Assembly (NCBI GenBank): GCA_963784685.1
Contig: CAWASF010000019.1
Span: forward strand, 730,933-794,932
DNA length: 64,000 nt
DNA from: an uncultured Actinomycetota bacterium
GTDB taxonomy: Bacteria; Actinomycetota; Actinomycetes; Mycobacteriales; Mycobacteriaceae
Reading direction: 5' to 3'
The translations under genes and the position numbers were made by a program. Shown in pieces: positions 1 through 64,000 of this stretch. Within the stretch, counting starts at the first letter, position 1. Each line of letters starts with the position of its first letter. The notes below the pieces were generated by a model, which searched no databases, was not told the origin of the DNA, and worked only from the letters and a program-made list of their open reading frames with translations.

Positions 1-1
1 G

Positions 2-748
2 ACCGTCAAACGCGTCTTTTTGGAATTGGGCGGCAAGTCGGCCGTGATCATGCTCGACGACGCCGACTTCGCCAGCGCCAGCATGTTCGCGGCGTTCAGC
101 ATGGTCACCCACGCCGGCCAGGGCTGCGCTCTGACGTCCCGGCTGTTGGTGCCCAAGTCGCACCATGACGAAATCGTCGAGATGATCGCGCAGAACTTCG
201 CCAAGGTGCGCCACGGCGATCCGGCCCATCCGAAGACGTTGATGGGCCCGCTTATCAACGAGCGGCAGCGGGACAAGGTCGACGGCATGGTGCAGCGGGC
301 CGTCGCCGCGGGGGCGACCCTGGTCACCGGGGGCGAGCGCTTGGATCCCGGCTACTTCTATGCGCCGACGTTGCTCACCGGCGTCGACCCCGACAGTGAG
401 ATCGCCCAGGACGAGGTCTTCGGTCCGGTGCTGGTCGTCATCGCGTTCGACGATGACGACGACGCGGTGCGCATCGCCAACAACTCGATCTACGGGCTGG
501 CCGGCGCGGTGTTCAGTCGCGACCAGGACCGGGCGCTGGCGGTGGCGCGCCGGATCCGGACCGGATCGTTTTCCATCAACGGCGGCAACTACTTTGGTGC
601 GGACAGCCCCTTCGGGGGCTTCAAGCAGTCCGGCATCGGCCGCGAGATGGGTGTCGCCGGGCTCGAAGAGTTCTTGGAGCGCAAGACTTTTGCCATCCCG
701 GCTATCCCAGTTTTGCCGGCCAAGCCGGCGCAGGAAGGTGAGGCATGA
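2..748 (+). CDS. aldehyde dehydrogenase, C-terminal part (5' end lies left of the window)
   Basis: The frame is open from base 2. ALDH signatures are present: FLELGGKS, the catalytic-Cys region HAGQGCALTS, and PFGGFKQSGIGRE. The stop overlaps the next start (ATGA at 745-748). Confidence 0.9.
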   Translation, partial: TVKRVFLELGGKSAVIMLDDADFASASMFAAFSMVTHAGQGCALTSRLLVPKSHHDEIVEMIAQNFAKVRHGDPAHPKTLMGPLINERQRDKVDGMVQRAVAAGATLVTGGERLDPGYFYAPTLLTGVDPDSEIAQDEVFGPVLVVIAFDDDDDAVRIANNSIYGLAGAVFSRDQDRALAVARRIRTGSFSINGGNYFGADSPFGGFKQSGIGREMGVAGLEEFLERKTFAIPAIPVLPAKPAQEGEA

Positions 749-1950
749 CGCCGCTGGAGGGCATCCGGGTCCTGGAGGTCGCCATGTACGGTTTCGTCCC
801 GTCGGCGGGCGCCGTGCTGGCCGAATGGGGCGCCGACGTGGTCAAGGTCGAGCACGCCGTGACCGGCGACCCGCAACGCGGGCTCCGGCAGACCGGCATG
901 CTGCGCGTGGAAGGTGACCCGAACCCCAACATCGAACACGCCAACCGCGGCAAGCGCAGCATCGGACTGGACATGTCGGTGCCCGAGGGCAAGGAAGTGC
1001 TCTACGAGTTGGCCCGCCGGTCCGACGTGTTCCTCACGAGTTTCCTGCCCGATGCCCGGCAGAAGTTCGGCATCGATGTCGACGACATTCGAGCGGTGAA
1101 CCCGAAGATCATCTATGCCCGCGGAAGTGGGCTCGGACCGCGAGGCGCAGAGGCGACCAAAGGCGGCTACGACATGACCGCCTTCTGGTGCCGGGCCGGA
1201 ACGGCCGCCACCATCACTCCGGCGGGGATGCCGGGCATGATCGCGCCGCCCGGGCCGGCATACGGCGACACCATCTCCGGCACCAACCTCGCCGGTGGCA
1301 TCGCGGCGGCGCTGCTCAAGCGCGAACGCAGTGGCGAACCGTCGGTCGTCGATGTCTCGCTGCTCGGCAGCGGCCTGTGGGCGCTGGGACACACGGTGGC
1401 GTTGACCAAGCATCTGGGGCAGCGACTGCAAGCGCCCCCGCCCGGGGTGCACGGCGCGCCCAACAACCCATTGGTGGGGCTGTACACCACATCCGACGGC
1501 CGCTACATCTCTTTCGTGATGATGCAGCCCACCAAGTTCTGGGCTGACGTGTGCCGGCACGTCGACTTGCCAGAGCTGGCCGACGATCCGCGCTTCGCCA
1601 CCGTAGAGAAAATCGCCGCCAACACCGCGGAAGCCGTTGAGATCTTGACCAAGGTCATCGCAACCCGCACGCTGACCGAGTGGAGCGAACGCTTTGCGAC
1701 GCTTGCGGGGCCGTGGGCGCCGGTGCAGGACACGCTGCAAGCGGCAGACGACCCGCAGATCGGCGCGAACGAGTACCTGGTTCGCGCAGGCGAACTCGAC
1801 CTGGTGGCCAACCCGGTCCAGTTCGATGTGGCGGCGCCGCACACCGGGCCGGCGCCCGGTTTCGCCGAGCAGACCGACGAGATCCTCATGGAAATCGGGC
1901 TCGATTGGGACCGCATCATCGAACTCAAGACGGCCGGCGCCGTCACCTGA
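745..1950 (+). CDS. family III CoA-transferase (CaiB/BaiF-type)
   Basis: 401 aa. The N-terminus LEGIRVLEVAMYGFVPSAGAVLAEWGADVVKVEH is typical of family III CoA-transferases. The gene is translationally coupled to the upstream ALDH gene. Confidence 0.85.
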   Translation: MTPLEGIRVLEVAMYGFVPSAGAVLAEWGADVVKVEHAVTGDPQRGLRQTGMLRVEGDPNPNIEHANRGKRSIGLDMSVPEGKEVLYELARRSDVFLTSFLPDARQKFGIDVDDIRAVNPKIIYARGSGLGPRGAEATKGGYDMTAFWCRAGTAATITPAGMPGMIAPPGPAYGDTISGTNLAGGIAAALLKRERSGEPSVVDVSLLGSGLWALGHTVALTKHLGQRLQAPPPGVHGAPNNPLVGLYTTSDGRYISFVMMQPTKFWADVCRHVDLPELADDPRFATVEKIAANTAEAVEILTKVIATRTLTEWSERFATLAGPWAPVQDTLQAADDPQIGANEYLVRAGELDLVANPVQFDVAAPHTGPAPGFAEQTDEILMEIGLDWDRIIELKTAGAVT

Positions 1951-2325
1951 GTACGGACCGGAGCCGCCTATGACTGAGCCGACCGCCGCGCGTGGCCTGA
2001 CTTACCCGCGCTATCCGGGCCCTTACGCGATGAGCTGCCCGATAACGGTTCTGCATTTTTCACTCCACCCGGACGCGGCATGAGTCATAATCGCCGGGCG
2101 TCTCAAGACATGGGGCCGTATGTCGGCAACTTTGCTTGGGAGTGCCAACTCACGCAACAGAATGGAGGGGTGGCGTGAGGATGGTGGCGGTTGTCATGCC
2201 CGGAATGAATGCCGGAATGTGGCTCCCCGCTGTGCCTTTCGCCGCCCGCGCCAAGCAATTGCGGCGGCCGGCACAACCGATTTTTCAGACTACCAGTCTC
2301 GCGTCGCCGGAAGGGTTTTCGACCC

Positions 2326-3144
2326 ATGGCAGATAAGCGCGACGACCGCTGGTCACCGGGGTTGCCGGCGCTGAGACTGAAATGGGACTTCTCCGGCCCC
2401 ATGCAGGCGATCGGGGGTCTATTCGCGATGTCGGCCGACGCGATCAAGTTCGCGCTTCGCCGGCCGTTTTACTGGCGGGAGTTCCTGGAGCAGTCCTGGT
2501 TTGTCGCGCGAGTCTCGCTCGCCCCCACATTGTTGGTAGCCATCCCCTTCACGGTCCTGGTCAGCTTCACGCTGAACATCCTCTTGCGCGAATTGGGCGC
2601 GGCGGACCTGTCCGGTGCCGGCGCCGCGTTCGGTGCGGTCACCCAGGTCGGCCCCTTGGTCACGGTTTTGATCGTGGCGGGCGCGGGTGCCACGGCAATG
2701 TGCGCGGACCTCGGCTCGCGAACGATCCGCGAGGAAATCGACGCCATGGAGGTGCTGGGGATCAACCCGGTGCAACGCTTGGTCACGCCTCGCATGCTGG
2801 CTTCCGGGTTGGTGGCGATGCTGCTCAACAGCCTGGTGTGCATCATCGGCATTTTGGGCGGCTACACCTTCTCGGTGTTCGTGCAAGACGTGAATCCCGG
2901 CGCGTTCGCCGCGGGCATCACCTTGCTCACCGGGGTGCCCGAGGTGATCATTTCCTGTGTCAAGGCATTGCTTTTCGGCCTCATCGCCGGATTGGTCGCG
3001 TGCTACCGCGGCCTGATCATCAGCGGCGGGGGCGCCAAGGCCGTCGGCAACGCCGTCAACGAGACCGTGGTCTACGCCTTCATGTCCCTGTTCGTCGTCA
3101 ACGTGGTCGTCACCGCGATCGGCATCAAGATGACGGCGAAGTGA
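2326..3144 (+). CDS. yrbEA: YrbE-A / MlaE-type permease, first gene of the mce operon
   Basis: Multi-TM protein in the position and of the size of YrbEA. ATG 2326 was chosen inside ORF 2209-3144 because the upstream part is Cys/Arg-rich and non-membrane. The start is uncertain. Confidence 0.8.
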   Translation: MADKRDDRWSPGLPALRLKWDFSGPMQAIGGLFAMSADAIKFALRRPFYWREFLEQSWFVARVSLAPTLLVAIPFTVLVSFTLNILLRELGAADLSGAGAAFGAVTQVGPLVTVLIVAGAGATAMCADLGSRTIREEIDAMEVLGINPVQRLVTPRMLASGLVAMLLNSLVCIIGILGGYTFSVFVQDVNPGAFAAGITLLTGVPEVIISCVKALLFGLIAGLVACYRGLIISGGGAKAVGNAVNETVVYAFMSLFVVNVVVTAIGIKMTAK

Positions 3145-3157
3145 CGGGGCAGATGCG

Positions 3158-4003
3158 ATGACGCTGCGAGCCACCTACCCCAAGCTTTTCCGCCAACTCG
3201 AGCGGCCGGTCGGCACCCTCAACCGAATCGGCGACCACACCATTTTCTACGGGAAGGCGATCGCCGGGGCACCGTTCGCCGCGATTCATTACCGGCGCGA
3301 AGTCATTCGCCTGGTCGCCGAGATCAGTATGGGCGCAGGTACTTTGGCGATGATCGGTGGAACCGTCGTGATCGTCGGCTTCCTGACCTTGGCCGCGGGT
3401 GGCACGCTCGCCGTTCAGGGCTACAGCTCGCTGGGCAACATCGGCATCGAGGCGCTCACGGGATTCCTGGCCGCGTTCATCAACGTGCGCATCTCGGCTC
3501 CGGTGGTCGCCGGGATCGGTCTGGCGGCAACGTTCGGCGCCGGGGTGACCGCTCAGCTGGGTGCCATGCGGATCAACGAAGAGATCGACGCGCTGGAAAG
3601 CATGGCCATTCGGCCGATTTCGTATTTGGTGAGCACCAGAATCATCGCGGGGATGCTCGCGATCACGCCGTTGTACAGCATCGCCGTCATCCTGTCGTTC
3701 GTCGCCAGCCAGTTCACCACGACGTTCCTCTTCGGGCAGTCGAGCGGTTTGTACAACCACTACTTCGACACGTTTCTGAACCCCATCGACTTGTTGTGGT
3801 CTTTCCTGCAGGCCGTCCTGATGGCGCTCACCATCTTGCTGATACACACCTACTACGGCTATTTCGCTTCCGGCGGGCCATCCGGTGTCGGCAACGCGAC
3901 AGGGAACGCGGTGCGCACCTCGCTCATCGTCGTGGTGTCCGTAACGCTCCTGGTCTCGCTGTCCATCTATGGCAGCAACGGCAACTTCAACCTATCGGGA
4001 TAG
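3158..4003 (+). CDS. yrbEB: YrbE-B / MlaE-type permease
   Basis: 281 aa multi-TM paralog of the preceding gene, starting 13 nt after its stop. Confidence 0.9.
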   Translation: MTLRATYPKLFRQLERPVGTLNRIGDHTIFYGKAIAGAPFAAIHYRREVIRLVAEISMGAGTLAMIGGTVVIVGFLTLAAGGTLAVQGYSSLGNIGIEALTGFLAAFINVRISAPVVAGIGLAATFGAGVTAQLGAMRINEEIDALESMAIRPISYLVSTRIIAGMLAITPLYSIAVILSFVASQFTTTFLFGQSSGLYNHYFDTFLNPIDLLWSFLQAVLMALTILLIHTYYGYFASGGPSGVGNATGNAVRTSLIVVVSVTLLVSLSIYGSNGNFNLSG

Positions 4004-4023
4004 GAGAGGATGGGAACAGCGCA

Positions 4024-5301
4024 GTGACGAGAAATCTCGGGCCGGGTCCCATCCACCGGTCCGAAACCACCAGCGCCGCAGGGCCGATCGCCGCTCGGCC
4101 GGGGCATCACTTCGGCGCGGAATCCTACGCCCGGCCGCTGGCCGGCCTGGCGACCGTTGCGGTGATCGTCGCGATCTTCGCGGTGGCGATTGGTCTGTTC
4201 CAAGGGAGCTTCACCTCCAGCGTGCCCGTGACGGTATTGTCGCCGCGGGCGGGCCTGGTCATGAACCCGGACGCCAAAGTCAAGATGCGCGGCGTGCAGG
4301 TGGGCAAGGTCGCCTCGATCGAACCGCTGCCGAACGGCCAAGCGGCTCTTCACTTGGCGATGAACCCCTCGCAGTTGCAATTCATACCCAAAAACGTGCT
4401 CGTCGACATCACGTCATCGACGGTGTTCGGCGCCAAGTTCGTCGAACTGGTGGCGCCCGCCGAGCCTTCGGCGGAGCGGCTACACGGAGGCCAGACGCTG
4501 CAGGGCGAGCACGTCATGGTCGAGATCAACACGGTGTTTCAGCAACTGGTATCGGTGCTGGCCCAGATCGACCCGGCGAAGCTCAACGAGTCATTGGGCG
4601 CGCTGGCGAAAGCCTTCAGTGGTCGGGGCGCAAAGCTTGGCCAATCGCTGAGCGACTTGGATTCGTTTCTGGCCAAACTGGAGCCGAGCCTTCCGGCATT
4701 GAGCCATGACCTCGCGGTCCTGCCGGCGGTGGCCAACGCCTACGCCGACGCGGCGCCGGACCTGGTGAAGACCGTCGCCAACACGAATCGGATCAGCCAG
4801 ACGATCGTCGATGAGCAGCACAACCTGGATGCATTGCTGATCAGCGCGATCGGTTTGGGTGACATCGGCAACGACGTCTTGTCGACGAACCGCAAACCCC
4901 TTGCGAATGTTCTGCATCTGCTGGTGCCGACCACCGATCTGACCAACGAGTACCACGAGGCGCTCACCTGCAGTCTCGGTGGGCTCATACAGATCGGCCA
5001 CAATCCGCCGCTGTCGGAACCGAGCATCAACATCTCGGCGAGTCTTACCTGGGGCGGCGAACGTTATCGGTATCCGGTCAACTTGCCCAAAGTTGCGGCG
5101 ACGGGCGGCCCGCGGTGCATGGGGTTGCCGAAGCTGCCGTTCAATTCGAACCCGCAGCAACTGATTACAGACATCGGTGCCAACCCGGTGGTCTACGGAA
5201 ACCAGCAACTGCTGATCAACTCCGACCTCCTCAAGCAACTCTTGTACGGGCCGATCTACGGGCCGCCGCGCAACTCCGCTCAGGTCGGACAACCAGGATG
5301 A
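4024..5301 (+). CDS. mceA: Mce-family substrate-binding protein MceA
   Basis: GTG 4024 is preceded by GGAGAGGA. The protein has an N-terminal TM segment (LAGLATVAVIVAIFAVAIGLF) followed by an MlaD/Mce domain (VTVLSPRAGLVMNPDAKVKMRGVQVGKV). The ORF portion upstream of 4024 overlaps yrbEB and was ignored. Confidence 0.85.
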   Translation: MTRNLGPGPIHRSETTSAAGPIAARPGHHFGAESYARPLAGLATVAVIVAIFAVAIGLFQGSFTSSVPVTVLSPRAGLVMNPDAKVKMRGVQVGKVASIEPLPNGQAALHLAMNPSQLQFIPKNVLVDITSSTVFGAKFVELVAPAEPSAERLHGGQTLQGEHVMVEINTVFQQLVSVLAQIDPAKLNESLGALAKAFSGRGAKLGQSLSDLDSFLAKLEPSLPALSHDLAVLPAVANAYADAAPDLVKTVANTNRISQTIVDEQHNLDALLISAIGLGDIGNDVLSTNRKPLANVLHLLVPTTDLTNEYHEALTCSLGGLIQIGHNPPLSEPSINISASLTWGGERYRYPVNLPKVAATGGPRCMGLPKLPFNSNPQQLITDIGANPVVYGNQQLLINSDLLKQLLYGPIYGPPRNSAQVGQPG

Positions 5302-6320
5302 GGGCGCGTGCAACGCTGATCAAGTTCGCGATCTTCGCGGTCGTGATGGCGATGCTGACCGCCTTCCTGTTCTTCATCTTCGGCCAGTACCGGACGGGTT
5401 CGACGACCGGGTATTCGGCGGTGTTCGCCGACGTGTCGCGTCTCAAAACGGGTCAGTCGGTGCGGGTCGCCGGGATCAGGGTGGGCACGGTCAACGGCGT
5501 TTCGCTGCGGCCGGACAAAAAAGTTGTGGTGAGTTTCGACGCCGACCGCAACATCGTCCTCACAGAGGGCACCAGGGCGGCAGTCCGCTACCTCAATCTG
5601 GTGGGCGATCGCTATCTCGAACTCATCGATGGTCCCGGCTCGACCAAGGCCCTGCCGGCGGGCGGTCAGATTCCGATCGACCGCACCGCGCCGGCGCTTG
5701 ACCTCGACCTGCTGCTCGGCGGACTGAAACCCGTTATCCAGGGCCTCAATGCGAAAGATGTCAACGCGCTGACCGCGGCGTTGTTACAGGTCTTCCAGGG
5801 TCAGGGCGGGACTCTCGAGTCGCTGTTCGCCAAGTCGACGTCGTTCTCGAACGCCTTGGCCGACAACGATCAAACCGTGCAGCAACTGATCGACAACCTC
5901 AACATCGTGGTCGCCACGATCTCCAAGGACGGCACCAAGTTCTCCGGCGCGATCGATCGCCTCGAGCGGCTTGTCAGCGGCCTGTCGAACGACCGTGACA
6001 CCATTGGCGCCGCCATCGAGTCGCTGGACCAGGGGACCGCCTCGCTGGCGGATCTGCTGACCAGCGCGCGGCCGCCGCTGGCCGGCACGATAGATCAGCT
6101 GAGTCGACTTGCGCCGATACTCGATGCGGACAAGGACCGCCTCGACGCCGCAATCGGCAGGGCGCCGAAGAACTACCGCAAGCTGGTCCGACTCGGGGTG
6201 GCCGGCGCCACCATCCCGTACTACCTCTGCGAGTTGACCATCCGCGGCACGGATCTTCAGGGCAGGACGGTGCAAGCCCCCTGGTTCAGGTCAGACGCTG
6301 GAAGGTGCACGGAACCCTAA
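5298..6320 (+). CDS. mceB: Mce-family protein MceB
   Basis: ATGA overlap with mceA at 5298-5301. TM segment plus Mce domain (YSAVFADVSRLKTGQSVRVAGIRVGTV). Confidence 0.9.
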   Translation: MRARATLIKFAIFAVVMAMLTAFLFFIFGQYRTGSTTGYSAVFADVSRLKTGQSVRVAGIRVGTVNGVSLRPDKKVVVSFDADRNIVLTEGTRAAVRYLNLVGDRYLELIDGPGSTKALPAGGQIPIDRTAPALDLDLLLGGLKPVIQGLNAKDVNALTAALLQVFQGQGGTLESLFAKSTSFSNALADNDQTVQQLIDNLNIVVATISKDGTKFSGAIDRLERLVSGLSNDRDTIGAAIESLDQGTASLADLLTSARPPLAGTIDQLSRLAPILDADKDRLDAAIGRAPKNYRKLVRLGVAGATIPYYLCELTIRGTDLQGRTVQAPWFRSDAGRCTEP

Positions 6321-7438
6321 TGCTGAAGTATCACGGGCTTGGGCTGATCAAAGCCGGATTCGTCGGCGCGGTCTTGATCGCGCTGGTGATCCTCGTCGGC
6401 CTGTCGCCCGAGCGGTTGATCTCGTGGGCGACGATGGTCCGCTACCAGGCGGTGTTCTCGGAAGCGGGCGGCCTTGCGGTGGGCAACGCGGTGACGGTGT
6501 CGGGTATGAAGGTCGGCACGGTGTCGAACATGTCGCTGCAGAAGGGCGATGCCCTGGTGACTTTCACGATCAAGGGCAACATTCCGCTCGGGTCGGAGAC
6601 CTCCGCACACATCCGCACCGGCACGCTGCTGGGCGAGCGGATGCTGACGTTGGAGTCAGCCGGCAGCGGCACCATGCATCCGATGGCCGTCATCCCGATC
6701 TCGCGCACCTCCTCGCCCTACTCGTTGACGGAAGCGGTCAGCGACTTCACATCTGACGCCGCCGGAACCAGCACCGCGACGCTGAATCAGTCGTTGGACA
6801 CGCTGTCGGAGACGCTCAACCAGATCGCACCCCAATTGGGGCCGACCTTCGACGCGCTCACGCGGTTGTCACGAACCCTCAACGGCCGCAACAAGACCCT
6901 GGGCGACCTTTTCAAGAGCGCGAGCGACGTAACCGGGGTCCTATCCGAACGCAGCCAGCAGGTCAACAAGCTCATCCTCAACTCGGACGACCTGCTCCGG
7001 GTCCTGGTGGCGCGCCGACAAGAGATCGTGGACCTGCTGGCCAACACCTCGGCGGTGGCCAAGCAGCTCACGGGATTGGTGCACGACAACGAAAGCAAAT
7101 TGGCGCCGACGCTGGAAAAGCTGAATTCGGTGACCGCGATGCTGGAAAAGAACCGCGACAACATCTCCAAAGCGCTGCCGGGTCTCGCAAAATTCGAGAT
7201 CACGGTCGGTGAGGCTATCTCCAGCATGTACGCCTACTCGGCGTTCGTCCCGAACTTGCTTGTCCCGCAACTCTTCCAACCGTTCCTCGACTACCTCTGG
7301 GGATTCCGTGACTTCGACACGGCTCGCGGTCCCGGTTTCCCGTCGCCGGTTCCTCGGTCGCTGATCCCCTGGCCGTACAACGGTATTCCGGTGTGCCCTG
7401 GCTGTACGTTGGGCGGACGGATCGGAGGATCGCAATGA
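6320..7438 (+). CDS. mceC: Mce-family protein MceC
   Basis: TAATG overlap with mceB at 6318-6322. TM segment plus Mce domain (YQAVFSEAGGLAVGNAVTVSGMKVGTV). Confidence 0.9.
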   Translation: MLKYHGLGLIKAGFVGAVLIALVILVGLSPERLISWATMVRYQAVFSEAGGLAVGNAVTVSGMKVGTVSNMSLQKGDALVTFTIKGNIPLGSETSAHIRTGTLLGERMLTLESAGSGTMHPMAVIPISRTSSPYSLTEAVSDFTSDAAGTSTATLNQSLDTLSETLNQIAPQLGPTFDALTRLSRTLNGRNKTLGDLFKSASDVTGVLSERSQQVNKLILNSDDLLRVLVARRQEIVDLLANTSAVAKQLTGLVHDNESKLAPTLEKLNSVTAMLEKNRDNISKALPGLAKFEITVGEAISSMYAYSAFVPNLLVPQLFQPFLDYLWGFRDFDTARGPGFPSPVPRSLIPWPYNGIPVCPGCTLGGRIGGSQ

Positions 7439-8823
7439 TCCCGCGCAGCAGGCTGGCGGTGGTGGCGGCGGTTGTCCTGGTCGGCCTCATCGTTGCCGGC
7501 GCGGCCGTGATCATCCGCGATACGTTCTTCGGCCCCAAGACCATTACCGTGTATTTCACCACCACCACCGCGATCTACCCCGGTGACCAGGTGCGGGTCT
7601 CGGGGGTCAAAGTCGGCACCATCAAATCCATTCAGCCCGAGGGGACGCGCGCCAAGATGACCCTCGAGGTCGACCACGGCGTGCCCATTCCGGCGGATGC
7701 GAAAGCCGTCATCGTCGCCTCGAACCTGGTGGCTGCACGCTATGTCCAACTCACCCCGGCCTACCGGACCAGCGGTCCCGTCATGCCGGACGGCGCGGTG
7801 ATACCGGTCGAACGCACCGCGGTACCCGTCGAGTGGGACGAGGTCAAAACCCAGTTGATGCGGCTGGCAACGGATTTGGGACCCCAGAGTGGTGTGTCGA
7901 GTACGTCGGTGGGCCGGTTCATCGACAGCGCCGCCAATGCACTCGACGGCAACGGCGAAAAGCTGCGGCAGACGCTCGCTCAATTGTCGGGAGTGGGCCG
8001 GATCCTCGCCAACGGCAGCGGCAACATCGTCGACATCATCAAAAACCTGCAGACCTTCGTCACCGCGCTGCGCGACAGCAACACCCAGATAGTGCAGTTC
8101 AACGACCGCCTGGCCACGCTCACCAGCGTCGTCAACGACAGCAAGTCCGAGCTGGACGCGGCGCTGACCGATCTGTCGACGGCGGTCGGGGAGGTGCAGC
8201 GCTTCATCGCCGGCACCCGCAACCAGACCAGCGAGCAGATCGCTCGGTTGGCCGATGTCACGCAGATCCTGGTCGATCAGCACATGGCTCTGGAAAACAT
8301 CCTGCACACGTCGCCGAACGCGCTCGGCAACTTCTTCAACGACTACAACGCCGACACCGGAACGATCGTGGGTGGTTTCGGGATCATGGACTTCGCGAAT
8401 CCCACGGCCTCGGGCCTGCTTCTTCCGTTGCCCGTTCCGGGCTGCTCGCAAATCGGCTCCATCGAGAACGTCACCGCGGTCGAGACGGCCAAGCTGTGCT
8501 CCCTGTTCCTCGGTCCCGGGCTGCGGCTGCTCAACTTCAACAGTCTGCCGATACCCATCAACATATTCCTGCAGAAGTCGGTGGATCCTTCCAAGATCCT
8601 TTACAGCGAACCGCGCTTGGCGCCCGGTGGCGAGGGCCCGAAACCCGGACCACCCGAGATCCCGCCCGCGGTGTCGGCTTACACCGGCCTGCCAGGTGAT
8701 CCCGTCGGACCGCCGGGGTCGGTGCCGCCGGGGCGGATACCGGGCGCGGCGATGCCGCTGCCGCCCCCGCCGTCGACACCGATGGAACCGCCGCCACCGC
8801 CGCCGGCAGGACCGCAACCATGA
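7435..8823 (+). CDS. mceD: Mce-family protein MceD
   Basis: ATGA overlap at 7435-7438. TM segment plus Mce domain (ITVYFTTTTAIYPGDQVRVSGVKVGTI). Pro-rich C-terminal tail. Confidence 0.9.
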   Translation: MIPRSRLAVVAAVVLVGLIVAGAAVIIRDTFFGPKTITVYFTTTTAIYPGDQVRVSGVKVGTIKSIQPEGTRAKMTLEVDHGVPIPADAKAVIVASNLVAARYVQLTPAYRTSGPVMPDGAVIPVERTAVPVEWDEVKTQLMRLATDLGPQSGVSSTSVGRFIDSAANALDGNGEKLRQTLAQLSGVGRILANGSGNIVDIIKNLQTFVTALRDSNTQIVQFNDRLATLTSVVNDSKSELDAALTDLSTAVGEVQRFIAGTRNQTSEQIARLADVTQILVDQHMALENILHTSPNALGNFFNDYNADTGTIVGGFGIMDFANPTASGLLLPLPVPGCSQIGSIENVTAVETAKLCSLFLGPGLRLLNFNSLPIPINIFLQKSVDPSKILYSEPRLAPGGEGPKPGPPEIPPAVSAYTGLPGDPVGPPGSVPPGRIPGAAMPLPPPPSTPMEPPPPPPAGPQP

Positions 8824-10088
8824 TCGCCCGGGTGGTCGCGCGCCGGGGGTTCGCCATCTGCTGTTGCGTCATGTTGACGGTGACGGGATGCGCCTTCCAT
8901 GGCCTGAATTCATTACCGTTGCCCGGCGCGGTCGGACGTGGGCCGGGGGCCAATATCTACCACGTCGAGATCCCGAATGTCGGCACGATGGAGTCGAATT
9001 CTCCGGTGATGATCAACGACGTCGTGGTCGGCAGTGTCGGCACGATGAGGGTGCAAGGCTGGCACGCCGATGTCGAGATTTCGGTAAAGCGCGATGTCGT
9101 CATCCCGGCCAACGTGGTGGCCAGCGTTGGTCAGACCAGCCTGCTGGGGTCGATGCATCTGGCGCTCAATACGCCGCTCGGCCAACCGGGAACCGGACGG
9201 CTGCAGCCGGGCGCCACCATCCCGCTTAGCCGGTCATCGGCCTACCCGTCGACGGAGCAGACGCTGTCCTCGCTGGGGGCGGTCGTCAACGGCGGGGGAC
9301 TGGGACAGATCGGGGAGATCATCCACAATTTCACCGCCGCCCTCTCCGGACGCGAGGGTGCCGTGCGTGATCTGCTTACGAGACTCGACACGTTCGTCGG
9401 AACGCTTGACCAACAGCGCGACAACATCGTCGCCTCGATCGACGCGCTGAACCGGCTTTCCGCCACGTTCGCCGGACAACGCGACGTAATCACCCAGGCG
9501 CTGCGCAAGATACCGCCCGCGCTCGATGTGCTGCTCAGGGAGCGGCCTCGCCTGACGACCGCCCTGGACAAGCTGCGCGTATTCAGCAACACCGCCACCG
9601 CGCTGATCAACGAAAGCCAGGCCGACCTCGTCAAGAACCTCCAAAACCTGGAGCCCACCATCCGCGCGCTGGCCGACGTCGGACCGGAGCTCGGCACCGC
9701 GGTCGCGGCGGGGTTCGTGTTCCCGTTCACCCAGAACTTCGTCGACCGGGCGGTCCGGGGCGACTACTTCAACCTTCACGTCGATCTGGACCTGTCGATT
9801 CCCCGGCTCAAGCGGGGATTGCTGTTGGGGACCCACTGGGGCCAGCTGGACGAGCCATTGGTACCGGCGCCGGGGGGCCCGTATTACTTGAATTACACAC
9901 TCGATCCGTTGCATTCGCCCGTGAGGCCACCGTGGGTCAATGCTCCGGGACCGCTGCCCGGGCCGCCGCCGCCCGGGCCTCCGGCGTCTGCGCCATTGGC
10001 GCCTAGCGCGGGCCTCGGTCAAACATCCCCGCCCGCAACGGATCAGGGCGTCTCCCGCCCGGCGCCGCCGACGGAAGGCGGCGGATAG
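8820..10088 (+). CDS. mceE: Mce-family lipoprotein MceE (LprK/LprN-type)
   Basis: ATGA overlap at 8820-8823. Lipobox LTVTGC. Mce domain (YHVEIPNVGTMESNSPVMINDVVVGSV). Pro-rich tail. Confidence 0.9.
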   Translation: MIARVVARRGFAICCCVMLTVTGCAFHGLNSLPLPGAVGRGPGANIYHVEIPNVGTMESNSPVMINDVVVGSVGTMRVQGWHADVEISVKRDVVIPANVVASVGQTSLLGSMHLALNTPLGQPGTGRLQPGATIPLSRSSAYPSTEQTLSSLGAVVNGGGLGQIGEIIHNFTAALSGREGAVRDLLTRLDTFVGTLDQQRDNIVASIDALNRLSATFAGQRDVITQALRKIPPALDVLLRERPRLTTALDKLRVFSNTATALINESQADLVKNLQNLEPTIRALADVGPELGTAVAAGFVFPFTQNFVDRAVRGDYFNLHVDLDLSIPRLKRGLLLGTHWGQLDEPLVPAPGGPYYLNYTLDPLHSPVRPPWVNAPGPLPGPPPPGPPASAPLAPSAGLGQTSPPATDQGVSRPAPPTEGGG

Positions 10089-11828
10089 ATGCTGTCGCGC
10101 TTCGTCAAAATCCAGCTGGCGATCTTCACGATCGTCGGGACCATCGGCGTGATCGCGATGGTCCTCTTCTACATCCAGGCGCCGACCCTGCTGGGCATCG
10201 GTCGGATGACGGTCACGCTGGAGCTGCCGGCCACCGGCGGCCTGTACCGGTTTTCCAACGTAACCTACCGCGGGGTACAGCTCGGCAAGGTCACCTCGGT
10301 GGGGCTGACGCCGACCGGCGCGAAAGCCACGCTGTCGCTGAGCACTTCACCCAAGGTCCCCGCGAACCTCACAGCCAATGTGCTCAGTGTCTCCGCGGTG
10401 GGCGAACAGTACGTGGACTTGCAGCCCAAAACCGATTCGTGCCCCTGCCTCCACGACGGTTCCGTGATCGCCGCGCGCGACACGACGATTCCGCAGGCGG
10501 TCGGTCCGATGCTCGACCAGGTCAGTGCCCTGGTCAACAGCATCCCGAAGACCAAACTCGGCCAATTGCTCGACGAGACCTTCAAGGGCTTCAACGGAAC
10601 CGGCTACGACCTGGGGTCACTGTTCGACTCCACATCGACGATCTCGCGCGACGCGAGCGGAGTCGTCGATCGCACCCGGACCCTCACCGAAGACTCTGGG
10701 CCGCTATTGGATTCGCAAGCGCAAACCACCGATTCGATCAGAACGTGGGCCCGTAGCCTCGCCGGCATCACGGGCGTGGTTGCGAACGACGATTCCCGGG
10801 TTCGCACCCTGCTGCGGAACGGTCCCGAGGCCGCGAACGAAGCGTCCCGGCTTCTCGAACAAGTCAAACCGACACTGCCTGTGTTGCTTGCCAACCTGAC
10901 TACCATCGGGCAGATCGGCGTCACGTACCATCCGTCGCTGGAACAGTTGCTGGTGTTGCTGCCGTCGGCCGTCGCTATCGAGCAAGCTTCCGGCCCCCTG
11001 AACCATCCCGACGGTATGGCCCAGGGCGACTTCGCGCTCACGATCGACGATCCGCCCATTTGCACGGTCGGCTTCATGCCACCCAGCCAATGGCGATCGC
11101 CGGACGACATCAGCGACATCGACACACCGGACGGGTTGTATTGCAAACTCCCGCAGGATTCACCGCTTTCGGTTCGGGGCGCCCGCAACTATCCCTGCAT
11201 GGGTCACCCCGGCAAGCGCGCACCCACCGTCGAAATCTGCAACAGCGACCAGCCGTACATGCCGCTGGCAATGCGCCAGCATGTTCTCGGCCCCTCGCCA
11301 CTGGACCCGAACCTGCTCTCCCAGGGCATCCCGCCCGACGACCGGGTCAATTCCAACGACAGGATCTTCGGCCCGATCGAAGGAACGCCACTGCCGCCGG
11401 GGGCGGTGCCGCGCGGCACGCCGCCGGGGCCGCGAGGCGCATATGGACCACCCGGGCCGGGATACGCTGCGCCGCCGGTGCCCTCATCGGGACCCCGGCT
11501 CGCGCCCATGTCGCCGATGTCGGCCGACCTTCCGCCCATAGCGCCACTCGACGTGCCCTCGCCCGGGGAACTTCCCGCACCGCTCGCCGGGCCGCCGCCG
11601 CCCCCTCCGCCCGATGCCGCCCCACCCGACACGACCAATGATGGCGGGCCGCAGGCGGCTCCGAGCTCGTTCGGAGGTGACCCGACCAAGCCGCCGCCGT
11701 CGGTCGTGATCGCCCGATACGACCAGCGCACCGGTCGCTATGTCGGTCCGGACGGGAAGTTGTACCAGCAGTCGGATCTCGCGACCTCGAAGGCGCCCAA
11801 GACGTGGCGGGACATGCTTCCCACCTGA
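10089..11828 (+). CDS. mceF: Mce-family protein MceF
   Basis: The ATG directly follows the mceE TAG stop. TM segment plus Mce domain (MTVTLELPATGGLYRFSNVTYRGVQLGKV). The C-terminal region is long and Pro-rich. Confidence 0.9.
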   Translation: MLSRFVKIQLAIFTIVGTIGVIAMVLFYIQAPTLLGIGRMTVTLELPATGGLYRFSNVTYRGVQLGKVTSVGLTPTGAKATLSLSTSPKVPANLTANVLSVSAVGEQYVDLQPKTDSCPCLHDGSVIAARDTTIPQAVGPMLDQVSALVNSIPKTKLGQLLDETFKGFNGTGYDLGSLFDSTSTISRDASGVVDRTRTLTEDSGPLLDSQAQTTDSIRTWARSLAGITGVVANDDSRVRTLLRNGPEAANEASRLLEQVKPTLPVLLANLTTIGQIGVTYHPSLEQLLVLLPSAVAIEQASGPLNHPDGMAQGDFALTIDDPPICTVGFMPPSQWRSPDDISDIDTPDGLYCKLPQDSPLSVRGARNYPCMGHPGKRAPTVEICNSDQPYMPLAMRQHVLGPSPLDPNLLSQGIPPDDRVNSNDRIFGPIEGTPLPPGAVPRGTPPGPRGAYGPPGPGYAAPPVPSSGPRLAPMSPMSADLPPIAPLDVPSPGELPAPLAGPPPPPPPDAAPPDTTNDGGPQAAPSSFGGDPTKPPPSVVIARYDQRTGRYVGPDGKLYQQSDLATSKAPKTWRDMLPT

Positions 11829-12109
11829 CCACATGAACGCGGAGCACATGTGATGCCGCGGCGGGTTGTCATCGAGATCGACGGTGGGGCGAAGAAGTTC
11901 GAGTGCGCTGCACGCTGCCGTCGATTTCCGCGTAAGGACTAATGATTCACGTCCGCGCCAGTCACATCTGCCCCAGCTATCGCCGGGCCGAGCCGGTACA
12001 CGGTCTGCCCGCCTCGGAGTATCAAGCTAAGGCGCGCAAAGGATTTGACGCTCGGAGTTGGGCACAGCGAACACCCCGACCCCACGGAGGCTCGTGTGAC
12101 TGCGGCGTT

Positions 12110-12631
12110 CTAGGAGAGCTTGTCCAGGCGTAGCGGCATCGCGATGTCAAGCCACTGGTTTTGGCCGCAGGCACCGCTCGGGCCGACCGTCTTGTCCTTG
12201 CCGGCGAAGGTCGGCGACCCGAGACTGAATTCACCGTACGAGTTCACCGGATAGAAATAGAAGGTCTGCTGCCCGGTGAACGCGGTGCCGTCGGGGCACC
12301 GCTCCCAGTTCGGCACTTCGCGTTTGACGAACCACACGATGCCATCGTTCATGTACATCGGCGCGCTCCATCCCTGGTCGCTCGTCAGTGTGCCGTGGCA
12401 TTCCTGGAATGTGACGCACGACGAGGTGATGGTCCACGTTTGGTACACCGTCGCCTCGCCTTTGTACTGATCGTTGGTCTTGGCATAGTCGCCGATGGAC
12501 GTGGCGCGGTACGTCCCGTTGATGGCCACCTCTTCCTTGGTTGTTGCCCCGGCCGTGGACGCAGTGCCCAAACCGCCGATGACCGTGGCAGCCAACAGTG
12601 TTGCGGTGGTGAGTGTTCCAACTGAACGCAT
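12110..12631 (-). CDS. secreted protein of unknown function (signal peptide, several Cys)
   Basis: Internal ATG 12631 with GGAG 8 nt upstream was preferred over the TTG at 12649. The signal peptide is MRSVGTLTTATLLAATVIGGLGTASTAGA. The gene lies co-directionally downstream of the two Mas-like genes. Confidence 0.65.
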   Translation of the reverse strand: MRSVGTLTTATLLAATVIGGLGTASTAGATTKEEVAINGTYRATSIGDYAKTNDQYKGEATVYQTWTITSSCVTFQECHGTLTSDQGWSAPMYMNDGIVWFVKREVPNWERCPDGTAFTGQQTFYFYPVNSYGEFSLGSPTFAGKDKTVGPSGACGQNQWLDIAMPLRLDKLS

Positions 12632-12710
12632 CAGGAGCTCCGTTCTCAACCGATGACGTTACACCGCTTCGTCCGACCGGGTAACTGTTCGAAACGAAGA
12701 TTTGCCGCGC

Positions 12711-13352
12711 TCATCCGACCGGATCGAAATTCGCTATCAGCCAGGACCCTTTGACCTTCGTCAGCGTGACCACGACGCTGCTGTCGGCCTTCACGGGTTC
12801 TGGCTTCTGGGTGCTTGCCGTGGTCTGGTCGACGAACACCAGCACGACAGCCGAATCGCGACGCAAGTCCGAAAGGGCGGCCCGGATCACGTTGGCGGTC
12901 GCCGTCAGTTGCCCCTGCCGCGCTGCCGGCCCGACGATCTGGTCGGTGAATTTGCTGTAGTAGGCCAGAAAGTCGCCGGTGAGATGTGACTTGGCCTTGG
13001 CGAAATCACGATCCAAAGCCGTGTAGGAATACGACAACAAATCTACGGCGCCATCCGACGCCTCGTGTACCACCCGGTGTGCCGCCGCGTCGTCGATCTG
13101 CCGATCCGGAAGGTACAGAATCACGAACAGACCGGCAGCGACTCCCACCGCGGCGATAACCAATACGGTCGCGACTATCGAACGCCACCTAGCCAAACGC
13201 CGGCGGGTCCAGCGTCGGACCGCGGCCCGTCCGCCGGCGCGTGCCGAACCCTCGAAAGCCGGTGGTTCCCCGTCCTCGCCGGCGGGCGAGGCCTCCGTGC
13301 TCTCAATCGCCGTTTCGGTGCTGTCCAGCGACGAGTCATTCTCGACGGTCAT
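12711..13352 (-). CDS. Mce-associated membrane protein (Mas/Mam-like)
   Basis: Acidic N-terminus, a single TM segment, then the typical LLSYSYTALDRDFAKAKSHLTGDF ... VVLVFVDQTT ... KVKGSWLIANFDPV pattern of mycobacterial Mce-associated proteins. Confidence 0.8.
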   Translation of the reverse strand: MTVENDSSLDSTETAIESTEASPAGEDGEPPAFEGSARAGGRAAVRRWTRRRLARWRSIVATVLVIAAVGVAAGLFVILYLPDRQIDDAAAHRVVHEASDGAVDLLSYSYTALDRDFAKAKSHLTGDFLAYYSKFTDQIVGPAARQGQLTATANVIRAALSDLRRDSAVVLVFVDQTTASTQKPEPVKADSSVVVTLTKVKGSWLIANFDPVG

Positions 13353-14020
13353 TGCAGGAAATCAACTTTCGACATCTTGAACTGCCCGCCGTCACGGTCG
13401 AGATTGACGCTGAGCCGCCACACCGCCGGTGGCCGTTTCGTGTTATCGGCATTGGTCACATCGGATTTCGCCGCGACGAGCGCGACTGCCGAGTTGTCGG
13501 TCAGCGACTCGACTGCGACGGCTTCCACCGTGCCCTTGCTGACGACCTTTGAGGCCTCGGCCTGTTCGGCCATAACAGTTGATTGCGCTTGCATTTGGGC
13601 CTTCAGCGGGCCCGTGCACGCGTCGATGAGGCGCTGGATGTCCTCTTTAGCGTGCTGGGCGTCCATCGACATCAGCGCCGTGACCCCAAGGCGTGCGGCC
13701 GCGGCGAACTCCGCCGCGAGTTGCCGGTTGTGCGTGATGGTGTAGTGCTGCCACACCATGTAGCCGCTCGCGCCGAGCGAGGCGCAGGCGAGCACGATCG
13801 CCGCGCCAACAGCCGCCGCTTTCCGCCAAGGGGCGCGGAGCCACCGCGACCGCGGCCGCGACGACTTTGTGGCGGGCGGCCGGTCAGCGCCAAGCGCGGC
13901 GCCTTCGTCGTTCGCGTCCCCGGTTTTCGCCGCCTGGCGCAGCTTTGCCACACGTGCCCGGGCCGCCTCGACGCGCGCTTCCGCGCGGGCGACCTCCTCT
14001 TCTGCCTCCGCTGCCGACAT
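13349..14020 (-). CDS. Mce-associated membrane protein (Mas-like), coiled-coil N-terminus
   Basis: ATG 14020 (MSAAEAEEEVARAE...). A single TM segment and a C-terminal domain with architecture similar to the next gene. ATGA overlap with that gene at 13349-13352. Confidence 0.7.
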   Translation of the reverse strand: MSAAEAEEEVARAEARVEAARARVAKLRQAAKTGDANDEGAALGADRPPATKSSRPRSRWLRAPWRKAAAVGAAIVLACASLGASGYMVWQHYTITHNRQLAAEFAAAARLGVTALMSMDAQHAKEDIQRLIDACTGPLKAQMQAQSTVMAEQAEASKVVSKGTVEAVAVESLTDNSAVALVAAKSDVTNADNTKRPPAVWRLSVNLDRDGGQFKMSKVDFLQ

Positions 14021-14240
14021 TGGCTCCGGATCGTGCACGGAGAAGCAGCTTATCACTCCCAATCACGGCTACCGCTGTCATCGGACGAGCGTCCCTGCAA
14101 CCGTTAACATGCGGAGATACTCGTTCGCCGGCCAACCGGGTGCGGGCCGTTCGGGGCCGTTCGGTGGCCGAGGGCTGCCTGGCTCACCTCACCTTCTCCA
14201 ACCAGGAGAATTTTCTTTTCAGGTGTGGCAAAGTAATCGG

Positions 14241-14642
14241 GTGCGATCCATCGTGGCACTGGTTGCCGCGTTGCTCGGGGCCAGCGTGCTGGCGGCGCCG
14301 CCCGCGTTGGCCGGCCCGACCGTGTGCGACTACCCCGCCTGCACCCCGGGCATCATGCCGCATCAGGTCCTCGGCGCGCCGTGTGACAACACCACCTATT
14401 ACGCCTTCGGGACCGCGGACTATTACGTCTCCTTCGCCTCAGAGCCCGGACGGCTGATGTTCTGCGGCTCGCCGAGGCGATATCAGCCGCGATGGTTCCG
14501 GTCGCCGCCGATGGCGGGAATCAAGGACGAGGGCTCCGACTGCCACCAGTACCAGAACTACGTCGCGCAGGCGCCCGATGGCCTGTTCCTGGTCTGCATC
14601 GCCACCGAAGGCCATACGATCTGGGTCCGGGGCGACACCTAA
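14241..14642 (+). CDS. small secreted Cys-rich protein, unknown function
   Basis: GTG 14241 (alternative GTG 14223). Signal peptide VRSIVALVAALLGASVLAAPPALA. Six Cys in the mature part. The long upstream part of ORF 13869-14642 is antisense to the Mas gene. Confidence 0.55.
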   Translation: MRSIVALVAALLGASVLAAPPALAGPTVCDYPACTPGIMPHQVLGAPCDNTTYYAFGTADYYVSFASEPGRLMFCGSPRRYQPRWFRSPPMAGIKDEGSDCHQYQNYVAQAPDGLFLVCIATEGHTIWVRGDT

Positions 14643-15217
14643 CCCCCGTCGAAGAGCCGATGGGTAATTCGTAGCAGTTGGGCACGCAGTGTGTCGTCGT
14701 CGATGTCGGCCACCAACGGGTGCAGCACCCCGACCGCGATAGCGCCCGACAGCATCGCCGCCGACACCCGGGCGTCCTCGGCGGCGTCGTCGACCAGCAC
14801 GCCGTAGAGCCGCTGTATGAACTGCTGGAATGGGGCGTGCTCGGCCAGCAGCCGGACGATGACGGGATCGAACTGCAGGGTGCTCGCCGCACCGCGACGC
14901 TCGACGGCAAGATCGATCACCCGGTCGAGCAGGACGCGGCGTGCCAGGGTTCGGTGGTCGTGCGCCTCGGCTGCCTCCAGCGCCTCCTCGAGGCCCCCGA
15001 GTTCGCGCTCGGTGAGCGCGATGACGATCTGCTCCTTGGTTTTGAACTGGTGGTAGACGGCCGCCTTGGTGACTCCGACGGCATCCGCGATCATCTGCAG
15101 CGAGGTTCCGCCGACACCGTGCTCGGCGATCAACTCCAACGCGGCGTTCAGGATGCGTGTCTGAGCGGCGCTGCGGGTGATGAAGCGAAACCGGCTCCGG
15201 GTTTGGGGCGCGACCAC
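14639..15217 (-). CDS. TetR-family transcriptional regulator
   Basis: N-terminal HTH ALELIAEHGVGGTSLQMIADAVGVTKAAVYHQFKTKEQI. GTG start at 15217. Divergent from the membrane operon. Confidence 0.9.
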   Translation of the reverse strand: MVAPQTRSRFRFITRSAAQTRILNAALELIAEHGVGGTSLQMIADAVGVTKAAVYHQFKTKEQIVIALTERELGGLEEALEAAEAHDHRTLARRVLLDRVIDLAVERRGAASTLQFDPVIVRLLAEHAPFQQFIQRLYGVLVDDAAEDARVSAAMLSGAIAVGVLHPLVADIDDDTLRAQLLRITHRLFDGG

Positions 15218-15227
15218 ACCGAGAGCC

Positions 15228-15267
15228 TAGCCGATCGGCTATTGACTGTTGGGTAGCCGATCGGCTA
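15228..15267. promoter_or_regulatory. two copies of the perfect 14-bp palindrome TAGCCGATCGGCTA (candidate TetR operators)
   Basis: Copies at 15228-15241 and 15254-15267, 26 bp centre to centre. They lie in the 106-bp divergent region between TetR (start 15217) and the membrane operon (ATG 15324). A half-site TAGCCG recurs at 15279-15284. Confidence 0.6.
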
Positions 15268-15323
15268 GCTTCGCTCACTAGCCGGGCTCAGCTGATGATC
15301 CCGCGCGCCGGAAGGAGTCCCCG

Positions 15324-16103
15324 ATGTCCGACATGGGCGAGAGCGAAGGCGCGGGATTCCCGCGAGTTGCGTCGCGGCGGATCGACGGTGAGCTCATCCT
15401 TTTCTGGACATTGCCTGCGGCGGTGATCATTTGGATCGGCGCGTTCTTGCTGTTCCCGGGCTTCACTCCGCCCATGTCGCCCACGATGTCAGCCGACCAG
15501 GTCGCCGCGTTCTACCGCGATCAGGCGAACCTCCCGCGCATCCGCTGCAGCATGATCTTGTTCAACTGGTTCGGCGTGTGCCTCGTGCCGATCCTGATCC
15601 TGATGGTGATGCAGATCCGCCGGATGGCTCATCGCACGCCGATCTTCTCCTACTGCATGCTCGGCTGCATCGCCGGCGGACCGACGCTGTTCCTCGTCGC
15701 CGACATCTGCTGGCTGCTGGCCGCCTTCCGCCCGGAACGCAATCCCGAGTTGACCCAGTTGCTCAACGATTTCGCGTGGATCACGTTCACCACCGTCGTG
15801 CCCTTCCTCATCGGGCAAAGCGTGATCCTGGCCCTGGCGATCTACTTCGACGACCCCGCGAACCCGGTATTGCCTCGCTGGGTAGCGCATTTCAATCTTC
15901 TCGTCGCCGCCGCGATGGTGCCCGCGGCGTTCGTCGGGCTGGCCTTGACCGGCCCGCTGGCGTGGGACGGAACGTTGTCGTTCTGGCTGAAGAACATCGC
16001 CATCGCCGTCTGGATCGTGGTGATGGGCGTCGTTTTGGGCCGGGTCATTCATCGCGAGCGCGCCGAACACCGCCCGGACATCGAAGAACCGGTCGCCGTA
16101 TGA
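15324..16103 (+). CDS. 6-TM integral membrane protein, unknown family (paralog 1)
   Basis: ATG preceded by GGAAGGAG. About six hydrophobic spans. Shares motifs with the next gene: RPERNPEL/RPGRDPQL, DFAW/DFAF, FLIG, LPRW/FPKW, LAWDG/LAWNG. Confidence 0.75.
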   Translation: MSDMGESEGAGFPRVASRRIDGELILFWTLPAAVIIWIGAFLLFPGFTPPMSPTMSADQVAAFYRDQANLPRIRCSMILFNWFGVCLVPILILMVMQIRRMAHRTPIFSYCMLGCIAGGPTLFLVADICWLLAAFRPERNPELTQLLNDFAWITFTTVVPFLIGQSVILALAIYFDDPANPVLPRWVAHFNLLVAAAMVPAAFVGLALTGPLAWDGTLSFWLKNIAIAVWIVVMGVVLGRVIHRERAEHRPDIEEPVAV

Positions 16104-16852
16104 GCGTCCTGGTGGCACGGACGAATCGGCACAACCCGAAGCGCGAGCTGTGGTTGGCCTGGTGGACGCTCGTCGTCTTCTACAACTTCTTCTTTCTGGT
16201 GTTCTTCGTGATCACCCGCGTTCAGCCCCCGCCGAGCCCCGCCTGGGACACTCAGAGGGTCGTGCAGTGGTTCCACGACAACCGCTTTGGGCTTCTCGCG
16301 GGGTTCGCCATCATGTTCGTCATCACCGCCATGACCACGATGAGCAACGCCCTCATCGCCTATTCGATGCGGCGCATGTCGGTCAGCCGTGCGTTCGCTT
16401 ATTCGTACCTGATCCTGTATTCGCTCAGCGCGATTCCCGGCATGCAGCTGATGTGCATCGCGCTGACGGTGGGTGCCCTGCGACCCGGCCGCGACCCACA
16501 GCTGATCAGTTGGATCTACGACTTCGCCTTCTTGTCGTTCGTCGGCACGATGGGAGTGTTCCTGATCGGCTCGCTGGTGTGGATGCTCGCGATTCTCCTC
16601 GACAAGAACCAAGTGTTCCCAAAGTGGTTCGGCTATCTCAACCTCTGCAACGCGCTGACCGAGATCGTGGTGTCGCCCGCGTGGATCTTTCGGCGGGGCG
16701 TGTTGGCCTGGAATGGCCAGATCGCGTGGTGGCTCGACATGGTGGTGTTCGGCATCTACACCGGCGTTTTCATCTTCCTGCTCAGGAGGATGATCCAACG
16801 CGAGGACCTCGGAACCGGGCCGCTGCCCGAGCTTGTCGGGGCCGCGCGATGA
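16100..16852 (+). CDS. 6-TM integral membrane protein, unknown family (paralog 2)
   Basis: ATGA overlap at 16100-16103. Tandem paralog of the previous gene. The longer ORF 15431-16852 is an out-of-frame extension over paralog 1. Confidence 0.75.
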   Translation: MSVLVARTNRHNPKRELWLAWWTLVVFYNFFFLVFFVITRVQPPPSPAWDTQRVVQWFHDNRFGLLAGFAIMFVITAMTTMSNALIAYSMRRMSVSRAFAYSYLILYSLSAIPGMQLMCIALTVGALRPGRDPQLISWIYDFAFLSFVGTMGVFLIGSLVWMLAILLDKNQVFPKWFGYLNLCNALTEIVVSPAWIFRRGVLAWNGQIAWWLDMVVFGIYTGVFIFLLRRMIQREDLGTGPLPELVGAAR

Positions 16853-17436
16853 CGGACGTCGCCGAGGTGCGGGATGCCAGCAAGCCCGCCACGTTCATAC
16901 CCGGGCAACCGGACATGTGGGCGTTCGTGCTATTCGAAACCCTAATTTTCACATGCTATTTCGGTTTCTATCTGTTCGACCGCGCGCAAAACCCCGGGGT
17001 CTTCCTGCGAGCCCAGGCCCAGTTGGATCTACGGATCGGCGTTTTCAACACCCTCGTCCTGCTGCTGAGTTCCTGGTCGGTGGCGCGCTGCGTCCAATCG
17101 GCCCGCGCCGGCGCCTACCGACCCGCGTTGAAGGACGCCTTCCTCACCGGGTTCTTTGGTGTGGTGTTCATGGTGTCCAAGGTTTTCGAGTGGGCCACGC
17201 AGATCCGCCTGGGAAACGGTTTCTCCAGCAACGAGTTCTATACCTATTACTACTTTCTCACCGGAATCCACTTCGTCCACCTGCTGATCGGCTTCGTCGT
17301 CCTCGGTGTCGCCATTCACCAACTGCGGAGCCCGGCGAGACGATCACAGGAGCTCGTCGAAACGTGCGCCACGTACTGGCACACCGTGGACTTCCTCTGG
17401 GTGCTCATCTTCGCACTGCTCTACGTGGTGAGGTGA
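16849..17436 (+). CDS. cytochrome oxidase subunit III-family protein (CyoC/NorE-like, 195 aa, about 5 TM)
   Basis: ATGA overlap at 16849-16852. Its size, TM pattern and stretches such as FYTYYYFLTGIHFVHLLIG and TYWHTVDFLWVLIF resemble short COX III family members. Confidence 0.75.
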   Translation: MTDVAEVRDASKPATFIPGQPDMWAFVLFETLIFTCYFGFYLFDRAQNPGVFLRAQAQLDLRIGVFNTLVLLLSSWSVARCVQSARAGAYRPALKDAFLTGFFGVVFMVSKVFEWATQIRLGNGFSSNEFYTYYYFLTGIHFVHLLIGFVVLGVAIHQLRSPARRSQELVETCATYWHTVDFLWVLIFALLYVVR

Positions 17437-17439
17437 TCG

Positions 17440-17724
17440 GTGATCAGATTCAACAAGAGGCTGCTGGTCGTTTGGGTGGTGCTGGCATCGCTCACGCTGT
17501 CGTATCTCTGGATCGACCACTCCGTCGGTTCCTCGTTGCGGGCCAGCGCGGTCGTCACATCGGCCGTCATCGTGATCGCAGTCGTCAAGGTGCGCATCAT
17601 CTTTCGGGAGTTCATGGAAGTCAGGCAGGCTCCCGCCCTGCTGTGCCGCCTGACGGACGCGTGGGTGATACTCATCGCCGTGAGCCTGCTGGGGTGCTAC
17701 TTCACCGGCATGGCGATGCGGTAG
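17440..17724 (+). CDS. small 3-TM protein, prokaryotic COX IV / CyoD / NorF-like
   Basis: GTG 3 nt after the previous stop. 94 aa. The N-terminus IRFNKRLLVVWVVLASLTLSYLW is typical of small oxidase subunit IV-like proteins that follow subunit III genes. Confidence 0.6.
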   Translation: MIRFNKRLLVVWVVLASLTLSYLWIDHSVGSSLRASAVVTSAVIVIAVVKVRIIFREFMEVRQAPALLCRLTDAWVILIAVSLLGCYFTGMAMR

Positions 17725-17746
17725 TTCTGGAAATGTGTGGCCGCGC

Positions 17747-19021
17747 TTAATCTTTCGGCGTGAAGGTGAGGTGGAGCTCGCTGAGCCCGCGGAGAATGTA
17801 CGTCGGCTCGTAGGTGTATCGGCGATCGTCGGCCGGCCCGTGTTTGACCTCGTCGATCTTGATGTCGGCCATCCGGTCCAGGATGCGTTCGATGGAAACC
17901 CGGCCCTCCACCCTGGCCAACGGTCCACCCGGGCACGAGTGCACGCCGCGGGCGAAGGCCATGTGCTCGCGAACGTTCTTACGGTCGAGGTCGAACTCGT
18001 GCGGATTCTCGAAGCGGCGCGGGTCGCGATTGGCCGCGCCCGGTAGGACCATGACCACGGTGCCGGGCGCTATTTCGACGCCGCCCACCGTGGTGGCCCT
18101 GCGGGCCAGCCTCGAGTCGCATTTGACGGGGCTGTCCATCCGCAGCGATTCCTCGATGAACCCCGGAATCAGGCTGCGGTCGTCGCGCAGCCGTTGTTGG
18201 ATGTCGGGCCGGTCGCCCAGCACCTGCAGCGCGGCGCTGAGCAGCTTGGCCGTGGTTTCCTGCCCCGCCGCGAAAAGGAAGGTCGCCGACCGAACCACCT
18301 CGATGACCTCGGGCGTCGATCCGTCCGGGTACTTCGCGGTGGCCAGGGAGGTCAAGACGTCGCCGCGCGGTTCGCGGCGGCGGTCCTCGATATAGGAGCA
18401 GAACGTCTCGTCGAGCCACTCCAGCGGGTTGACGCCGATCGACTTGTGATCAAGGGCTCCGACCCGACCCGGTTTGTCGGCACCCAAGACCACGCGAAAC
18501 TCCTTATGGTCCTCCTCCGGAACGCCGAGCAGGTCGGCGATCACCAACGTGGCGAAGGGCTTTGAGTATTCGCTGATGAACTCGCACTCGCCGTTGACCA
18601 GAAACTCGTCGAGCTGGCGGTCGGCCAGGCGCCACATGAACTCCTCGTTCTGCTTCAGCCGGCTGGGCGTCAGCAGTCGGCTCAGCACCGAGCGGGCACG
18701 GGTGTGGTCCGGCGGGTCCATGGTGACCATGTGCTCGAACATCGGAAAATAGCTGCGGTGCTCGTCGATCTGGGCGCTGATGTCGTCGCCCTCGGGCTGG
18801 AACGGCAGCGGGGGGAACGGCCCGCCGAGCGCGACGATGTTCGAGAAGGTGTCGGGGTCCTTGTAGACCTCGGTGGCTTCGTCATAGCCGGTGACGGCGA
18901 CGACCCCGTGATGCGGTAGCCGCAGCACGGGGTTTTGACTGCGCAGGTAGTCGAAGTACGGATGCGGGTCGGGCACCATGGACTGATCGGTGAAGAAGTC
19001 GATCGTTTCGTAGTTGCTCAT
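17747..19021 (-). CDS. cytochrome P450 monooxygenase
   Basis: Heme-thiolate loop FARGVHSCPGGPLA, I-helix AAGQETT, ExxR (EESLR). 424 aa. Confidence 0.95.
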   Translation of the reverse strand: MSNYETIDFFTDQSMVPDPHPYFDYLRSQNPVLRLPHHGVVAVTGYDEATEVYKDPDTFSNIVALGGPFPPLPFQPEGDDISAQIDEHRSYFPMFEHMVTMDPPDHTRARSVLSRLLTPSRLKQNEEFMWRLADRQLDEFLVNGECEFISEYSKPFATLVIADLLGVPEEDHKEFRVVLGADKPGRVGALDHKSIGVNPLEWLDETFCSYIEDRRREPRGDVLTSLATAKYPDGSTPEVIEVVRSATFLFAAGQETTAKLLSAALQVLGDRPDIQQRLRDDRSLIPGFIEESLRMDSPVKCDSRLARRATTVGGVEIAPGTVVMVLPGAANRDPRRFENPHEFDLDRKNVREHMAFARGVHSCPGGPLARVEGRVSIERILDRMADIKIDEVKHGPADDRRYTYEPTYILRGLSELHLTFTPKD

Positions 19022-19103
19022 GTCGTGCGTGCCTCCAAAAGCCGGCTTTGGCCCGATGGTGGTTTCGCGGCGAGACTTCGCGCCGCGCGAGTCCGGTATC
19101 CAG

Positions 19104-19123
19104 TGCTGAGCACCTGCTTAGCA
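19104..19123. promoter_or_regulatory. twin 9-bp palindromes TGCTGAGCA and TGCTTAGCA (candidate operator)
   Basis: At 19104-19112 and 19115-19123, 11 bp centre to centre, in the P450/TetR divergent region. A further 12-bp palindrome AAAGCCGGCTTT sits at 19038-19049, just upstream of the P450 SD sequence. Confidence 0.4.
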
Positions 19124-19249
19124 TGGCGGTAATGTCAGGGTCAAGGTCACGCGCCTGTCACCAAGCCGGGCGACAACTCGCTCTGGCTTACGATCGGGCG
19201 TGGGCGACACTCGGATGTCGCGGTTACGTCGAAGGTATGGGGTGAAGGC

Positions 19250-19960
19250 ATGACATCTTCTTCCGGAGCCCGCAGGATCGGGGCGCCGGACGCGAAGAAT
19301 CGCGGCCTGCTGCTCGACGCGGCCGAGCAGTTGATGCTCGAAGAGGGCTACGCGGCGGTGACGTCGCGCCGCCTCGCGCACAAGGCGGGGCTCAAACCCC
19401 AGTTGGTGCACTACTACTTCCGCACGATGGAGGAATTGTTCCTCGAGGTTTTCCGTCGCCGCGCCGAGGAGGGCCTCGAGATGCAGGCGCGGGCGCTGCA
19501 ATCGCCCCAGCCGTTGTGGGCGCTCTGGCGCTTCGGCACCGATCCCGCGTTCACCCGGATTTCGATGGAGTTCATGGCGCTGGCCAATCACCGCAAGGAG
19601 CTGCGAGCCGAAATCGCTTACTACGCGGAGCGTTTCCGTGATGAACAACGCCGGGCGGTGACGGCTGCCTTGCTGCGCTACGGCGTGGAGAGCGAGGACG
19701 TGCCGCCGGTGGTGTGGACCGTACTCATGACCAGCCTGTCGCGATTTCTGGTGCTCGAACAGGCGGTGGGTATTTCTGGCGGGCATGCCGAAACCATGGA
19801 ACTGGTCGAAAGTCATCTGCGCCGCCTGGAGGGCGAGCCGCAGCGCATTGCGGATATACCGCCCTCCTGGGTGGTTCACCAGTTCCGTATCGAACAGAGC
19901 ACGCCCCTCGGCCCGTCCTTGGACACGACGACGGTCCCGTCCACCGACAGGTCGCAGTGA
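19250..19960 (+). CDS. TetR-family transcriptional regulator
   Basis: HTH region LLDAAEQLMLEEGYAAVTSRRLAHKAGLKPQLVHYYFRTMEELF. Divergent from the P450 gene. The C-terminal ~28 codons overlap the convergent gene. Confidence 0.88.
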   Translation: MTSSSGARRIGAPDAKNRGLLLDAAEQLMLEEGYAAVTSRRLAHKAGLKPQLVHYYFRTMEELFLEVFRRRAEEGLEMQARALQSPQPLWALWRFGTDPAFTRISMEFMALANHRKELRAEIAYYAERFRDEQRRAVTAALLRYGVESEDVPPVVWTVLMTSLSRFLVLEQAVGISGGHAETMELVESHLRRLEGEPQRIADIPPSWVVHQFRIEQSTPLGPSLDTTTVPSTDRSQ

Positions 19961-20313
19961 AACTGCGGTGTCCCTGGTTCCGCGCCGGTGCTCACCGAGA
20001 CCATTGCGTACACTTCCGGTTTCGTCAGATTCAGTTCGAAGCTCCACGGCTTGCCCGGGGCGATGTCGGCGTTGACGTGCGGCGTGAACCGGTACGGATC
20101 GTGGCTGTAGTCGGAGAACATGGCCGGCTCTTGATCGAGGTAGTAGATGTCGGCGTAGATCGGATTCTGCGCGGTGACGGTGTACTTGACGTGATGCATG
20201 ACCGGGTCATCGGCATGTGCCCGTCCGGCGCTCACGAGCAGCCCGGTCCCGCCCATCAGCACCGCGACTAACATCGCCGAGCCCGCGTGCAGCGCTCTGT
20301 GCACCGTGGTCAT
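19876..20313 (-). CDS. MmpS-like secreted/membrane-anchored protein
   Basis: ATG 20313 overlaps the echA stop (ATGA at 20310-20313). Signal/anchor segment SAMLVAVLMGGTGLLVSAGRAHA. MmpS-like pattern VKYTVTA..ADIYY...PWSFE...C.LSVDG....G..C. Confidence 0.6.
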   Translation of the reverse strand: MTTVHRALHAGSAMLVAVLMGGTGLLVSAGRAHADDPVMHHVKYTVTAQNPIYADIYYLDQEPAMFSDYSHDPYRFTPHVNADIAPGKPWSFELNLTKPEVYAMVSVSTGAEPGTPQFHCDLSVDGTVVVSKDGPRGVLCSIRNW

Positions 20314-21056
20314 GTCGCTCCTCCGGCTTCCGGGCGCGGACTGGCGGTGCGGTTCATTACCCGCTCTGCGGCGCGCCAGTGTGCGTCGGCAACCCACAGC
20401 CGTGCAAAGGATGCTATCGCCTCGTCGGGCGAAACCCCGCTGATTACGCGCTTTATTTCGGTCGCCGGGTGGCGGGCAAGCGACCGCGCGACCGAGCGCC
20501 AGCCCTCCTCGAATGACGAGCGCGGGAACACCAGATCCACCAGGCCGATCCGCACGGCCTCGACCGCGTTGAGCGCGGTTCCGCTGCCCGCCAGCAGAAG
20601 CGCCCTGCCCTTTCCGACGAGCGCGGCCAGCCGCTCGGCGCCGCCCCAGGCCGGCATGATTTCCAGATCCACTTGATTGAAGGCGATCTTGATGTCGTCG
20701 GCAGCCACCCGAATGTCAGCAGCGACAGCGACTTCCGCGCCGCCGCCGAAGGCGTGGCCATTGAGGGCGGCGATCACCGGAGCCGGGAAGCCGGCGAGCT
20801 GATCGCAGATCGACCGCATCCGCTTCGCCATGGCCGAGGCGTCCTCCTCGGTCCGCAGCGCGCTCAGCTCCTTCAGGTCGCCACCCGAGACGAACGCCCG
20901 ATCGCCGGCGCCTTTGATGACCAGGGTTCGAGCCCCCGCCGCCTCGTCGAGCGCCTTTTCCAGCTGCCCCATGGTGTCTAATGAGATTGCATTGCGCGCA
21001 TGCGGACGATCGATGGTGAGCACGGCCAGCCCGTCATCGAATTCCAGGTCCACCAT
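20310..21056 (-). CDS. enoyl-CoA hydratase/isomerase (crotonase family)
   Basis: Crotonase fold signatures: VLTIDRPHARNAIS, GAGDRAFVSGGDLKEL, ALNGHAFGGGAEVAVAADIRVA. Confidence 0.9.
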   Translation of the reverse strand: MVDLEFDDGLAVLTIDRPHARNAISLDTMGQLEKALDEAAGARTLVIKGAGDRAFVSGGDLKELSALRTEEDASAMAKRMRSICDQLAGFPAPVIAALNGHAFGGGAEVAVAADIRVAADDIKIAFNQVDLEIMPAWGGAERLAALVGKGRALLLAGSGTALNAVEAVRIGLVDLVFPRSSFEEGWRSVARSLARHPATEIKRVISGVSPDEAIASFARLWVADAHWRAAERVMNRTASPRPEAGGAT

Positions 21057-21151
21057 GCGTCATTGCTCCCGATATTGGCATTCTCCTTCACGGAGAATAA
21101 CATCATCGCCGCAGGCCCAGAAGTTTCCGCCCTCAGGATCGAGGTGACCCA

Positions 21152-21574
21152 GTGCGGAACCGAATCGCACCGGCGGCCGCCGCGGCGCTCGCGGTTGCCT
21201 GCCTCGGGGCCTGCACCCCACGGCCGCAGACTCAGGCTTCCGGCACGGCAACCGTGACGGTCGACGGGCACGACACGAAATTCCAGATCGTCAGCTGCAC
21301 CCAGGTGGCGTGGATTCGGACGATCGCCATTGGCAGCGACGCCGCCGGCGCCAAGGTTGTCGTCGATCAGCGCAAAGATCCGATCACCGCCGAATCCGTG
21401 CGGATCCAAAACCTGGGTGGCTTCACCGGCATGTACTCGCAGGGTGACGGGGGCGATGCCACCCTGAGCCACAGCGGCGGCAGATTCACGATCACCGGAA
21501 CCGCCAACGGCTACAAGGTCGACACGCCGGGGGAACCGGCCAGCGCCACCTTCAAGGTCATCGCCGAGTGCTGA
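21152..21574 (+). CDS. LpqH-family (19-kDa antigen-like) lipoprotein
   Basis: GTG start. Lipobox LGAC. Mature part (VTVDGHDTKFQIVSCT ... RFTITGTANGYKVDTPGEPASATFKVIAEC) parallels the LpqH family layout, including the C-terminal Cys. Confidence 0.8.
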   Translation: MRNRIAPAAAAALAVACLGACTPRPQTQASGTATVTVDGHDTKFQIVSCTQVAWIRTIAIGSDAAGAKVVVDQRKDPITAESVRIQNLGGFTGMYSQGDGGDATLSHSGGRFTITGTANGYKVDTPGEPASATFKVIAEC

Positions 21575-21608
21575 CCGCGTCCTTGCACGTTGCGATCGGG
21601 CACCCGTT

Positions 21609-21623
21609 GAGAATAGTATTCTC
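21609..21623. promoter_or_regulatory. AT-rich 15-bp palindrome GAGAATAGTATTCTC upstream of the amidohydrolase operon
   Basis: Perfect 7-bp arms around a central G, ending 23 bp upstream of ATG 21646. It stands out against the GC-rich background. Confidence 0.35.
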
Positions 21624-21645
21624 GTAAATCGCGAAGGAGGATTTC

Positions 21646-22836
21646 ATGGGGCAGTTGTCGCATCGGGAAGACGTCCCGTTTCCGCTCTTTGACGCGGACA
21701 ACCATCTCTACGAGCCGCCGGAGGCGCTGACCAAGTACCTGCCCAAGGAGTACAAGGACTTCATCCAGTACGTGCAGATCAACGGGCGCACCAAGATCGC
21801 GATCCGCGGCCACATCAGCAACTACATCCCCAACCCGACCTTCGAGGTGGTCGCCCGGCCGGGTGCCTGGGAGGAGTACTTCAAGTACGGCAACCCGGAC
21901 GGCAAGACCAAGCGCGAGCTGTTCGGCGAGCCGATGCGCGCGATCCCGGCGTTCTTCGAGCCGGGCGCGCGCCTGGAGAAGATGAACGAGCTGGGTCTGG
22001 ACCGCACCCTGATGTTCCCGACGCTGGCCAGCCTGCTCGAGGAACGGCTGCGCGACGACCCGGTCGCCATCCACGTCCTGATCCACGCGCTGAACCAGTG
22101 GCTCGACGAGGTCTGGGGCTTCAACTACCAGAACCGGATCTTCACCACCCCGGTCATCACCCTGCCGATCGTCGAGAAGGCGATCGAGGAGCTGGAGTGG
22201 GCGGTCAAGCGCGGTGCCCGCTGCATCCTGGTCCGCCCGGCTCCCGTCCCCGGCTTCCGCGGCCCGCGGTCGTTCGCGGTGCCCGAGTTCGACCCGTTCT
22301 GGGAGCGCGTCGTCGAGCACGACGTGCTGGTCGGCATGCACTCCAGCGACAGCGGCTACTCCCGGTACACCTCCGAATGGGACGGCGCCGAACAGGAGAT
22401 GCTGCCGTTCCAAACCAATGCGATGGGCATCCTCAACGAGTGGCGGCCCATCCAGGACGCGGTGGGTTCATGGGTGATCCACGGCGCGCTCTACCGTCAT
22501 CCCAAGCTGAAGGTGGCCATCGTCGAGGCCGGCTCGAAGTGGATGGTCCCGCTGCTGGACGGCCTTGCCGAGGTCTTCCGGAAGGCCCCGGAGGTCTTCC
22601 CGAGCGACCCGGTCGAGATGGTCAAGAACCGCATCCACGTGAGCCCGTTCTTCGAGGATGGCATCGACGATCTGGTCAACCTCGTCGGCGTGGATCAGGT
22701 GCTGTACGGCTCGGACTGGCCGCACCCGGAAGGGCTGGCTGAGCCGACCTTCTATATCAACGCGCTGGCGCACCTGCCCGTCGAGGACCAGGCAAAGATC
22801 ATGGGCGGCAACCTCGGTCGGCTCGTCACGGTGTGA
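21646..22836 (+). CDS. amidohydrolase-2 (ACMSD/LigW-like metal-dependent hydrolase/decarboxylase) family protein
   Basis: 396 aa. N-terminal FDADNHLYEPPEA and C-terminal VLYGSDWPHPEG are typical of this family. SD GAAGGAGG lies upstream. Confidence 0.85.
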   Translation: MGQLSHREDVPFPLFDADNHLYEPPEALTKYLPKEYKDFIQYVQINGRTKIAIRGHISNYIPNPTFEVVARPGAWEEYFKYGNPDGKTKRELFGEPMRAIPAFFEPGARLEKMNELGLDRTLMFPTLASLLEERLRDDPVAIHVLIHALNQWLDEVWGFNYQNRIFTTPVITLPIVEKAIEELEWAVKRGARCILVRPAPVPGFRGPRSFAVPEFDPFWERVVEHDVLVGMHSSDSGYSRYTSEWDGAEQEMLPFQTNAMGILNEWRPIQDAVGSWVIHGALYRHPKLKVAIVEAGSKWMVPLLDGLAEVFRKAPEVFPSDPVEMVKNRIHVSPFFEDGIDDLVNLVGVDQVLYGSDWPHPEGLAEPTFYINALAHLPVEDQAKIMGGNLGRLVTV

Positions 22837-24272
22837 CGTCTGGCCAACCCTGGCAGACCATCCCCGAGATGGTCTTGAGCGCGGCGGACCGATTCGGTGA
22901 CGCCGAGGCGATCGTCGACGGTCCGCTGCGCTTCACTTTCGCGCAGGTTGTCGAGCGAATACGTTGTGCCGCAGGTGCATTCGCTGATCTCGGTGTCGGC
23001 GAGGGAGAACGGGTCGCCATCTGGGCGCCCAACTGCGCAGAGTGGATAATCGCGGCGTTCGGGCTGCTCACCGCGGGCGGTGTGCTCGTGCCGGTCAACA
23101 CGCGGTTCAAGACCGAAGAAGCCGGCGACATCATCGGCCGCAGCGGAGCCAAGGCCGTCCTGGTGCGGAAGGGATTTCTGGGGCAGGACTACACCGCGCC
23201 CGCGGGTATACCGGTCATCGATCTCAAGTCCGACTTCCTTTCCGGCGGTGCTCCGGTCGAGCGCAGGGTGAGCGGCACCGACATCGCCGACGTCATCTTC
23301 ACCTCGGGCACGACCGGCCGCCCGAAGGGCGCGATGATGAATCATCGGCAAACGCTGCGAATGTACGAGGAGTGGGCGACGCTCGCGGACCTGCGCGAGG
23401 GTGACCGCTACTTGCAGATCAACCCGTACTTCCACACGTTCGGCCTGAAAGCGGGGCTCATCGCGTCCTTCCTGCGCGGCGCGACGATGCTGCCGGTGGC
23501 GGTTTTCGACGTCGACACCGTGGTCGATCTCATTGAACGCGAACGTATCACGATGCTGCCCGGCCCCCCGACGCTGTACCACTCGTTGCTGACCGTCCGC
23601 GACAAGGCCAGGCTGTCGACGCTGCGGGCGGGCGTCACCGGCGCCGCCGACATCCCGGTCGAGCTGGTTCGTCGCATCCACGGCGAATTGCCCTTCCAGA
23701 CGTTGATGACCGGTTACGGACTGACCGAGGCCGGCAATGTCACCCTGTCCCGGCCGGGCGATTCGTTCGAGGAGGTGGCCACCACCGCGGGCCTGCCGTG
23801 CGAGGGGGTCGAGGTGCGCATCGCGGACGACGGCGAGGTGCTGGTGCGCGGCTACGGCGTCATGCAGGGCTACCTCGACGAGCCGGAGGCCACCGCGCGG
23901 GCGATCGATGACGACGGCTGGCTGCACACCGGAGATCTCGGCAACATCGATGACGCCGGTCGCCTCCGCGTGGTGGGGCGCAAAAAGGACATGTTCATCG
24001 TGGGCGGGTTCAACGCGTACCCGGCGGAGATCGAGGGATTCCTGCTCGAGCACCCGGCGGTGGCGCAGGCCGCCGTGATCGGCATTCCCGACGATCGACT
24101 GGGCCAGGTGGGTAAGGCATTCGTGGTCGCCAAAACTCAAGTGTCCGAAGACGAACTGCTGGTATGGTGCCGAGAGCGGATGGCGGGGTTCAAAGCGCCG
24201 AGATCCATCGAGTTTCTCGACGCGCTTCCGCTCAACGCCACCGGGAAAGTGATGAAGGACGAACTCCGTTGA
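22833..24272 (+). CDS. acyl-CoA synthetase / fatty-acid-CoA ligase (FadD-type)
   Basis: GTGA overlap with the amidohydrolase stop. AMP-binding motifs IFTSGTTGRPKGA, GYGLTE, TGDLG, GRKKDM. Confidence 0.9.
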   Translation: MTSGQPWQTIPEMVLSAADRFGDAEAIVDGPLRFTFAQVVERIRCAAGAFADLGVGEGERVAIWAPNCAEWIIAAFGLLTAGGVLVPVNTRFKTEEAGDIIGRSGAKAVLVRKGFLGQDYTAPAGIPVIDLKSDFLSGGAPVERRVSGTDIADVIFTSGTTGRPKGAMMNHRQTLRMYEEWATLADLREGDRYLQINPYFHTFGLKAGLIASFLRGATMLPVAVFDVDTVVDLIERERITMLPGPPTLYHSLLTVRDKARLSTLRAGVTGAADIPVELVRRIHGELPFQTLMTGYGLTEAGNVTLSRPGDSFEEVATTAGLPCEGVEVRIADDGEVLVRGYGVMQGYLDEPEATARAIDDDGWLHTGDLGNIDDAGRLRVVGRKKDMFIVGGFNAYPAEIEGFLLEHPAVAQAAVIGIPDDRLGQVGKAFVVAKTQVSEDELLVWCRERMAGFKAPRSIEFLDALPLNATGKVMKDELR

Positions 24273-24892
24273 CTACCGGCGACATTCATTCGATGGTGAT
24301 CGCGTCGGACTATCGCATCCCGGATCCGAAGCGGGTATGGCCACTGCTGGAGCGCAGGAAATCGGCGCTTGCCGATATCGGCGCCCACCACGTTCTGGTC
24401 TACACATCGACCCACGACTACGGCCGCGTGCTGGTGATGATCGGAGTCCACAGTCGCGAGCCCATCGTGGAGCTGCTCCGCTCGCGGGTCTTCTTCGACT
24501 GGTTCGATGCCGTCGGCGTGGAAGACATCCCCGCGGTCTTTGCCGGCGAGATCGTCGACCGATTCGTCGTGGAGCCGACATCGACTCCGGGGGCGCCCGG
24601 CGTGGTGGTGGCCGCGATCGCGTCGGTTGACGACGTGTCCACTCTGACCGCTGGAGTCCGCTCGGCGATGGACAGGTTTACCGCGGCCGGCATCCGAAAG
24701 ACCTGGGTGTTCCAGGCTTTCGACGATGATCACGAGGTGTTGATCCTGCAGGAGTTCCCCGATGAGGAGAGCGCTCGGCAGTGGATCGAGCACCCCGACG
24801 CCGCGGCCCAATGGATGTCCGGGGCGGGAGTCGGCCCCTACCCGCCGGTGTTCGTCGGCCAGTTCTTCGACATGATGCGCATCGAGGCTTGA
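24269..24892 (+). CDS. hypothetical protein (about 200 aa, two similar halves), operonic with fadD
   Basis: TTG 24269 overlaps the fadD stop (TTGA). An alternative ATG is at 24293. I recognised no family. Confidence 0.55.
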   Translation: MTTGDIHSMVIASDYRIPDPKRVWPLLERRKSALADIGAHHVLVYTSTHDYGRVLVMIGVHSREPIVELLRSRVFFDWFDAVGVEDIPAVFAGEIVDRFVVEPTSTPGAPGVVVAAIASVDDVSTLTAGVRSAMDRFTAAGIRKTWVFQAFDDDHEVLILQEFPDEESARQWIEHPDAAAQWMSGAGVGPYPPVFVGQFFDMMRIEA

Positions 24893-24908
24893 GGCCGCGG
24901 ACCGCTCG

Positions 24909-25157
24909 ATGTGGGTGTGCCTGTGTAACCGCGTCAACAGCCAGACGGTGGCCGAGGCGGTTGCGGCCGGCGCGTCGACGACCAACGACGTCGCCCAAGC
25001 CTGCGGGGCGGGCGCCGATTGCGGGCGTTGCCGGCGTACCGTCCGGGCGATATTGCAATCGTCCGCCCCGGAGCAACGGGCGCACTCGGACGGCGCCGAT
25101 CAGCGGCGCACGCCGCCTTCCGGCGACAGGGACCCAACGAGCTGGCCGAGCAGGTGA
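24909..25157 (+). CDS. BFD-like [2Fe-2S]-binding domain protein (bacterioferritin-associated ferredoxin-like)
   Basis: MWVCLCNRV ... [13 protein letters not shown] gives the C-x-C ... C-x-x-C spacing of Bfd-type ferredoxins. The tail overlaps the 3' end of the convergent pdc gene. Confidence 0.75.
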
Positions 25158-26800
25158 GGGATCTCGAGCCGCGGCAAGACCACTTCGACGAACACCATGC
25201 GGTCCTTGTTGTCCGCGGCCGCGCACAACGCGTCGTCGAGTTCGCCATAGGTCTGCGCGCGGAACACCAGATGATTGGCCACCCCCAGCGCCTTCGGAAT
25301 GTCGGTCCAGCTCCAGCCGACGATGTCGTTGTAGGGGGCCGTCTCTCCGTGGATCGCCCGCTCGACGGTGTAGCCGTCGTTGTTGACCACCACGATGACC
25401 GGGGACAACCCCTCGCGGGAGAAGGTGCCGAGCTCCTGAACGGTGAGTTGCGCTGCCCCGTCGCCGATCAGCAACACCGTCCTGCGGTCGGGATGCGCGA
25501 CCGCGGCGCCGACGGCCGCGGGCAGCGTGTAACCGATTGAGCCCCAAAGTGGTTGGCCGATGAAGGTGACTCCGTGCGGCAACCGGTGATCCGCCATGCC
25601 ATAGAACGACGTGCCTTGGTCGGCGAGCACGACGTTCCCCGGCGTGAGAGCGACGCACAGGCGGTCCCACAGCATCCGTTGGGTGAGGGGTTGATCGCGG
25701 GGCGGAGGTGGCGGCAGCGGTTCGGCGGGCGGGGCGACCACGGCGGGAGACGTGATCCCGCGCCGGACGACGATCGTGGCCAGCGCCTCCAAGGCAGCGC
25801 CCATTTCCAGCGGCGCGAAGACTTCACCGGCCACACTGCTTTGGTACTGCCCGACGTCGATGGTCCGGGCCGGGTCGATCCGCTGGCTGAAGAAGCCGCT
25901 GACCATGTCGGTGAACACCACCCCCGCGGTCACCAGCACCGGCGCCTCTTCGATCGCCGTCCGCAGCCATTCGGGGCTGGCCGCACCCGCGTAGATCCCC
26001 AGGAATTGGGGCGAGCTCTCGTCGAGCAGGCTCTTTCCCCACATCAACGTGGCGTGCGGCACCACGTCGGCCGCGAGCAGCGCCTCGAGCTCTTTGACCG
26101 CTTGCAGGCGGTGCACCAGCAAGTCGGCGAGCACCGTCAGCTGGTGGTCCGCGACGAGGGCGGTGGCGGCCTCGACGAACAGCGACAGCGCGCGGGGGCT
26201 GGTGCCGCCGGTGTAGCGGGGCAGCGGGTCCGCGGGCGGCTCGGTGGGGAAGCGCGCCACGTCGGTGGACAGCAGTATGTATCCGGGGCGCTTCTGCTCC
26301 CGCACCTCGCTGAGCACCCGGTCAATCTCCCTGCACGCGGTCGCGGGCATGAGATTGGCTTGGGCGCAGGTGATTTCGCGGCTGATCCGGAAGAAGTGCT
26401 CGAAGTCTCCGTCGCCGAGTGAATGGTGCAGCGCGCGCCTGGCGCCCTGCGCGTCCTTGGAGGGTCCGCCGACGATGTGCACGAGGGGCACGTGCTCGGC
26501 GTAGCCGCCCGCGATCGCATTGGCCGCGGACAGTTCACCCACGCCGAATGTCGTTACCACAGCCGACATTCCGCGCAACCGCCCGTACCCGTCGGCCGCG
26601 TAACCGGCGTTGAGCTCGTTGGCGCTGCCCACCCACCGAATGACGGGATGGGCGACGATGTGGTCCAGGAAAGCCAGGTTGTAATCGCCGGGAACGCCGA
26701 AGATCTCGGAGACCCCGAGTTCGGCGAGACGATCTAACAAATAGTCACCGACGGTGTAAACCGCGTCGGCATGGCTGGAGAGGGGATCGGTCACAGGCAT
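25100..26800 (-). CDS. pdc: thiamine-diphosphate-dependent alpha-keto-acid (indolepyruvate/pyruvate) decarboxylase
   Basis: ATG 26800 (MPVTDPLSS...). TPP motif [35 protein letters not shown]. Position corresponds to Rv0853c. Confidence 0.9.
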
Positions 26801-26859
26801 GACGGTACGCCCGGCCGAAACCATTCCGGGCGGCATGCCTGCGCGCTATCGTCCCAGCC

Positions 26860-27303
26860 ATGGCAGTCAAGGAATCGCGCGAAGTAGTCATCGAAGCAAG
26901 TCCCAAGGAGATCCTCGACGTTGTCGCCGACGTCGAGGCAATGCCCGAGTGGTCGTCGATTCATCAGAGCGCCGAGGTGCTTGAACGCGACGCGGACGGT
27001 CGACCGCAGCGCGCCAAGATGAAGATCAAGACGTCCGGCGTCACGGACGAGGTCGTGCTCGCCTACACCTGGCGCGACGACGGCGTCACATGGACGCAGG
27101 AGAGCGGGAAAGCGTCCCGTAACCAAGGAGGGGGCTACACGCTGATCCCGCAGGGCGACAAGACACGGACGACGTTCAACCTGGAGTTGGATCCGCTCGT
27201 GCCGCTGCCCGGCTTTGTGATGAAGCGTGCCATCAAAGGGATCATGGAGCTGAATACCGACGGGCTGCGCAAGCGGGTGCTCGAGGTCAAGAAGGGTAAA
27301 TAG
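26860..27303 (+). CDS. SRPBCC (polyketide cyclase/dehydrase-like) family protein, paralog 1
   Basis: 147 aa. Similar to the two paralogs downstream of far. Position corresponds to Rv0854. Confidence 0.85.
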   Translation: MAVKESREVVIEASPKEILDVVADVEAMPEWSSIHQSAEVLERDADGRPQRAKMKIKTSGVTDEVVLAYTWRDDGVTWTQESGKASRNQGGGYTLIPQGDKTRTTFNLELDPLVPLPGFVMKRAIKGIMELNTDGLRKRVLEVKKGK

Positions 27304-27308
27304 TCGCC

Positions 27309-28388
27309 GTGCCCAGTGGGGGGCCCCTGGCCGGGGTCAAGGTGATCGAACTCGGCGGCATCGGACCGGGGCCGCACGCGGGGATGATGCTCGCCGACCT
27401 GGGCGCGGACGTGGTGCGCGTGCGCCGTCCGGGCGGGCTGACGATGCCGTCCGAGGACCGCGACCTGCTCCATCGCGGGAAGCGGATCGTCGACCTCGAC
27501 GTCAAAACCCAGCCGGGGGTGTTGCTGGAGCTTGCCGCCAGGGCCGACGTGCTGCTCGACTGTTTCCGGCCCGGAACCTGCGAGCGACTCGGCATCGGTC
27601 CCGGCGACTGTGCCGCGGTCAATCCACGGCTGATCTTCGCGCGGATCACCGGCTGGGGGCAGGACGGGCCGCTGGCCCACACCGCGGGGCATGACATCAA
27701 CTACCTGTCCCAGACCGGTGCGCTCTCGGCGCTGGGCTATCGGGACCGGCCGCCGATGCCGCCGCTGAACCTGGTCGCCGACTTCGGCGGCGGTTCGATG
27801 CTGGTGCTTTTGGGGATCGTGGTCGCGCTCTACGAACGGGAACGTTCGGGCAAGGGTCAGGTCGTCGATGCCGCCATGGTCGACGGGGTCAGCCTGCTCG
27901 CGCAGATGATGTGGACCATGAAATCGACCGGTGCGCTGCGCGACGAGCGCGAATCGTTCCTGCTCGACGGCGGGGCCCCGTTCTACCGTTGTTACGAGAC
28001 CTCCGATGGCAAGTACATGGCCGTCGGCGCCATCGAGCCGCAATTCTTCGCGGCATTGCTGACCGGGCTCGGCCTGTCACCCGACGATGTGCCGGGTCAG
28101 CTCGACATCGGTTCGTATCAACGGATGCACGACGTCTTCGCCGAACGGTTCGCCAGCCGAACCCGCGACGAGTGGACGCGGGTTTTCGCCGGCACCGATG
28201 CGTGCGTCACCCCGGTGTTGACCTGGGGGGAGGCCGCGGCGGGTGACCATTTGCGGGAGCGCTCGACGGTGATCACCGCGCACGGGGTCGAGCAGGCGGC
28301 GCCCGCGCCGCGTTTTTCCCGCACGCCGGCCGGGCCGGTCGGGCGGCCGCCGGCGAAGACCACACCGCTTGACGAAATCGGCTGGTAA
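27309..28388 (+). CDS. far: alpha-methylacyl-CoA racemase (family III CoA-transferase fold)
   Basis: PLAGVKVIELGGIGPGPHAGMMLADLGADVVRVRRP. 359 aa. Position corresponds to Rv0855. Confidence 0.9.
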   Translation: MPSGGPLAGVKVIELGGIGPGPHAGMMLADLGADVVRVRRPGGLTMPSEDRDLLHRGKRIVDLDVKTQPGVLLELAARADVLLDCFRPGTCERLGIGPGDCAAVNPRLIFARITGWGQDGPLAHTAGHDINYLSQTGALSALGYRDRPPMPPLNLVADFGGGSMLVLLGIVVALYERERSGKGQVVDAAMVDGVSLLAQMMWTMKSTGALRDERESFLLDGGAPFYRCYETSDGKYMAVGAIEPQFFAALLTGLGLSPDDVPGQLDIGSYQRMHDVFAERFASRTRDEWTRVFAGTDACVTPVLTWGEAAAGDHLRERSTVITAHGVEQAAPAPRFSRTPAGPVGRPPAKTTPLDEIGW

Positions 28389-28446
28389 TCAAGTATTTCG
28401 GTGAACAACGTCCGTGGGCCGGACGCCGTTGCTAGATTCTTTGTCA

Positions 28447-28902
28447 GTGGCCGTAAAAGCATCACGGGAATTTGTCGTTGACGCGCCGCCAGAGGTGGTC
28501 ATGGAGGCGCTGACAGACGTCGGCCTACTGTCATCGTGGTCGCCGATGCACAAACAGATGGAAGTGATCGACCGTTATCCCGACGGTCGGCCTCATCATG
28601 TGAAGGCCACCATCCGGATTCTGGGGCTCGTCGACAAAGAGGTCCTGGAATATCACTGGGGTCCCGACTGGATGGTCTGGGACGCGAAAGGGACATCCCA
28701 GCAGCGTGGCCAGCATGTCGAGTACAACCTCACACCCGAGGGTGTCGACAAGACGCGAGTGCGTTTCGACATCACCGTCGAACCGGCGGGTCCAATTCCC
28801 GGTTTCGTCGTCCGGCGGGCAACCGAAAACGTTCTCGACGCCGCGGTGAAAGGGCTGAGCGACCTGGTCGTGGGCCACCCGAATACGGGTGAGGCGAAGT
28901 AG
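28447..28902 (+). CDS. SRPBCC family protein, paralog 2
   Basis: GTG 28447 (VAVKASREFVVDAPPEVVMEAL...). Highly similar to paralog 3. Confidence 0.85.
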   Translation: MAVKASREFVVDAPPEVVMEALTDVGLLSSWSPMHKQMEVIDRYPDGRPHHVKATIRILGLVDKEVLEYHWGPDWMVWDAKGTSQQRGQHVEYNLTPEGVDKTRVRFDITVEPAGPIPGFVVRRATENVLDAAVKGLSDLVVGHPNTGEAK

Positions 28903-28926
28903 TGTGCGATTGCTAATTTTGTAGCA

Positions 28927-29382
28927 GTGGCCGTACACGCTTCGTCCGAGATTGTCATTGACGCGCCCCCGGAAGTAATCATGGAGGCGCTCGCCGACAT
29001 GGACGCCGTGCCGTCGTGGTCCACCGTGCACAAACGGGTCGAAGTCATCGATGAACACCCCGACGGGCGACCGCACCACGTGAAGGTCACCATCGCGGTG
29101 ACCGGCATTCACGACACCGAGCTGCTCGAATACCACTGGGGCCCCGACTGGATGGTGTGGGATGCCCGGAAGACCGTCCAGCAGCACGGTCAGCACGGGG
29201 AGTACACCCTGAGCCGGGAAGGTGACGACAAGACCAGGGTGAGATTCGCGATCACGGTCGAGCCGTCGGCGCCGCTGCCCGAGTTCTGGGTCAACTGGGC
29301 CCGCAAGAAGATCCTGCATTCCGCGCTCGAGGGACTGCGGCAGCGCGTGATGGGCGCCGAGGACCCCGGCCCGGCTAAGTAG
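28927..29382 (+). CDS. SRPBCC family protein, paralog 3
   Basis: GTG 28927 (VAVHASSEIVIDAPPEVIMEAL...). Shares the HYHWGPDWMVWDA block with paralog 2. Confidence 0.85.
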   Translation: MAVHASSEIVIDAPPEVIMEALADMDAVPSWSTVHKRVEVIDEHPDGRPHHVKVTIAVTGIHDTELLEYHWGPDWMVWDARKTVQQHGQHGEYTLSREGDDKTRVRFAITVEPSAPLPEFWVNWARKKILHSALEGLRQRVMGAEDPGPAK

Positions 29383-30577
29383 CCGCTTCGGTTCGCAGCG
29401 CGCGCAGCCGCCTTATCGCCTCGTCGAGGGTGTCGTCGCTTTTGCAGAAAGTGAAGCGCACCAGGTGATTCCATACCTTGGCTTGCTCCGAGGCATGCTC
29501 GGCGGAGGGATCGCAAAACGCCGACATCGGGATGGCCGCGACACCGACCCTCTCCGGTAGTGCCGCGCAGAACGCCGTGCTGTCGTCGTACCCGAGCGGG
29601 CGGGGGTCGGCGCACAGAAAGTAACTGCCGTCGCTGTCGTGCACCGCGAAGCCGATCTCGGTCAGCCCCGAAGCCAGCCGATCGCGTCGGGCCTGCAAAC
29701 AGTGGCGGAGTTGGGCCACCCAGGCGTCTTCGGTGTCCAGCGCGAGGGCCACCGCAGGCTGGAACGGCGCGCCGCCGACGTAACTCAAATACTGTTTGGC
29801 CGCGCGCACCCCGGCGAGGAGTTGCGCTGGGCCGCAAGCCCATCCGATCTTCCAACCTGTGCAGTTGAACATCTTGGCCGCGCTGGAGATGGTGATCGTG
29901 CGCTCGGCCATGCCGTCGAAGCCGGCCAGCGGCAGATGGCGACCGCCTCTGGGGGAGGGGTAAACGAGGTGCTCGTAGACCTCATCGGTGATCACCAGGA
30001 GGTCGGCCGCCACCGCGATCTCGGCAATGGCCGCCAGCTCGGTCGCGCTCAGCACCATACCGGTCGGGTTGTGTGGTGAGTTGACGATCAGTGCGCGGGT
30101 CCGCGGGGTCACTGCCCGCCCCAGGGCGTCGGCGTCCAGGGCGAAGCCGCGTCCGTCGGGGACCAGCGGCACCGCTACCCGGTGCGCGCCGGCCATCGCC
30201 ACCACCGGCGAGTAGGAGTCATAGAAGGGCTCGATCAGGACGACTTCCGAGCCGGGCTCGACCAGCCCGATCACCGCGGCCGCGATGGCCTCTGTCGCCC
30301 CGACCGTCACCAGCACCTCGGTGTCGGGGTCGTACTCGACGCCGAAATGCCGGCGGCGGTGGGCGGCGATGGCCTGGCGCAGCGGCGCGATGCCTATCCC
30401 GGGTGGGTACTGGTTGGCGCCCTCGGCGATGGCGTCTTGCGCGGCCTTCAGCAACGCGGGGGGTCCGTCCTCGTCGGGGAAACCCTGGCCGAGGTTCACC
30501 GCACCGATCCGCGCGGCCAGCGCCGACATCTCGGCGAACACCGTGGTCGCGTAGGGCCGCAGTCGCGACACCGTCAT
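29375..30577 (-). CDS. dapC: PLP-dependent aminotransferase (class I; N-succinyldiaminopimelate aminotransferase-like)
   Basis: ATG 30577 (MTVSRLRPYATTVFAEMSALA). PLP-lysine context SSAAKMFNCTGWKIGW. Position corresponds to Rv0858c. Confidence 0.85.
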   Translation of the reverse strand: MTVSRLRPYATTVFAEMSALAARIGAVNLGQGFPDEDGPPALLKAAQDAIAEGANQYPPGIGIAPLRQAIAAHRRRHFGVEYDPDTEVLVTVGATEAIAAAVIGLVEPGSEVVLIEPFYDSYSPVVAMAGAHRVAVPLVPDGRGFALDADALGRAVTPRTRALIVNSPHNPTGMVLSATELAAIAEIAVAADLLVITDEVYEHLVYPSPRGGRHLPLAGFDGMAERTITISSAAKMFNCTGWKIGWACGPAQLLAGVRAAKQYLSYVGGAPFQPAVALALDTEDAWVAQLRHCLQARRDRLASGLTEIGFAVHDSDGSYFLCADPRPLGYDDSTAFCAALPERVGVAAIPMSAFCDPSAEHASEQAKVWNHLVRFTFCKSDDTLDEAIRRLRALRTEAAT

Positions 30578-30607
30578 GGTCGTCGAGCTTAGGTCGCGGC
30601 TGTCCTC

Positions 30608-30661
30608 GAGCGTCACGCCAGCGTGATGTCCGGGCGCGACAGCCGCGCTGGCGTGACGCTC
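30608..30661. promoter_or_regulatory. perfect 16-bp inverted repeat (GAGCGTCACGCCAGCG / CGCTGGCGTGACGCTC) with a 22-nt loop
   Basis: Arms at 30608-30623 and 30646-30661, 31 nt upstream of the dapC start, in the dapC/fadA divergent region. Confidence 0.5.
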
Positions 30662-30787
30662 CGCAATTCTCACCAGCTAAGTGCCTCCCAACCAACAGGT
30701 TGGCCGGGACTGCTGTTACAGTGCTGTTACTGGGCCTAGTCTCTAAGTCGAATCTGAATCCCCCTTTTTCCCGAACAGGAAGTCGAC

Positions 30788-31999
30788 ATGTCCGAAGAAG
30801 CCTTTGTCTACGAGGCCATCCGCACACCGCGTGGAAAGCAAAAGGACGGCGCACTGCACGAGGTCAAGCCGCTGAGCCTGGTCGTCGGTCTGATCGACGA
30901 ACTGCGCAAGCGCAACCCCGACCTCGACGAGAACCTGATCAGCGACGTCATCCTCGGGTGCGTCTCGCCCGTCGGCGACCAGGGCGGCGACATCGCCCGC
31001 GCCGCGGTCCTGGCCTCCGGCATGCCCGTCACCTCCGGCGGCGTCCAGCTCAACCGGTTTTGCGCGTCGGGCCTGGAGGCCGTGAACACGGCCGCGCAGA
31101 AGGTGCGCTCCGGCTGGGATGACCTGGTCCTGGCCGGCGGCGTGGAGTCGATGAGCCGGGTGCCGATGGGATCGGACGGCGGCGCGATGGGGCTGGACCC
31201 GGCCACCAACTACGACGTCATGTTCGTCCCGCAGGGCATCGGCGCCGACCTGATCGCGACCATCGAGGGCTTCTCCCGCGACGACGTCGACAACTACGCG
31301 CTGCGCAGCCAGGAGCGGGCCGCCGAGGCGTGGTCGGGCGGCTACTTCGCCAAGTCCGTGGTGCCCGTCCGCGACCAGAACGGACTGCTGATTCTCGACC
31401 ACGACGAGCACATGCGACCCGACACCACCAAGGAGGGGCTGGCCAAGCTCAAGCCCGCCTTCGAGGGCCTGGCGGCGATGGGCGGCTTCGACGACGTCGC
31501 GCTGCAGAAGTACCACTGGGTCGAGAAGATGGACCACGTGCACACCGGCGGCAACAGCTCCGGCATCGTCGACGGCGCCGCGCTGGTCATGATCGGATCC
31601 GAGGCGGCCGGCAAGTCGCAGGGCCTGACTCCGCGGGCGCGCATCGTGGCCACCGCCACCAGCGGGGCCGACCCGGTGATCATGCTGACCGGGCCCACGC
31701 CGGCCACTCGCAAGGTGCTCGACCGTGCCGGCCTGACCGTTGACGACATCGACCTGTTCGAGCTCAACGAGGCCTTCGCGTCGGTGGTGCTGAAGTTCCA
31801 AAAGGACCTGAACATTCCGGACGAGAAGCTCAACGTCAACGGCGGTGCCATCGCCATGGGCCACCCGCTGGGTGCAACGGGCGCAATGATTCTCGGCACC
31901 ATGGTCGACGAGCTGGAGCGCCGCAACGCCCGGCGTGCGCTCGTTACGCTGTGCATTGGCGGCGGCATGGGTGTCGCGACAATCATCGAGAGGGTTTAA
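30788..31999 (+). CDS. fadA: acetyl-CoA acyltransferase (3-ketoacyl-CoA thiolase)
   Basis: Thiolase active-site contexts [33 protein letters not shown]. 403 aa. Confidence 0.95.
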
Positions 32000-32003
32000 C
32001 CAC

Positions 32004-34148
32004 ATGGCTGACAACACAATTCAGTGGGACAAGGATGCCGACGGCATCGTCACGCTGACCCTGGACGACCCGTCGGGGTCGGCCAACGTAATGAACGAGG
32101 CCTACATCGAGTCGATGGGCAAGGCCGTGGATCGCCTTGTCGCCGAGAAGGATTCGATTACCGGCGTGGTGATCACCAGCGCCAAGAAGACGTTCTTCGC
32201 CGGTGGCGATGTCAAGAGCATGATCCAGATCGGGCCGGAGAATGCCGGTGAGGCCTTCGATCTGGTCGAGACTGTCAAGAAGCAGCTCCGCACCATCGAG
32301 ACCCTGGGCAAGCCGGTGGTGGCTGCGCTCAATGGCGCCGCACTGGGCGGCGGCCTAGAGATCGCGTTGGCCTGCCATCACCGCATCGCGGCCGACGTGA
32401 AGGGGTCGCAGTTCGGTTTCCCCGAGGCGACGCTGGGTCTGCTGCCGGGCGCCGGAGGCGTCACCCGCACGGTGCGCATGCTGGGCATCCAGAACGCGTT
32501 TGTCACCGTGCTGTCACAGGGCACGCGGTTCAAGCCGGCCAAGGCCAAGGAGCTCGGGCTGATCGACGAGGTGCTGCCGACGGTCGAGGAACTGGTCCCC
32601 GCTGCCAAGGCGTGGATCAAGGCCAACCCGGATTCCCACGAACAGCCGTGGGACAAGAAGGGTTACAAGATGCCCGGCGGGACCCCGTCGTCACCCGCGC
32701 TGGCCGCCATCCTGCCGTCGTTCCCGGCGTTGCTGCGCAAGCAGATCAAGGGCGCGCCGATGCCGGCGCCGAAGGCAATCCTGGCCGCCGCTGTCGAGGG
32801 TGCGCAGGTCGACTTCGACACCGCCAGCCGCATCGAGAGCCGCTACTTCACCACGCTGGTCACCGGCCAGGTCTCCAAAAACATGATCCAGGCGTTCTTC
32901 TTCGACCTGCAGACCATCAACAACGGCGGTTCGCGGCCGGACGGGATCGAGCCGGTCAAGATCAACAAGATTGGTGTGCTCGGTGCCGGCATGATGGGCG
33001 CCGGCATCGCCTACGTCTCGGCCAAGGCCGGTTACGACGTGGTGCTCAAAGACGTCAGCCCGGAGGCCGCCCAGAAGGGCAAGGGCTACTCCGAGAAGCT
33101 GGAGGCCAAGGCCCTGGAGCGGGGCCGCACCACCCCGGAAAAATCGAGTGAAGTCCTGGACCGGATTCATCCGACCGCCGACCCTGCTGATTTGAAGGGC
33201 GTCGACTTCGTCATCGAGGCGGTGTTCGAGAGCCAGGACCTCAAGCACAAGGTGTTCCAGGAGATCGAGGACGTCGTCGAGCCGAACGCGGTGCTCGGGT
33301 CCAACACCTCGACGCTGCCGATCACCGGCCTGGCGACCGGCGTCAAGCGGCAGGAGGACTTCATCGGGATCCACTTCTTCTCCCCGGTCGACAAGATGCC
33401 GCTGGTGGAAATCATCAAGGGCGAGAAGACATCCGACGAGGCGCTGGCCCGCGTGTTCGACTACACGCTGGCCATCGGCAAGACACCGATCGTCGTCAAC
33501 GACAGCCGCGGGTTCTTCACCTCCCGCGTCATCGGCACCTTCGTCAACGAGGCGCTGGCGATGCTCGGCGAGGGTGTCGAGCCGCCCAGCGTGGAGCAGG
33601 CCGGTTCGCAGGCCGGCTACCCGGCGCCGCCGTTGCAGCTGTCGGACGAGCTCAACCTCGAGCTGATGCACAAGATCGCCGTCGCCACCCGCAAGGGTGT
33701 CGAGGATGCCGGCGGCACCTACGAGCCGCACCCCGCCGAGGCGGTCGTCGAGAAGATGATCGAGCTCGGACGCTCCGGCCGGCTCAAGGGCGCCGGCTTC
33801 TACGAGTATGTCGACGGCAAGCGGACCGGCCTGTGGCCGGGCCTGCGGGAGACCTTCAAGTCGGGGTCGTCGGAGCCGCCGTTGCAGGACATGATCGACC
33901 GGATGCTGTTCGCCGAGGCGTTGGAAACCCAGAAGTGCCTCGACGAGGGCGTGCTGACGTCGACCGCCGACGCCAACATCGGCTCGATCATGGGCATCGG
34001 CTTCCCCCCGTGGACCGGCGGTAGCGCGCAACTCATCGTCGGCTACCAGGGTCCGCTGGGTACGGGCAAGGAAGCCTTCGTAGCCCGGGCCCGCGAGCTG
34101 GCGGCCAAGTACGGCGAGCGGTTCCTGCCGCCGGACTCGCTGACGTAG
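32004..34148 (+). CDS. fadB: fatty-acid oxidation multifunctional protein (enoyl-CoA hydratase / 3-hydroxyacyl-CoA dehydrogenase)
   Basis: ATG 32004 (MADNTIQWDKDADGIVTLTLDDP). N-terminal crotonase domain and the Rossmann motif IGVLGAGMMGAGIAYVSA. Confidence 0.95.
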   Translation: MADNTIQWDKDADGIVTLTLDDPSGSANVMNEAYIESMGKAVDRLVAEKDSITGVVITSAKKTFFAGGDVKSMIQIGPENAGEAFDLVETVKKQLRTIETLGKPVVAALNGAALGGGLEIALACHHRIAADVKGSQFGFPEATLGLLPGAGGVTRTVRMLGIQNAFVTVLSQGTRFKPAKAKELGLIDEVLPTVEELVPAAKAWIKANPDSHEQPWDKKGYKMPGGTPSSPALAAILPSFPALLRKQIKGAPMPAPKAILAAAVEGAQVDFDTASRIESRYFTTLVTGQVSKNMIQAFFFDLQTINNGGSRPDGIEPVKINKIGVLGAGMMGAGIAYVSAKAGYDVVLKDVSPEAAQKGKGYSEKLEAKALERGRTTPEKSSEVLDRIHPTADPADLKGVDFVIEAVFESQDLKHKVFQEIEDVVEPNAVLGSNTSTLPITGLATGVKRQEDFIGIHFFSPVDKMPLVEIIKGEKTSDEALARVFDYTLAIGKTPIVVNDSRGFFTSRVIGTFVNEALAMLGEGVEPPSVEQAGSQAGYPAPPLQLSDELNLELMHKIAVATRKGVEDAGGTYEPHPAEAVVEKMIELGRSGRLKGAGFYEYVDGKRTGLWPGLRETFKSGSSEPPLQDMIDRMLFAEALETQKCLDEGVLTSTADANIGSIMGIGFPPWTGGSAQLIVGYQGPLGTGKEAFVARARELAAKYGERFLPPDSLT

Positions 34149-34168
34149 AGCCCGCGCTCGCGCTACGT
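34143..34168. terminator. short hairpin spanning both convergent stop codons (fadB TAG and methyltransferase TAG)
   Basis: ACGTAGAGC ... GCGCTACGT with one mismatch. fadB TAG 34146-34148 pairs with CTA 34163-34165. There is no U-tract. Confidence 0.3.
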
Positions 34169-34759
34169 GGCGCGCTGATAGAGGTAGTGCCGCACCGGAG
34201 TTTTCTCGCGGTCCAGCTCCCGCTCCTGGCCGGCCGACAACAATGTCCAGCCGGAGGCAAAGCGGCGTTCCATCTCGGCAGGGTCGACGCCCCGCACGCC
34301 GAACCTTCCGCCGCGAAGGAACGCGACGATCAGCAGCCGCGCGTCGGGTGCCGCCACGGCAGCGACCTCCCTGACGTACGCGTCGCGATCACCGTCGCTC
34401 ATGTTGTGCAGGCAGCCGTTGTCGACGATCAACTGAAAGTCCGCGCCGATGCCCGCCTGACTCAGATGCGTGACGTCTGCCTGGACGAAGCTGATCGATA
34501 GGTCGGCGGCCTTGGCGCGGGCCCTGTCCAGCGCCCTCGGAACGAAGTCGACACCGGTGACTTTCCAGCCGTGTCGCGCGAGGTAGATCGACGCGTCTCC
34601 GGTGCCGCATCCGAGGTCAAGGGCCGTTCCCGCGGGCAGGGGGGGTTCGTCACCGGTTCCCTCGACCAGGTTCTGCAGGTTCTCCGCGATCGGATGACCG
34701 TCCCACGGGGTAAAGCCGACGCGGTAGAAGATCCGAAATAGGTTGTGCTTGGACGCCAT
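34163..34759 (-). CDS. class I SAM-dependent methyltransferase
   Basis: SAM motif I LDLGCGTGDASIYLARHG. 198 aa. Confidence 0.85.
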   Translation of the reverse strand: MASKHNLFRIFYRVGFTPWDGHPIAENLQNLVEGTGDEPPLPAGTALDLGCGTGDASIYLARHGWKVTGVDFVPRALDRARAKAADLSISFVQADVTHLSQAGIGADFQLIVDNGCLHNMSDGDRDAYVREVAAVAAPDARLLIVAFLRGGRFGVRGVDPAEMERRFASGWTLLSAGQERELDREKTPVRHYLYQRAT

Positions 34760-34771
34760 ACGCCCATGCTG

Positions 34772-35980
34772 TCAGACGTCGGCTCCGGTGTAGTCGGGCA
34801 CCGGCATCGAATCGTAGAGTCGCAAGCCCTTGGTGTTCAGCTTCGCCAGCCCCCGGGAGACCGAGCCGGGCATCAGCGAAACCAACTGAACCCCACGGGT
34901 TAACGCCCAGACTCCGGCTCGGGAGCCGGGGATGATGCTCTTCGCGGCGCCGCGCGCAAAGGACCGGCTGAGGTGCACGGGCTCGCGCATCTGTAATTCG
35001 TAGGCGGCGAACGCCCGCAGGTGATCGCCGCCGGCCCGGGCCAGCTCCCCGGCCAACACGTAGGCGCCGAGGACGGCAAGGCTGGTACTGCCGCCGACCG
35101 CGGGACCGGGACAATAGCCGGCGTCGCCGACTAGGGTGACCCGGCGGCGTGACCATCTGTCCATGCGCAGTTGCGTGATCGCATCGAAGTAGAAGGCGGG
35201 CGTCCGGTCGATTTCGCCGAGCCAGGCGTTCACCTGGGGGTGCATGTCGGCGAAGGCACCGCACAGTAATTCCCTCTGCCGCAACGAGTCTCGATGGTCG
35301 TAGTCGAGTGCCTCTTGGCTGCGAAACAGAAAGACCGCGCGCGCGTCGTCCAAATGGTTCGCGGTGTAGATGGCCGCGAGACGACCGACACCGATGTGGC
35401 CCACCATCTCGCCGGGGTTGGCCAGCGACTTCGGCGCCGACACCACCGCCAGATATCCCCCGATGAAGTGGGTGAGCCCGGCTTCCTCGCCGAATATCAG
35501 GCGCCGGACGTTGGAGTGCAGCCCGTCGGCGCCGACGACGACGTCGAACCCGCGGGCGGGGGCGTGTTCGAAGGTCACCTCGCCGTCGTGATCGATCGCG
35601 GTGATCGAGTCGCCGAACAGGTACTCGACGTCGTCGCGCGCGGCGTCATAGTAGATCTCGCTGAGGTCGTCGCGCACGATCTCCACGTGCCGGTCCGACG
35701 CGACGCCGGTGAGCTTGGTGAGGTCGACTTCGGTTGGTCGCGGCCGGCCTTCGCGATAAATGGTCAGGCGGTCCGTTCCCGTGGCGAGCGCCTCGATGCG
35801 CGGCAGCACGCCCATTTTCTCCGAGATCTCCATGGCCGGACGGAACAGGTCGACGGCGTGGCCGCCGGTCTTGCGCAGCGTCGGTGCGCGCTCGACGACG
35901 GTGACCTCGAAGCCGTGCCGGGTCAGCCAGTACGCCAAAACCGGCCCGGCGATGCTGGCGCCGGAGATGAGTATGCGCAT
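34772..35980 (-). CDS. FAD-dependent aromatic-ring-hydroxylase-type monooxygenase
   Basis: N-terminal dinucleotide fold MRILISGASIAGPVLAYWLTRHGFEVTVVER, and the internal LVGDAGY motif typical of group A flavin monooxygenases. Confidence 0.88.
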   Translation of the reverse strand: MRILISGASIAGPVLAYWLTRHGFEVTVVERAPTLRKTGGHAVDLFRPAMEISEKMGVLPRIEALATGTDRLTIYREGRPRPTEVDLTKLTGVASDRHVEIVRDDLSEIYYDAARDDVEYLFGDSITAIDHDGEVTFEHAPARGFDVVVGADGLHSNVRRLIFGEEAGLTHFIGGYLAVVSAPKSLANPGEMVGHIGVGRLAAIYTANHLDDARAVFLFRSQEALDYDHRDSLRQRELLCGAFADMHPQVNAWLGEIDRTPAFYFDAITQLRMDRWSRRRVTLVGDAGYCPGPAVGGSTSLAVLGAYVLAGELARAGGDHLRAFAAYELQMREPVHLSRSFARGAAKSIIPGSRAGVWALTRGVQLVSLMPGSVSRGLAKLNTKGLRLYDSMPVPDYTGADV

Positions 35981-35985
35981 GACGA

Positions 35986-36030
35986 CCTCCGCGGGGCTTA
36001 CCTAACGTTCGGTAAGCCTAGACGCGGAGG
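35986..36030 (-). terminator. composite stem-loop between the small ORF and the monooxygenase gene; the 3' arm contains the monooxygenase SD sequence
   Basis: Minus strand reads CCTCCGCG-TCTAG-GCTTACC-GAACGTTA-GGTAAGC-CC-CGCGGAGG, followed by TCGTC-ATG. Confidence 0.45.
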
Positions 36031-36034
36031 GGTA

Positions 36035-36277
36035 TTACGTGCCCGCGCCGTTCGCGGTGCTCTGGTCCTGGGCGTTCTGGGTGAAGATGTCGCCATCGCT
36101 CGCGTTATTGACGTCGTCGTCGTTGACGGCGATGATGTTGCCCGCGGCGGCGGACGAAGCCACCACCGGCGCCGCGACGGCAGTTCGCGGGTCGCTGGAG
36201 GAGCCGCCGGACAGGGCCAGGGCCGCGACGGTCATGGCACCGGCGGAGATCAGTTGCATGAGGCGGATTTTGGTCAT
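36035..36277 (-). CDS. possible small secreted protein (80 aa)
   Basis: Signal-peptide-like N-terminus MTKIRLMQLISAGAMTVAALALSGG. The rest is a low-complexity Asp/Asn/Ala-rich stretch. Coding status is uncertain. Confidence 0.4.
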   Translation of the reverse strand: MTKIRLMQLISAGAMTVAALALSGGSSSDPRTAVAAPVVASSAAAGNIIAVNDDDVNNASDGDIFTQNAQDQSTANGAGT

Positions 36278-36373
36278 GCAAACATGTGTACGTCCTGGTC
36301 GTCAGCGCCAACTGGGCACTGGCTATCGGTCTGCTGTGATGCCATGGCCGCGCCCGGGCTAAAGTCCCTTGCT

Positions 36374-37357
36374 ATGCGCTTTGGACTCTTCATTCCGCAG
36401 GGCTGGCGAATGGATCTCGTCGGCATCGAACCCGAGAAGCACTGGGCGGTGATGCGCGACCTCGCTACCTACGCGGACAACAGCGCATGGGATTCGCTGT
36501 GGGTCTACGACCACTTCCATACCGTCCCCGTGCCGACGGGCGAAGCCACTCACGAGGCGTGGTCGCTGATGGCGGCGTACGCGGCGACCACGATGCGGAT
36601 CAAGCTGGGCCAGATGTGCACGGCGATGAGCTACCGCAATCCGGTCTACCTGGCCAAGGTCGCGGCGACTGCCGACATCATCTCCGGCGGCCGGATTCAG
36701 ATGGGCATCGGCGCCGGGTGGTACGAACACGAGTGGCGCGCTTACGGTTACGGCTTTCCGTCGGCCGGGGTGCGGTTGGGCCGGCTGAATGAAGGTGTGC
36801 AGATCATGCGCGACGCCTGGCGCGACGGCAAAGTCAGCTTCGAAGGCGAGCACTACCAGGTCGACGGCGCCATCGTCGCCCCGAAGCCCTTGCAGGACAA
36901 CGGTATACCGCTGTGGATCGCCGGCGGCGGCGAGAAGGTGACGCTGCGCATCGCCGCGAAATACGCGCAGTACACCAACTTCACCCCGGAGCCCGAGGCG
37001 TTCGCCCACAAGTCGGAGGTGCTGGCACAGCACTGCCGCAAGCAGGGCACCGACTTCGACGCCATCGTGCGCTCGGCGAACTTCACCGCCGTCATCGGTA
37101 CCTCCGATGCCGACGTCAAGGACCGGCAGCAACGGGTGCGCGACCGGCTGGCCGGTTATGTCCCCGACGCCCTGGCGGATTCGATGAGCGCGGGCATGCC
37201 GGACTCGGCGACGGGCACTGCGGAACAGGTGGTCGAGCGGCTGACCAACATCCGCGACCTCGGCTGCGAATACGCGATCGTCTACTTCCCCGAGGCCGCG
37301 TACGACCGTTCCGGCATCGAGTTGTTCGAACGCGAAGTGATCCCCGCGCTCAGCTAG
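36374..37357 (+). CDS. luciferase-like monooxygenase (LLM) class, probably F420-dependent oxidoreductase (Rv1855c-family-like)
   Basis: ATG 36374 (MRFGLFIPQGWRMDL...SLWVYDHFHT...GIGAGWYEHEWRAYGY). The first 360 codons of ORF 35294-37357 are antisense to the monooxygenase gene and were discarded. Confidence 0.88.
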   Translation: MRFGLFIPQGWRMDLVGIEPEKHWAVMRDLATYADNSAWDSLWVYDHFHTVPVPTGEATHEAWSLMAAYAATTMRIKLGQMCTAMSYRNPVYLAKVAATADIISGGRIQMGIGAGWYEHEWRAYGYGFPSAGVRLGRLNEGVQIMRDAWRDGKVSFEGEHYQVDGAIVAPKPLQDNGIPLWIAGGGEKVTLRIAAKYAQYTNFTPEPEAFAHKSEVLAQHCRKQGTDFDAIVRSANFTAVIGTSDADVKDRQQRVRDRLAGYVPDALADSMSAGMPDSATGTAEQVVERLTNIRDLGCEYAIVYFPEAAYDRSGIELFEREVIPALS

Positions 37358-37653
37358 ATGTCGGTGGTGGTGTACCGGGTCTTCACAGGAGGCGCGGCCA
37401 GCAGGGGAGGAAGTTCGGTCACTTTGCCCTCGTTGGCACGAAACCTTCGGTACGCCTCGTCGTGCTCGACGTTCTCCCAGACCTCGTAGATGAGCCAGTG
37501 GGCTTCATCGTCCTGATCGACGAGGACGTCGGTACCGAGGTTCCCTTCGAACGCCCGGGTGACTTTGAGGGCCCGGCCCATGACGTCGCGCGCGGCAGGC
37601 ACTGCGTCGGGCTTGAGTTTCAGTTCGAGTATCACCGTGACTGGCATGGCCAT
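37354..37653 (-). CDS. antibiotic-biosynthesis-monooxygenase (ABM) domain protein
   Basis: About 100 aa of alpha+beta barrel type (PVTVILELKLKPD ... WLIYEVWENVEHDEAY). The start is ATG 37653 or 37647. The stops of this gene and the LLM gene overlap (CTAG). Confidence 0.7.
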   Translation of the reverse strand: MAMPVTVILELKLKPDAVPAARDVMGRALKVTRAFEGNLGTDVLVDQDDEAHWLIYEVWENVEHDEAYRRFRANEGKVTELPPLLAAPPVKTRYTTTDI

Positions 37654-37712
37654 AAAGATAGCCCCACAAGCCACAGCAGCACCGTGGGGAGACCCCATAC
37701 GATCTGCGGAAG

Positions 37713-37730
37713 GATAGCGCGGGCGCTATC
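37713..37730. promoter_or_regulatory. 18-bp palindrome GATAGCGC-GG-GCGCTATC
   Basis: Perfect 8-bp arms in the divergent region between the ABM gene and the DUF35-type gene. Confidence 0.3.
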
Positions 37731-37822
37731 GCTTTGCAGAGTCGCTCAATGGTCCTCTGAGATCGAGCCGCGAATGAGAATGTGGTTTCCACTTTTAACG
37801 AATGCTGTTGTACGGTTCAGTC

Positions 37823-38236
37823 ATGCAGAAGGCACTCGCCCCCGAAATCTCCACCTGGCCCGACGAGAGCCCGCAGCTGATCGGCAGCCGATGCGGCAAC
37901 TGTGGTGCCACCACGTTTCCGGTGCAGCAGTGGTGTCCGCGCTGCAGCGGCGACGAGATGACCGAGTTGTTGTTGCCCCGCCGCGGAACACTCGTGTCGT
38001 GGACCACCCAGGGCTTCCCGCCCGGCGCTCCCTTCGCCGGTCCGACCGGCAAGGATTTCGTGCCATTCGGCGTGGGCCTGGTTCAGCTGGGGGATGTGAT
38101 CCGAGTCGAGGGGCGGCTGACCGAGAACGATCCGGCCAAGATCCAGTTCGGCCAGGAGGTCGAGCTGACGATGGTGCCGTTGACCACCGACGACGACGGC
38201 AACGAGATCGTCACGTTCGCGTTCCAGCCGGTCTGA
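37823..38236 (+). CDS. Zn-ribbon / OB-fold protein (DUF35-type thiolase partner)
   Basis: CGNCGATTFPVQQWCPRCSG zinc ribbon followed by an OB-fold-like C-terminus. An alternative ATG is at 37802. It lies immediately upstream of a thiolase-like gene, as is usual for this family. Confidence 0.8.
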   Translation: MQKALAPEISTWPDESPQLIGSRCGNCGATTFPVQQWCPRCSGDEMTELLLPRRGTLVSWTTQGFPPGAPFAGPTGKDFVPFGVGLVQLGDVIRVEGRLTENDPAKIQFGQEVELTMVPLTTDDDGNEIVTFAFQPV

Positions 38237-38250
38237 GTAAGGAGCCTGAG

Positions 38251-39396
38251 ATGACTAACGATGTAGCCATCATCGGTGTGGGCCTGCACCCATTCGGCAG
38301 GTTCGAGAAGACCGCGATGCAGATGGGGGCCGAGGCGATCCGGTTCGCGCTCAAGGACGCCGGCGTGGACTGGAAGGACATCCAGTTCGGCTTCGGCGGC
38401 AGCCATGAGGTCTCCAACCCCGACGCGGTCACACGTCTGGTCGGACTGACCGGCATCACGTTCACCAACGTCTTCAACGCCTGCGCGACGGCGGCCAGCG
38501 CCATTCAGCAGACCGCGGACACCATCCGCTTGGGCAAGTACGACCTCGGCATCGCCATCGGCCTGGACAAGCACCCGCGCGGCGCGTTCACTGATGATCC
38601 CGCCAAGCTGGCGCTGCCGCAGTGGTATGCGCAGAACGGTCAGTTCGTTACCACCAAGTTCTTCGGCATGAAGGCCAACAAGTACCTGCACGACCACAAC
38701 ATCTCCCAAGCCACGCTGGCCAAGGTCGCCGCCAAGAACTTCCGTAACGGTGCACTGAACCCGAATGCCTTCCGCCGCAAGGCGATTCCCGAGGACGAGA
38801 TCCTCAACTCGGCAGTGCTGAACTACCCGCTGACGCAGTACATGTTCTGCGCTCCCGACGAGGGTGCCGCCGCCGTGATCATGTGCCGCGCGGACATGGC
38901 GCACAAATTCACCGACAAGCCGGTGTATGTGCGTGCCTGCGAGATCCGCACCCGCCGCTACGGCGCCTACGAGGTGCACGCCACTTTCGCGCCACTCGAC
39001 GAGGACGTCTCCCCGACGGTGTACGCGGCCAAAGCGGCCTACGAGGCCGCCGGCATCGGCCCCGAGGATGTCGACGTGGCCCAATTGCAGGACACCGACG
39101 CCGGTAACGAGGTCATCCACATGGCCGAGACCGGCCTGTGCGCCGACGGTGAGCAAGAGAAGCTGGTGGCCGACGGTGCCACCGAGATCCACGGCTCGAT
39201 GCCCGTCAACACCGACGGCGGCTTGATCGCAAACGGCGAGCCGATCGGGGCGTCGGGCCTGCGGCAGATGCACGAGCTGGTTCGCCAGCTGCGGGGCGAG
39301 GCGGGGGAGCGTCAGGTGCCGGGCAACCCGCGCGTCGGGTTGGCTCAGGTGTACGGCGCGCCCGGCACCGCGTCGGCGACCATCCTGTCGCTCTAG
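38251..39396 (+). CDS. thiolase-like lipid-transfer protein (SCP-x/Ltp-type)
   Basis: ATG 38251 preceded by AAGGAG. MTNDVAIIGVGLHPFGRFEKT... 381 aa. Only the last 381 codons of ORF 36913-39396 are taken as real. Confidence 0.88.
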   Translation: MTNDVAIIGVGLHPFGRFEKTAMQMGAEAIRFALKDAGVDWKDIQFGFGGSHEVSNPDAVTRLVGLTGITFTNVFNACATAASAIQQTADTIRLGKYDLGIAIGLDKHPRGAFTDDPAKLALPQWYAQNGQFVTTKFFGMKANKYLHDHNISQATLAKVAAKNFRNGALNPNAFRRKAIPEDEILNSAVLNYPLTQYMFCAPDEGAAAVIMCRADMAHKFTDKPVYVRACEIRTRRYGAYEVHATFAPLDEDVSPTVYAAKAAYEAAGIGPEDVDVAQLQDTDAGNEVIHMAETGLCADGEQEKLVADGATEIHGSMPVNTDGGLIANGEPIGASGLRQMHELVRQLRGEAGERQVPGNPRVGLAQVYGAPGTASATILSL

Positions 39397-39407
39397 AGCG
39401 CTGCAGC

Positions 39408-39467
39408 GCGAGCAGACGCAGAATCGCCTTAAAATGCTTCATTTTGTGCGACTCTGCGTCTGCTCGC
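39408..39467. terminator. long perfect hairpin between convergent genes (probable bidirectional terminator)
   Basis: 15-bp arms GCGAGCAGACGCAGA (39408-39422) and TCTGCGTCTGCTCGC (39453-39467), extendable by TCGC/GCGA, around an AT-rich loop. It fills the 73-bp gap between the two stop codons. Confidence 0.6.
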
Positions 39468-39469
39468 CG

Positions 39470-41119
39470 CTAAATGGCCGGGCCCAGCAGGTCGTCCGCG
39501 TCGCGGATGATGTAGCCGTAGCCCTGCTCGGCCAGGAAGCGTTGCCGGTGCGCGGCGTACTCGGTGTCCAGGCTGTCGCGGGCCACCACCGAATAGAAGA
39601 TGGCGCCGCCGCCGTCGGACTTGGGCCGCAATAGCCGGCCCAGCCGCTGGGCCTCCTCTTGACGTGAGCCGAATGTCCCCGAAACCTGAACCGCCACCGA
39701 CGCTTCCGGCAAGTCGATCGAGAAGTTGGCGACCTTGGACACCACCAGCGTGGACACCTCGCCGCGGCGGAAGGCGTCGAATAGCTCTTCGCGCTCGCGG
39801 GTCTTCGTTGCCCCCTGGATCACCGGGGCGTTAAGCACGGCGCCAAGCTCGTCGAGCTGATCCAGGTAGGCCCCGATCACCAGGGTCGGCTCGTCGGGGT
39901 GCCGGCTCAACACCGACTTGACCACGGCGATCTTCGAATGCGCGGTCGAGCAAACCCGGTAGCGCTCTTCGGGTTCCGAGGTCGCGTACACCATCCGCTC
40001 GTTGTCGGTCATGGTGACCCGCACTTCGACACATTCCGCCGGCGCGATCCAGCCCTGCGCCTCGATGTCCTTCCACGGCGCGTCATAACGCTTCGGGCCG
40101 ATCAGGGAAAACACGTCACCCTCGCGGCCGTCTTCGCGGATCAACGTGGCGGTCAGGCCCAGCCGCCGCTTGGACTGCAGGTCTGCGGTCATCCGGAAAA
40201 CCGGTGCCGGCAGGAGGTGCACCTCGTCGTAGATGATCAGCCCCCAGTCGCGACTGTCGAAGAGCTCCAGGTGCCGGTACTCGCCCTTGGTGCGGCGGGT
40301 GATCATCTGGTACGTCGAGATGGTGACGGGCCGGATCTCCTTGCGTTCCCCGGAGTATTCGCCGATCTCCCCCTCCGTCAGCGAGGTGCGCGCGACCAGT
40401 TCGCGCTTCCATTGCCGGGCGGCAACGATGTTGGTGACCAGAATCAGCGTCGTCGCGCCGGCTTTCGCCATCGCGGCCGCTCCGACCAGCGTCTTGCCGG
40501 CGCCGCACGGCAGTACCACCACCCCCGAACCGCCGGCCCAGAACGAATCCGCGGCCATCTGTTGATAGTCGCGCAGGTGCCAGCCGTCCTGGTGCAGGCT
40601 GATCGGGTGGGCCTCACCATCGACGTAACCGGCCAAATCCTCTGCGGGCCAACCGATTTTGAGCAACATCTGCTTGACCCTGCCGCGCTCGCTGGCGTGG
40701 ACGACGACGATGTCATCGTCGATTCGGGCGCCCAGCATCGGCGCAATCTTCTTGTTGCGCAGCACCTCCTCGAGCACCGCGCGATCCAGGCTCACCAGCG
40801 TCAGGCCGTGCGCCGGGTGTTTGACCAGCTGCAGCCGGCCATAGCGGGCCATGGTGTCGACGATGTCGACCAGCAGCGGCTGGGGGACCGCGTAGCGGGA
40901 GAAGCTGACCAGCGCGTCGACGACCTGTTCGGCGTCATGGCCGGCGGCGCGGGCGTTCCACAACGCCAGCGGCGTGATGCGGTAGGTGTGCACGTGTTCC
41001 GGGGCGCGCTCCAGCTCGGCGAACGGCGCGATGGCGGCGCGCGCGGCGCCGGCCAGCTCGTGGTCCACTTCGAGCAGCACCGTCTTGTCGGATTGCACGA
41101 TCAACGGTCCGTCGGTCAT
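39470..41119 (-). CDS. ercc3: XPB/Ercc3-type superfamily-2 DNA helicase
   Basis: Walker A LPCGAGKT, DEVH box, TATLIREDG (motif III plus RED motif). 549 aa. Position corresponds to Rv0861c. Confidence 0.95.
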   Translation of the reverse strand: MTDGPLIVQSDKTVLLEVDHELAGAARAAIAPFAELERAPEHVHTYRITPLALWNARAAGHDAEQVVDALVSFSRYAVPQPLLVDIVDTMARYGRLQLVKHPAHGLTLVSLDRAVLEEVLRNKKIAPMLGARIDDDIVVVHASERGRVKQMLLKIGWPAEDLAGYVDGEAHPISLHQDGWHLRDYQQMAADSFWAGGSGVVVLPCGAGKTLVGAAAMAKAGATTLILVTNIVAARQWKRELVARTSLTEGEIGEYSGERKEIRPVTISTYQMITRRTKGEYRHLELFDSRDWGLIIYDEVHLLPAPVFRMTADLQSKRRLGLTATLIREDGREGDVFSLIGPKRYDAPWKDIEAQGWIAPAECVEVRVTMTDNERMVYATSEPEERYRVCSTAHSKIAVVKSVLSRHPDEPTLVIGAYLDQLDELGAVLNAPVIQGATKTREREELFDAFRRGEVSTLVVSKVANFSIDLPEASVAVQVSGTFGSRQEEAQRLGRLLRPKSDGGGAIFYSVVARDSLDTEYAAHRQRFLAEQGYGYIIRDADDLLGPAI

Positions 41120-41130
41120 AGATCCATTAT

Positions 41131-43383
41131 TCAGTCGTCCCCCGACACCACCGACGTGATGCGGTGGATGGCGAAGTCGCGCAGCCGCCCGGACGCCGAA
41201 TCGAAGGCCACCAGCTGCCCGCCCCGGACGCTGACCGGGGACACCACCCGCTGGGTGGCCACGCCGGCGGCGTCGAGGTAGCCGATCACCAACGTGTCCT
41301 GGTCCTTGGCCGCGCGCTGCAGCAGCGACATGGTGACCGCCGGGTCGATGCGGGCATTGCCGAAGGGCGCCGCGGTCACCTTGCGCAGCACCGAGACGAC
41401 GGCATTCAGCGTCTCGCCGCTGGGGCGCGGCGGGGGACGGTGCGAGCGGCGGCGCTGCGGTGTGGGCACCCTGGCCCCGCGAGGCCGGAGATCGACGATC
41501 GAGCCGGAGGAATCTTCGGCGGCCGGGGCGAAGCCCGCGCCCCGCAACGCGACGAGGACCTCCGCGATCGGCGCGGGTGACACCGCGACCGTCGGCGCCA
41601 GGGCACGTAGCTGCAGCCTTTCGGCGGTCGCCGCCACCGCCTGGGCCAGCAAGGCCGGGTCCTCGCAGCGCACGAACGAGGAGGCCATGCCGATTCGAAG
41701 TTGGCCATGCCGACGCGCGACATCGTCGATGAGGTATGTGAGTCCTTGCGGCACAGGTGTTTTGGAGTGCCTGGCGAAAAGGTCATGCATCCAGTCACGG
41801 GTTTTGCCGATGTCCAGAGCGTGCCGGATCGACTGATCGCTGATGCGGTACACCATTGCCGTGCCGGCCGATTCGACGGTGGCGACCGTGGCCAGGTCGT
41901 CGGCGAGGTCACGCCGGAGCGGACCGGGCACGACGACGGTCAGGTCGGCCTGCACGAGGAAGTGGTCGATCGGCGCGGGCATCGCCCGGTTCATCGCCTG
42001 GACCGCCTTCTCGGGGTCGCCGGGTTCGGCGAGCAGTGCACGGCCCGGCGCGCTGATCGCCCCGCGACCCACCAGGCCCAGTGCGTGGCCCTCGGCCAGC
42101 AAATCGGCCACGGGTTGCGGCTGCAGCCGCCTGGCCCAGCGCGGGCGTCGCCAGATCAGCGCCGCCGAGGCCGCGGCCGCATCGACGCCGGCGCCGGGCG
42201 GGAGCTCGAAGAGCATGCCCAGCAGCAGCCGGCGGTCAAGCGGCGCGGCCGTCGAGTACAGCGAATCCGTCAGGGCCCCATAGGTTTTACCGTCGGGGCC
42301 GCGACTGCCGATCAACGCCGGGCGGCCGGGCAGATCCAGCCAGGTGCTGGCCAGCAGGTGCCAACGCTCGCCGGCGGAGATCGCGGCGAACCGCTCGGTG
42401 GCCATGGTGGGCGCCCAATGCGGTGGGTCACCGGCGGCCGGCTCCGGATCGGGCGTGCCGCTGGCGATCAATCCGGCCGCATTGGCGACCTCGAGGATCA
42501 GGCCGAGCCGCGGCTCGTCGATCCCCGTCGCTTTGGCCAGCCGCTTGACGTCACGAATTCCCAGCCCGCCGACGCGAAGCTCGGAAACAGGTGCGGCGCC
42601 GAGCGTTTGCAGCACTACATCGAGTTCTCGCAGCAGGTCGATGACCGCTCCGGCGGCCGCCGCATCGACGTCGTCGGGAGTAGTGGTCGACACCACCGGA
42701 TCGGGCGCCGTGAGCTGCATTGGACCGGGGTGCTCGCCGCGCAGCACCTGCCCGACGTGGCGTGGCAGGATCACCGTTTCGGCATCGATGCGTCGCAGCA
42801 GCCCCGTCGCGAGCAGCTGAGGCACCGGCCGATCCGCCGGGGCACCCGGCGCGGCGTCGCGGGTACGGCCCATCGGGGAACCTTCGAGCAGTTTGTCGAG
42901 CACGTCGAGCTGTGCCTCGTTCAGCCGGTCGATGAGACCGGCGATCTGTTCGCCGGTGCGTGCGCTGTCCTCGAGCGTGACTTGCCCCGGATGCCAGGGC
43001 AGCGCCGTGCCGGCGTCGGCGGCCACCCGGACCGCGGCCTCGCCCCAGACCAGGGCGCGCTGCCTCAGGTCGTCCAGCGCGCCGACCACGTCGGCCTCGG
43101 GCGCGCGCTCGCCGATGAGTGCCAACAGCTTCGCGGTCGGCACCGGCGCCGAATCGGCTTGCAGCACCACCAGTGCGTCGAGTACCGCCAGCCGCAAGAA
43201 GTCGAGATCGTCGGTGGCAGCCTTGACCGACTGACGGGCCTGTGCGCGCGCGGCCAGTGCAGCGATGCTGCCGGGCGGCGGCTGGGCGAGGTCTGGCCGC
43301 AGTTCCAGCAGCCGGATCAGCCGCTCGTCGGGCAAGTCGGCCAGCCAGGACCCCAGCGGGATATCCGGGGTGTTGTCGGTCAT
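41131..43383 (-). CDS. large conserved XPB-associated protein (Rv0862c-like), function unknown
   Basis: 750 aa, ending 11 nt upstream of the XPB gene start and co-directional with it. I recognised no catalytic motifs. Confidence 0.85.
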   Translation of the reverse strand: MTDNTPDIPLGSWLADLPDERLIRLLELRPDLAQPPPGSIAALAARAQARQSVKAATDDLDFLRLAVLDALVVLQADSAPVPTAKLLALIGERAPEADVVGALDDLRQRALVWGEAAVRVAADAGTALPWHPGQVTLEDSARTGEQIAGLIDRLNEAQLDVLDKLLEGSPMGRTRDAAPGAPADRPVPQLLATGLLRRIDAETVILPRHVGQVLRGEHPGPMQLTAPDPVVSTTTPDDVDAAAAGAVIDLLRELDVVLQTLGAAPVSELRVGGLGIRDVKRLAKATGIDEPRLGLILEVANAAGLIASGTPDPEPAAGDPPHWAPTMATERFAAISAGERWHLLASTWLDLPGRPALIGSRGPDGKTYGALTDSLYSTAAPLDRRLLLGMLFELPPGAGVDAAAASAALIWRRPRWARRLQPQPVADLLAEGHALGLVGRGAISAPGRALLAEPGDPEKAVQAMNRAMPAPIDHFLVQADLTVVVPGPLRRDLADDLATVATVESAGTAMVYRISDQSIRHALDIGKTRDWMHDLFARHSKTPVPQGLTYLIDDVARRHGQLRIGMASSFVRCEDPALLAQAVAATAERLQLRALAPTVAVSPAPIAEVLVALRGAGFAPAAEDSSGSIVDLRPRGARVPTPQRRRSHRPPPRPSGETLNAVVSVLRKVTAAPFGNARIDPAVTMSLLQRAAKDQDTLVIGYLDAAGVATQRVVSPVSVRGGQLVAFDSASGRLRDFAIHRITSVVSGDD

Positions 43384-43431
43384 CGCTGACCAGCGTAAAG
43401 CAGTCGGCGTAGTCCAAGGCCGCCGTCAGGA

Positions 43432-43713
43432 GTGCTGGGCCTTGCATTTCGCGCGGCCCCGCGACCTGTCAGAATGTACCCCGTGGCTGACATTGCTGAG
43501 GGCAACGCACGCAAAAGCAAGATTTCGTGGTCGGCGTTGGGACCCGATGACTACATCGACAACGGCTGGCCGACGACGGACCCGGACGACCACGCGGTGA
43601 GCGAACTGGTGACCGATCGCACCGGGGCGTTATCGCCCTTCGGTGAGCTGGTCTTTCCTATTCCGCCGACCGATTTGCCCTACATCCACCCGGTCACCGT
43701 CGTCAACCGGTAG
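43432..43713 (+). CDS. conserved hypothetical protein (Rv0863-like)
   Basis: 93-aa ORF at the position of Rv0863. An alternative ATG is at 43474. No motif support. Confidence 0.5.
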
Positions 43714-43722
43714 GTCGCTCGG

Positions 43723-44253
43723 ATGGCTAAGGCGTCTGAGGCCTCTGAGGCCTCGGCGGCGTGGGGATCGGGGAAATCCCGTCCGGACACGCTGTCGCAC
43801 CTCGACGAGCGGGGGGCGGCGCACATGGTCGATGTCACGGAGAAGGGAGCCACCAAGCGCACCGCCGTTGCCGCGGGCGCGCTGCGTACCTCGCAGCGGG
43901 TGGTGGGGCTGCTCTCCACGGGCGGCTTGCCCAAGGGCGATGCGTTGGCTACCGCACGGGTGGCCGGCATTCTGGCTGCGAAGCGCACCAGTGACCTGAT
44001 CCCGCTGTGCCATCAGCTCGCGCTTACCGGGGTCGACGTCGATTTCGCCGTCGGCGAGTCGGATATCGAGATCACCGCGACGGTGCGCGGCACCGACCGG
44101 ACGGGGGTGGAAATGGAAGCGCTGACCGCAGTCAGCGTGGCCGGGCTCACGCTCTACGACATGATCAAAGCGGTTGATCCGGCCGCGCGCATCGATGACA
44201 TTCGGGTTCTCCGCAAGGAGGGCGGCAAGACCGGAGCGTGGGCACGGCAGTGA
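43723..44253 (+). CDS. moaC: cyclic pyranopterin monophosphate synthase accessory protein MoaC
   Basis: [25 protein letters not shown] ... conserved MoaC core. The N-terminus carries a small ASEASEAS repeat. Confidence 0.95.
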
Positions 44254-44741
44254 CCACCCAGAGCGCCCGATCCGCACGAGTCATCATCGCCTCGACCCGC
44301 GCGTCGACCGGTGACTACGACGACAATTGCGGGCCGATCATCGCTGAATGGCTCGAGCAGCGCGGCTTTTCGCCCGTGCAGCCCGAGGTGGTCGCCGACG
44401 GCGAGCCGGTCGGCGAAGCGTTGCGCAAAGCGGTCGACGCCGGAATCGACGTGATCATCACGTCGGGCGGTACGGGCATCTCGCCCAGCGACAGCACCCC
44501 GGATCAGACCGTGGCGGTGCTCGACTACATGATTCCCGGGCTGGCCGACGCCATCCGTCGCTCCGGGCTGCCGAAGGTGCCGACGTCGGTGCTGTCGCGC
44601 GGTGTATGCGGTGTGGCCGGCCGGACGTTGATCGTCAATCTGCCGGGTTCGCCGGGCGGGGTGCGCGACGGCCTCGGGGTGCTGGCCGATGTGCTCGACC
44701 ACGCGCTCGATCAACTCGCCGGCGGGGATCACCAGCGATGA
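44250..44741 (+). CDS. mog: molybdopterin adenylyltransferase MogA
   Basis: GTG 44250 overlaps the moaC stop (GTGA). An alternative ATG is at 44238. MoCF-biosynthesis motif [16 protein letters not shown]. Confidence 0.9.
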
Positions 44742-45163
44742 CGCGCGTCTTGCGCGCCGCCATGACGGAAGAGCCGATCTTTCTCGCCGAGCACGAACAG
44801 TTGGTGGGGCATCAGTCGGCCGGAGCCATCGTCGGATTCGTTGGCATGATCCGCGATCATGACGGCGGCCGGCGCGTGGTGAGGTTGGAGTATTCCGCGC
44901 ACCCGACGGCCGCGCAGGTCATCGCGGACGTGGTAGCCGATGTCGCCGAGGAGTCCTCCGGAGTGCGGGCCGTCGCGGCCAGTCACCGCGTCGGCGCGCT
45001 GCACATCGGTGAGGCGGCGCTGGTTGCCGCGGTCGCCGCCGACCATCGGCAGGCGGCATTCGACACCTGCGCCCGTCTGGTCGACACCATCAAGGCGCGG
45101 CTACCGGTGTGGAAGCACCAGTTCTTCGACGACGGAACCGAAGAATGGGTGGGCTCGGCCTAA
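44738..45163 (+). CDS. moaE: molybdopterin synthase catalytic subunit MoaE
   Basis: ATGA overlap with the mog stop. 141 aa. [28 protein letters not shown]. Confidence 0.9.
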
Positions 45164-45197
45164 ACCGCGCCGAGCAATCCGACCATAAGCGCGGGCG

Positions 45198-46425
<1,228 letters not shown>

Positions 46426-46627
46426 AGGTACGCCACCGGTTGCTTGGCGAGCCTCCGCAGACGCTAGCGGTTTCTGTTGGTCTCGTCACGTTGAGCGAAA
46501 CCCGGCGTTTCCCCCACGGCCATCTATCAAAACGCCAGGAACACTAAGGATTTGCGCTGGTCATACCATCCGAGATCGGAGCGTGTCCGCGCCGTTATCA
46601 TTCCGTTACGTGAGGTATCTCACATTC

Positions 46628-46906
46628 TCATCCGCCGGCGAACGGCGGCAGAACGTCGATCGTGTTACCGGATCGCAACGCTTTGGTCTCGTCGCGAACG
46701 GCGATTCCGTCGCACAGGTAGGAGCATCGACTCAACACTGTCGCCAGACGAGTTCCCCGGACCGCAAGCCTGTCGACCAACTCCGCCACCGTGGTGCCCG
46801 GACGCACGACCAGCGTTTCCGATTCGGCTCCCGCGGCCGCGTGCGCGGCGGCGAAGTACCGAACCGTCACCGTTATTCCGTCTGCCTCCACAGGCGTTTG
46901 ACCCAT
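46628..46906 (-). CDS. moaD: molybdopterin synthase sulfur-carrier subunit MoaD
   Basis: ThiS/MoaD-size protein ending in ...PPFAGG. ATG 46906 was chosen (92 aa); a GTG alternative is at 46918. Confidence 0.88.
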   Translation of the reverse strand: MGQTPVEADGITVTVRYFAAAHAAAGAESETLVVRPGTTVAELVDRLAVRGTRLATVLSRCSYLCDGIAVRDETKALRSGNTIDVLPPFAGG

Positions 46907-46910
46907 CGGG

Positions 46911-47990
46911 CTAGCCACCGATCGCGCTCATCGGGCGGTCGGGCTGGATGAAGTCGGGGTCATTGATGCCGTGCCCGGCGGGCTTGCCCCACATCGCGGC
47001 GCGCCACGCCGCCTCGATGGCGTCGTCGTGCGCATCGCGCCGCAGCAGGTCGCGGAGGTCCGTCTCCTCGGCCGCGAACAGGCAGCTGCGGATTTGGCCG
47101 TCGGCCGTGAGCCGGGTGCGATCACACGTCGAGCAGAAGGCGTGCGACACCGACGCGATGACACCGAACTTTCCGCTCGGCGTGTCCGGGCCAGTGTCGA
47201 CCAACCACAGCTCGGCGGGCGCCGACCCGCGCGGCGCGGGGTCGGGCCGCAGCCGGAAGTGCGGGCGCAGCGCCGCCAGCACATCGTCGGCGGTCAGCGC
47301 GGCCCCGCGGCGCCACCGATGCCCTGCATCCAGCGGCATCTGCTCGATGACCCGCAACTGGTAGCCATGTTCGAGGCAGAACCGCAACAGCTCGACGACG
47401 TCCTCTCGGCCGGTGACGGGATCCAGGACGGCGTTCACCTTGACCGGTGTCAGACCTGCCCGCTTGGCTGCCGCCAGGCCGTCCAGCACGTCGGTGAGCC
47501 GGTCCCGACGCGTGATGGCCTTGAAGTGCTCCCGGTCCACGCTGTCCAGCGACACGTTGACCCGGTCCAGGCCCGCCTCGGCGAGCGTGGCGGCGCGCCG
47601 CGCCAATCCCACGCCGTTGGTGGTGAGCGAGATCTCCGGGCGGGGCCGCAGGCCTGCCGCCGCCGCGACCACCTCTTCGAGGTGGCGGGACAACAACGGC
47701 TCGCCACCGGTGAACCGCACGCTGGTGATGCCGAGCCGGGTGACTGCGATATGCAACAGCCTGGCCAGTTCGTCGGGCCTCAGCAGTTGTTCTCCGGGCA
47801 GCCAGTCCAGGCCGTCGGCCGGCATGCAATAGCTGCAGCGCAGGTTGCAGCGATCGGTCAGCGACACCCGCAGGTCGGTGGCGGCCCGCCCGTAGGTGTC
47901 CAGCAGCGGGCCCCTGGCGGGGACGTCCGCGGCGGCGGCGCCGCCGGTCCGGCCGGGCACCCTCGGCACACCCAATGCGGTCAGCGTCAT
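46911..47990 (-). CDS. moaA: GTP 3',8-cyclase MoaA (radical SAM)
   Basis: CNLRCSYCMP radical-SAM cluster motif and the C-terminal FCSTCDRTRLTADG second cluster. 359 aa. Confidence 0.95.
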   Translation of the reverse strand: MTLTALGVPRVPGRTGGAAAADVPARGPLLDTYGRAATDLRVSLTDRCNLRCSYCMPADGLDWLPGEQLLRPDELARLLHIAVTRLGITSVRFTGGEPLLSRHLEEVVAAAAGLRPRPEISLTTNGVGLARRAATLAEAGLDRVNVSLDSVDREHFKAITRRDRLTDVLDGLAAAKRAGLTPVKVNAVLDPVTGREDVVELLRFCLEHGYQLRVIEQMPLDAGHRWRRGAALTADDVLAALRPHFRLRPDPAPRGSAPAELWLVDTGPDTPSGKFGVIASVSHAFCSTCDRTRLTADGQIRSCLFAAEETDLRDLLRRDAHDDAIEAAWRAAMWGKPAGHGINDPDFIQPDRPMSAIGG

Positions 47991-48391
47991 GCGGCCACCG
48001 GTGCGGATCGGGTTGGGGAATCGACGGGAACGATCTGCTTGCCCAGCGGCATCAAAGACACCGGAATCAGTTTGAGGTTGGCCAGCGCCAGGGGAATGCC
48101 GACCAACGTGAGCGCCATCGCCACCGCGCTAGCCAGGTGACCGATCGCCAGCCATATTCCAAACAGCAGCACCCAGACGACATTTCCGATCAGGGCGCCG
48201 GTCCCGGCCGTCGGTTTGTCGACGATCGTGCGGCCGAACGGCCACAACGTGTATGACGCGATGCGCAGCGATGCGAAACCGAAGGGGATGGTGACGATCA
48301 GCAAGAAGCTGAGCAGCGCCGCGAGCAGGTATCCGGCGGCCATCCAGAGGCCGCCGAATACCAGCCAGACAACGTTCAGGATCAGGCGCAT
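47987..48391 (-). CDS. YccF-like inner membrane protein
   Basis: 134 aa with two copies of the NVVW-LxFG-W-A-GHL type membrane repeat. ATGA overlap with the moaA start. Confidence 0.8.
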   Translation of the reverse strand: MRLILNVVWLVFGGLWMAAGYLLAALLSFLLIVTIPFGFASLRIASYTLWPFGRTIVDKPTAGTGALIGNVVWVLLFGIWLAIGHLASAVAMALTLVGIPLALANLKLIPVSLMPLGKQIVPVDSPTRSAPVAA

Positions 48392-48564
48392 CTCTCCTCC
48401 AGCGGTGAGGCCAGCCTACCGAGTAACGGGCAATCGGGGTGCTCGTCAGCCGGGCATCCGAGTAGGATCAGAATTCAACATTGCGTCCTGATCGCGTCCT
48501 GCGCAGGCGGGACGCTTCTTGTGTTGGCCATTCTAGTGATCCGTCAGACAAGCAGGTGAGACCA

Positions 48565-48975
48565 GTGCCGACCGGCAAGGTTAAGTGGTACGACGCCGAA
48601 AAGGGGTTCGGCTTCCTGTCGCAGGAGGATGGCGAAGACGTCTACGTCCGCTCGTCGGCGCTGCCCGCCGGCGTCGAGGGGCTCAAAGCGGGTCAGCGGG
48701 TGGAATTCGGCGTGGCGTCCGGCCGGCGCGGCCCACAGGCGTTGAGTCTCAAGCTGATCGACCCGCCGCCCAGCCTGACCAAGACGCGCCGCGAGGCGGC
48801 GCCCGTCGAGCACAAGCACAGCCCCGATGAGTTGCACGGCATGGTCGAGGACATGATCACGCTGCTGGAGGGCACCGTGCAGCCAGAATTGCGCAAAGGT
48901 CGCTACCCGGACCGCAAGACCGCTCGCCGGGTCTCTGAGGTGGTCAGGGCCGTCGCTCGGGAGTTGGACGCCTAA
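48565..48975 (+). CDS. cspB: cold-shock domain protein with C-terminal extension
   Basis: GTG 48565 ([28 protein letters not shown]) with an RNP1-like KGFGFL. Position corresponds to Rv0871. Confidence 0.9.
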
Positions 48976-49007
48976 TCCGGCGGGGACTCTGAACATACCG
49001 GTGCGCC

Positions 49008-49033
49008 GCGAAGCTACCGGGTGGTAACTTCGC
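49008..49033 (+). terminator. possible cspB terminator hairpin
   Basis: GCGAAG-C-TACC-GGGT-GGTA-A-CTTCGC, starting 33 nt after the cspB stop. No U-tract. Confidence 0.3.
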
Positions 49034-49108
49034 ATCCGTAGGTCGTAGTATTCAGGCCAGCAGCGGGTATTTCATGCCTCGATGTGAGTCGTTAGCGAGG
49101 AGGCGGCG

Positions 49109-51043
49109 ATGGCACAGCAAGCGCAGGTCACCGAGGAACAAGCGAGAGCCCTCGCCGAGGAATCCCGCGAAAGTGGTTGGGACAAACCGTCCTTCGCCAA
49201 AGAGTTGTTTCTCGGTCGTTTTCCGTTAGACCTGGTGCATCCATTTCCCAAACTATCCGACACCGACGAGGCGCGCACCCGCGCTTTCCTCGACAAGCTG
49301 CGGGAGTTCCTCGGCACCATCGACGGGAGTGTCGTCGAGCGCGACGCGCAGATTCCCGACGAATACGTGAAGGGCTTGGCCGCACTGGGTTGTTTCGGGA
49401 TGAAGATTCCGTCCGACTACGGCGGCCTGGGCATGTCGCAAGTTGCCTACAACCGGGCCTTGGTGATGGTCGCTTCGGTGCATTCCAGCCTCGGGGCACT
49501 GCTGTCGGCCCACCAGTCGATCGGGGTGCCCGAGCCGCTCAAGCTGGCCGGGACGCCCGAACAGAAGCGGAAGTTCTTGCCGCGGTGTGCGGCCGGCGCC
49601 ATCTCGGCGTTTCTGCTCACCGAGCCCGACGTGGGCTCCGACCCGGCGCGGCTGGCGTCGACGGCGACACCGGTCGAGGACGGCAAGGCGTACGAGCTCG
49701 AGGGCGTGAAGTTGTGGACCACCAATGGCGTGGTCGCCGAACTGCTGGTCGTCATGGCCCGGGTTCCCAAGAGCGACGGGCACCGCGGTGGCATCAGCGC
49801 ATTCGTGGTCGAGGCCGATTCGCCCGGGATCACCGTGGAGCGGCGCAACAAGTTCATGGGTTTGCGTGGCATCGAGAACGGCGTGACGAGGCTCCATCGC
49901 GTGCGGGTGCCCGCCGAAAACCTGATCGGCCGGGAGGGTGACGGCCTGAAGATCGCGCTGACCACGCTCAACGCCGGGCGGCTGTCGGTGCCCGCGAGCG
50001 CGACGGGGTCGGCCAAGTGGGCGCTGAAAATCGCCCGAGAATGGTCAGGCGAGCGGGTGCAGTGGGGCAAGCCGCTGGCCAAACACGAAGCGGTGGCGAG
50101 CAAAATCTCGTTCATCGCCGCCACCACGTACGCGCTCGACGCGGTGCTCGAATTGTCGGCGCAGATGGCCGACGAAGGCCGCAACGACATCCGGATCGAG
50201 GCGGCGCTGGCCAAATTGTGGTCCAGCGAGATGGCCTGCCTCATCGCCGACGAGCTCTTGCAGATCCGGGGTGGACGGGGTTACGAGACCGCGGAGTCCC
50301 TGGCCGCGCGCGGGGAGCGGGCCGTACCGGTCGAGCAGGTGCTGCGCGACCTGCGGATCAACCGCATCTTCGAGGGATCGAGCGAGATCATGCGGCTGCT
50401 CATCGCGCGGGAGGCCGTCGACGCCCACCTGGCCGCGGCCGGTGACCTCGCCAAGGCTGACACCGGTTTGCGCGAGAAGGCCGCGGCGGCGGTGGGCGCG
50501 AGCGGCTTCTACGCAAAGTGGTTGCCGCAGCTCGTTTTCGGCGAAGGACAGCGGCCCACGGCGTACAACGAGTTCGGCCCGCTGGCGTCGCATCTCCGGT
50601 TTGTCGAACGCTCCACCCGCAAGCTGGCCCGCAACACCTTCTACGGGATGGCGCGCTGGCAGGCCAAACTGGAGCAACGTCAGGGGTTCCTGGGCCGCAT
50701 CGTCGATATCGGGGCGGAGCTGTTCGCGATGTCCGCGGCTTGTGTGCGCGCAGAAGGCCAGCGGACCGCGGATCCGGTCGTCGGCCGGCAGGCGTACGAG
50801 CTGGCCGAAACATTTTGCCAACAGGCGACTTTGCGGGTCGAGGCTCTCTTCGAGGCGTTGTGGTCCAACACCGACAGCAGCGATGTGCGGCTGACCCGCG
50901 ACGTGCTGGAAGGCCGGTACACCTGGCTCGAGGACGGGATCGTCGATCAGTCGGAGGGCACCGGGCCGTGGATCGCGAATTGGGAACCGGAGGAGTCGAC
51001 GGAGGCCAATCTGGCGCGGCGGTTTCTGACCGTGGAGGCCTAG
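49109..51043 (+). CDS. fadE10: large acyl-CoA dehydrogenase
   Basis: 644 aa with ACAD fold blocks (AFLLTEPDVGSDPA ... IRGGRGYETA ... RINRIFEGSSEIM). Position corresponds to Rv0873. Confidence 0.9.
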   Translation: MAQQAQVTEEQARALAEESRESGWDKPSFAKELFLGRFPLDLVHPFPKLSDTDEARTRAFLDKLREFLGTIDGSVVERDAQIPDEYVKGLAALGCFGMKIPSDYGGLGMSQVAYNRALVMVASVHSSLGALLSAHQSIGVPEPLKLAGTPEQKRKFLPRCAAGAISAFLLTEPDVGSDPARLASTATPVEDGKAYELEGVKLWTTNGVVAELLVVMARVPKSDGHRGGISAFVVEADSPGITVERRNKFMGLRGIENGVTRLHRVRVPAENLIGREGDGLKIALTTLNAGRLSVPASATGSAKWALKIAREWSGERVQWGKPLAKHEAVASKISFIAATTYALDAVLELSAQMADEGRNDIRIEAALAKLWSSEMACLIADELLQIRGGRGYETAESLAARGERAVPVEQVLRDLRINRIFEGSSEIMRLLIAREAVDAHLAAAGDLAKADTGLREKAAAAVGASGFYAKWLPQLVFGEGQRPTAYNEFGPLASHLRFVERSTRKLARNTFYGMARWQAKLEQRQGFLGRIVDIGAELFAMSAACVRAEGQRTADPVVGRQAYELAETFCQQATLRVEALFEALWSNTDSSDVRLTRDVLEGRYTWLEDGIVDQSEGTGPWIANWEPEESTEANLARRFLTVEA

Positions 51044-51120
51044 CGCCGAATGTCGGCTTGTTGGGCAAGATTCCGCGATTGGGCGGCAACCAGCCGACGT
51101 TGACCAAAGGATGAGGACAT

Positions 51121-52113
51121 ATGGCCTCCTACGTTGCCGCGGCGGGCGAGTTCACCCGCGATACCAACTACATCACCACCCGCATTACGCCCGACGGACG
51201 CGACGGCTATCCCGTAGAACCCGGGCGGTATCGGCTCATCGTTGCCCGCGCTTGCCCGTGGGCCAACCGCGCGATCATCGTCCGGCGACTGCTGGGCCTC
51301 GAAGACGCTCTCTCCATTGGGTTTTGCGGTCCGACCCACGACGAGGGCAGTTGGACCTTCGACCTGGATCCGGGCGGTGTCGACCCGGTGCTGAAGATCC
51401 CCCGTCTGCAGGACGCCTACTTCAAGCGCTTCCCCGACTACCCCAAAGGGATCACGGTTCCAGCGGTCGTCGACGTGCCCACGGGCGCGGTGGTCACCAA
51501 CGACTTCGCGCAGATGACGCTGGATTTCTCCACGGAGTGGACCGCCTACCACCGCGACGGCGCACCCCGGCTATACCCGGAGCCGCTGCGGGCCGAGATC
51601 GACGAGGTGAGCAAGCGGATCTATACCGAGATCAACAACGGCGTGTACCGGTGCGGATTTGCCGGTTCGCAGCAGGCCTATGACGCGGCCTACGATCGGC
51701 TGTTCACCGCATTGGATTGGGTGAGCGATCGCCTGAGCAACCAGCGATTCCTGGTGGGCGACACCATCACCGAGGCGGACGTGCGACTGTTCACCACCCT
51801 GGCCCGCTTCGACCCGGTTTACCACGGGCACTTCAAGTGCAATCGATCCAAACTCAGCGAAATGCCGGTGTTGTGGGCCTACGCGCGCGACCTGTTCCAG
51901 ACCCCGGGTTTCGGCGATACCGTCGACTTCGCCCAGATCAAGCAGCACTACTACATCGTGCACGCCGACATCAATCCCACCCGGATCGTCCCCAAGGGAC
52001 CGGAACTTGGCGGCTGGCTGACTCCGCACGGCCGGGAAGCGTTGGGCGGCAGACCTTTCGGGGATGGAACGCCTCCGGACCCGCCGCGCGAAGGCGAGCG
52101 AGTGCCGGCCTAG
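51121..52113 (+). CDS. Xi-class glutathione-S-transferase-like thiol-hydroquinone reductase (YqjG/ECM4 family)
   Basis: 330 aa. GRYRLIVARACPWANRAIIVRRL contains the family CPWA(H/N)R catalytic-Cys motif. Confidence 0.8.
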   Translation: MASYVAAAGEFTRDTNYITTRITPDGRDGYPVEPGRYRLIVARACPWANRAIIVRRLLGLEDALSIGFCGPTHDEGSWTFDLDPGGVDPVLKIPRLQDAYFKRFPDYPKGITVPAVVDVPTGAVVTNDFAQMTLDFSTEWTAYHRDGAPRLYPEPLRAEIDEVSKRIYTEINNGVYRCGFAGSQQAYDAAYDRLFTALDWVSDRLSNQRFLVGDTITEADVRLFTTLARFDPVYHGHFKCNRSKLSEMPVLWAYARDLFQTPGFGDTVDFAQIKQHYYIVHADINPTRIVPKGPELGGWLTPHGREALGGRPFGDGTPPDPPREGERVPA

Positions 52114-52185
52114 TCTTTTCCGCCGAGCGTCGACTTTTTGGGCGAAGCTTCGGCGTGTCGGCCCAACAACTCCACGTTGGGCGCA

Positions 52186-53052
52186 TCAGAGCGGGCAACC
52201 GACGGCCAGCAGGGCACCACGGGCGCGTGCCACGACGACGTGGGGCCGGTCTCGTAGCATGTCGGCGCTGACCCGGATGATCGTCCAGCCGCGGGCCTCG
52301 AGTTCGGCCAGTCGATCGATGTCCCGGGTTCGCTGCACGGGATCGGTCCAGTGTTGTGCGCCGTCGAATTCGACGCCAACGTTCCACTCCTTCCAGCCCA
52401 TATCGATCCGCGCCATCACGGCGCCCCAATCGTTGGGCACCTCGATCTGGGTCTGGGGCCGTGGCAATCCACCTCCGACGAGAACCAGGCGCGTCCTCGT
52501 CTCGTAGGGCGATTCGGCGCCTCCGTCCGTCATGAGCAAGACGCGTCGCAGCTGGACCAACCCGCGGACGCCGCGATGTCGCTCGGTGAGGAGTTCCACG
52601 TCGGCCGGCTTCACCTCGGTCGCATGCATGAGCGCATCCAGCCGAATCACCGCCTTAGTCAGACCCTTTCGCCGTCCCAAGTCGAACGCCGTGCGGGCGG
52701 GCGTGGTGACGCGAATCCCGTCGCGCACGCATGTTTCGCCGTCGTCCAGGGTGTCACTGTGCAGGATGATGCCGTGCGCCTTGTCGCGGCCGCGCCGGTT
52801 CAACTCGGCCGGCAGCCAGTCGTCGATCCACGCCGTGCGGTGTAACGCGGCGGCGGAAAGGCCGGCCACGGTCGCAGTCCGGCCAGACCACAGCCAGGCG
52901 GCAACCGCCCGGGTTACCGGTGTGAGCTTTTTTCCACGGGGGATGAACACGTTGCGATGAACCGGTTCAAAATCCGTCCGCAATCGATGTGGCGTGACGA
53001 CGCCGGCTGCTAGTGCTTCGGTTCCTCTGAATGGCCACTCCAGCGGTTGCAT
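52186..53052 (-). CDS. DUF559 / Vsr-like endonuclease-fold protein with an AbiEi-like N-terminal domain
   Basis: C-terminal ESPYETRTRLVLVGGGLPRPQTQIEV ... VGVEFDGAQHW ... RDIDRLAELEARGWTIIRV matches the DUF559 pattern common in mycobacteria. Confidence 0.75.
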   Translation of the reverse strand: MQPLEWPFRGTEALAAGVVTPHRLRTDFEPVHRNVFIPRGKKLTPVTRAVAAWLWSGRTATVAGLSAAALHRTAWIDDWLPAELNRRGRDKAHGIILHSDTLDDGETCVRDGIRVTTPARTAFDLGRRKGLTKAVIRLDALMHATEVKPADVELLTERHRGVRGLVQLRRVLLMTDGGAESPYETRTRLVLVGGGLPRPQTQIEVPNDWGAVMARIDMGWKEWNVGVEFDGAQHWTDPVQRTRDIDRLAELEARGWTIIRVSADMLRDRPHVVVARARGALLAVGCPL

Positions 53053-53143
53053 GACGACACAGTGCCCGCACGCACCGACAGGCTGCGCTCAACGTCGACT
53101 TGTCGGACCCGAACGAATTCGCACAGCAACTCGACGTTCGGCG

Positions 53144-53644
53144 CTAAAGGATCCGCACTGACCATTCCGCGTGCGGGACAGCGCGAACCGTCGTGATGTC
53201 ATTCGGTTGGCTGTCGTCGACCACCACCGTCAGCAACTGCACGACGATCCCGGTGAGCCGCCCGCGCTGGGGGTCGACTGACGGGATGGTGACCGCGAAC
53301 CGGGTGCCGGGCCGAAACATCGTGGTGGTCGTGTTGGCGGGATCCTCGTATACCTGCAGTAGCCGCCAGGGTGCGCGGGAAATGGCGGCGGGCACCGAAA
53401 GTTGCACCGGATAGTCCCCGTTGAACGGGAGCTCGCCCTGAGTCTGCGGCGACTGGCAGTCGTTGAGGTTGAGCACATTGCAGTACAGGTAGGGCCCGAC
53501 CCGGGTCAGGTGCCCGTGCGAATACGCGCTGATCTCCGGTTGCCGTGGACCGGTCTCGCGCACGAGCAGCCACGTCCCGACGCCGGCGCCCACGGAAAGC
53601 AGTATCACCGTTGCCGTCAACGCCACGGCCACAACGCGTTTCAC
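53144..53644 (-). CDS. exported protein of unknown function (Rv0875c-like)
   Basis: GTG start overlapping the MFS gene stop (GTGA). N-terminal signal/anchor VVAVALTATVILLSVGAGVGTWLLV. Confidence 0.7.
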   Translation of the reverse strand: MKRVVAVALTATVILLSVGAGVGTWLLVRETGPRQPEISAYSHGHLTRVGPYLYCNVLNLNDCQSPQTQGELPFNGDYPVQLSVPAAISRAPWRLLQVYEDPANTTTTMFRPGTRFAVTIPSVDPQRGRLTGIVVQLLTVVVDDSQPNDITTVRAVPHAEWSVRIL

Positions 53645-55242
53645 TTCGGCACCGCCGCGGGCCTACCAACGCCCCGGCGCATCCCCTCCTGCTCGACCAT
53701 CACCGGGCGATTGCCGCCGAGGCCGGGAATCAACGAGTCGCCGCGGAAGCTCACGAGGGTCTGCGCCAGCCCGAGGATGAGCAGGGCACTGACCGCGGTG
53801 AAGCCGATCCACAGTTCGGTGTACACCAAGACGCCCAGCGCCCCGCCCAGCACCCAAGCCAGCTGCAGGGTCGACTCCGAGCGCCCGAACCCCGATGCCC
53901 GCGACTCCTCGGGCAGGTCGTGTTGCAACGACGCGTCCAGCGAGGCCTTCGCTATCGCGCTGGACCCCGAGGTGACCAGGGTGGCTATGACGGCCACGAC
54001 CAGGGTTCCCGCCACCGCCGCCGCCAGGGCGACGGCGCACACCGCCACCGTGCACCGGACCACCAGCACCGCCGGCCTGCCCAGTCGCAGGCGCGCGCTG
54101 GTGAAGTTGCCGGCGAAGTTTCCGATCGCGGCCGCGGCGCCGATCGCGCCCAACAAGCCCACCTGATACCAGGCGTTGCCTTGATGCGCCTTGGCGACGA
54201 ACGCCGGATACAAGATCAGGAAGCCGACCATCACCTTGATGGTGCAGTTACCCCACAGCGAGGTGATGATGTTGCGGCCCAAAGGCTGTCGAAGTGTTCC
54301 GCCGACCTTTTTGACTTCTTCGGGCCAGCTCCGCCGCGGGTGGCCGCTGTCCCGGCGGTAGCTCAAGGTGGCGGGCACCTCACCCTCGGTCACCTCGACC
54401 CAGCGCGGGATCCGCATCGACAGCAAGGCGCCGGCGATGGTGACGGCGATGACGACGAACAGCGCGCCGGGCAGCTTGAACAGGTGGGTGCAGACGAACT
54501 CGACCCCGAAGGCGATCGTGCCACCGGCGATGGTGCCGCCGAGGAGGCCGAATACCGTCAGCCGGGAATTGACCCGCACCAGGTCGATGCTCGGCGGCAT
54601 CACCCTGGGCGTCACGGCGCTGCGCAGCACGCTGAACGACTTCGAGAACACCATCATGGCCAGCGCGCACGGATAGAGCACCATCGACGGGTAGCTGCCG
54701 GTGGCACCGTCGTAGTTGATGATCAGCAGCACCGCCAGCGCGGTGCGCAGCGCGAACGACAGCGCCAGCGCGACGCGCCGGCCGTGCTGCAGCCGGTCCA
54801 GAGCCGGACCGATCAGCGGCGCGATCACCGCGAACGGCGCGATGGTGATCAACAGGTACAGCGCCACTTTGGACTTGCTCTCCGCGGTGGCGGCCGCGAA
54901 GAACAGCGTGTTCGCCAGCGCGACGGCCATCGCCGCGTCGACCGCGAAGTTCGCGACCACCGGCCACGTCAGCGCCGTCAGGCCGGACTTGTCGGCGCCG
55001 TCGGCGGTGGCGGCCCGCTGCACCATCCAGTACATGCGGGAACCCATTTCGCGGCTTCGCATTGCCGCGGCGCGGGTGACCGTGATGCGCTCGCCGGGGG
55101 CGGGACCGCGTGGCGGGGTCTGGCTGCCGCGGTCGGGTTCCGGCTGCTGGCCCAGCGGCGGGAGATAGCGGTTGGCGCTCGGCATCGGCGGCGTGCGCCG
55201 GGCGCGGCGCGGGTCGGGGTCGTCGGCCGGATAGTTGGCCAT
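53641..55242 (-). CDS. MFS-type integral membrane transporter (Rv0876c-like)
   Basis: At least 12 hydrophobic spans. ATG 55242 was chosen; a GTG alternative at 55332 is possible. Confidence 0.8.
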   Translation of the reverse strand: MANYPADDPDPRRARRTPPMPSANRYLPPLGQQPEPDRGSQTPPRGPAPGERITVTRAAAMRSREMGSRMYWMVQRAATADGADKSGLTALTWPVVANFAVDAAMAVALANTLFFAAATAESKSKVALYLLITIAPFAVIAPLIGPALDRLQHGRRVALALSFALRTALAVLLIINYDGATGSYPSMVLYPCALAMMVFSKSFSVLRSAVTPRVMPPSIDLVRVNSRLTVFGLLGGTIAGGTIAFGVEFVCTHLFKLPGALFVVIAVTIAGALLSMRIPRWVEVTEGEVPATLSYRRDSGHPRRSWPEEVKKVGGTLRQPLGRNIITSLWGNCTIKVMVGFLILYPAFVAKAHQGNAWYQVGLLGAIGAAAAIGNFAGNFTSARLRLGRPAVLVVRCTVAVCAVALAAAVAGTLVVAVIATLVTSGSSAIAKASLDASLQHDLPEESRASGFGRSESTLQLAWVLGGALGVLVYTELWIGFTAVSALLILGLAQTLVSFRGDSLIPGLGGNRPVMVEQEGMRRGVGRPAAVPK

Positions 55243-55415
55243 CCCCGGGTGGTGGTTCGCGGAGTCGCTGCGGGTCCGGCGGCCCGGGTTGGAGCCCGCC
55301 CGGCCCGGGTCATCGCGCCGCCGTCCATACACGAACCAATTCTGTCTTATGCGGGCAGGCAACGGGACGTGGCTCGCCAACCTAGTATGGATAGGCACTG
55401 CAGAGAGGGGACAGC

Positions 55416-56258
55416 GTGACCGGATCCACCGAGGAATCCGCCGCGGCAACCGTGGCCGAGTGGCCCGAAGGGTTGGCGGCGGTGCTCACGGGTGCGGTCG
55501 ACCAGGCCAGGGCCGCCGTCGAGGAGTTCAGCGGCCCGGATGCCGTCGGAGATTACCTGGGCGTCACCTGCGAGGACCCGAATGCCGCCACCCACCGGTT
55601 CCTGGCGCATCTGCCCGGTTACCAGGGGTGGCAGTGGGCCGCCGTCGTCGCCGCCTATCCCGGTGCCGGGCACGCCACGATCAGCGAAGTCGTGTTGATC
55701 CCCGGGCCGACAGCATTGCTGGCGCCCGAGTGGGTGCCGTGGCAGGAGCGGGTGCGGCCAGGGGATTTGAGTCCCGGAGACTTGCTGGCGCCGGCGGCGG
55801 ACGACCCGCGGTTGGTTCCCGGCCACACCGCGAGTGGTGACCCGCAGGTCGACGAGACCGCCGCCGAATTCGGGTTGGGCCGGCGCTGGGTGATGAGCCC
55901 CTGGGGACGCGCCGATGCCGCCGACCGGTGGCACACGGGCGACTATGGTCCCGACTCGGCGATGGCGCGCTCCACCAAGCGGATGTGCCGCGACTGCGGT
56001 TTCTACCTCCCCCTCGCCGGATCGCTGGGAGCGTTGTTCGGGGTATGCGGTAACGAGCTGTCCGCGGACGGACATGTGGTGGCCAAGCAGTACGGTTGCG
56101 GCGCCCATTCCGACACTCCGGCCCCGGCGGGCGACGGTTCGCCGATGTATGACCCCTACGACGACGGCGTTCTCGAGGTCATCGAGGCGCCGCCCGGGCC
56201 TGGGCCGCAGGACGAATCGGTCCAGAACGAGGCCGAGCCGACGGAGCCGCCGGACTAG
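55416..56258 (+). CDS. conserved actinobacterial protein with a C-terminal Cys cluster (Rv0877-like)
   Basis: GTG start. CRDCGFYLPLAGSLGALFGVCGNELSADGHVVAKQYGCGAHS. Divergent from the MFS gene. Confidence 0.75.
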   Translation: MTGSTEESAAATVAEWPEGLAAVLTGAVDQARAAVEEFSGPDAVGDYLGVTCEDPNAATHRFLAHLPGYQGWQWAAVVAAYPGAGHATISEVVLIPGPTALLAPEWVPWQERVRPGDLSPGDLLAPAADDPRLVPGHTASGDPQVDETAAEFGLGRRWVMSPWGRADAADRWHTGDYGPDSAMARSTKRMCRDCGFYLPLAGSLGALFGVCGNELSADGHVVAKQYGCGAHSDTPAPAGDGSPMYDPYDDGVLEVIEAPPGPGPQDESVQNEAEPTEPPD

Positions 56259-56710
56259 CCTTTTTCGGCGGCGGCTTTGATGTTTGCCAGCGAGGCGTTC
56301 ATGCCCTCGACCAATTCGCGTTCGAAGTTGGTGGTCCCACCGAACAGCGTGTTCACCGACAGGTTCGAAAATGCGGTGACACCGTTTTCGGCGTGCCGGC
56401 TCTCGATCACCCGGGTGCCCTCGCCGTTGGGCTCGAGCTCATAGCTCCAGATCGTGTTGTTCGTGTTGACCCGGAAGGCCAGCTTCTTCTCGGGGATGAC
56501 CTCGACGACGGTGCACGTGGTGGTCCAGAACAGTCTCTTGCGGCGGTTGACGTTGAGCGTGCGGGTGCCCTGGCGGAGCGGGCCGAAGGCCTTCATCCAG
56601 CGACACTGTGGGCTCCATTGCGGCATCCGCCGAAAATCGGATATCAACGCCCAGACTTTCGAGGCCGGTGCGTTGATGTCGATTTGCGCTTGCAGTAGCG
56701 GGGCTACCAT
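56255..56710 (-). CDS. SRPBCC family protein
   Basis: ATG 56710 (MVAPLLQAQIDINAPASKVWALISDFRRMPQWSP). 151 aa. Sits where M. tuberculosis carries PPE13, as I recall. Confidence 0.8.
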   Translation of the reverse strand: MVAPLLQAQIDINAPASKVWALISDFRRMPQWSPQCRWMKAFGPLRQGTRTLNVNRRKRLFWTTTCTVVEVIPEKKLAFRVNTNNTIWSYELEPNGEGTRVIESRHAENGVTAFSNLSVNTLFGGTTNFERELVEGMNASLANIKAAAEKG

Positions 56711-56744
56711 CGCTCCTCCAGGGTCCGGAAGTCGTTCGGGTGAT

Positions 56745-57020
56745 CTATTTGGGGTCGAGAAAGGTTTCGAGTCCGGCTTGGGCACCCCGCGCACCGCGGC
56801 GGGCCGCGGCGAGTTGCCACACGAAGATGCTCGTGCCGATCAGGCCGACTCCCAATCCGCCGAGCGTCACCGGGCGCCAGCTGTGCAGGGCGGGTAGGAC
56901 GAACGCAAGGGCCGCGGCGATCAGCCAGCCCAGGAAGCCGACGGCGACGAACGGCCACACCCGAAGCAGCGAGCGCGGCAGGGGTGGCGCCTCTGGGCTC
57001 TGGCCGGGTTCGAGTGACAT
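56745..57020 (-). CDS. small 2-TM membrane protein (Rv0879c-like)
   Basis: ATG 57020 gives 91 aa with two hydrophobic spans. Divergent from the MarR gene. Confidence 0.6.
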   Translation of the reverse strand: MSLEPGQSPEAPPLPRSLLRVWPFVAVGFLGWLIAAALAFVLPALHSWRPVTLGGLGVGLIGTSIFVWQLAAARRGARGAQAGLETFLDPK

Positions 57021-57120
57021 CGCGATTAACATAGCCCGGCCGCGATGGGGGCGTCCCCGGGCGGCCCGTCGTTCGCCGTTTCGGATGCCGTGCTTCTGCG
57101 GTTCCGTGTAACCTCGCGCC

Positions 57121-57552
57121 ATGCCTGACAGCGATGCGCGGCTGGCCAGCGACTTGTCGCTGGCGGTCATGCGGCTGGCCCGCCAACTGCGGTTTCGCAA
57201 CCCGTCGTCGCCGGTGTCGCTATCTCAGCTCTCAGCGCTGGCGACCCTGGTGAACGAGGGCGCGATGACCCCCGGCGCGTTGGCCATTCGCGAGCGTGTC
57301 CGGCCGCCTTCGATGACCCGGGTGATCGCCTCGCTGGCCGAGATGGGCCTCGTCGACCGGTCCCCGCACCCCGTCGACGGCCGGCAAGTGCTGGTATCCG
57401 TGTCCGAGTCCGGCTCCGAGCTGGTCAAGGAGAACCGTCGCGCTCGTCAGGAGTGGCTGGCCAAGCGGCTCGCGACCCTGGACAGCGATCAACGTGACAC
57501 CCTGCGCAGTGCGGCCGACCTGATGCTCGCCCTGGTCGACGAAAGCCCGTGA
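57121..57552 (+). CDS. MarR-family transcriptional regulator (Rv0880-like)
   Basis: 143 aa winged-HTH layout ([47 protein letters not shown]). Confidence 0.9.
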
Positions 57553-58388
57553 GCGGCCTGGAGTGTATGGACGGCGTGGATGTTCAGGACGTCAGTGATC
57601 CCGACGATCCGCGGCTCGACGACTTCCGCGACCTGAACAGCGTCGATCGTCGTCCGGATCTGCCGACCGGCAAAGGGCTGGTGATCGCCGAGGGCGTGCT
57701 GGTCGTGCAGCGCATGCTCGCGTCCCGGTTCAGCCCGCACGCCCTGCTGGGGACCGACCGCAGGCTGGCCGAGCTTGAGCGCGATCTGGTCGGTGCCCAA
57801 GCGCCGTTCTACCGGGCGTCGGCCGATGTGATGGCGCGGGTGGTCGGCTTCCACCTCAATCGCGGCGTGCTGGCGGCGGCTAGGCGGGTGCCGGAAGCCG
57901 GCATTGCGCAAGTCGTCGACGGCGCCCGTACCGTCGCGGTGCTCGAGGGCGTCAACGATCACGAGAACCTGGGCTCGATCTTTCGCAACGCGGCCGGTCT
58001 GGGCGTGGACGCGGTGGTGTTCGGCAGTGGCTGTGCCGACCCGCTGTACCGTCGCGCGGTCCGCGTCTCGATGGGCCACGCATTGCTGGTGCCGTATGCG
58101 CGAGCAACCAGCTGGCCCGGCGACCTTGCGGTGTTGCGAGAGCACGGATTTCGGCTACTGGCGATGACTCCGCACAGCGAAGCGGGCACGCTGGCGGAGG
58201 CCATGGCGGCCGCGCGCGACGAACGCGTCGCGGTGTTGGTCGGCGCCGAGGGCCCTGGGCTGACGTCGGCCACCCTGCGGCTCAGTGATGTGCGGGTCCG
58301 CGTCCCGATGTCGCGGGGTACCGACTCGCTGAACGTCGCGACCGCGGCAGCCCTGGCGTTCTACGAGCGGGCTAGGCTCCGTCCGTGA
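57549..58388 (+). CDS. TrmH/SpoU-family RNA 2'-O-methyltransferase
   Basis: GTGA overlap with the MarR gene stop. SpoU motifs [42 protein letters not shown]. Confidence 0.9.
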
Positions 58389-58669
58389 GCGACGAGCACC
58401 ACCAATCTGTGCCCTGGGCAACGGGTTTGACGGTCTCGGGCTTCGTCGCCGCGGTGACCGGAGTAGCCGTCGTGGTGCTGACTCTCGGGCTCATCCGGGT
58501 GAATCCGCTGCTCGCGGTCGGCCTCAACGTCGTGGCGGCAGGCGGCCTGGCACCGACGCTGTGGGGCTGGCGGCGCACCTTGGTGCTGCGCTGGTTCGTG
58601 CTGGGCGCGGGTGTGGGGGTGGTGGTCGCCTGGGTGACGTTGCTTGGGCTGGTTTGGGGGGCGGGCTAG
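58385..58669 (+). CDS. small 3-TM membrane protein (Rv0882-like)
   Basis: GTGA overlap with the methyltransferase stop. 94 aa, hydrophobic. Confidence 0.6.
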   Translation: MSDEHHQSVPWATGLTVSGFVAAVTGVAVVVLTLGLIRVNPLLAVGLNVVAAGGLAPTLWGWRRTLVLRWFVLGAGVGVVVAWVTLLGLVWGAG

Positions 58670-59445
58670 CGGTGCCCGCTTGAGCGCACGCCGAGCAGCA
58701 CATCCTCCCAAGCCGGAATGACCGGCTTGCCGCGTCGGGTGTGCACCGGCTGTTCGGGCGGCGCGGTGACCGCGGGCTTCGCCTCTTCGCCGGACGCGGG
58801 CGGTGCCCCCACGTCGAACTCGAGGTGGGCCACCGGCGCGATCGGCCGCAGCGGGCGCTCGAAGTCGGGGTCGATCAGCTCGCTGGCCGCGTCGTCGATC
58901 GCGGTGACCGTTCCGCCGTGGGCGCCGGGACTGAAGCTGAAATGTGCGATGTTGTCGGAACGGCCGACCTTCCAGGCAAGCTGCACCGTCCAGCGGCTGT
59001 CCTCGTTGCGCCAGGCATCCCAACTGAGCCTATCGGGCTCGAGGCCCCGCGCCACCAATGCGGTGCTGACGGTCTCCAACAGGGTCAGCACGGCGGGGCC
59101 GTCGGCGAGCACCGGATGGGCGGCGGTTGCCAGCTCCGCGGCGCGGGCACGCTCCAGCAACACCGGGTGGGCGAACCGGCGGATCCGGGCGATGTCGGAA
59201 CCCGACGCCGTGGCGACCTGCTCCACAGACGCGCCGGCGCGGATTTTCGCCTGAATTTCTTTGGGGCTCAACATGTTTACCAGTCTGAACTCGAGCGGCG
59301 GTTGTTCCGGCTGGGGCGATTCGCCGCGCAGGGCGGCCCGCAGTCGGTCGTCGACCGCCAGCCTGAACTTCTCTGCGGGTTCATCACCCTCGCAGATGAT
59401 GTATTTGCCGTCGTGATCGAGCCCAACCACCTTGAGTTCCCGCAT
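58666..59445 (-). CDS. sepH: DUF3071-type DNA-binding protein, SepH-like cell-division factor (Rv0883c-like)
   Basis: ATG 59445 (MRELKVVGLDHDGKYIICEGDEPAEKFRLAVDDRLRAALRG). The N-terminus matches my recollection of actinobacterial SepH/DUF3071 proteins. Confidence 0.7.
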   Translation of the reverse strand: MRELKVVGLDHDGKYIICEGDEPAEKFRLAVDDRLRAALRGESPQPEQPPLEFRLVNMLSPKEIQAKIRAGASVEQVATASGSDIARIRRFAHPVLLERARAAELATAAHPVLADGPAVLTLLETVSTALVARGLEPDRLSWDAWRNEDSRWTVQLAWKVGRSDNIAHFSFSPGAHGGTVTAIDDAASELIDPDFERPLRPIAPVAHLEFDVGAPPASGEEAKPAVTAPPEQPVHTRRGKPVIPAWEDVLLGVRSSGHR

Positions 59446-59567
59446 GGCTTCTCCTCGCAGGCCCCGTGCCCGGTCAGCGACGGGCCCGTCAGGTGCGCAC
59501 TCTAGTGCAGCTAACGCCGATAACCCGCTCGGACACGCTGGCGGGTTGCACGCCTGTGACCGCCAGG

Positions 59568-60815
<1,248 letters not shown>

Positions 60816-60918
60816 TCAGGCCACAGTGCGTTCGAGGGGTCTAGAAAATATCCGGTACCTGCGGTACTGTCTTGGACACAGCACGTCCAAATGTAAACCT
60901 CGTGGGGGAGGCTCGGAT

Positions 60919-61944
60919 ATGGCCAGGACGCGAATGGTCCGGCGCTGGCGCCGGAACATGGAGGTTCGCGACGACGCCGAGTACGTGAACATGCTCGCCA
61001 CACTGTCCGAGGGGTCTGTGCGGCGAAACTTCAATCCGTACACCGACATCGACTGGGATTCAGCGGAGTTCGCCGTCGAGGAGAACGACCCCCGGTGGAT
61101 CTTGCCGCTGACCGATCCGATAGGGCGCCATCCCTGGTATCAAGCCCAGCCCGAAGACCGCAAGATCAAAATCGGGATGTGGCGCCAGTCCAACGTGGCC
61201 AAGGTCGGACTGCACTTCGAATCGATCCTGATCCGCGGTCTGATGAACTACACATTCTGGGTGCCCAACGGATCGCCGGAGTACCGGTACTGCCTGCACG
61301 AATCGGTCGAAGAGTGCAACCACACCATGATGTTTCAGGAGATGGTCAACCGCGTCGGCGCCGACGTCCCCGGTATGCCGCGGATGCTGCGCTGGATCTC
61401 TCCGCTGATTCCTCTGGTGGCCGGCCCGTTGCCGGTGGCGTTCTTCATCGGGGTGCTCGCCGGCGAGGAGCCTATCGACCACACGCAGAAAAACGTTCTC
61501 CGCGAAGGCAAGTCGCTGCATCCGATCATGGAGCGGGTGATGGCCATCCACGTGGCCGAGGAAGCCCGCCACATTTCGTTCGCGCACGAGTTCCTGCGTA
61601 AGCGGTTGCCGCAGTTGACCAAGCGGCAGCGGTTCTGGGTGTCGCTGTACTACCCGCTGACCATGCGGGTGCTGTGCCAGGCGATCGTCAAGCCGCCCAA
61701 AGCTTTCTGGGAGGAGTTCGACATCCCGCGCGAGGTGAAGAAGGAACTCTTCTTCCGGTCGCCGGAATCGCGAAAGTGGCTGAGCGACATGTTCGCCGAC
61801 GTCCGAATGCTGGCCAACGACACCGGCCTGATGGAGACGCGCTCCTCGCGGCTGATGTGGCGGATCTGCAAGATCAACGGCAAGCCGTCGCGCTACCGCA
61901 GTGAGCCGCAACGTCAGCATCTGGCCGCGGTGCCGGCCGTCTAG
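60919..61944 (+). CDS. ferritin-like diiron oxygenase (AurF/PABA N-oxygenase-like family; Rv0885-like)
   Basis: ATG 60919. Two E..H-type diiron motifs, HESVEECNHTMMFQE and HVAEEARHISFAHE. Confidence 0.78.
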   Translation: MARTRMVRRWRRNMEVRDDAEYVNMLATLSEGSVRRNFNPYTDIDWDSAEFAVEENDPRWILPLTDPIGRHPWYQAQPEDRKIKIGMWRQSNVAKVGLHFESILIRGLMNYTFWVPNGSPEYRYCLHESVEECNHTMMFQEMVNRVGADVPGMPRMLRWISPLIPLVAGPLPVAFFIGVLAGEEPIDHTQKNVLREGKSLHPIMERVMAIHVAEEARHISFAHEFLRKRLPQLTKRQRFWVSLYYPLTMRVLCQAIVKPPKAFWEEFDIPREVKKELFFRSPESRKWLSDMFADVRMLANDTGLMETRSSRLMWRICKINGKPSRYRSEPQRQHLAAVPAV

Positions 61945-61960
61945 GACCGCACGGGTATTC

Positions 61961-63664
61961 ATGCCGCACGTTATTACCCAGTCGTGCTGCAACGACGGGT
62001 CCTGTGTTTTCGCTTGCCCGGTGAATTGCATTCACCCGACGCCCGACGAGCAGGGCTTTGCGACGTCGGAGATGCTCTATATCGATCCGGTGGCCTGCGT
62101 GGACTGTGGCGCCTGTGTGAGCGCCTGCCCGGTCGGCGCAATTGCACCCGACACCCGCCTGGAGCCCAAGCAGCTGCCGTTCGTTGAGATCAACGCCTCC
62201 TTTTACCCGGAGCGGCCCGCCGGGGTGAAGCTGCCGCCGACATCGAAGCTGGCCCCGGTGATCCCCGCCGCCGAGGTGCGCGCCCGCCGTCACCCCCTGA
62301 CCGTGGCCATCGTCGGGTCGGGGCCCGCGGCCATGTACGCGGCCGACGAACTGCTCACGCAACACGGGGTGCGGGTCAACGTCTTCGAGAAGCTGCCCAC
62401 GCCGTACGGGTTGGTTCGCGCCGGCGTCGCGCCCGATCACCAAAACACCAAAAGGGTTACCGCACTTTTCGATCGGGTGTCCCACCATCGCCGCTTCGGG
62501 TTCTATCTCAACGTCGAGATCGGCAAGCATCTGGCCCACGCCGATCTGTTGGCCCACCATCACGCCGTGCTGTATGCGGTCGGTGCGCCCGATGATCGCC
62601 GCCTGGACATCGACGGCATGGGTCTCCCCGGCACCGGAACCGCCACCGAATTGGTCGCGTGGATCAACGGCCATCCCGACTTCTCTGATCTGCCAGTCGA
62701 TCTCAGTCACGAACGGGTGGTGATCATCGGCAACGGCAATGTGGCGCTCGATGTGGCGCGGGTGCTGACGGCCGACCCCGACGACCTGGCGGGGACCGAC
62801 ATTTCCGACCATGCACTGCAAGCGCTTCGCGGCTCGGCGGTGCGCGAAGTGGTGATCGCCGCGCGGCGCGGGCCCGCCGACTCCGCATTCACCTTGCCCG
62901 AACTGATCGGTCTCACCGGCGCATCCGAGGTCGTGCTCGACGCCGCCGACCACCGACGGGTGGCAAGCGATCTCGCTGAGGTTGATCCGGCTTCTGACGC
63001 GCTGACCAAGCGCAAGCTGGAGATCTTGAGCAAGCTGGGCGACGGTTCGACGCCGGCGGCGCGCCCACGAATCCGGCTGGCCTATCACCTCACGCCCAAA
63101 CGCGTGCTGGGCCAGCAGCGTGCGACCGGCGTGGAGTTCTCGGTCACCGGAACCGACGAGGTGCGCTCCCTCGACGCGGGCCTGGTGCTGACGTCGATTG
63201 GCTACCGCGGCAAGCCGATTCGTGATCTCCCGTTCGACGAATCGGCGGCCATTGTTCCTAACGACGGTGGTCGTGTCGTCGACCCCGACTCCGGCCGACA
63301 CGTGCCCGGCGCATATGTCGCGGGGTGGATCAAGCGGGGACCGACGGGATTCATCGGTACCAACAAATCCTGCTCTTTTGAAACCGTCCAGGCCGTGGTG
63401 GCCGATTTCAACGCCGGCAGGTTGACCGACCCGGCGGACAAGCCGGAGGCGCTGGCCAAACTGGTGCACGCGCGCCGGCCCGAGGCCGTCGACTCGGAGG
63501 GTTGGCGGGCGATCGATGCCGCGGAGATCACGCGCGGCAGCCACGACGGACGGCCGCGCAACAAGTTCACCGACGTCGCCGACATGCTCCGCGTAGCCGC
63601 CACCGCGCAGCCGGCGCCGCCGCGGCGACGCCGGCTGCTGGCACGGCTGCGTGACTTCGCTTAG
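61961..63664 (+). CDS. fprB: ferredoxin / NADPH-ferredoxin reductase fusion protein
   Basis: ATG 61961. N-terminal 7Fe-type ferredoxin (MPHVITQSCCNDGSCVFACPVNCIHP ... CVDCGACVSACP) fused to an FAD/NADPH reductase (VAIVGSGPAAMYAADEL). Confidence 0.9.
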   Translation: MPHVITQSCCNDGSCVFACPVNCIHPTPDEQGFATSEMLYIDPVACVDCGACVSACPVGAIAPDTRLEPKQLPFVEINASFYPERPAGVKLPPTSKLAPVIPAAEVRARRHPLTVAIVGSGPAAMYAADELLTQHGVRVNVFEKLPTPYGLVRAGVAPDHQNTKRVTALFDRVSHHRRFGFYLNVEIGKHLAHADLLAHHHAVLYAVGAPDDRRLDIDGMGLPGTGTATELVAWINGHPDFSDLPVDLSHERVVIIGNGNVALDVARVLTADPDDLAGTDISDHALQALRGSAVREVVIAARRGPADSAFTLPELIGLTGASEVVLDAADHRRVASDLAEVDPASDALTKRKLEILSKLGDGSTPAARPRIRLAYHLTPKRVLGQQRATGVEFSVTGTDEVRSLDAGLVLTSIGYRGKPIRDLPFDESAAIVPNDGGRVVDPDSGRHVPGAYVAGWIKRGPTGFIGTNKSCSFETVQAVVADFNAGRLTDPADKPEALAKLVHARRPEAVDSEGWRAIDAAEITRGSHDGRPRNKFTDVADMLRVAATAQPAPPRRRRLLARLRDFA

Positions 63665-64000
63665 TTGCTTGCCTGCCCGGACATCGCCGCCCGGATCTCC
63701 TCCATGCTGACATCGCGCACCGGCTGTCCCAGCGACCAGTGGTGGCCGAACGGGTCGGCGACCACGCCATAGCGGTCTCCCCAGAACTGGTCCTCCAACG
63801 GCGCCACCTCGGTGGCGCCCGCGTCGAGCGCCCGCTGGAACTTGGAGTCGACGTCGGTGACCGTCAAATGAATGGTGACCGGGGTTCCGCCCAGTGACTT
63901 CGGCGTCATCGACTTGCCGCCGCACATTTCGGGGAAGTCGTCGTTGAGCATCACGGTGAAGCCGTTGATGCGCACGGCGGCGTGGATCAGCTTGCCGTCG
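63661..64000 (-). CDS. VOC/glyoxalase-family protein, 3' part (5' end lies right of the window)
   Basis: The frame stays open to the window edge (..GKLIHAAVRINGFTVMLNDDFPE ... GHHWSLGQPV). Position corresponds to Rv0887c. Confidence 0.75.
   Translation of the reverse strand, partial: DGKLIHAAVRINGFTVMLNDDFPEMCGGKSMTPKSLGGTPVTIHLTVTDVDSKFQRALDAGATEVAPLEDQFWGDRYGVVADPFGHHWSLGQPVRDVSMEEIRAAMSGQASN

What the first reader, a model, noticed from the sequence alone, without database searches (positions are those of the whole stretch)
14639..17724. TetR-guarded four-gene membrane operon: orphan COX III/COX IV-like subunits preceded by two paralogous 6-TM proteins, no catalytic oxidase subunits
Seen in the sequence:
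- Four + strand genes are packed with ATGA overlaps (16100-16103, 16849-16852) and a 3-nt gap before GTG 17440.
- Gene 3 (195 aa, about 5 TM) looks like a short cytochrome oxidase subunit III (CyoC/NorE type).
- Gene 4 (94 aa, 3 TM) looks like the small subunit IV (CyoD/QoxD/NorF type).
- Genes 1 and 2 (259 and 250 aa, about 6 TM each) are tandem paralogs. They share RP(E/G)R(N/D)P(E/Q)L, DFA(W/F), FLIG, (L/F)P(R/K)W and LAW(D/N)G.
- Genes 1 and 2 each contain only 2-4 His, and these are not conserved between the paralogs. They therefore cannot be heme-copper subunit I or II.

Inference: the gene order mimics cyoABCD/qoxABCD, with the catalytic subunits II and I replaced by an unknown duplicated membrane protein. 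The operon sits under a divergent TetR regulator and convergent to a P450 gene. I do not recall any described function for such a module.
Basis: partly seen in the sequence, partly recalled or inferred. Interest (0 to 1): 0.7.

Follow-up and report, generated by a model that had tools for sequence, protein, structure and literature searches.

The report
Orphan oxidase-subunit membrane operon
A repressor-controlled operon pairs look-alikes of two minor respiratory-oxidase subunits with two copies of an unstudied six-helix membrane protein and no catalytic oxidase genes; the same combination recurs across bacterial phyla inside gene clusters for breaking down oily compounds, and nobody has described what it does.

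Summary
TetR (14639-15217, -) is divergent from four translationally coupled + strand genes, g1 to g4.

- **g3 and g4:** g3 passes Pfam COX3 and g4 passes COX4_pro. g3 is of the NorE type (38% identical to a real NorE), not CyoC or CtaE.
- **g1 and g2:** they are paralogous 6-TM proteins of a large unannotated family. Only 7 of 81 relatives weakly hit DUF4386. A confident AlphaFold model (pLDDT 91) has no PDB match.
- **Regulation:** two perfect TAGCCGATCGGCTA palindromes lie between TetR and g1. They are conserved in all 80 Mycobacterium loci examined.
- **Conserved core:** the unit is a triad, g1-family + COX3-like + COX4-like. It occurs in Mycobacterium, Rhodococcus, Pseudonocardia, Streptomyces, Novosphingobium, Sphingobium, Diaphorobacter and Azoarcus. 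It is present in 46 of 58 decidable metagenome loci.
- **No oxidase:** no haem-copper subunit I or II was found in the window or any fetched locus.
- **Neighbours:** SDRs, P450s, aldehyde dehydrogenases, flavin monooxygenases, beta-oxidation enzymes, Mce operons and TonB receptors.

The cyoABCD mimicry is largely incidental, because most versions carry one g1-type gene.

Most likely this is an inducible, non-redox inner-membrane complex that handles hydrophobic substrates. The function is inferred, not shown.

The parts
14639..15217 (-). TetR-family regulator, 192 aa, transcribed divergently from the operon
   Evidence: Pfam TetR_N scores 60.2 bits. A homologue is present in 80 of 80 Mycobacterium loci. 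dN/dS is 0.08-0.28.
15228..15241 (.). Operator-like perfect palindrome TAGCCGATCGGCTA, copy 1
   Evidence: these are the only two matches in the 64-kb window at up to 2 mismatches. The motif is conserved in the intergenic region of all 80 loci.
15254..15267 (.). Operator-like perfect palindrome TAGCCGATCGGCTA, copy 2, starting 26 bp after copy 1
   Evidence: Two copies occur in all 31 loci whose TetR is at least 75% identical to this one.
15324..16103 (+). g1: 259-aa 6-TM protein of an unannotated family distantly related to DUF4386
   Evidence: No Pfam or NCBIfam hit. The family has 1572 clusters at 50% identity. The AlphaFold model has pLDDT 91.4 and no PDB fold match. Orthologous to L083 gene a, 43% identity.
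16100..16852 (+). g2: 250-aa paralog of g1; its start overlaps the g1 stop (ATGA)
   Evidence: Reciprocal best match to L083 gene b. In this frame the ORF stays open upstream to 15431, so the start at 16100 is inferred from the overlap and from homology.
16849..17436 (+). g3: 195-aa 5-TM COX3-family protein of the NorE type
   Evidence: Pfam COX3 scores 49.6 bits, which is far below the NCBIfam CtaE, CyoC and QoxC equivalog cut-offs. 38% identical to Thioclava NorE. NorE-type residues N67, K111 and E171 are conserved in 43 triad-linked homologues.
17440..17724 (+). g4: 94-aa 3-TM COX4_pro-family protein with a GTG start
   Evidence: Pfam COX4_pro scores 40.7 bits. Three hydrophobic segments. 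A GAGG lies 8 nt upstream of the start. Present in 78 of 80 loci.
17747..19021 (-). Convergent neighbour: cytochrome P450, a CYP150A6 orthologue. A frequent neighbour, not an obligatory part.
   Evidence: PDB 6dcd matches at E 8.7e-248. Adjacent in 68 of 80 loci. P450s were found beside 6 of 38 unrelated triad loci.

Best explanation
The locus encodes a TetR-repressed, ligand-inducible operon for a hetero-oligomeric inner-membrane complex that carries no redox cofactor. Its proposed core is a g1/g2 heterodimer of 6 + 6 TM helices, which would be a homodimer in the many species that have a single g1-type gene. A NorE-like 5-TM COX3 protein and a 3-TM COX4_pro protein are proposed to dock onto this core, in the way subunits III and IV dock onto subunit I of an oxidase. 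The module belongs to gene islands for oxidative catabolism of hydrophobic compounds such as terpenoids, sterols, alkanes and lipids. It most likely handles such a substrate at the membrane: taking it over from an envelope importer (Mce in actinobacteria, TonB-dependent receptors in Gram-negatives), or passing it between the bilayer and soluble oxygenases and dehydrogenases.

**Shown:** gene structure and translational coupling; a conserved operator; family memberships; cross-phylum conservation of the triad; absence of catalytic oxidase genes; the catabolic neighbourhood.

**Inferred:** physical complex formation; the dimeric core; derepression by a lipophilic ligand; the substrate-handling role.
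For: **Operon and regulation**
- ATGA overlaps and a 3-nt gap couple the four genes.
- Two perfect palindromes lie between TetR and g1. They occur nowhere else in the window. All 80 Mycobacterium loci keep one or two copies in that position, with only one match elsewhere in about 1 Mb.
- All genes are under purifying selection.

**Complex formation**
- The g1-type stop overlaps the COX3-like start by 4 nt in Diaphorobacter, Novosphingobium, Pseudonocardia and Rhodococcus.
- The triad is present in 46 of 58 decidable metagenome loci.
- At least 10 of 18 plasmid records with a g1-type hit carry a COX3-like gene beside or near it in the annotation I read. Hit coordinates place a COX3-like match within about 3 kb in four more.
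- The two-paralog form exists in Mycobacterium and also on a 55% GC contig that carries TonB-receptor and FixGHIS-type genes. Orthology is reciprocal-best, g1 to gene a and g2 to gene b.

**Not a redox enzyme**
- No His, Cys or Met column is conserved in 81 diverse family members. The near-invariant residues are Pro, Arg, Asp, Trp and Gly.
- hhalign against CyoB and CyoA gives probability below 1%.
- No CyoB, CyoA or NorB homologue was found in 1.84 Mb of related loci, apart from the positive control.

**Catabolic and uptake context**
- Neighbours of 38 dereplicated triads include SDR 7, P450 6, aldehyde dehydrogenase 4, luciferase-like monooxygenase 4, TonB Plug 4, LEH/SnoaL 4, CoA-transferase 3, plus enoyl-CoA hydratase, thiolase and acyl-CoA dehydrogenase.
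- Mce operons abut the module in this window and in two distinct Rhodococcus plasmids.
- TonB-dependent receptors abut it in L083, L088 and L094.
- g1-family genes without COX3 sit with TetR (10), APH (7), FAD oxidoreductases (6), acyl-CoA dehydrogenases (5) and enoyl-CoA hydratases (4).
Against: - There is no experimental datum for any member. No paper in the searchable library mentions DUF4386.
- I found no fusion protein that would prove a g1-COX3 contact. The long family members I checked are frameshift artefacts.
- I could not run a multimer structure prediction.
- COX3-family proteins have no known transport role.
- The closest relative, NorE, has no defined function either, and it had no effect on heterologously expressed cNOR (PMC9976466).
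- Catabolic neighbourhoods are common on megaplasmids, and I computed no background enrichment statistic.
- Gene calling for the neighbour counts was crude, using ORF length and GC3.
- Conserved Arg and Asp residues in g1/g2 would fit an enzyme as well as a transporter.
Confidence: 0.42

Rival explanations
1. g1/g2 are integral-membrane enzymes, for example an isomerase, hydratase, hydrolase or cyclase that acts on a lipophilic intermediate and uses the conserved Asp and Arg residues. g3/g4 act as a stabilising scaffold.
For: Arg100, Arg136, Asp149, Asp176 and the PRW and GP(F/L)AW(N/D)G motifs are near-invariant across 81 members that are about 25-30% identical. g1-type genes are embedded among pathway enzymes such as P450, FAD oxidoreductase, hydroxylase with flavin reductase, SDR and enoyl-CoA hydratase. 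One member is fused to a roughly 450-aa soluble domain with a faint DUF1214 match.
Against: There is no similarity to any known enzyme fold or family. The conserved motifs lie mostly in loops on both membrane faces rather than forming an obvious single site; this is based on secondary structure only. Loci with up to five paralogs (L155) fit binding or transport proteins better than a single catalytic step.
Confidence: 0.2
2. g3/g4 are alternative, condition-specific subunit III/IV isoforms that plug into a respiratory haem-copper enzyme encoded elsewhere in the genome (aa3 oxidase, bo3 oxidase or NOR). g1/g2 are extra accessory subunits.
For: g3 keeps the hallmark COX3 residues: the TM1 acidic residue, the HxxH motif and WHxVDxxW. 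Its nearest relative, NorE, accompanies NorCB.
Against: The module was never next to subunit I or II in about 180 loci. In mycobacteria subunit IV of the aa3 oxidase is CtaF, not a COX4_pro protein, and they have no cyo or qox oxidase (my own knowledge of the families, not tested here). g3 scores far below the CtaE, CyoC and QoxC equivalog cut-offs. The tight coupling is to the g1 family, not to any oxidase gene. The genomic context is catabolic, not respiratory.
Confidence: 0.13
3. It is a stress or tolerance device: a TetR-controlled membrane module that protects against, or exports, toxic lipophilic compounds or NO.
For: A TetR gene divergent from membrane-protein genes is the classic layout of efflux and resistance loci. 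This TetR's best NCBIfam similarities include MtrR and AcrR. NorE-type proteins are linked to NO handling.
Against: There is no similarity to any transporter or efflux family. Mycobacterium loci carry no nor or nir genes. The neighbours are degradative enzymes and importers, not efflux components.
Confidence: 0.13
4. It is a decaying remnant of an oxidase operon, or a chance juxtaposition with no joint function.
For: The only support is the superficial resemblance of the gene order to cyoABCD.
Against: dN/dS is 0.1-0.3 for all four genes. The block is conserved in 80 of 80 loci. The triad recurs across phyla with overlapping stop and start codons. The operator is conserved.
Confidence: 0.02

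Closest known systems
NorE/NorF, accessory genes of the norCBQDEF nitric-oxide reductase clusters (NirO/NirP in Pseudomonas)
   Same: g3 is a 5-TM COX3-family protein, 38% identical over its full length to a NorE encoded in a norCBQDEF cluster. It shares residues that NorE has but CyoC and CtaE lack: N67, K111, K118, Y134 and E171. Both are followed by a small membrane-protein gene. Both lack a defined function (PMC9976466).
   Different: There are no norCB or nir genes nearby. g4 is a clear COX4_pro member (40.7 bits), whereas NorF is subthreshold (18.9 bits), and the two show no significant pairwise similarity. The coupled partner here is a DUF4386-like 6-TM protein, and the context is aerobic catabolism of hydrophobic compounds under a TetR.
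Subunits III and IV of quinol oxidases (CyoC/CyoD of cytochrome bo3, QoxC/QoxD of aa3-600)
   Same: Same Pfam families (COX3, COX4_pro), same 5-TM plus 3-TM architecture, same adjacent gene order III then IV (PDB matches 6kob and 1fft).
   Different: There is no subunit I or II anywhere nearby. g3 scores 68.7 against a CyoC cut-off of 223.75, and 52.7 against a QoxC cut-off of 239.9. g4 against E. coli CyoD is not significant in pairwise BLAST. g1/g2 are unrelated to CyoA and CyoB.
DUF4386 (PF14329), an uncharacterised membrane-protein family
   Same: 7 of 81 diverse relatives of g1/g2 hit this model, best E 9.8e-8.
   Different: g1 and g2 themselves give no hit at E up to 1. DUF4386 has no known function and no paper in the library mentions it, so the relationship says nothing about function.
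Actinobacterial CtaE (subunit III of the aa3 oxidase in the bcc-aa3 supercomplex)
   Same: Best PDB sequence match for g3: 6adq chain G, E 4.5e-14, covering residues 27-195. Same 5-TM form.
   Different: 78.5 bits against the NCBIfam aa3_CtaE_Actin cut-off of 190. It lacks the NorE-type residues that g3 carries. The genuine ctaE sits with the cta and qcr genes (my own knowledge), not under a TetR beside DUF4386-like genes.

Membership tests
Haem-copper oxidase operon (cyoABCD / qoxABCD / ctaCDEF) | Catalytic subunit I (12-TM core with His ligands for haems and CuB) encoded in the operon | tested here: not met
   hhalign of the g1/g2 family profile against E. coli CyoB gives probability 0.1%. 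tblastn with CyoB and NorB finds nothing in the window or in about 180 related loci except the positive control. No His column is conserved.
Haem-copper oxidase operon (cyoABCD / qoxABCD / ctaCDEF) | Subunit II (2 TM plus cupredoxin domain) | tested here: not met
   hhalign against CyoA gives probability 0.4%. There are no CyoA tblastn hits.
Haem-copper oxidase operon (cyoABCD / qoxABCD / ctaCDEF) | Subunit III of family COX3 (PF00510) | tested here: met
   g3 scores 49.6 bits against a gathering score of 23.8. It is below every NCBIfam equivalog cut-off: CtaE 78.5 vs 190, CyoC 68.7 vs 223.75, QoxC 52.7 vs 239.9.
Haem-copper oxidase operon (cyoABCD / qoxABCD / ctaCDEF) | Subunit IV of family COX4_pro (PF03626) | tested here: met
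   g4 scores 40.7 bits against a gathering score of 28.9.
NorE/NorF accessory pair | NorE-type COX3 sequence | tested here: met
   38% identity, E 9e-40, over the full length to the NorE of a Thioclava norCBQDEF cluster. NorE-specific residues are shared.
NorE/NorF accessory pair | NorF-type small partner protein | tested here: inconclusive
   g4 against Thioclava NorF gives no significant alignment, E 0.13. NorF itself reaches only 18.9 bits on COX4_pro.
NorE/NorF accessory pair | Linkage to norCB (or nirS) denitrification genes | tested here: not met
   No NorB homologue was found in the window or in any triad locus. The neighbours are catabolic.
DUF4386 (PF14329) | Match to the Pfam model at its gathering score | tested here: not met
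   g1 and g2 give no hit at E up to 1. Only 7 of 81 relatives match at E up to 0.01.
TetR-family repressor with a divergent target operon | N-terminal TetR HTH domain | tested here: met
   TetR_N scores 60.2 bits.
TetR-family repressor with a divergent target operon | Palindromic operator in the shared promoter region | tested here: met
   Two perfect 14-bp palindromes are unique to the intergenic region and conserved in 80 of 80 loci. Actual binding was not tested.
TetR-family repressor with a divergent target operon | Ligand-dependent release from DNA | not testable with these tools
   This needs EMSA or ITC with candidate lipophilic ligands.

The most novel reading that the evidence does not exclude
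The g1-family + NorE-like + COX4-like triad is a previously unrecognised kind of membrane machine. In it, the accessory subunits III and IV of haem-copper oxidases have been co-opted by a non-redox 6-TM protein with a fold that has no solved homologue, to work on hydrophobic substrates at the membrane. If so, NorE-type COX3 proteins would be general-purpose membrane adaptors, for example lipid- or substrate-holding or proton-conducting modules. That would also explain the long-unclear role of NorE/NorF in denitrifiers.
Probability: 0.3. Interest if true: 0.8.

Novelty: new variant of a known kind. Interest (0 to 1): 0.62.

Why it matters
- **Oxidase subunit III.** This subunit is usually discussed only as a stabiliser of oxidase subunit I. 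A widespread, selected pairing of a COX3/COX4-like pair with an unrelated cofactor-free membrane protein would show that these subunits have a life outside respiration. It would also give a tractable system for asking what NorE-type proteins do, which remains unresolved.
- **The g1/g2 family.** It has at least 1572 clusters at 50% identity, no annotation and no solved structural relative. It sits in catabolic islands of environmentally and medically relevant bacteria: non-tuberculous mycobacteria, and Rhodococcus and sphingomonad degraders.
- **Substrate handling.** If the complex handles hydrophobic substrates downstream of Mce or TonB importers, it could fill a gap in how such compounds pass from the envelope to cytosolic oxygenases.

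Tried and rejected
- **Degenerate CyoB or CyoA.** I tested whether g1/g2 are degenerate halves of subunit I or II. hhalign probability was below 1%, so I rejected it.
- **Fold match for g1.** The second, from 81 diverse sequences, was good (pLDDT 91). Foldseek against the PDB gave only noise (best E 0.29, TM-score about 0.3).
- **Rosetta-stone fusions.** I looked for fusions of the g1 family with COX3. The 390-420 aa family members are frameshift artefacts with no COX3 Pfam hit.
- **PDB search with g4.** No match.
- **Literature.** DUF4386 returned no paper. PF03626 returned one irrelevant paper. Searches for NorE/NorF were mostly swamped by unrelated words. One paper says NorE and NorF do not affect heterologous cNOR expression. 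The CYP150 papers say nothing about this locus.
- **First metagenome scan.** A 14-sequence alignment was too divergent to yield search patterns. A 6-sequence alignment worked.
- **Promoter and terminator scan.** It found no sigma-70-like promoter and only one terminator-like site, inside g1, which is fewer than chance would give. This is uninformative for a mycobacterium.
- **Not done.** I did not use the third large homology search because the remaining questions would not have been settled by it. The genome-collection scan returned only Mycobacterium, its 80 best of 231 hits, so breadth came from plasmids and metagenomes instead.

Full report
**1. What is in the sequence**

The region holds a TetR-family gene on the minus strand (14639-15217, 192 aa). 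Four plus-strand genes run divergently from it:
- g1, 15324-16103, 259 aa
- g2, 16100-16852, 250 aa
- g3, 16849-17436, 195 aa
- g4, GTG 17440-17724, 94 aa

There are ATGA stop/start overlaps at 16100 and 16849. After the g3 stop there is a 3-nt gap, with a GAGG 8 nt upstream of the g4 GTG. A P450 gene (17747-19021, minus strand) converges on g4 with a 22-bp gap. The window contains only one copy of each gene type.

**2. Family assignments**

- **g3** passes Pfam COX3 (49.6 bits, gathering 23.8) and **g4** passes COX4_pro (40.7 bits, gathering 28.9).
- g3 is far below the NCBIfam equivalog cut-offs for CtaE, CyoC and QoxC.
- Its best PDB sequence matches are 5-TM subunits III: mycobacterial CtaE, QoxC and CyoC.
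- It is closer still to a bona fide NorE encoded in a Thioclava norCBQDEF cluster: 38% identity over the full length, E 9e-40.
- In an alignment of 43 homologues linked to g1-type genes, the canonical COX3 residues are invariant: the TM1 acidic residue, E114, H141/H144 and W177-H178-x-x-D181-x-x-W184. Residues that NorE has but CyoC and CtaE lack are also conserved: N67, K111, K118, Y134 and E171. So g3 is NorE-type.
- **g4** is a good COX4_pro member. It has no significant pairwise similarity to E. coli CyoD or to NorF. NorF itself is subthreshold on COX4_pro.
- **g1 and g2** have no Pfam or NCBIfam hit at E up to 1. They are paralogs: 33% identity over 155 aa, E 3e-19, and 27% over the full length. 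They carry 4 and 2 His respectively, none conserved.

**3. The g1/g2 family**

- A profile of both paralogs finds 1572 clusters at 50% identity with E up to 1e-3, and 995 with E up to 1e-10, among 1.84 billion representatives.
- Of 81 diverse members, 7 weakly hit DUF4386 and nothing else recurs. Database names are "hypothetical protein".
- Across the 81 members the near-invariant residues are Pro49, Pro50, Pro53, Arg100, Arg136, Asp149, Asp176, Pro184-Arg185-Trp186, Gly210 and Ala213-Trp214-x-Gly216. There is no His, Cys or Met among them. That argues against haem or copper binding.
- With this alignment AlphaFold gives a confident model: pLDDT 91.4, pTM 0.86, six long helices plus a short one at residues 57-65. 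Foldseek finds no PDB relative (best E 0.29, TM-score about 0.3).
- Profile comparison with E. coli CyoB and CyoA is null.

**4. Regulation**

The 106-bp TetR-g1 spacer holds two perfect 14-bp palindromes, TAGCCGATCGGCTA, at 15228-15241 and 15254-15267. They are the only matches in the 64-kb window at up to 2 mismatches. In all 80 orthologous Mycobacterium loci, one or two copies lie 47-127 bp upstream of g1. Only one match lies elsewhere in about 1 Mb. This is what a TetR operator looks like. Binding itself is inferred, not shown.

**5. Conservation within Mycobacterium**

The genome scan returned 231 relatives. The best 80 are all slow-growing Mycobacterium species or MAGs.
- TetR, g1 and g2 are present in 80 of 80 loci, g3 in 79 and g4 in 78. 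The gaps are contig ends.
- The CYP150A6-type P450 (PDB 6dcd, E 8.7e-248) is adjacent in 68 of 80. Several long contigs lack it, so it is not part of the obligatory unit.
- dN/dS against ten loci is 0.1-0.3 for all genes.

**6. Conservation beyond Mycobacterium: the key result**

On annotated plasmids and chromids, a g1-type gene is followed directly by "cytochrome c oxidase subunit 3" and "subunit IV family" genes in:
- Rhodococcus oxybenzonivorans and Rhodococcus sp. ZPP
- Pseudonocardia
- M. branderi
- Novosphingobium resinovorum
- Diaphorobacter

The stop and start codons often overlap by 4 nt. Related layouts:
- In Novosphingobium pentaromativorans the g1-type gene is followed by a COX3-family gene, with no subunit IV gene annotated.
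- In Sphingobium herbicidovorans the COX3/COX4 pair lies 3 kb away.
- In Azoarcus the order is COX3-COX4-g1. The third gene is recognised only by profile comparison (probability 99.4%).
- Of 18 plasmid records with a g1-type hit, 10 show a COX3-like gene beside or near it in the annotation I read. In 4 more, hit coordinates place a COX3-like match within about 3 kb.

In 80 metagenome loci retrieved with proteobacterial and actinobacterial single-copy members:
- 46 have a COX3-like gene within 1.5 kb, usually immediately downstream and followed by a COX4-like gene.
- 12 have none despite adequate flanks.
- 22 are cut by contig ends.

The two-paralog, four-gene form is not a mycobacterial peculiarity. 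A 55% GC contig with a TonB-dependent receptor and FixGHIS-type genes carries g1'-g2'-COX3-COX4-TetR. Orthology is reciprocal-best: g1 to gene a at 43% identity, g2 to gene b at 32%. The g1/g2 duplication is therefore old, or the module has moved horizontally.

**7. No oxidase**

tblastn with CyoB, CyoA and a cNorB found no homologue in the window or in any of the roughly 180 loci (1.84 Mb). The only hit was the Thioclava nor cluster used as positive control. CyoB did not detect that NorB, so very divergent subunit I proteins could in principle be missed. Pfam scans of 231 neighbouring proteins listed no COX1 or COX2 among the 25 most frequent families in either set.

**8. Neighbourhood**

- **Beside 38 dereplicated triads (136 neighbour proteins):** adh_short 7, P450 6, aldehyde dehydrogenase 4, luciferase-like monooxygenase 4, TonB Plug 4, LEH/SnoaL 4, CoA-transferase III 3, FAD_binding_2 3, plus enoyl-CoA hydratase, thiolase and acyl-CoA dehydrogenase.
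- **Beside g1-family genes without COX3 (95 neighbour proteins):** TetR 10, APH-type phosphotransferase 7, amine-oxidase-type FAD enzymes 6, acyl-CoA dehydrogenase 5, AveC-like 4, enoyl-CoA hydratase 4.
- **Mce operons** abut the module in this window (the MceF-like gene 10089-11828 and Mce-associated membrane proteins upstream) and in two different Rhodococcus plasmids, once upstream and once downstream.
- **TonB-dependent receptors** abut it in three Gram-negative loci.
- **NorE-like/COX4-like pairs without a g1-type gene** also exist in catabolic surroundings, as in Azospirillum.

Caveats: the gene calls for these counts were made with a simple ORF/GC3 heuristic, and I computed no background frequency.

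**9. Interpretation**

The shown facts are:
- a real, selected, TetR-linked operon;
- a conserved cross-phylum association of a novel 6-TM family with a NorE-type COX3 and a COX4_pro protein;
- no catalytic oxidase partner nearby and no conserved metal ligands in g1/g2;
- surroundings of hydrophobic-substrate oxidation and import genes.

From this I infer four things.
- The proteins form one inner-membrane complex. The support is translational coupling and co-inheritance.
- Its core is a g1-type dimer, heteromeric where the gene is duplicated.
- The TetR responds to a lipophilic ligand.
- The complex handles a hydrophobic substrate at the membrane rather than transferring electrons.

I put about 0.4 on this overall. 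That is higher for "non-redox complex in catabolic islands" and lower for the specific substrate-handling role. The rivals are a membrane enzyme (0.2), alternative subunits for an oxidase encoded elsewhere (0.13), a tolerance or efflux or NO device (0.13) and a remnant (0.02).

**10. Comparison with the known, and novelty**

The nearest described thing is the NorE/NorF pair. Its own function is unresolved, and NorE/NorF had no effect on heterologous cNOR (PMC9976466). The module fails the defining tests for an oxidase operon, since it has no subunit I or II. It also fails the linkage test for NorEF, since no norCB is present.

No paper in the searchable library mentions DUF4386, and I found no description of this gene combination. 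I file it as a new variant of a known kind: orphan subunit III/IV-like pairs, here with a new partner family and a new context. I give roughly 0.3 probability that it is in fact a new kind of membrane machine.

The "cyoABCD with I and II replaced" picture is a coincidence of the duplicated form rather than the organising principle.

Noticed in passing
window 14639-15217 and loci L001-L080: The TetR falls into two sequence classes across Mycobacterium loci. In 31 loci it is at least 75% identical to this one (mean 85%), and all of these carry two operator palindromes. In 49 loci it is about 63% identical, and 40 of these carry one palindrome. Identity of g1 and g2 is the same in both classes (about 77% and 74%). 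The regulator and operator seem to have diverged or been exchanged independently of the structural genes.
   Followed up: partly
window 17747-19021 (-): The convergent P450 is a close orthologue of M. marinum CYP150A6 (PDB 6dcd, E 8.7e-248). I found no substrate reported for CYP150A6. The related CYP150A5 hydroxylates beta-ionone (PMC6237146).
   Followed up: partly
window 10089-14062: The tail of an Mce operon lies directly upstream. It comprises an MceF-like protein with a long Pro-rich C-terminus (10089-11828) and two Mce-associated membrane proteins (12711-13352 and 13349-14062, minus strand, with overlapping ends). This arrangement is conserved in about 72 of 80 loci.
   Followed up: partly
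window about 14170-14642 (+), within ORF 13869-14642: A small Cys-rich protein lies between the Mce-associated genes and the TetR. It appears to be secreted, with a signal-peptide-like segment (VALVAALLGASVLAAPPALAGP). It is conserved in 73 of 80 loci. Its true start and its function were not examined.
   Followed up: no
window 16100 (g2 start); homologues P0125-P0240: Many database homologues of g2 are annotated as 270-280 aa. That implies a start about 90 nt upstream, overlapping g1. In this window the g2 frame is open back to 15431, so the ATG at 16100 is chosen from the ATGA overlap and from homology, not from ORF limits.
   Followed up: partly
L155 (metagenome contig Ga0075369_10001219), 3247-8722: Five g1-family paralogs lie within 5.5 kb with no COX3-like gene. 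Other loci (L164, L169, L170, L174, L143) have two copies. The family expands locally in some genomes.
   Followed up: no
L082 6001-8118 (protein P0319, 705 aa): This is a genuine fusion of an N-terminal g1-family domain (residues about 15-255) with a roughly 450-aa C-terminal soluble domain that gives a faint DUF1214 match. It sits next to a TetR and sulfotransferase genes.
   Followed up: partly
L098 5959-6841 (Azospirillum brasilense Sp7 plasmid p3): A NorE-like COX3 plus COX4_pro pair stands alone, with no g1-type gene and no nor genes. It is near CoA-transferase, SDR and acyl-CoA dehydrogenase genes. So the subunit III/IV-like pair is itself a mobile two-gene unit.
   Followed up: partly
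window 19250-22836: Downstream of the P450 lie a second TetR (19250-19960), an enoyl-CoA hydratase-like gene (20310-21056, minus strand) and a 396-aa ORF that I did not scan against any family library (21646-22836). The TetR and the hydratase-like gene travel with the locus in 67 and 57 of 80 genomes. This fits a lipid or hydrophobic-substrate catabolic island.
   Followed up: no
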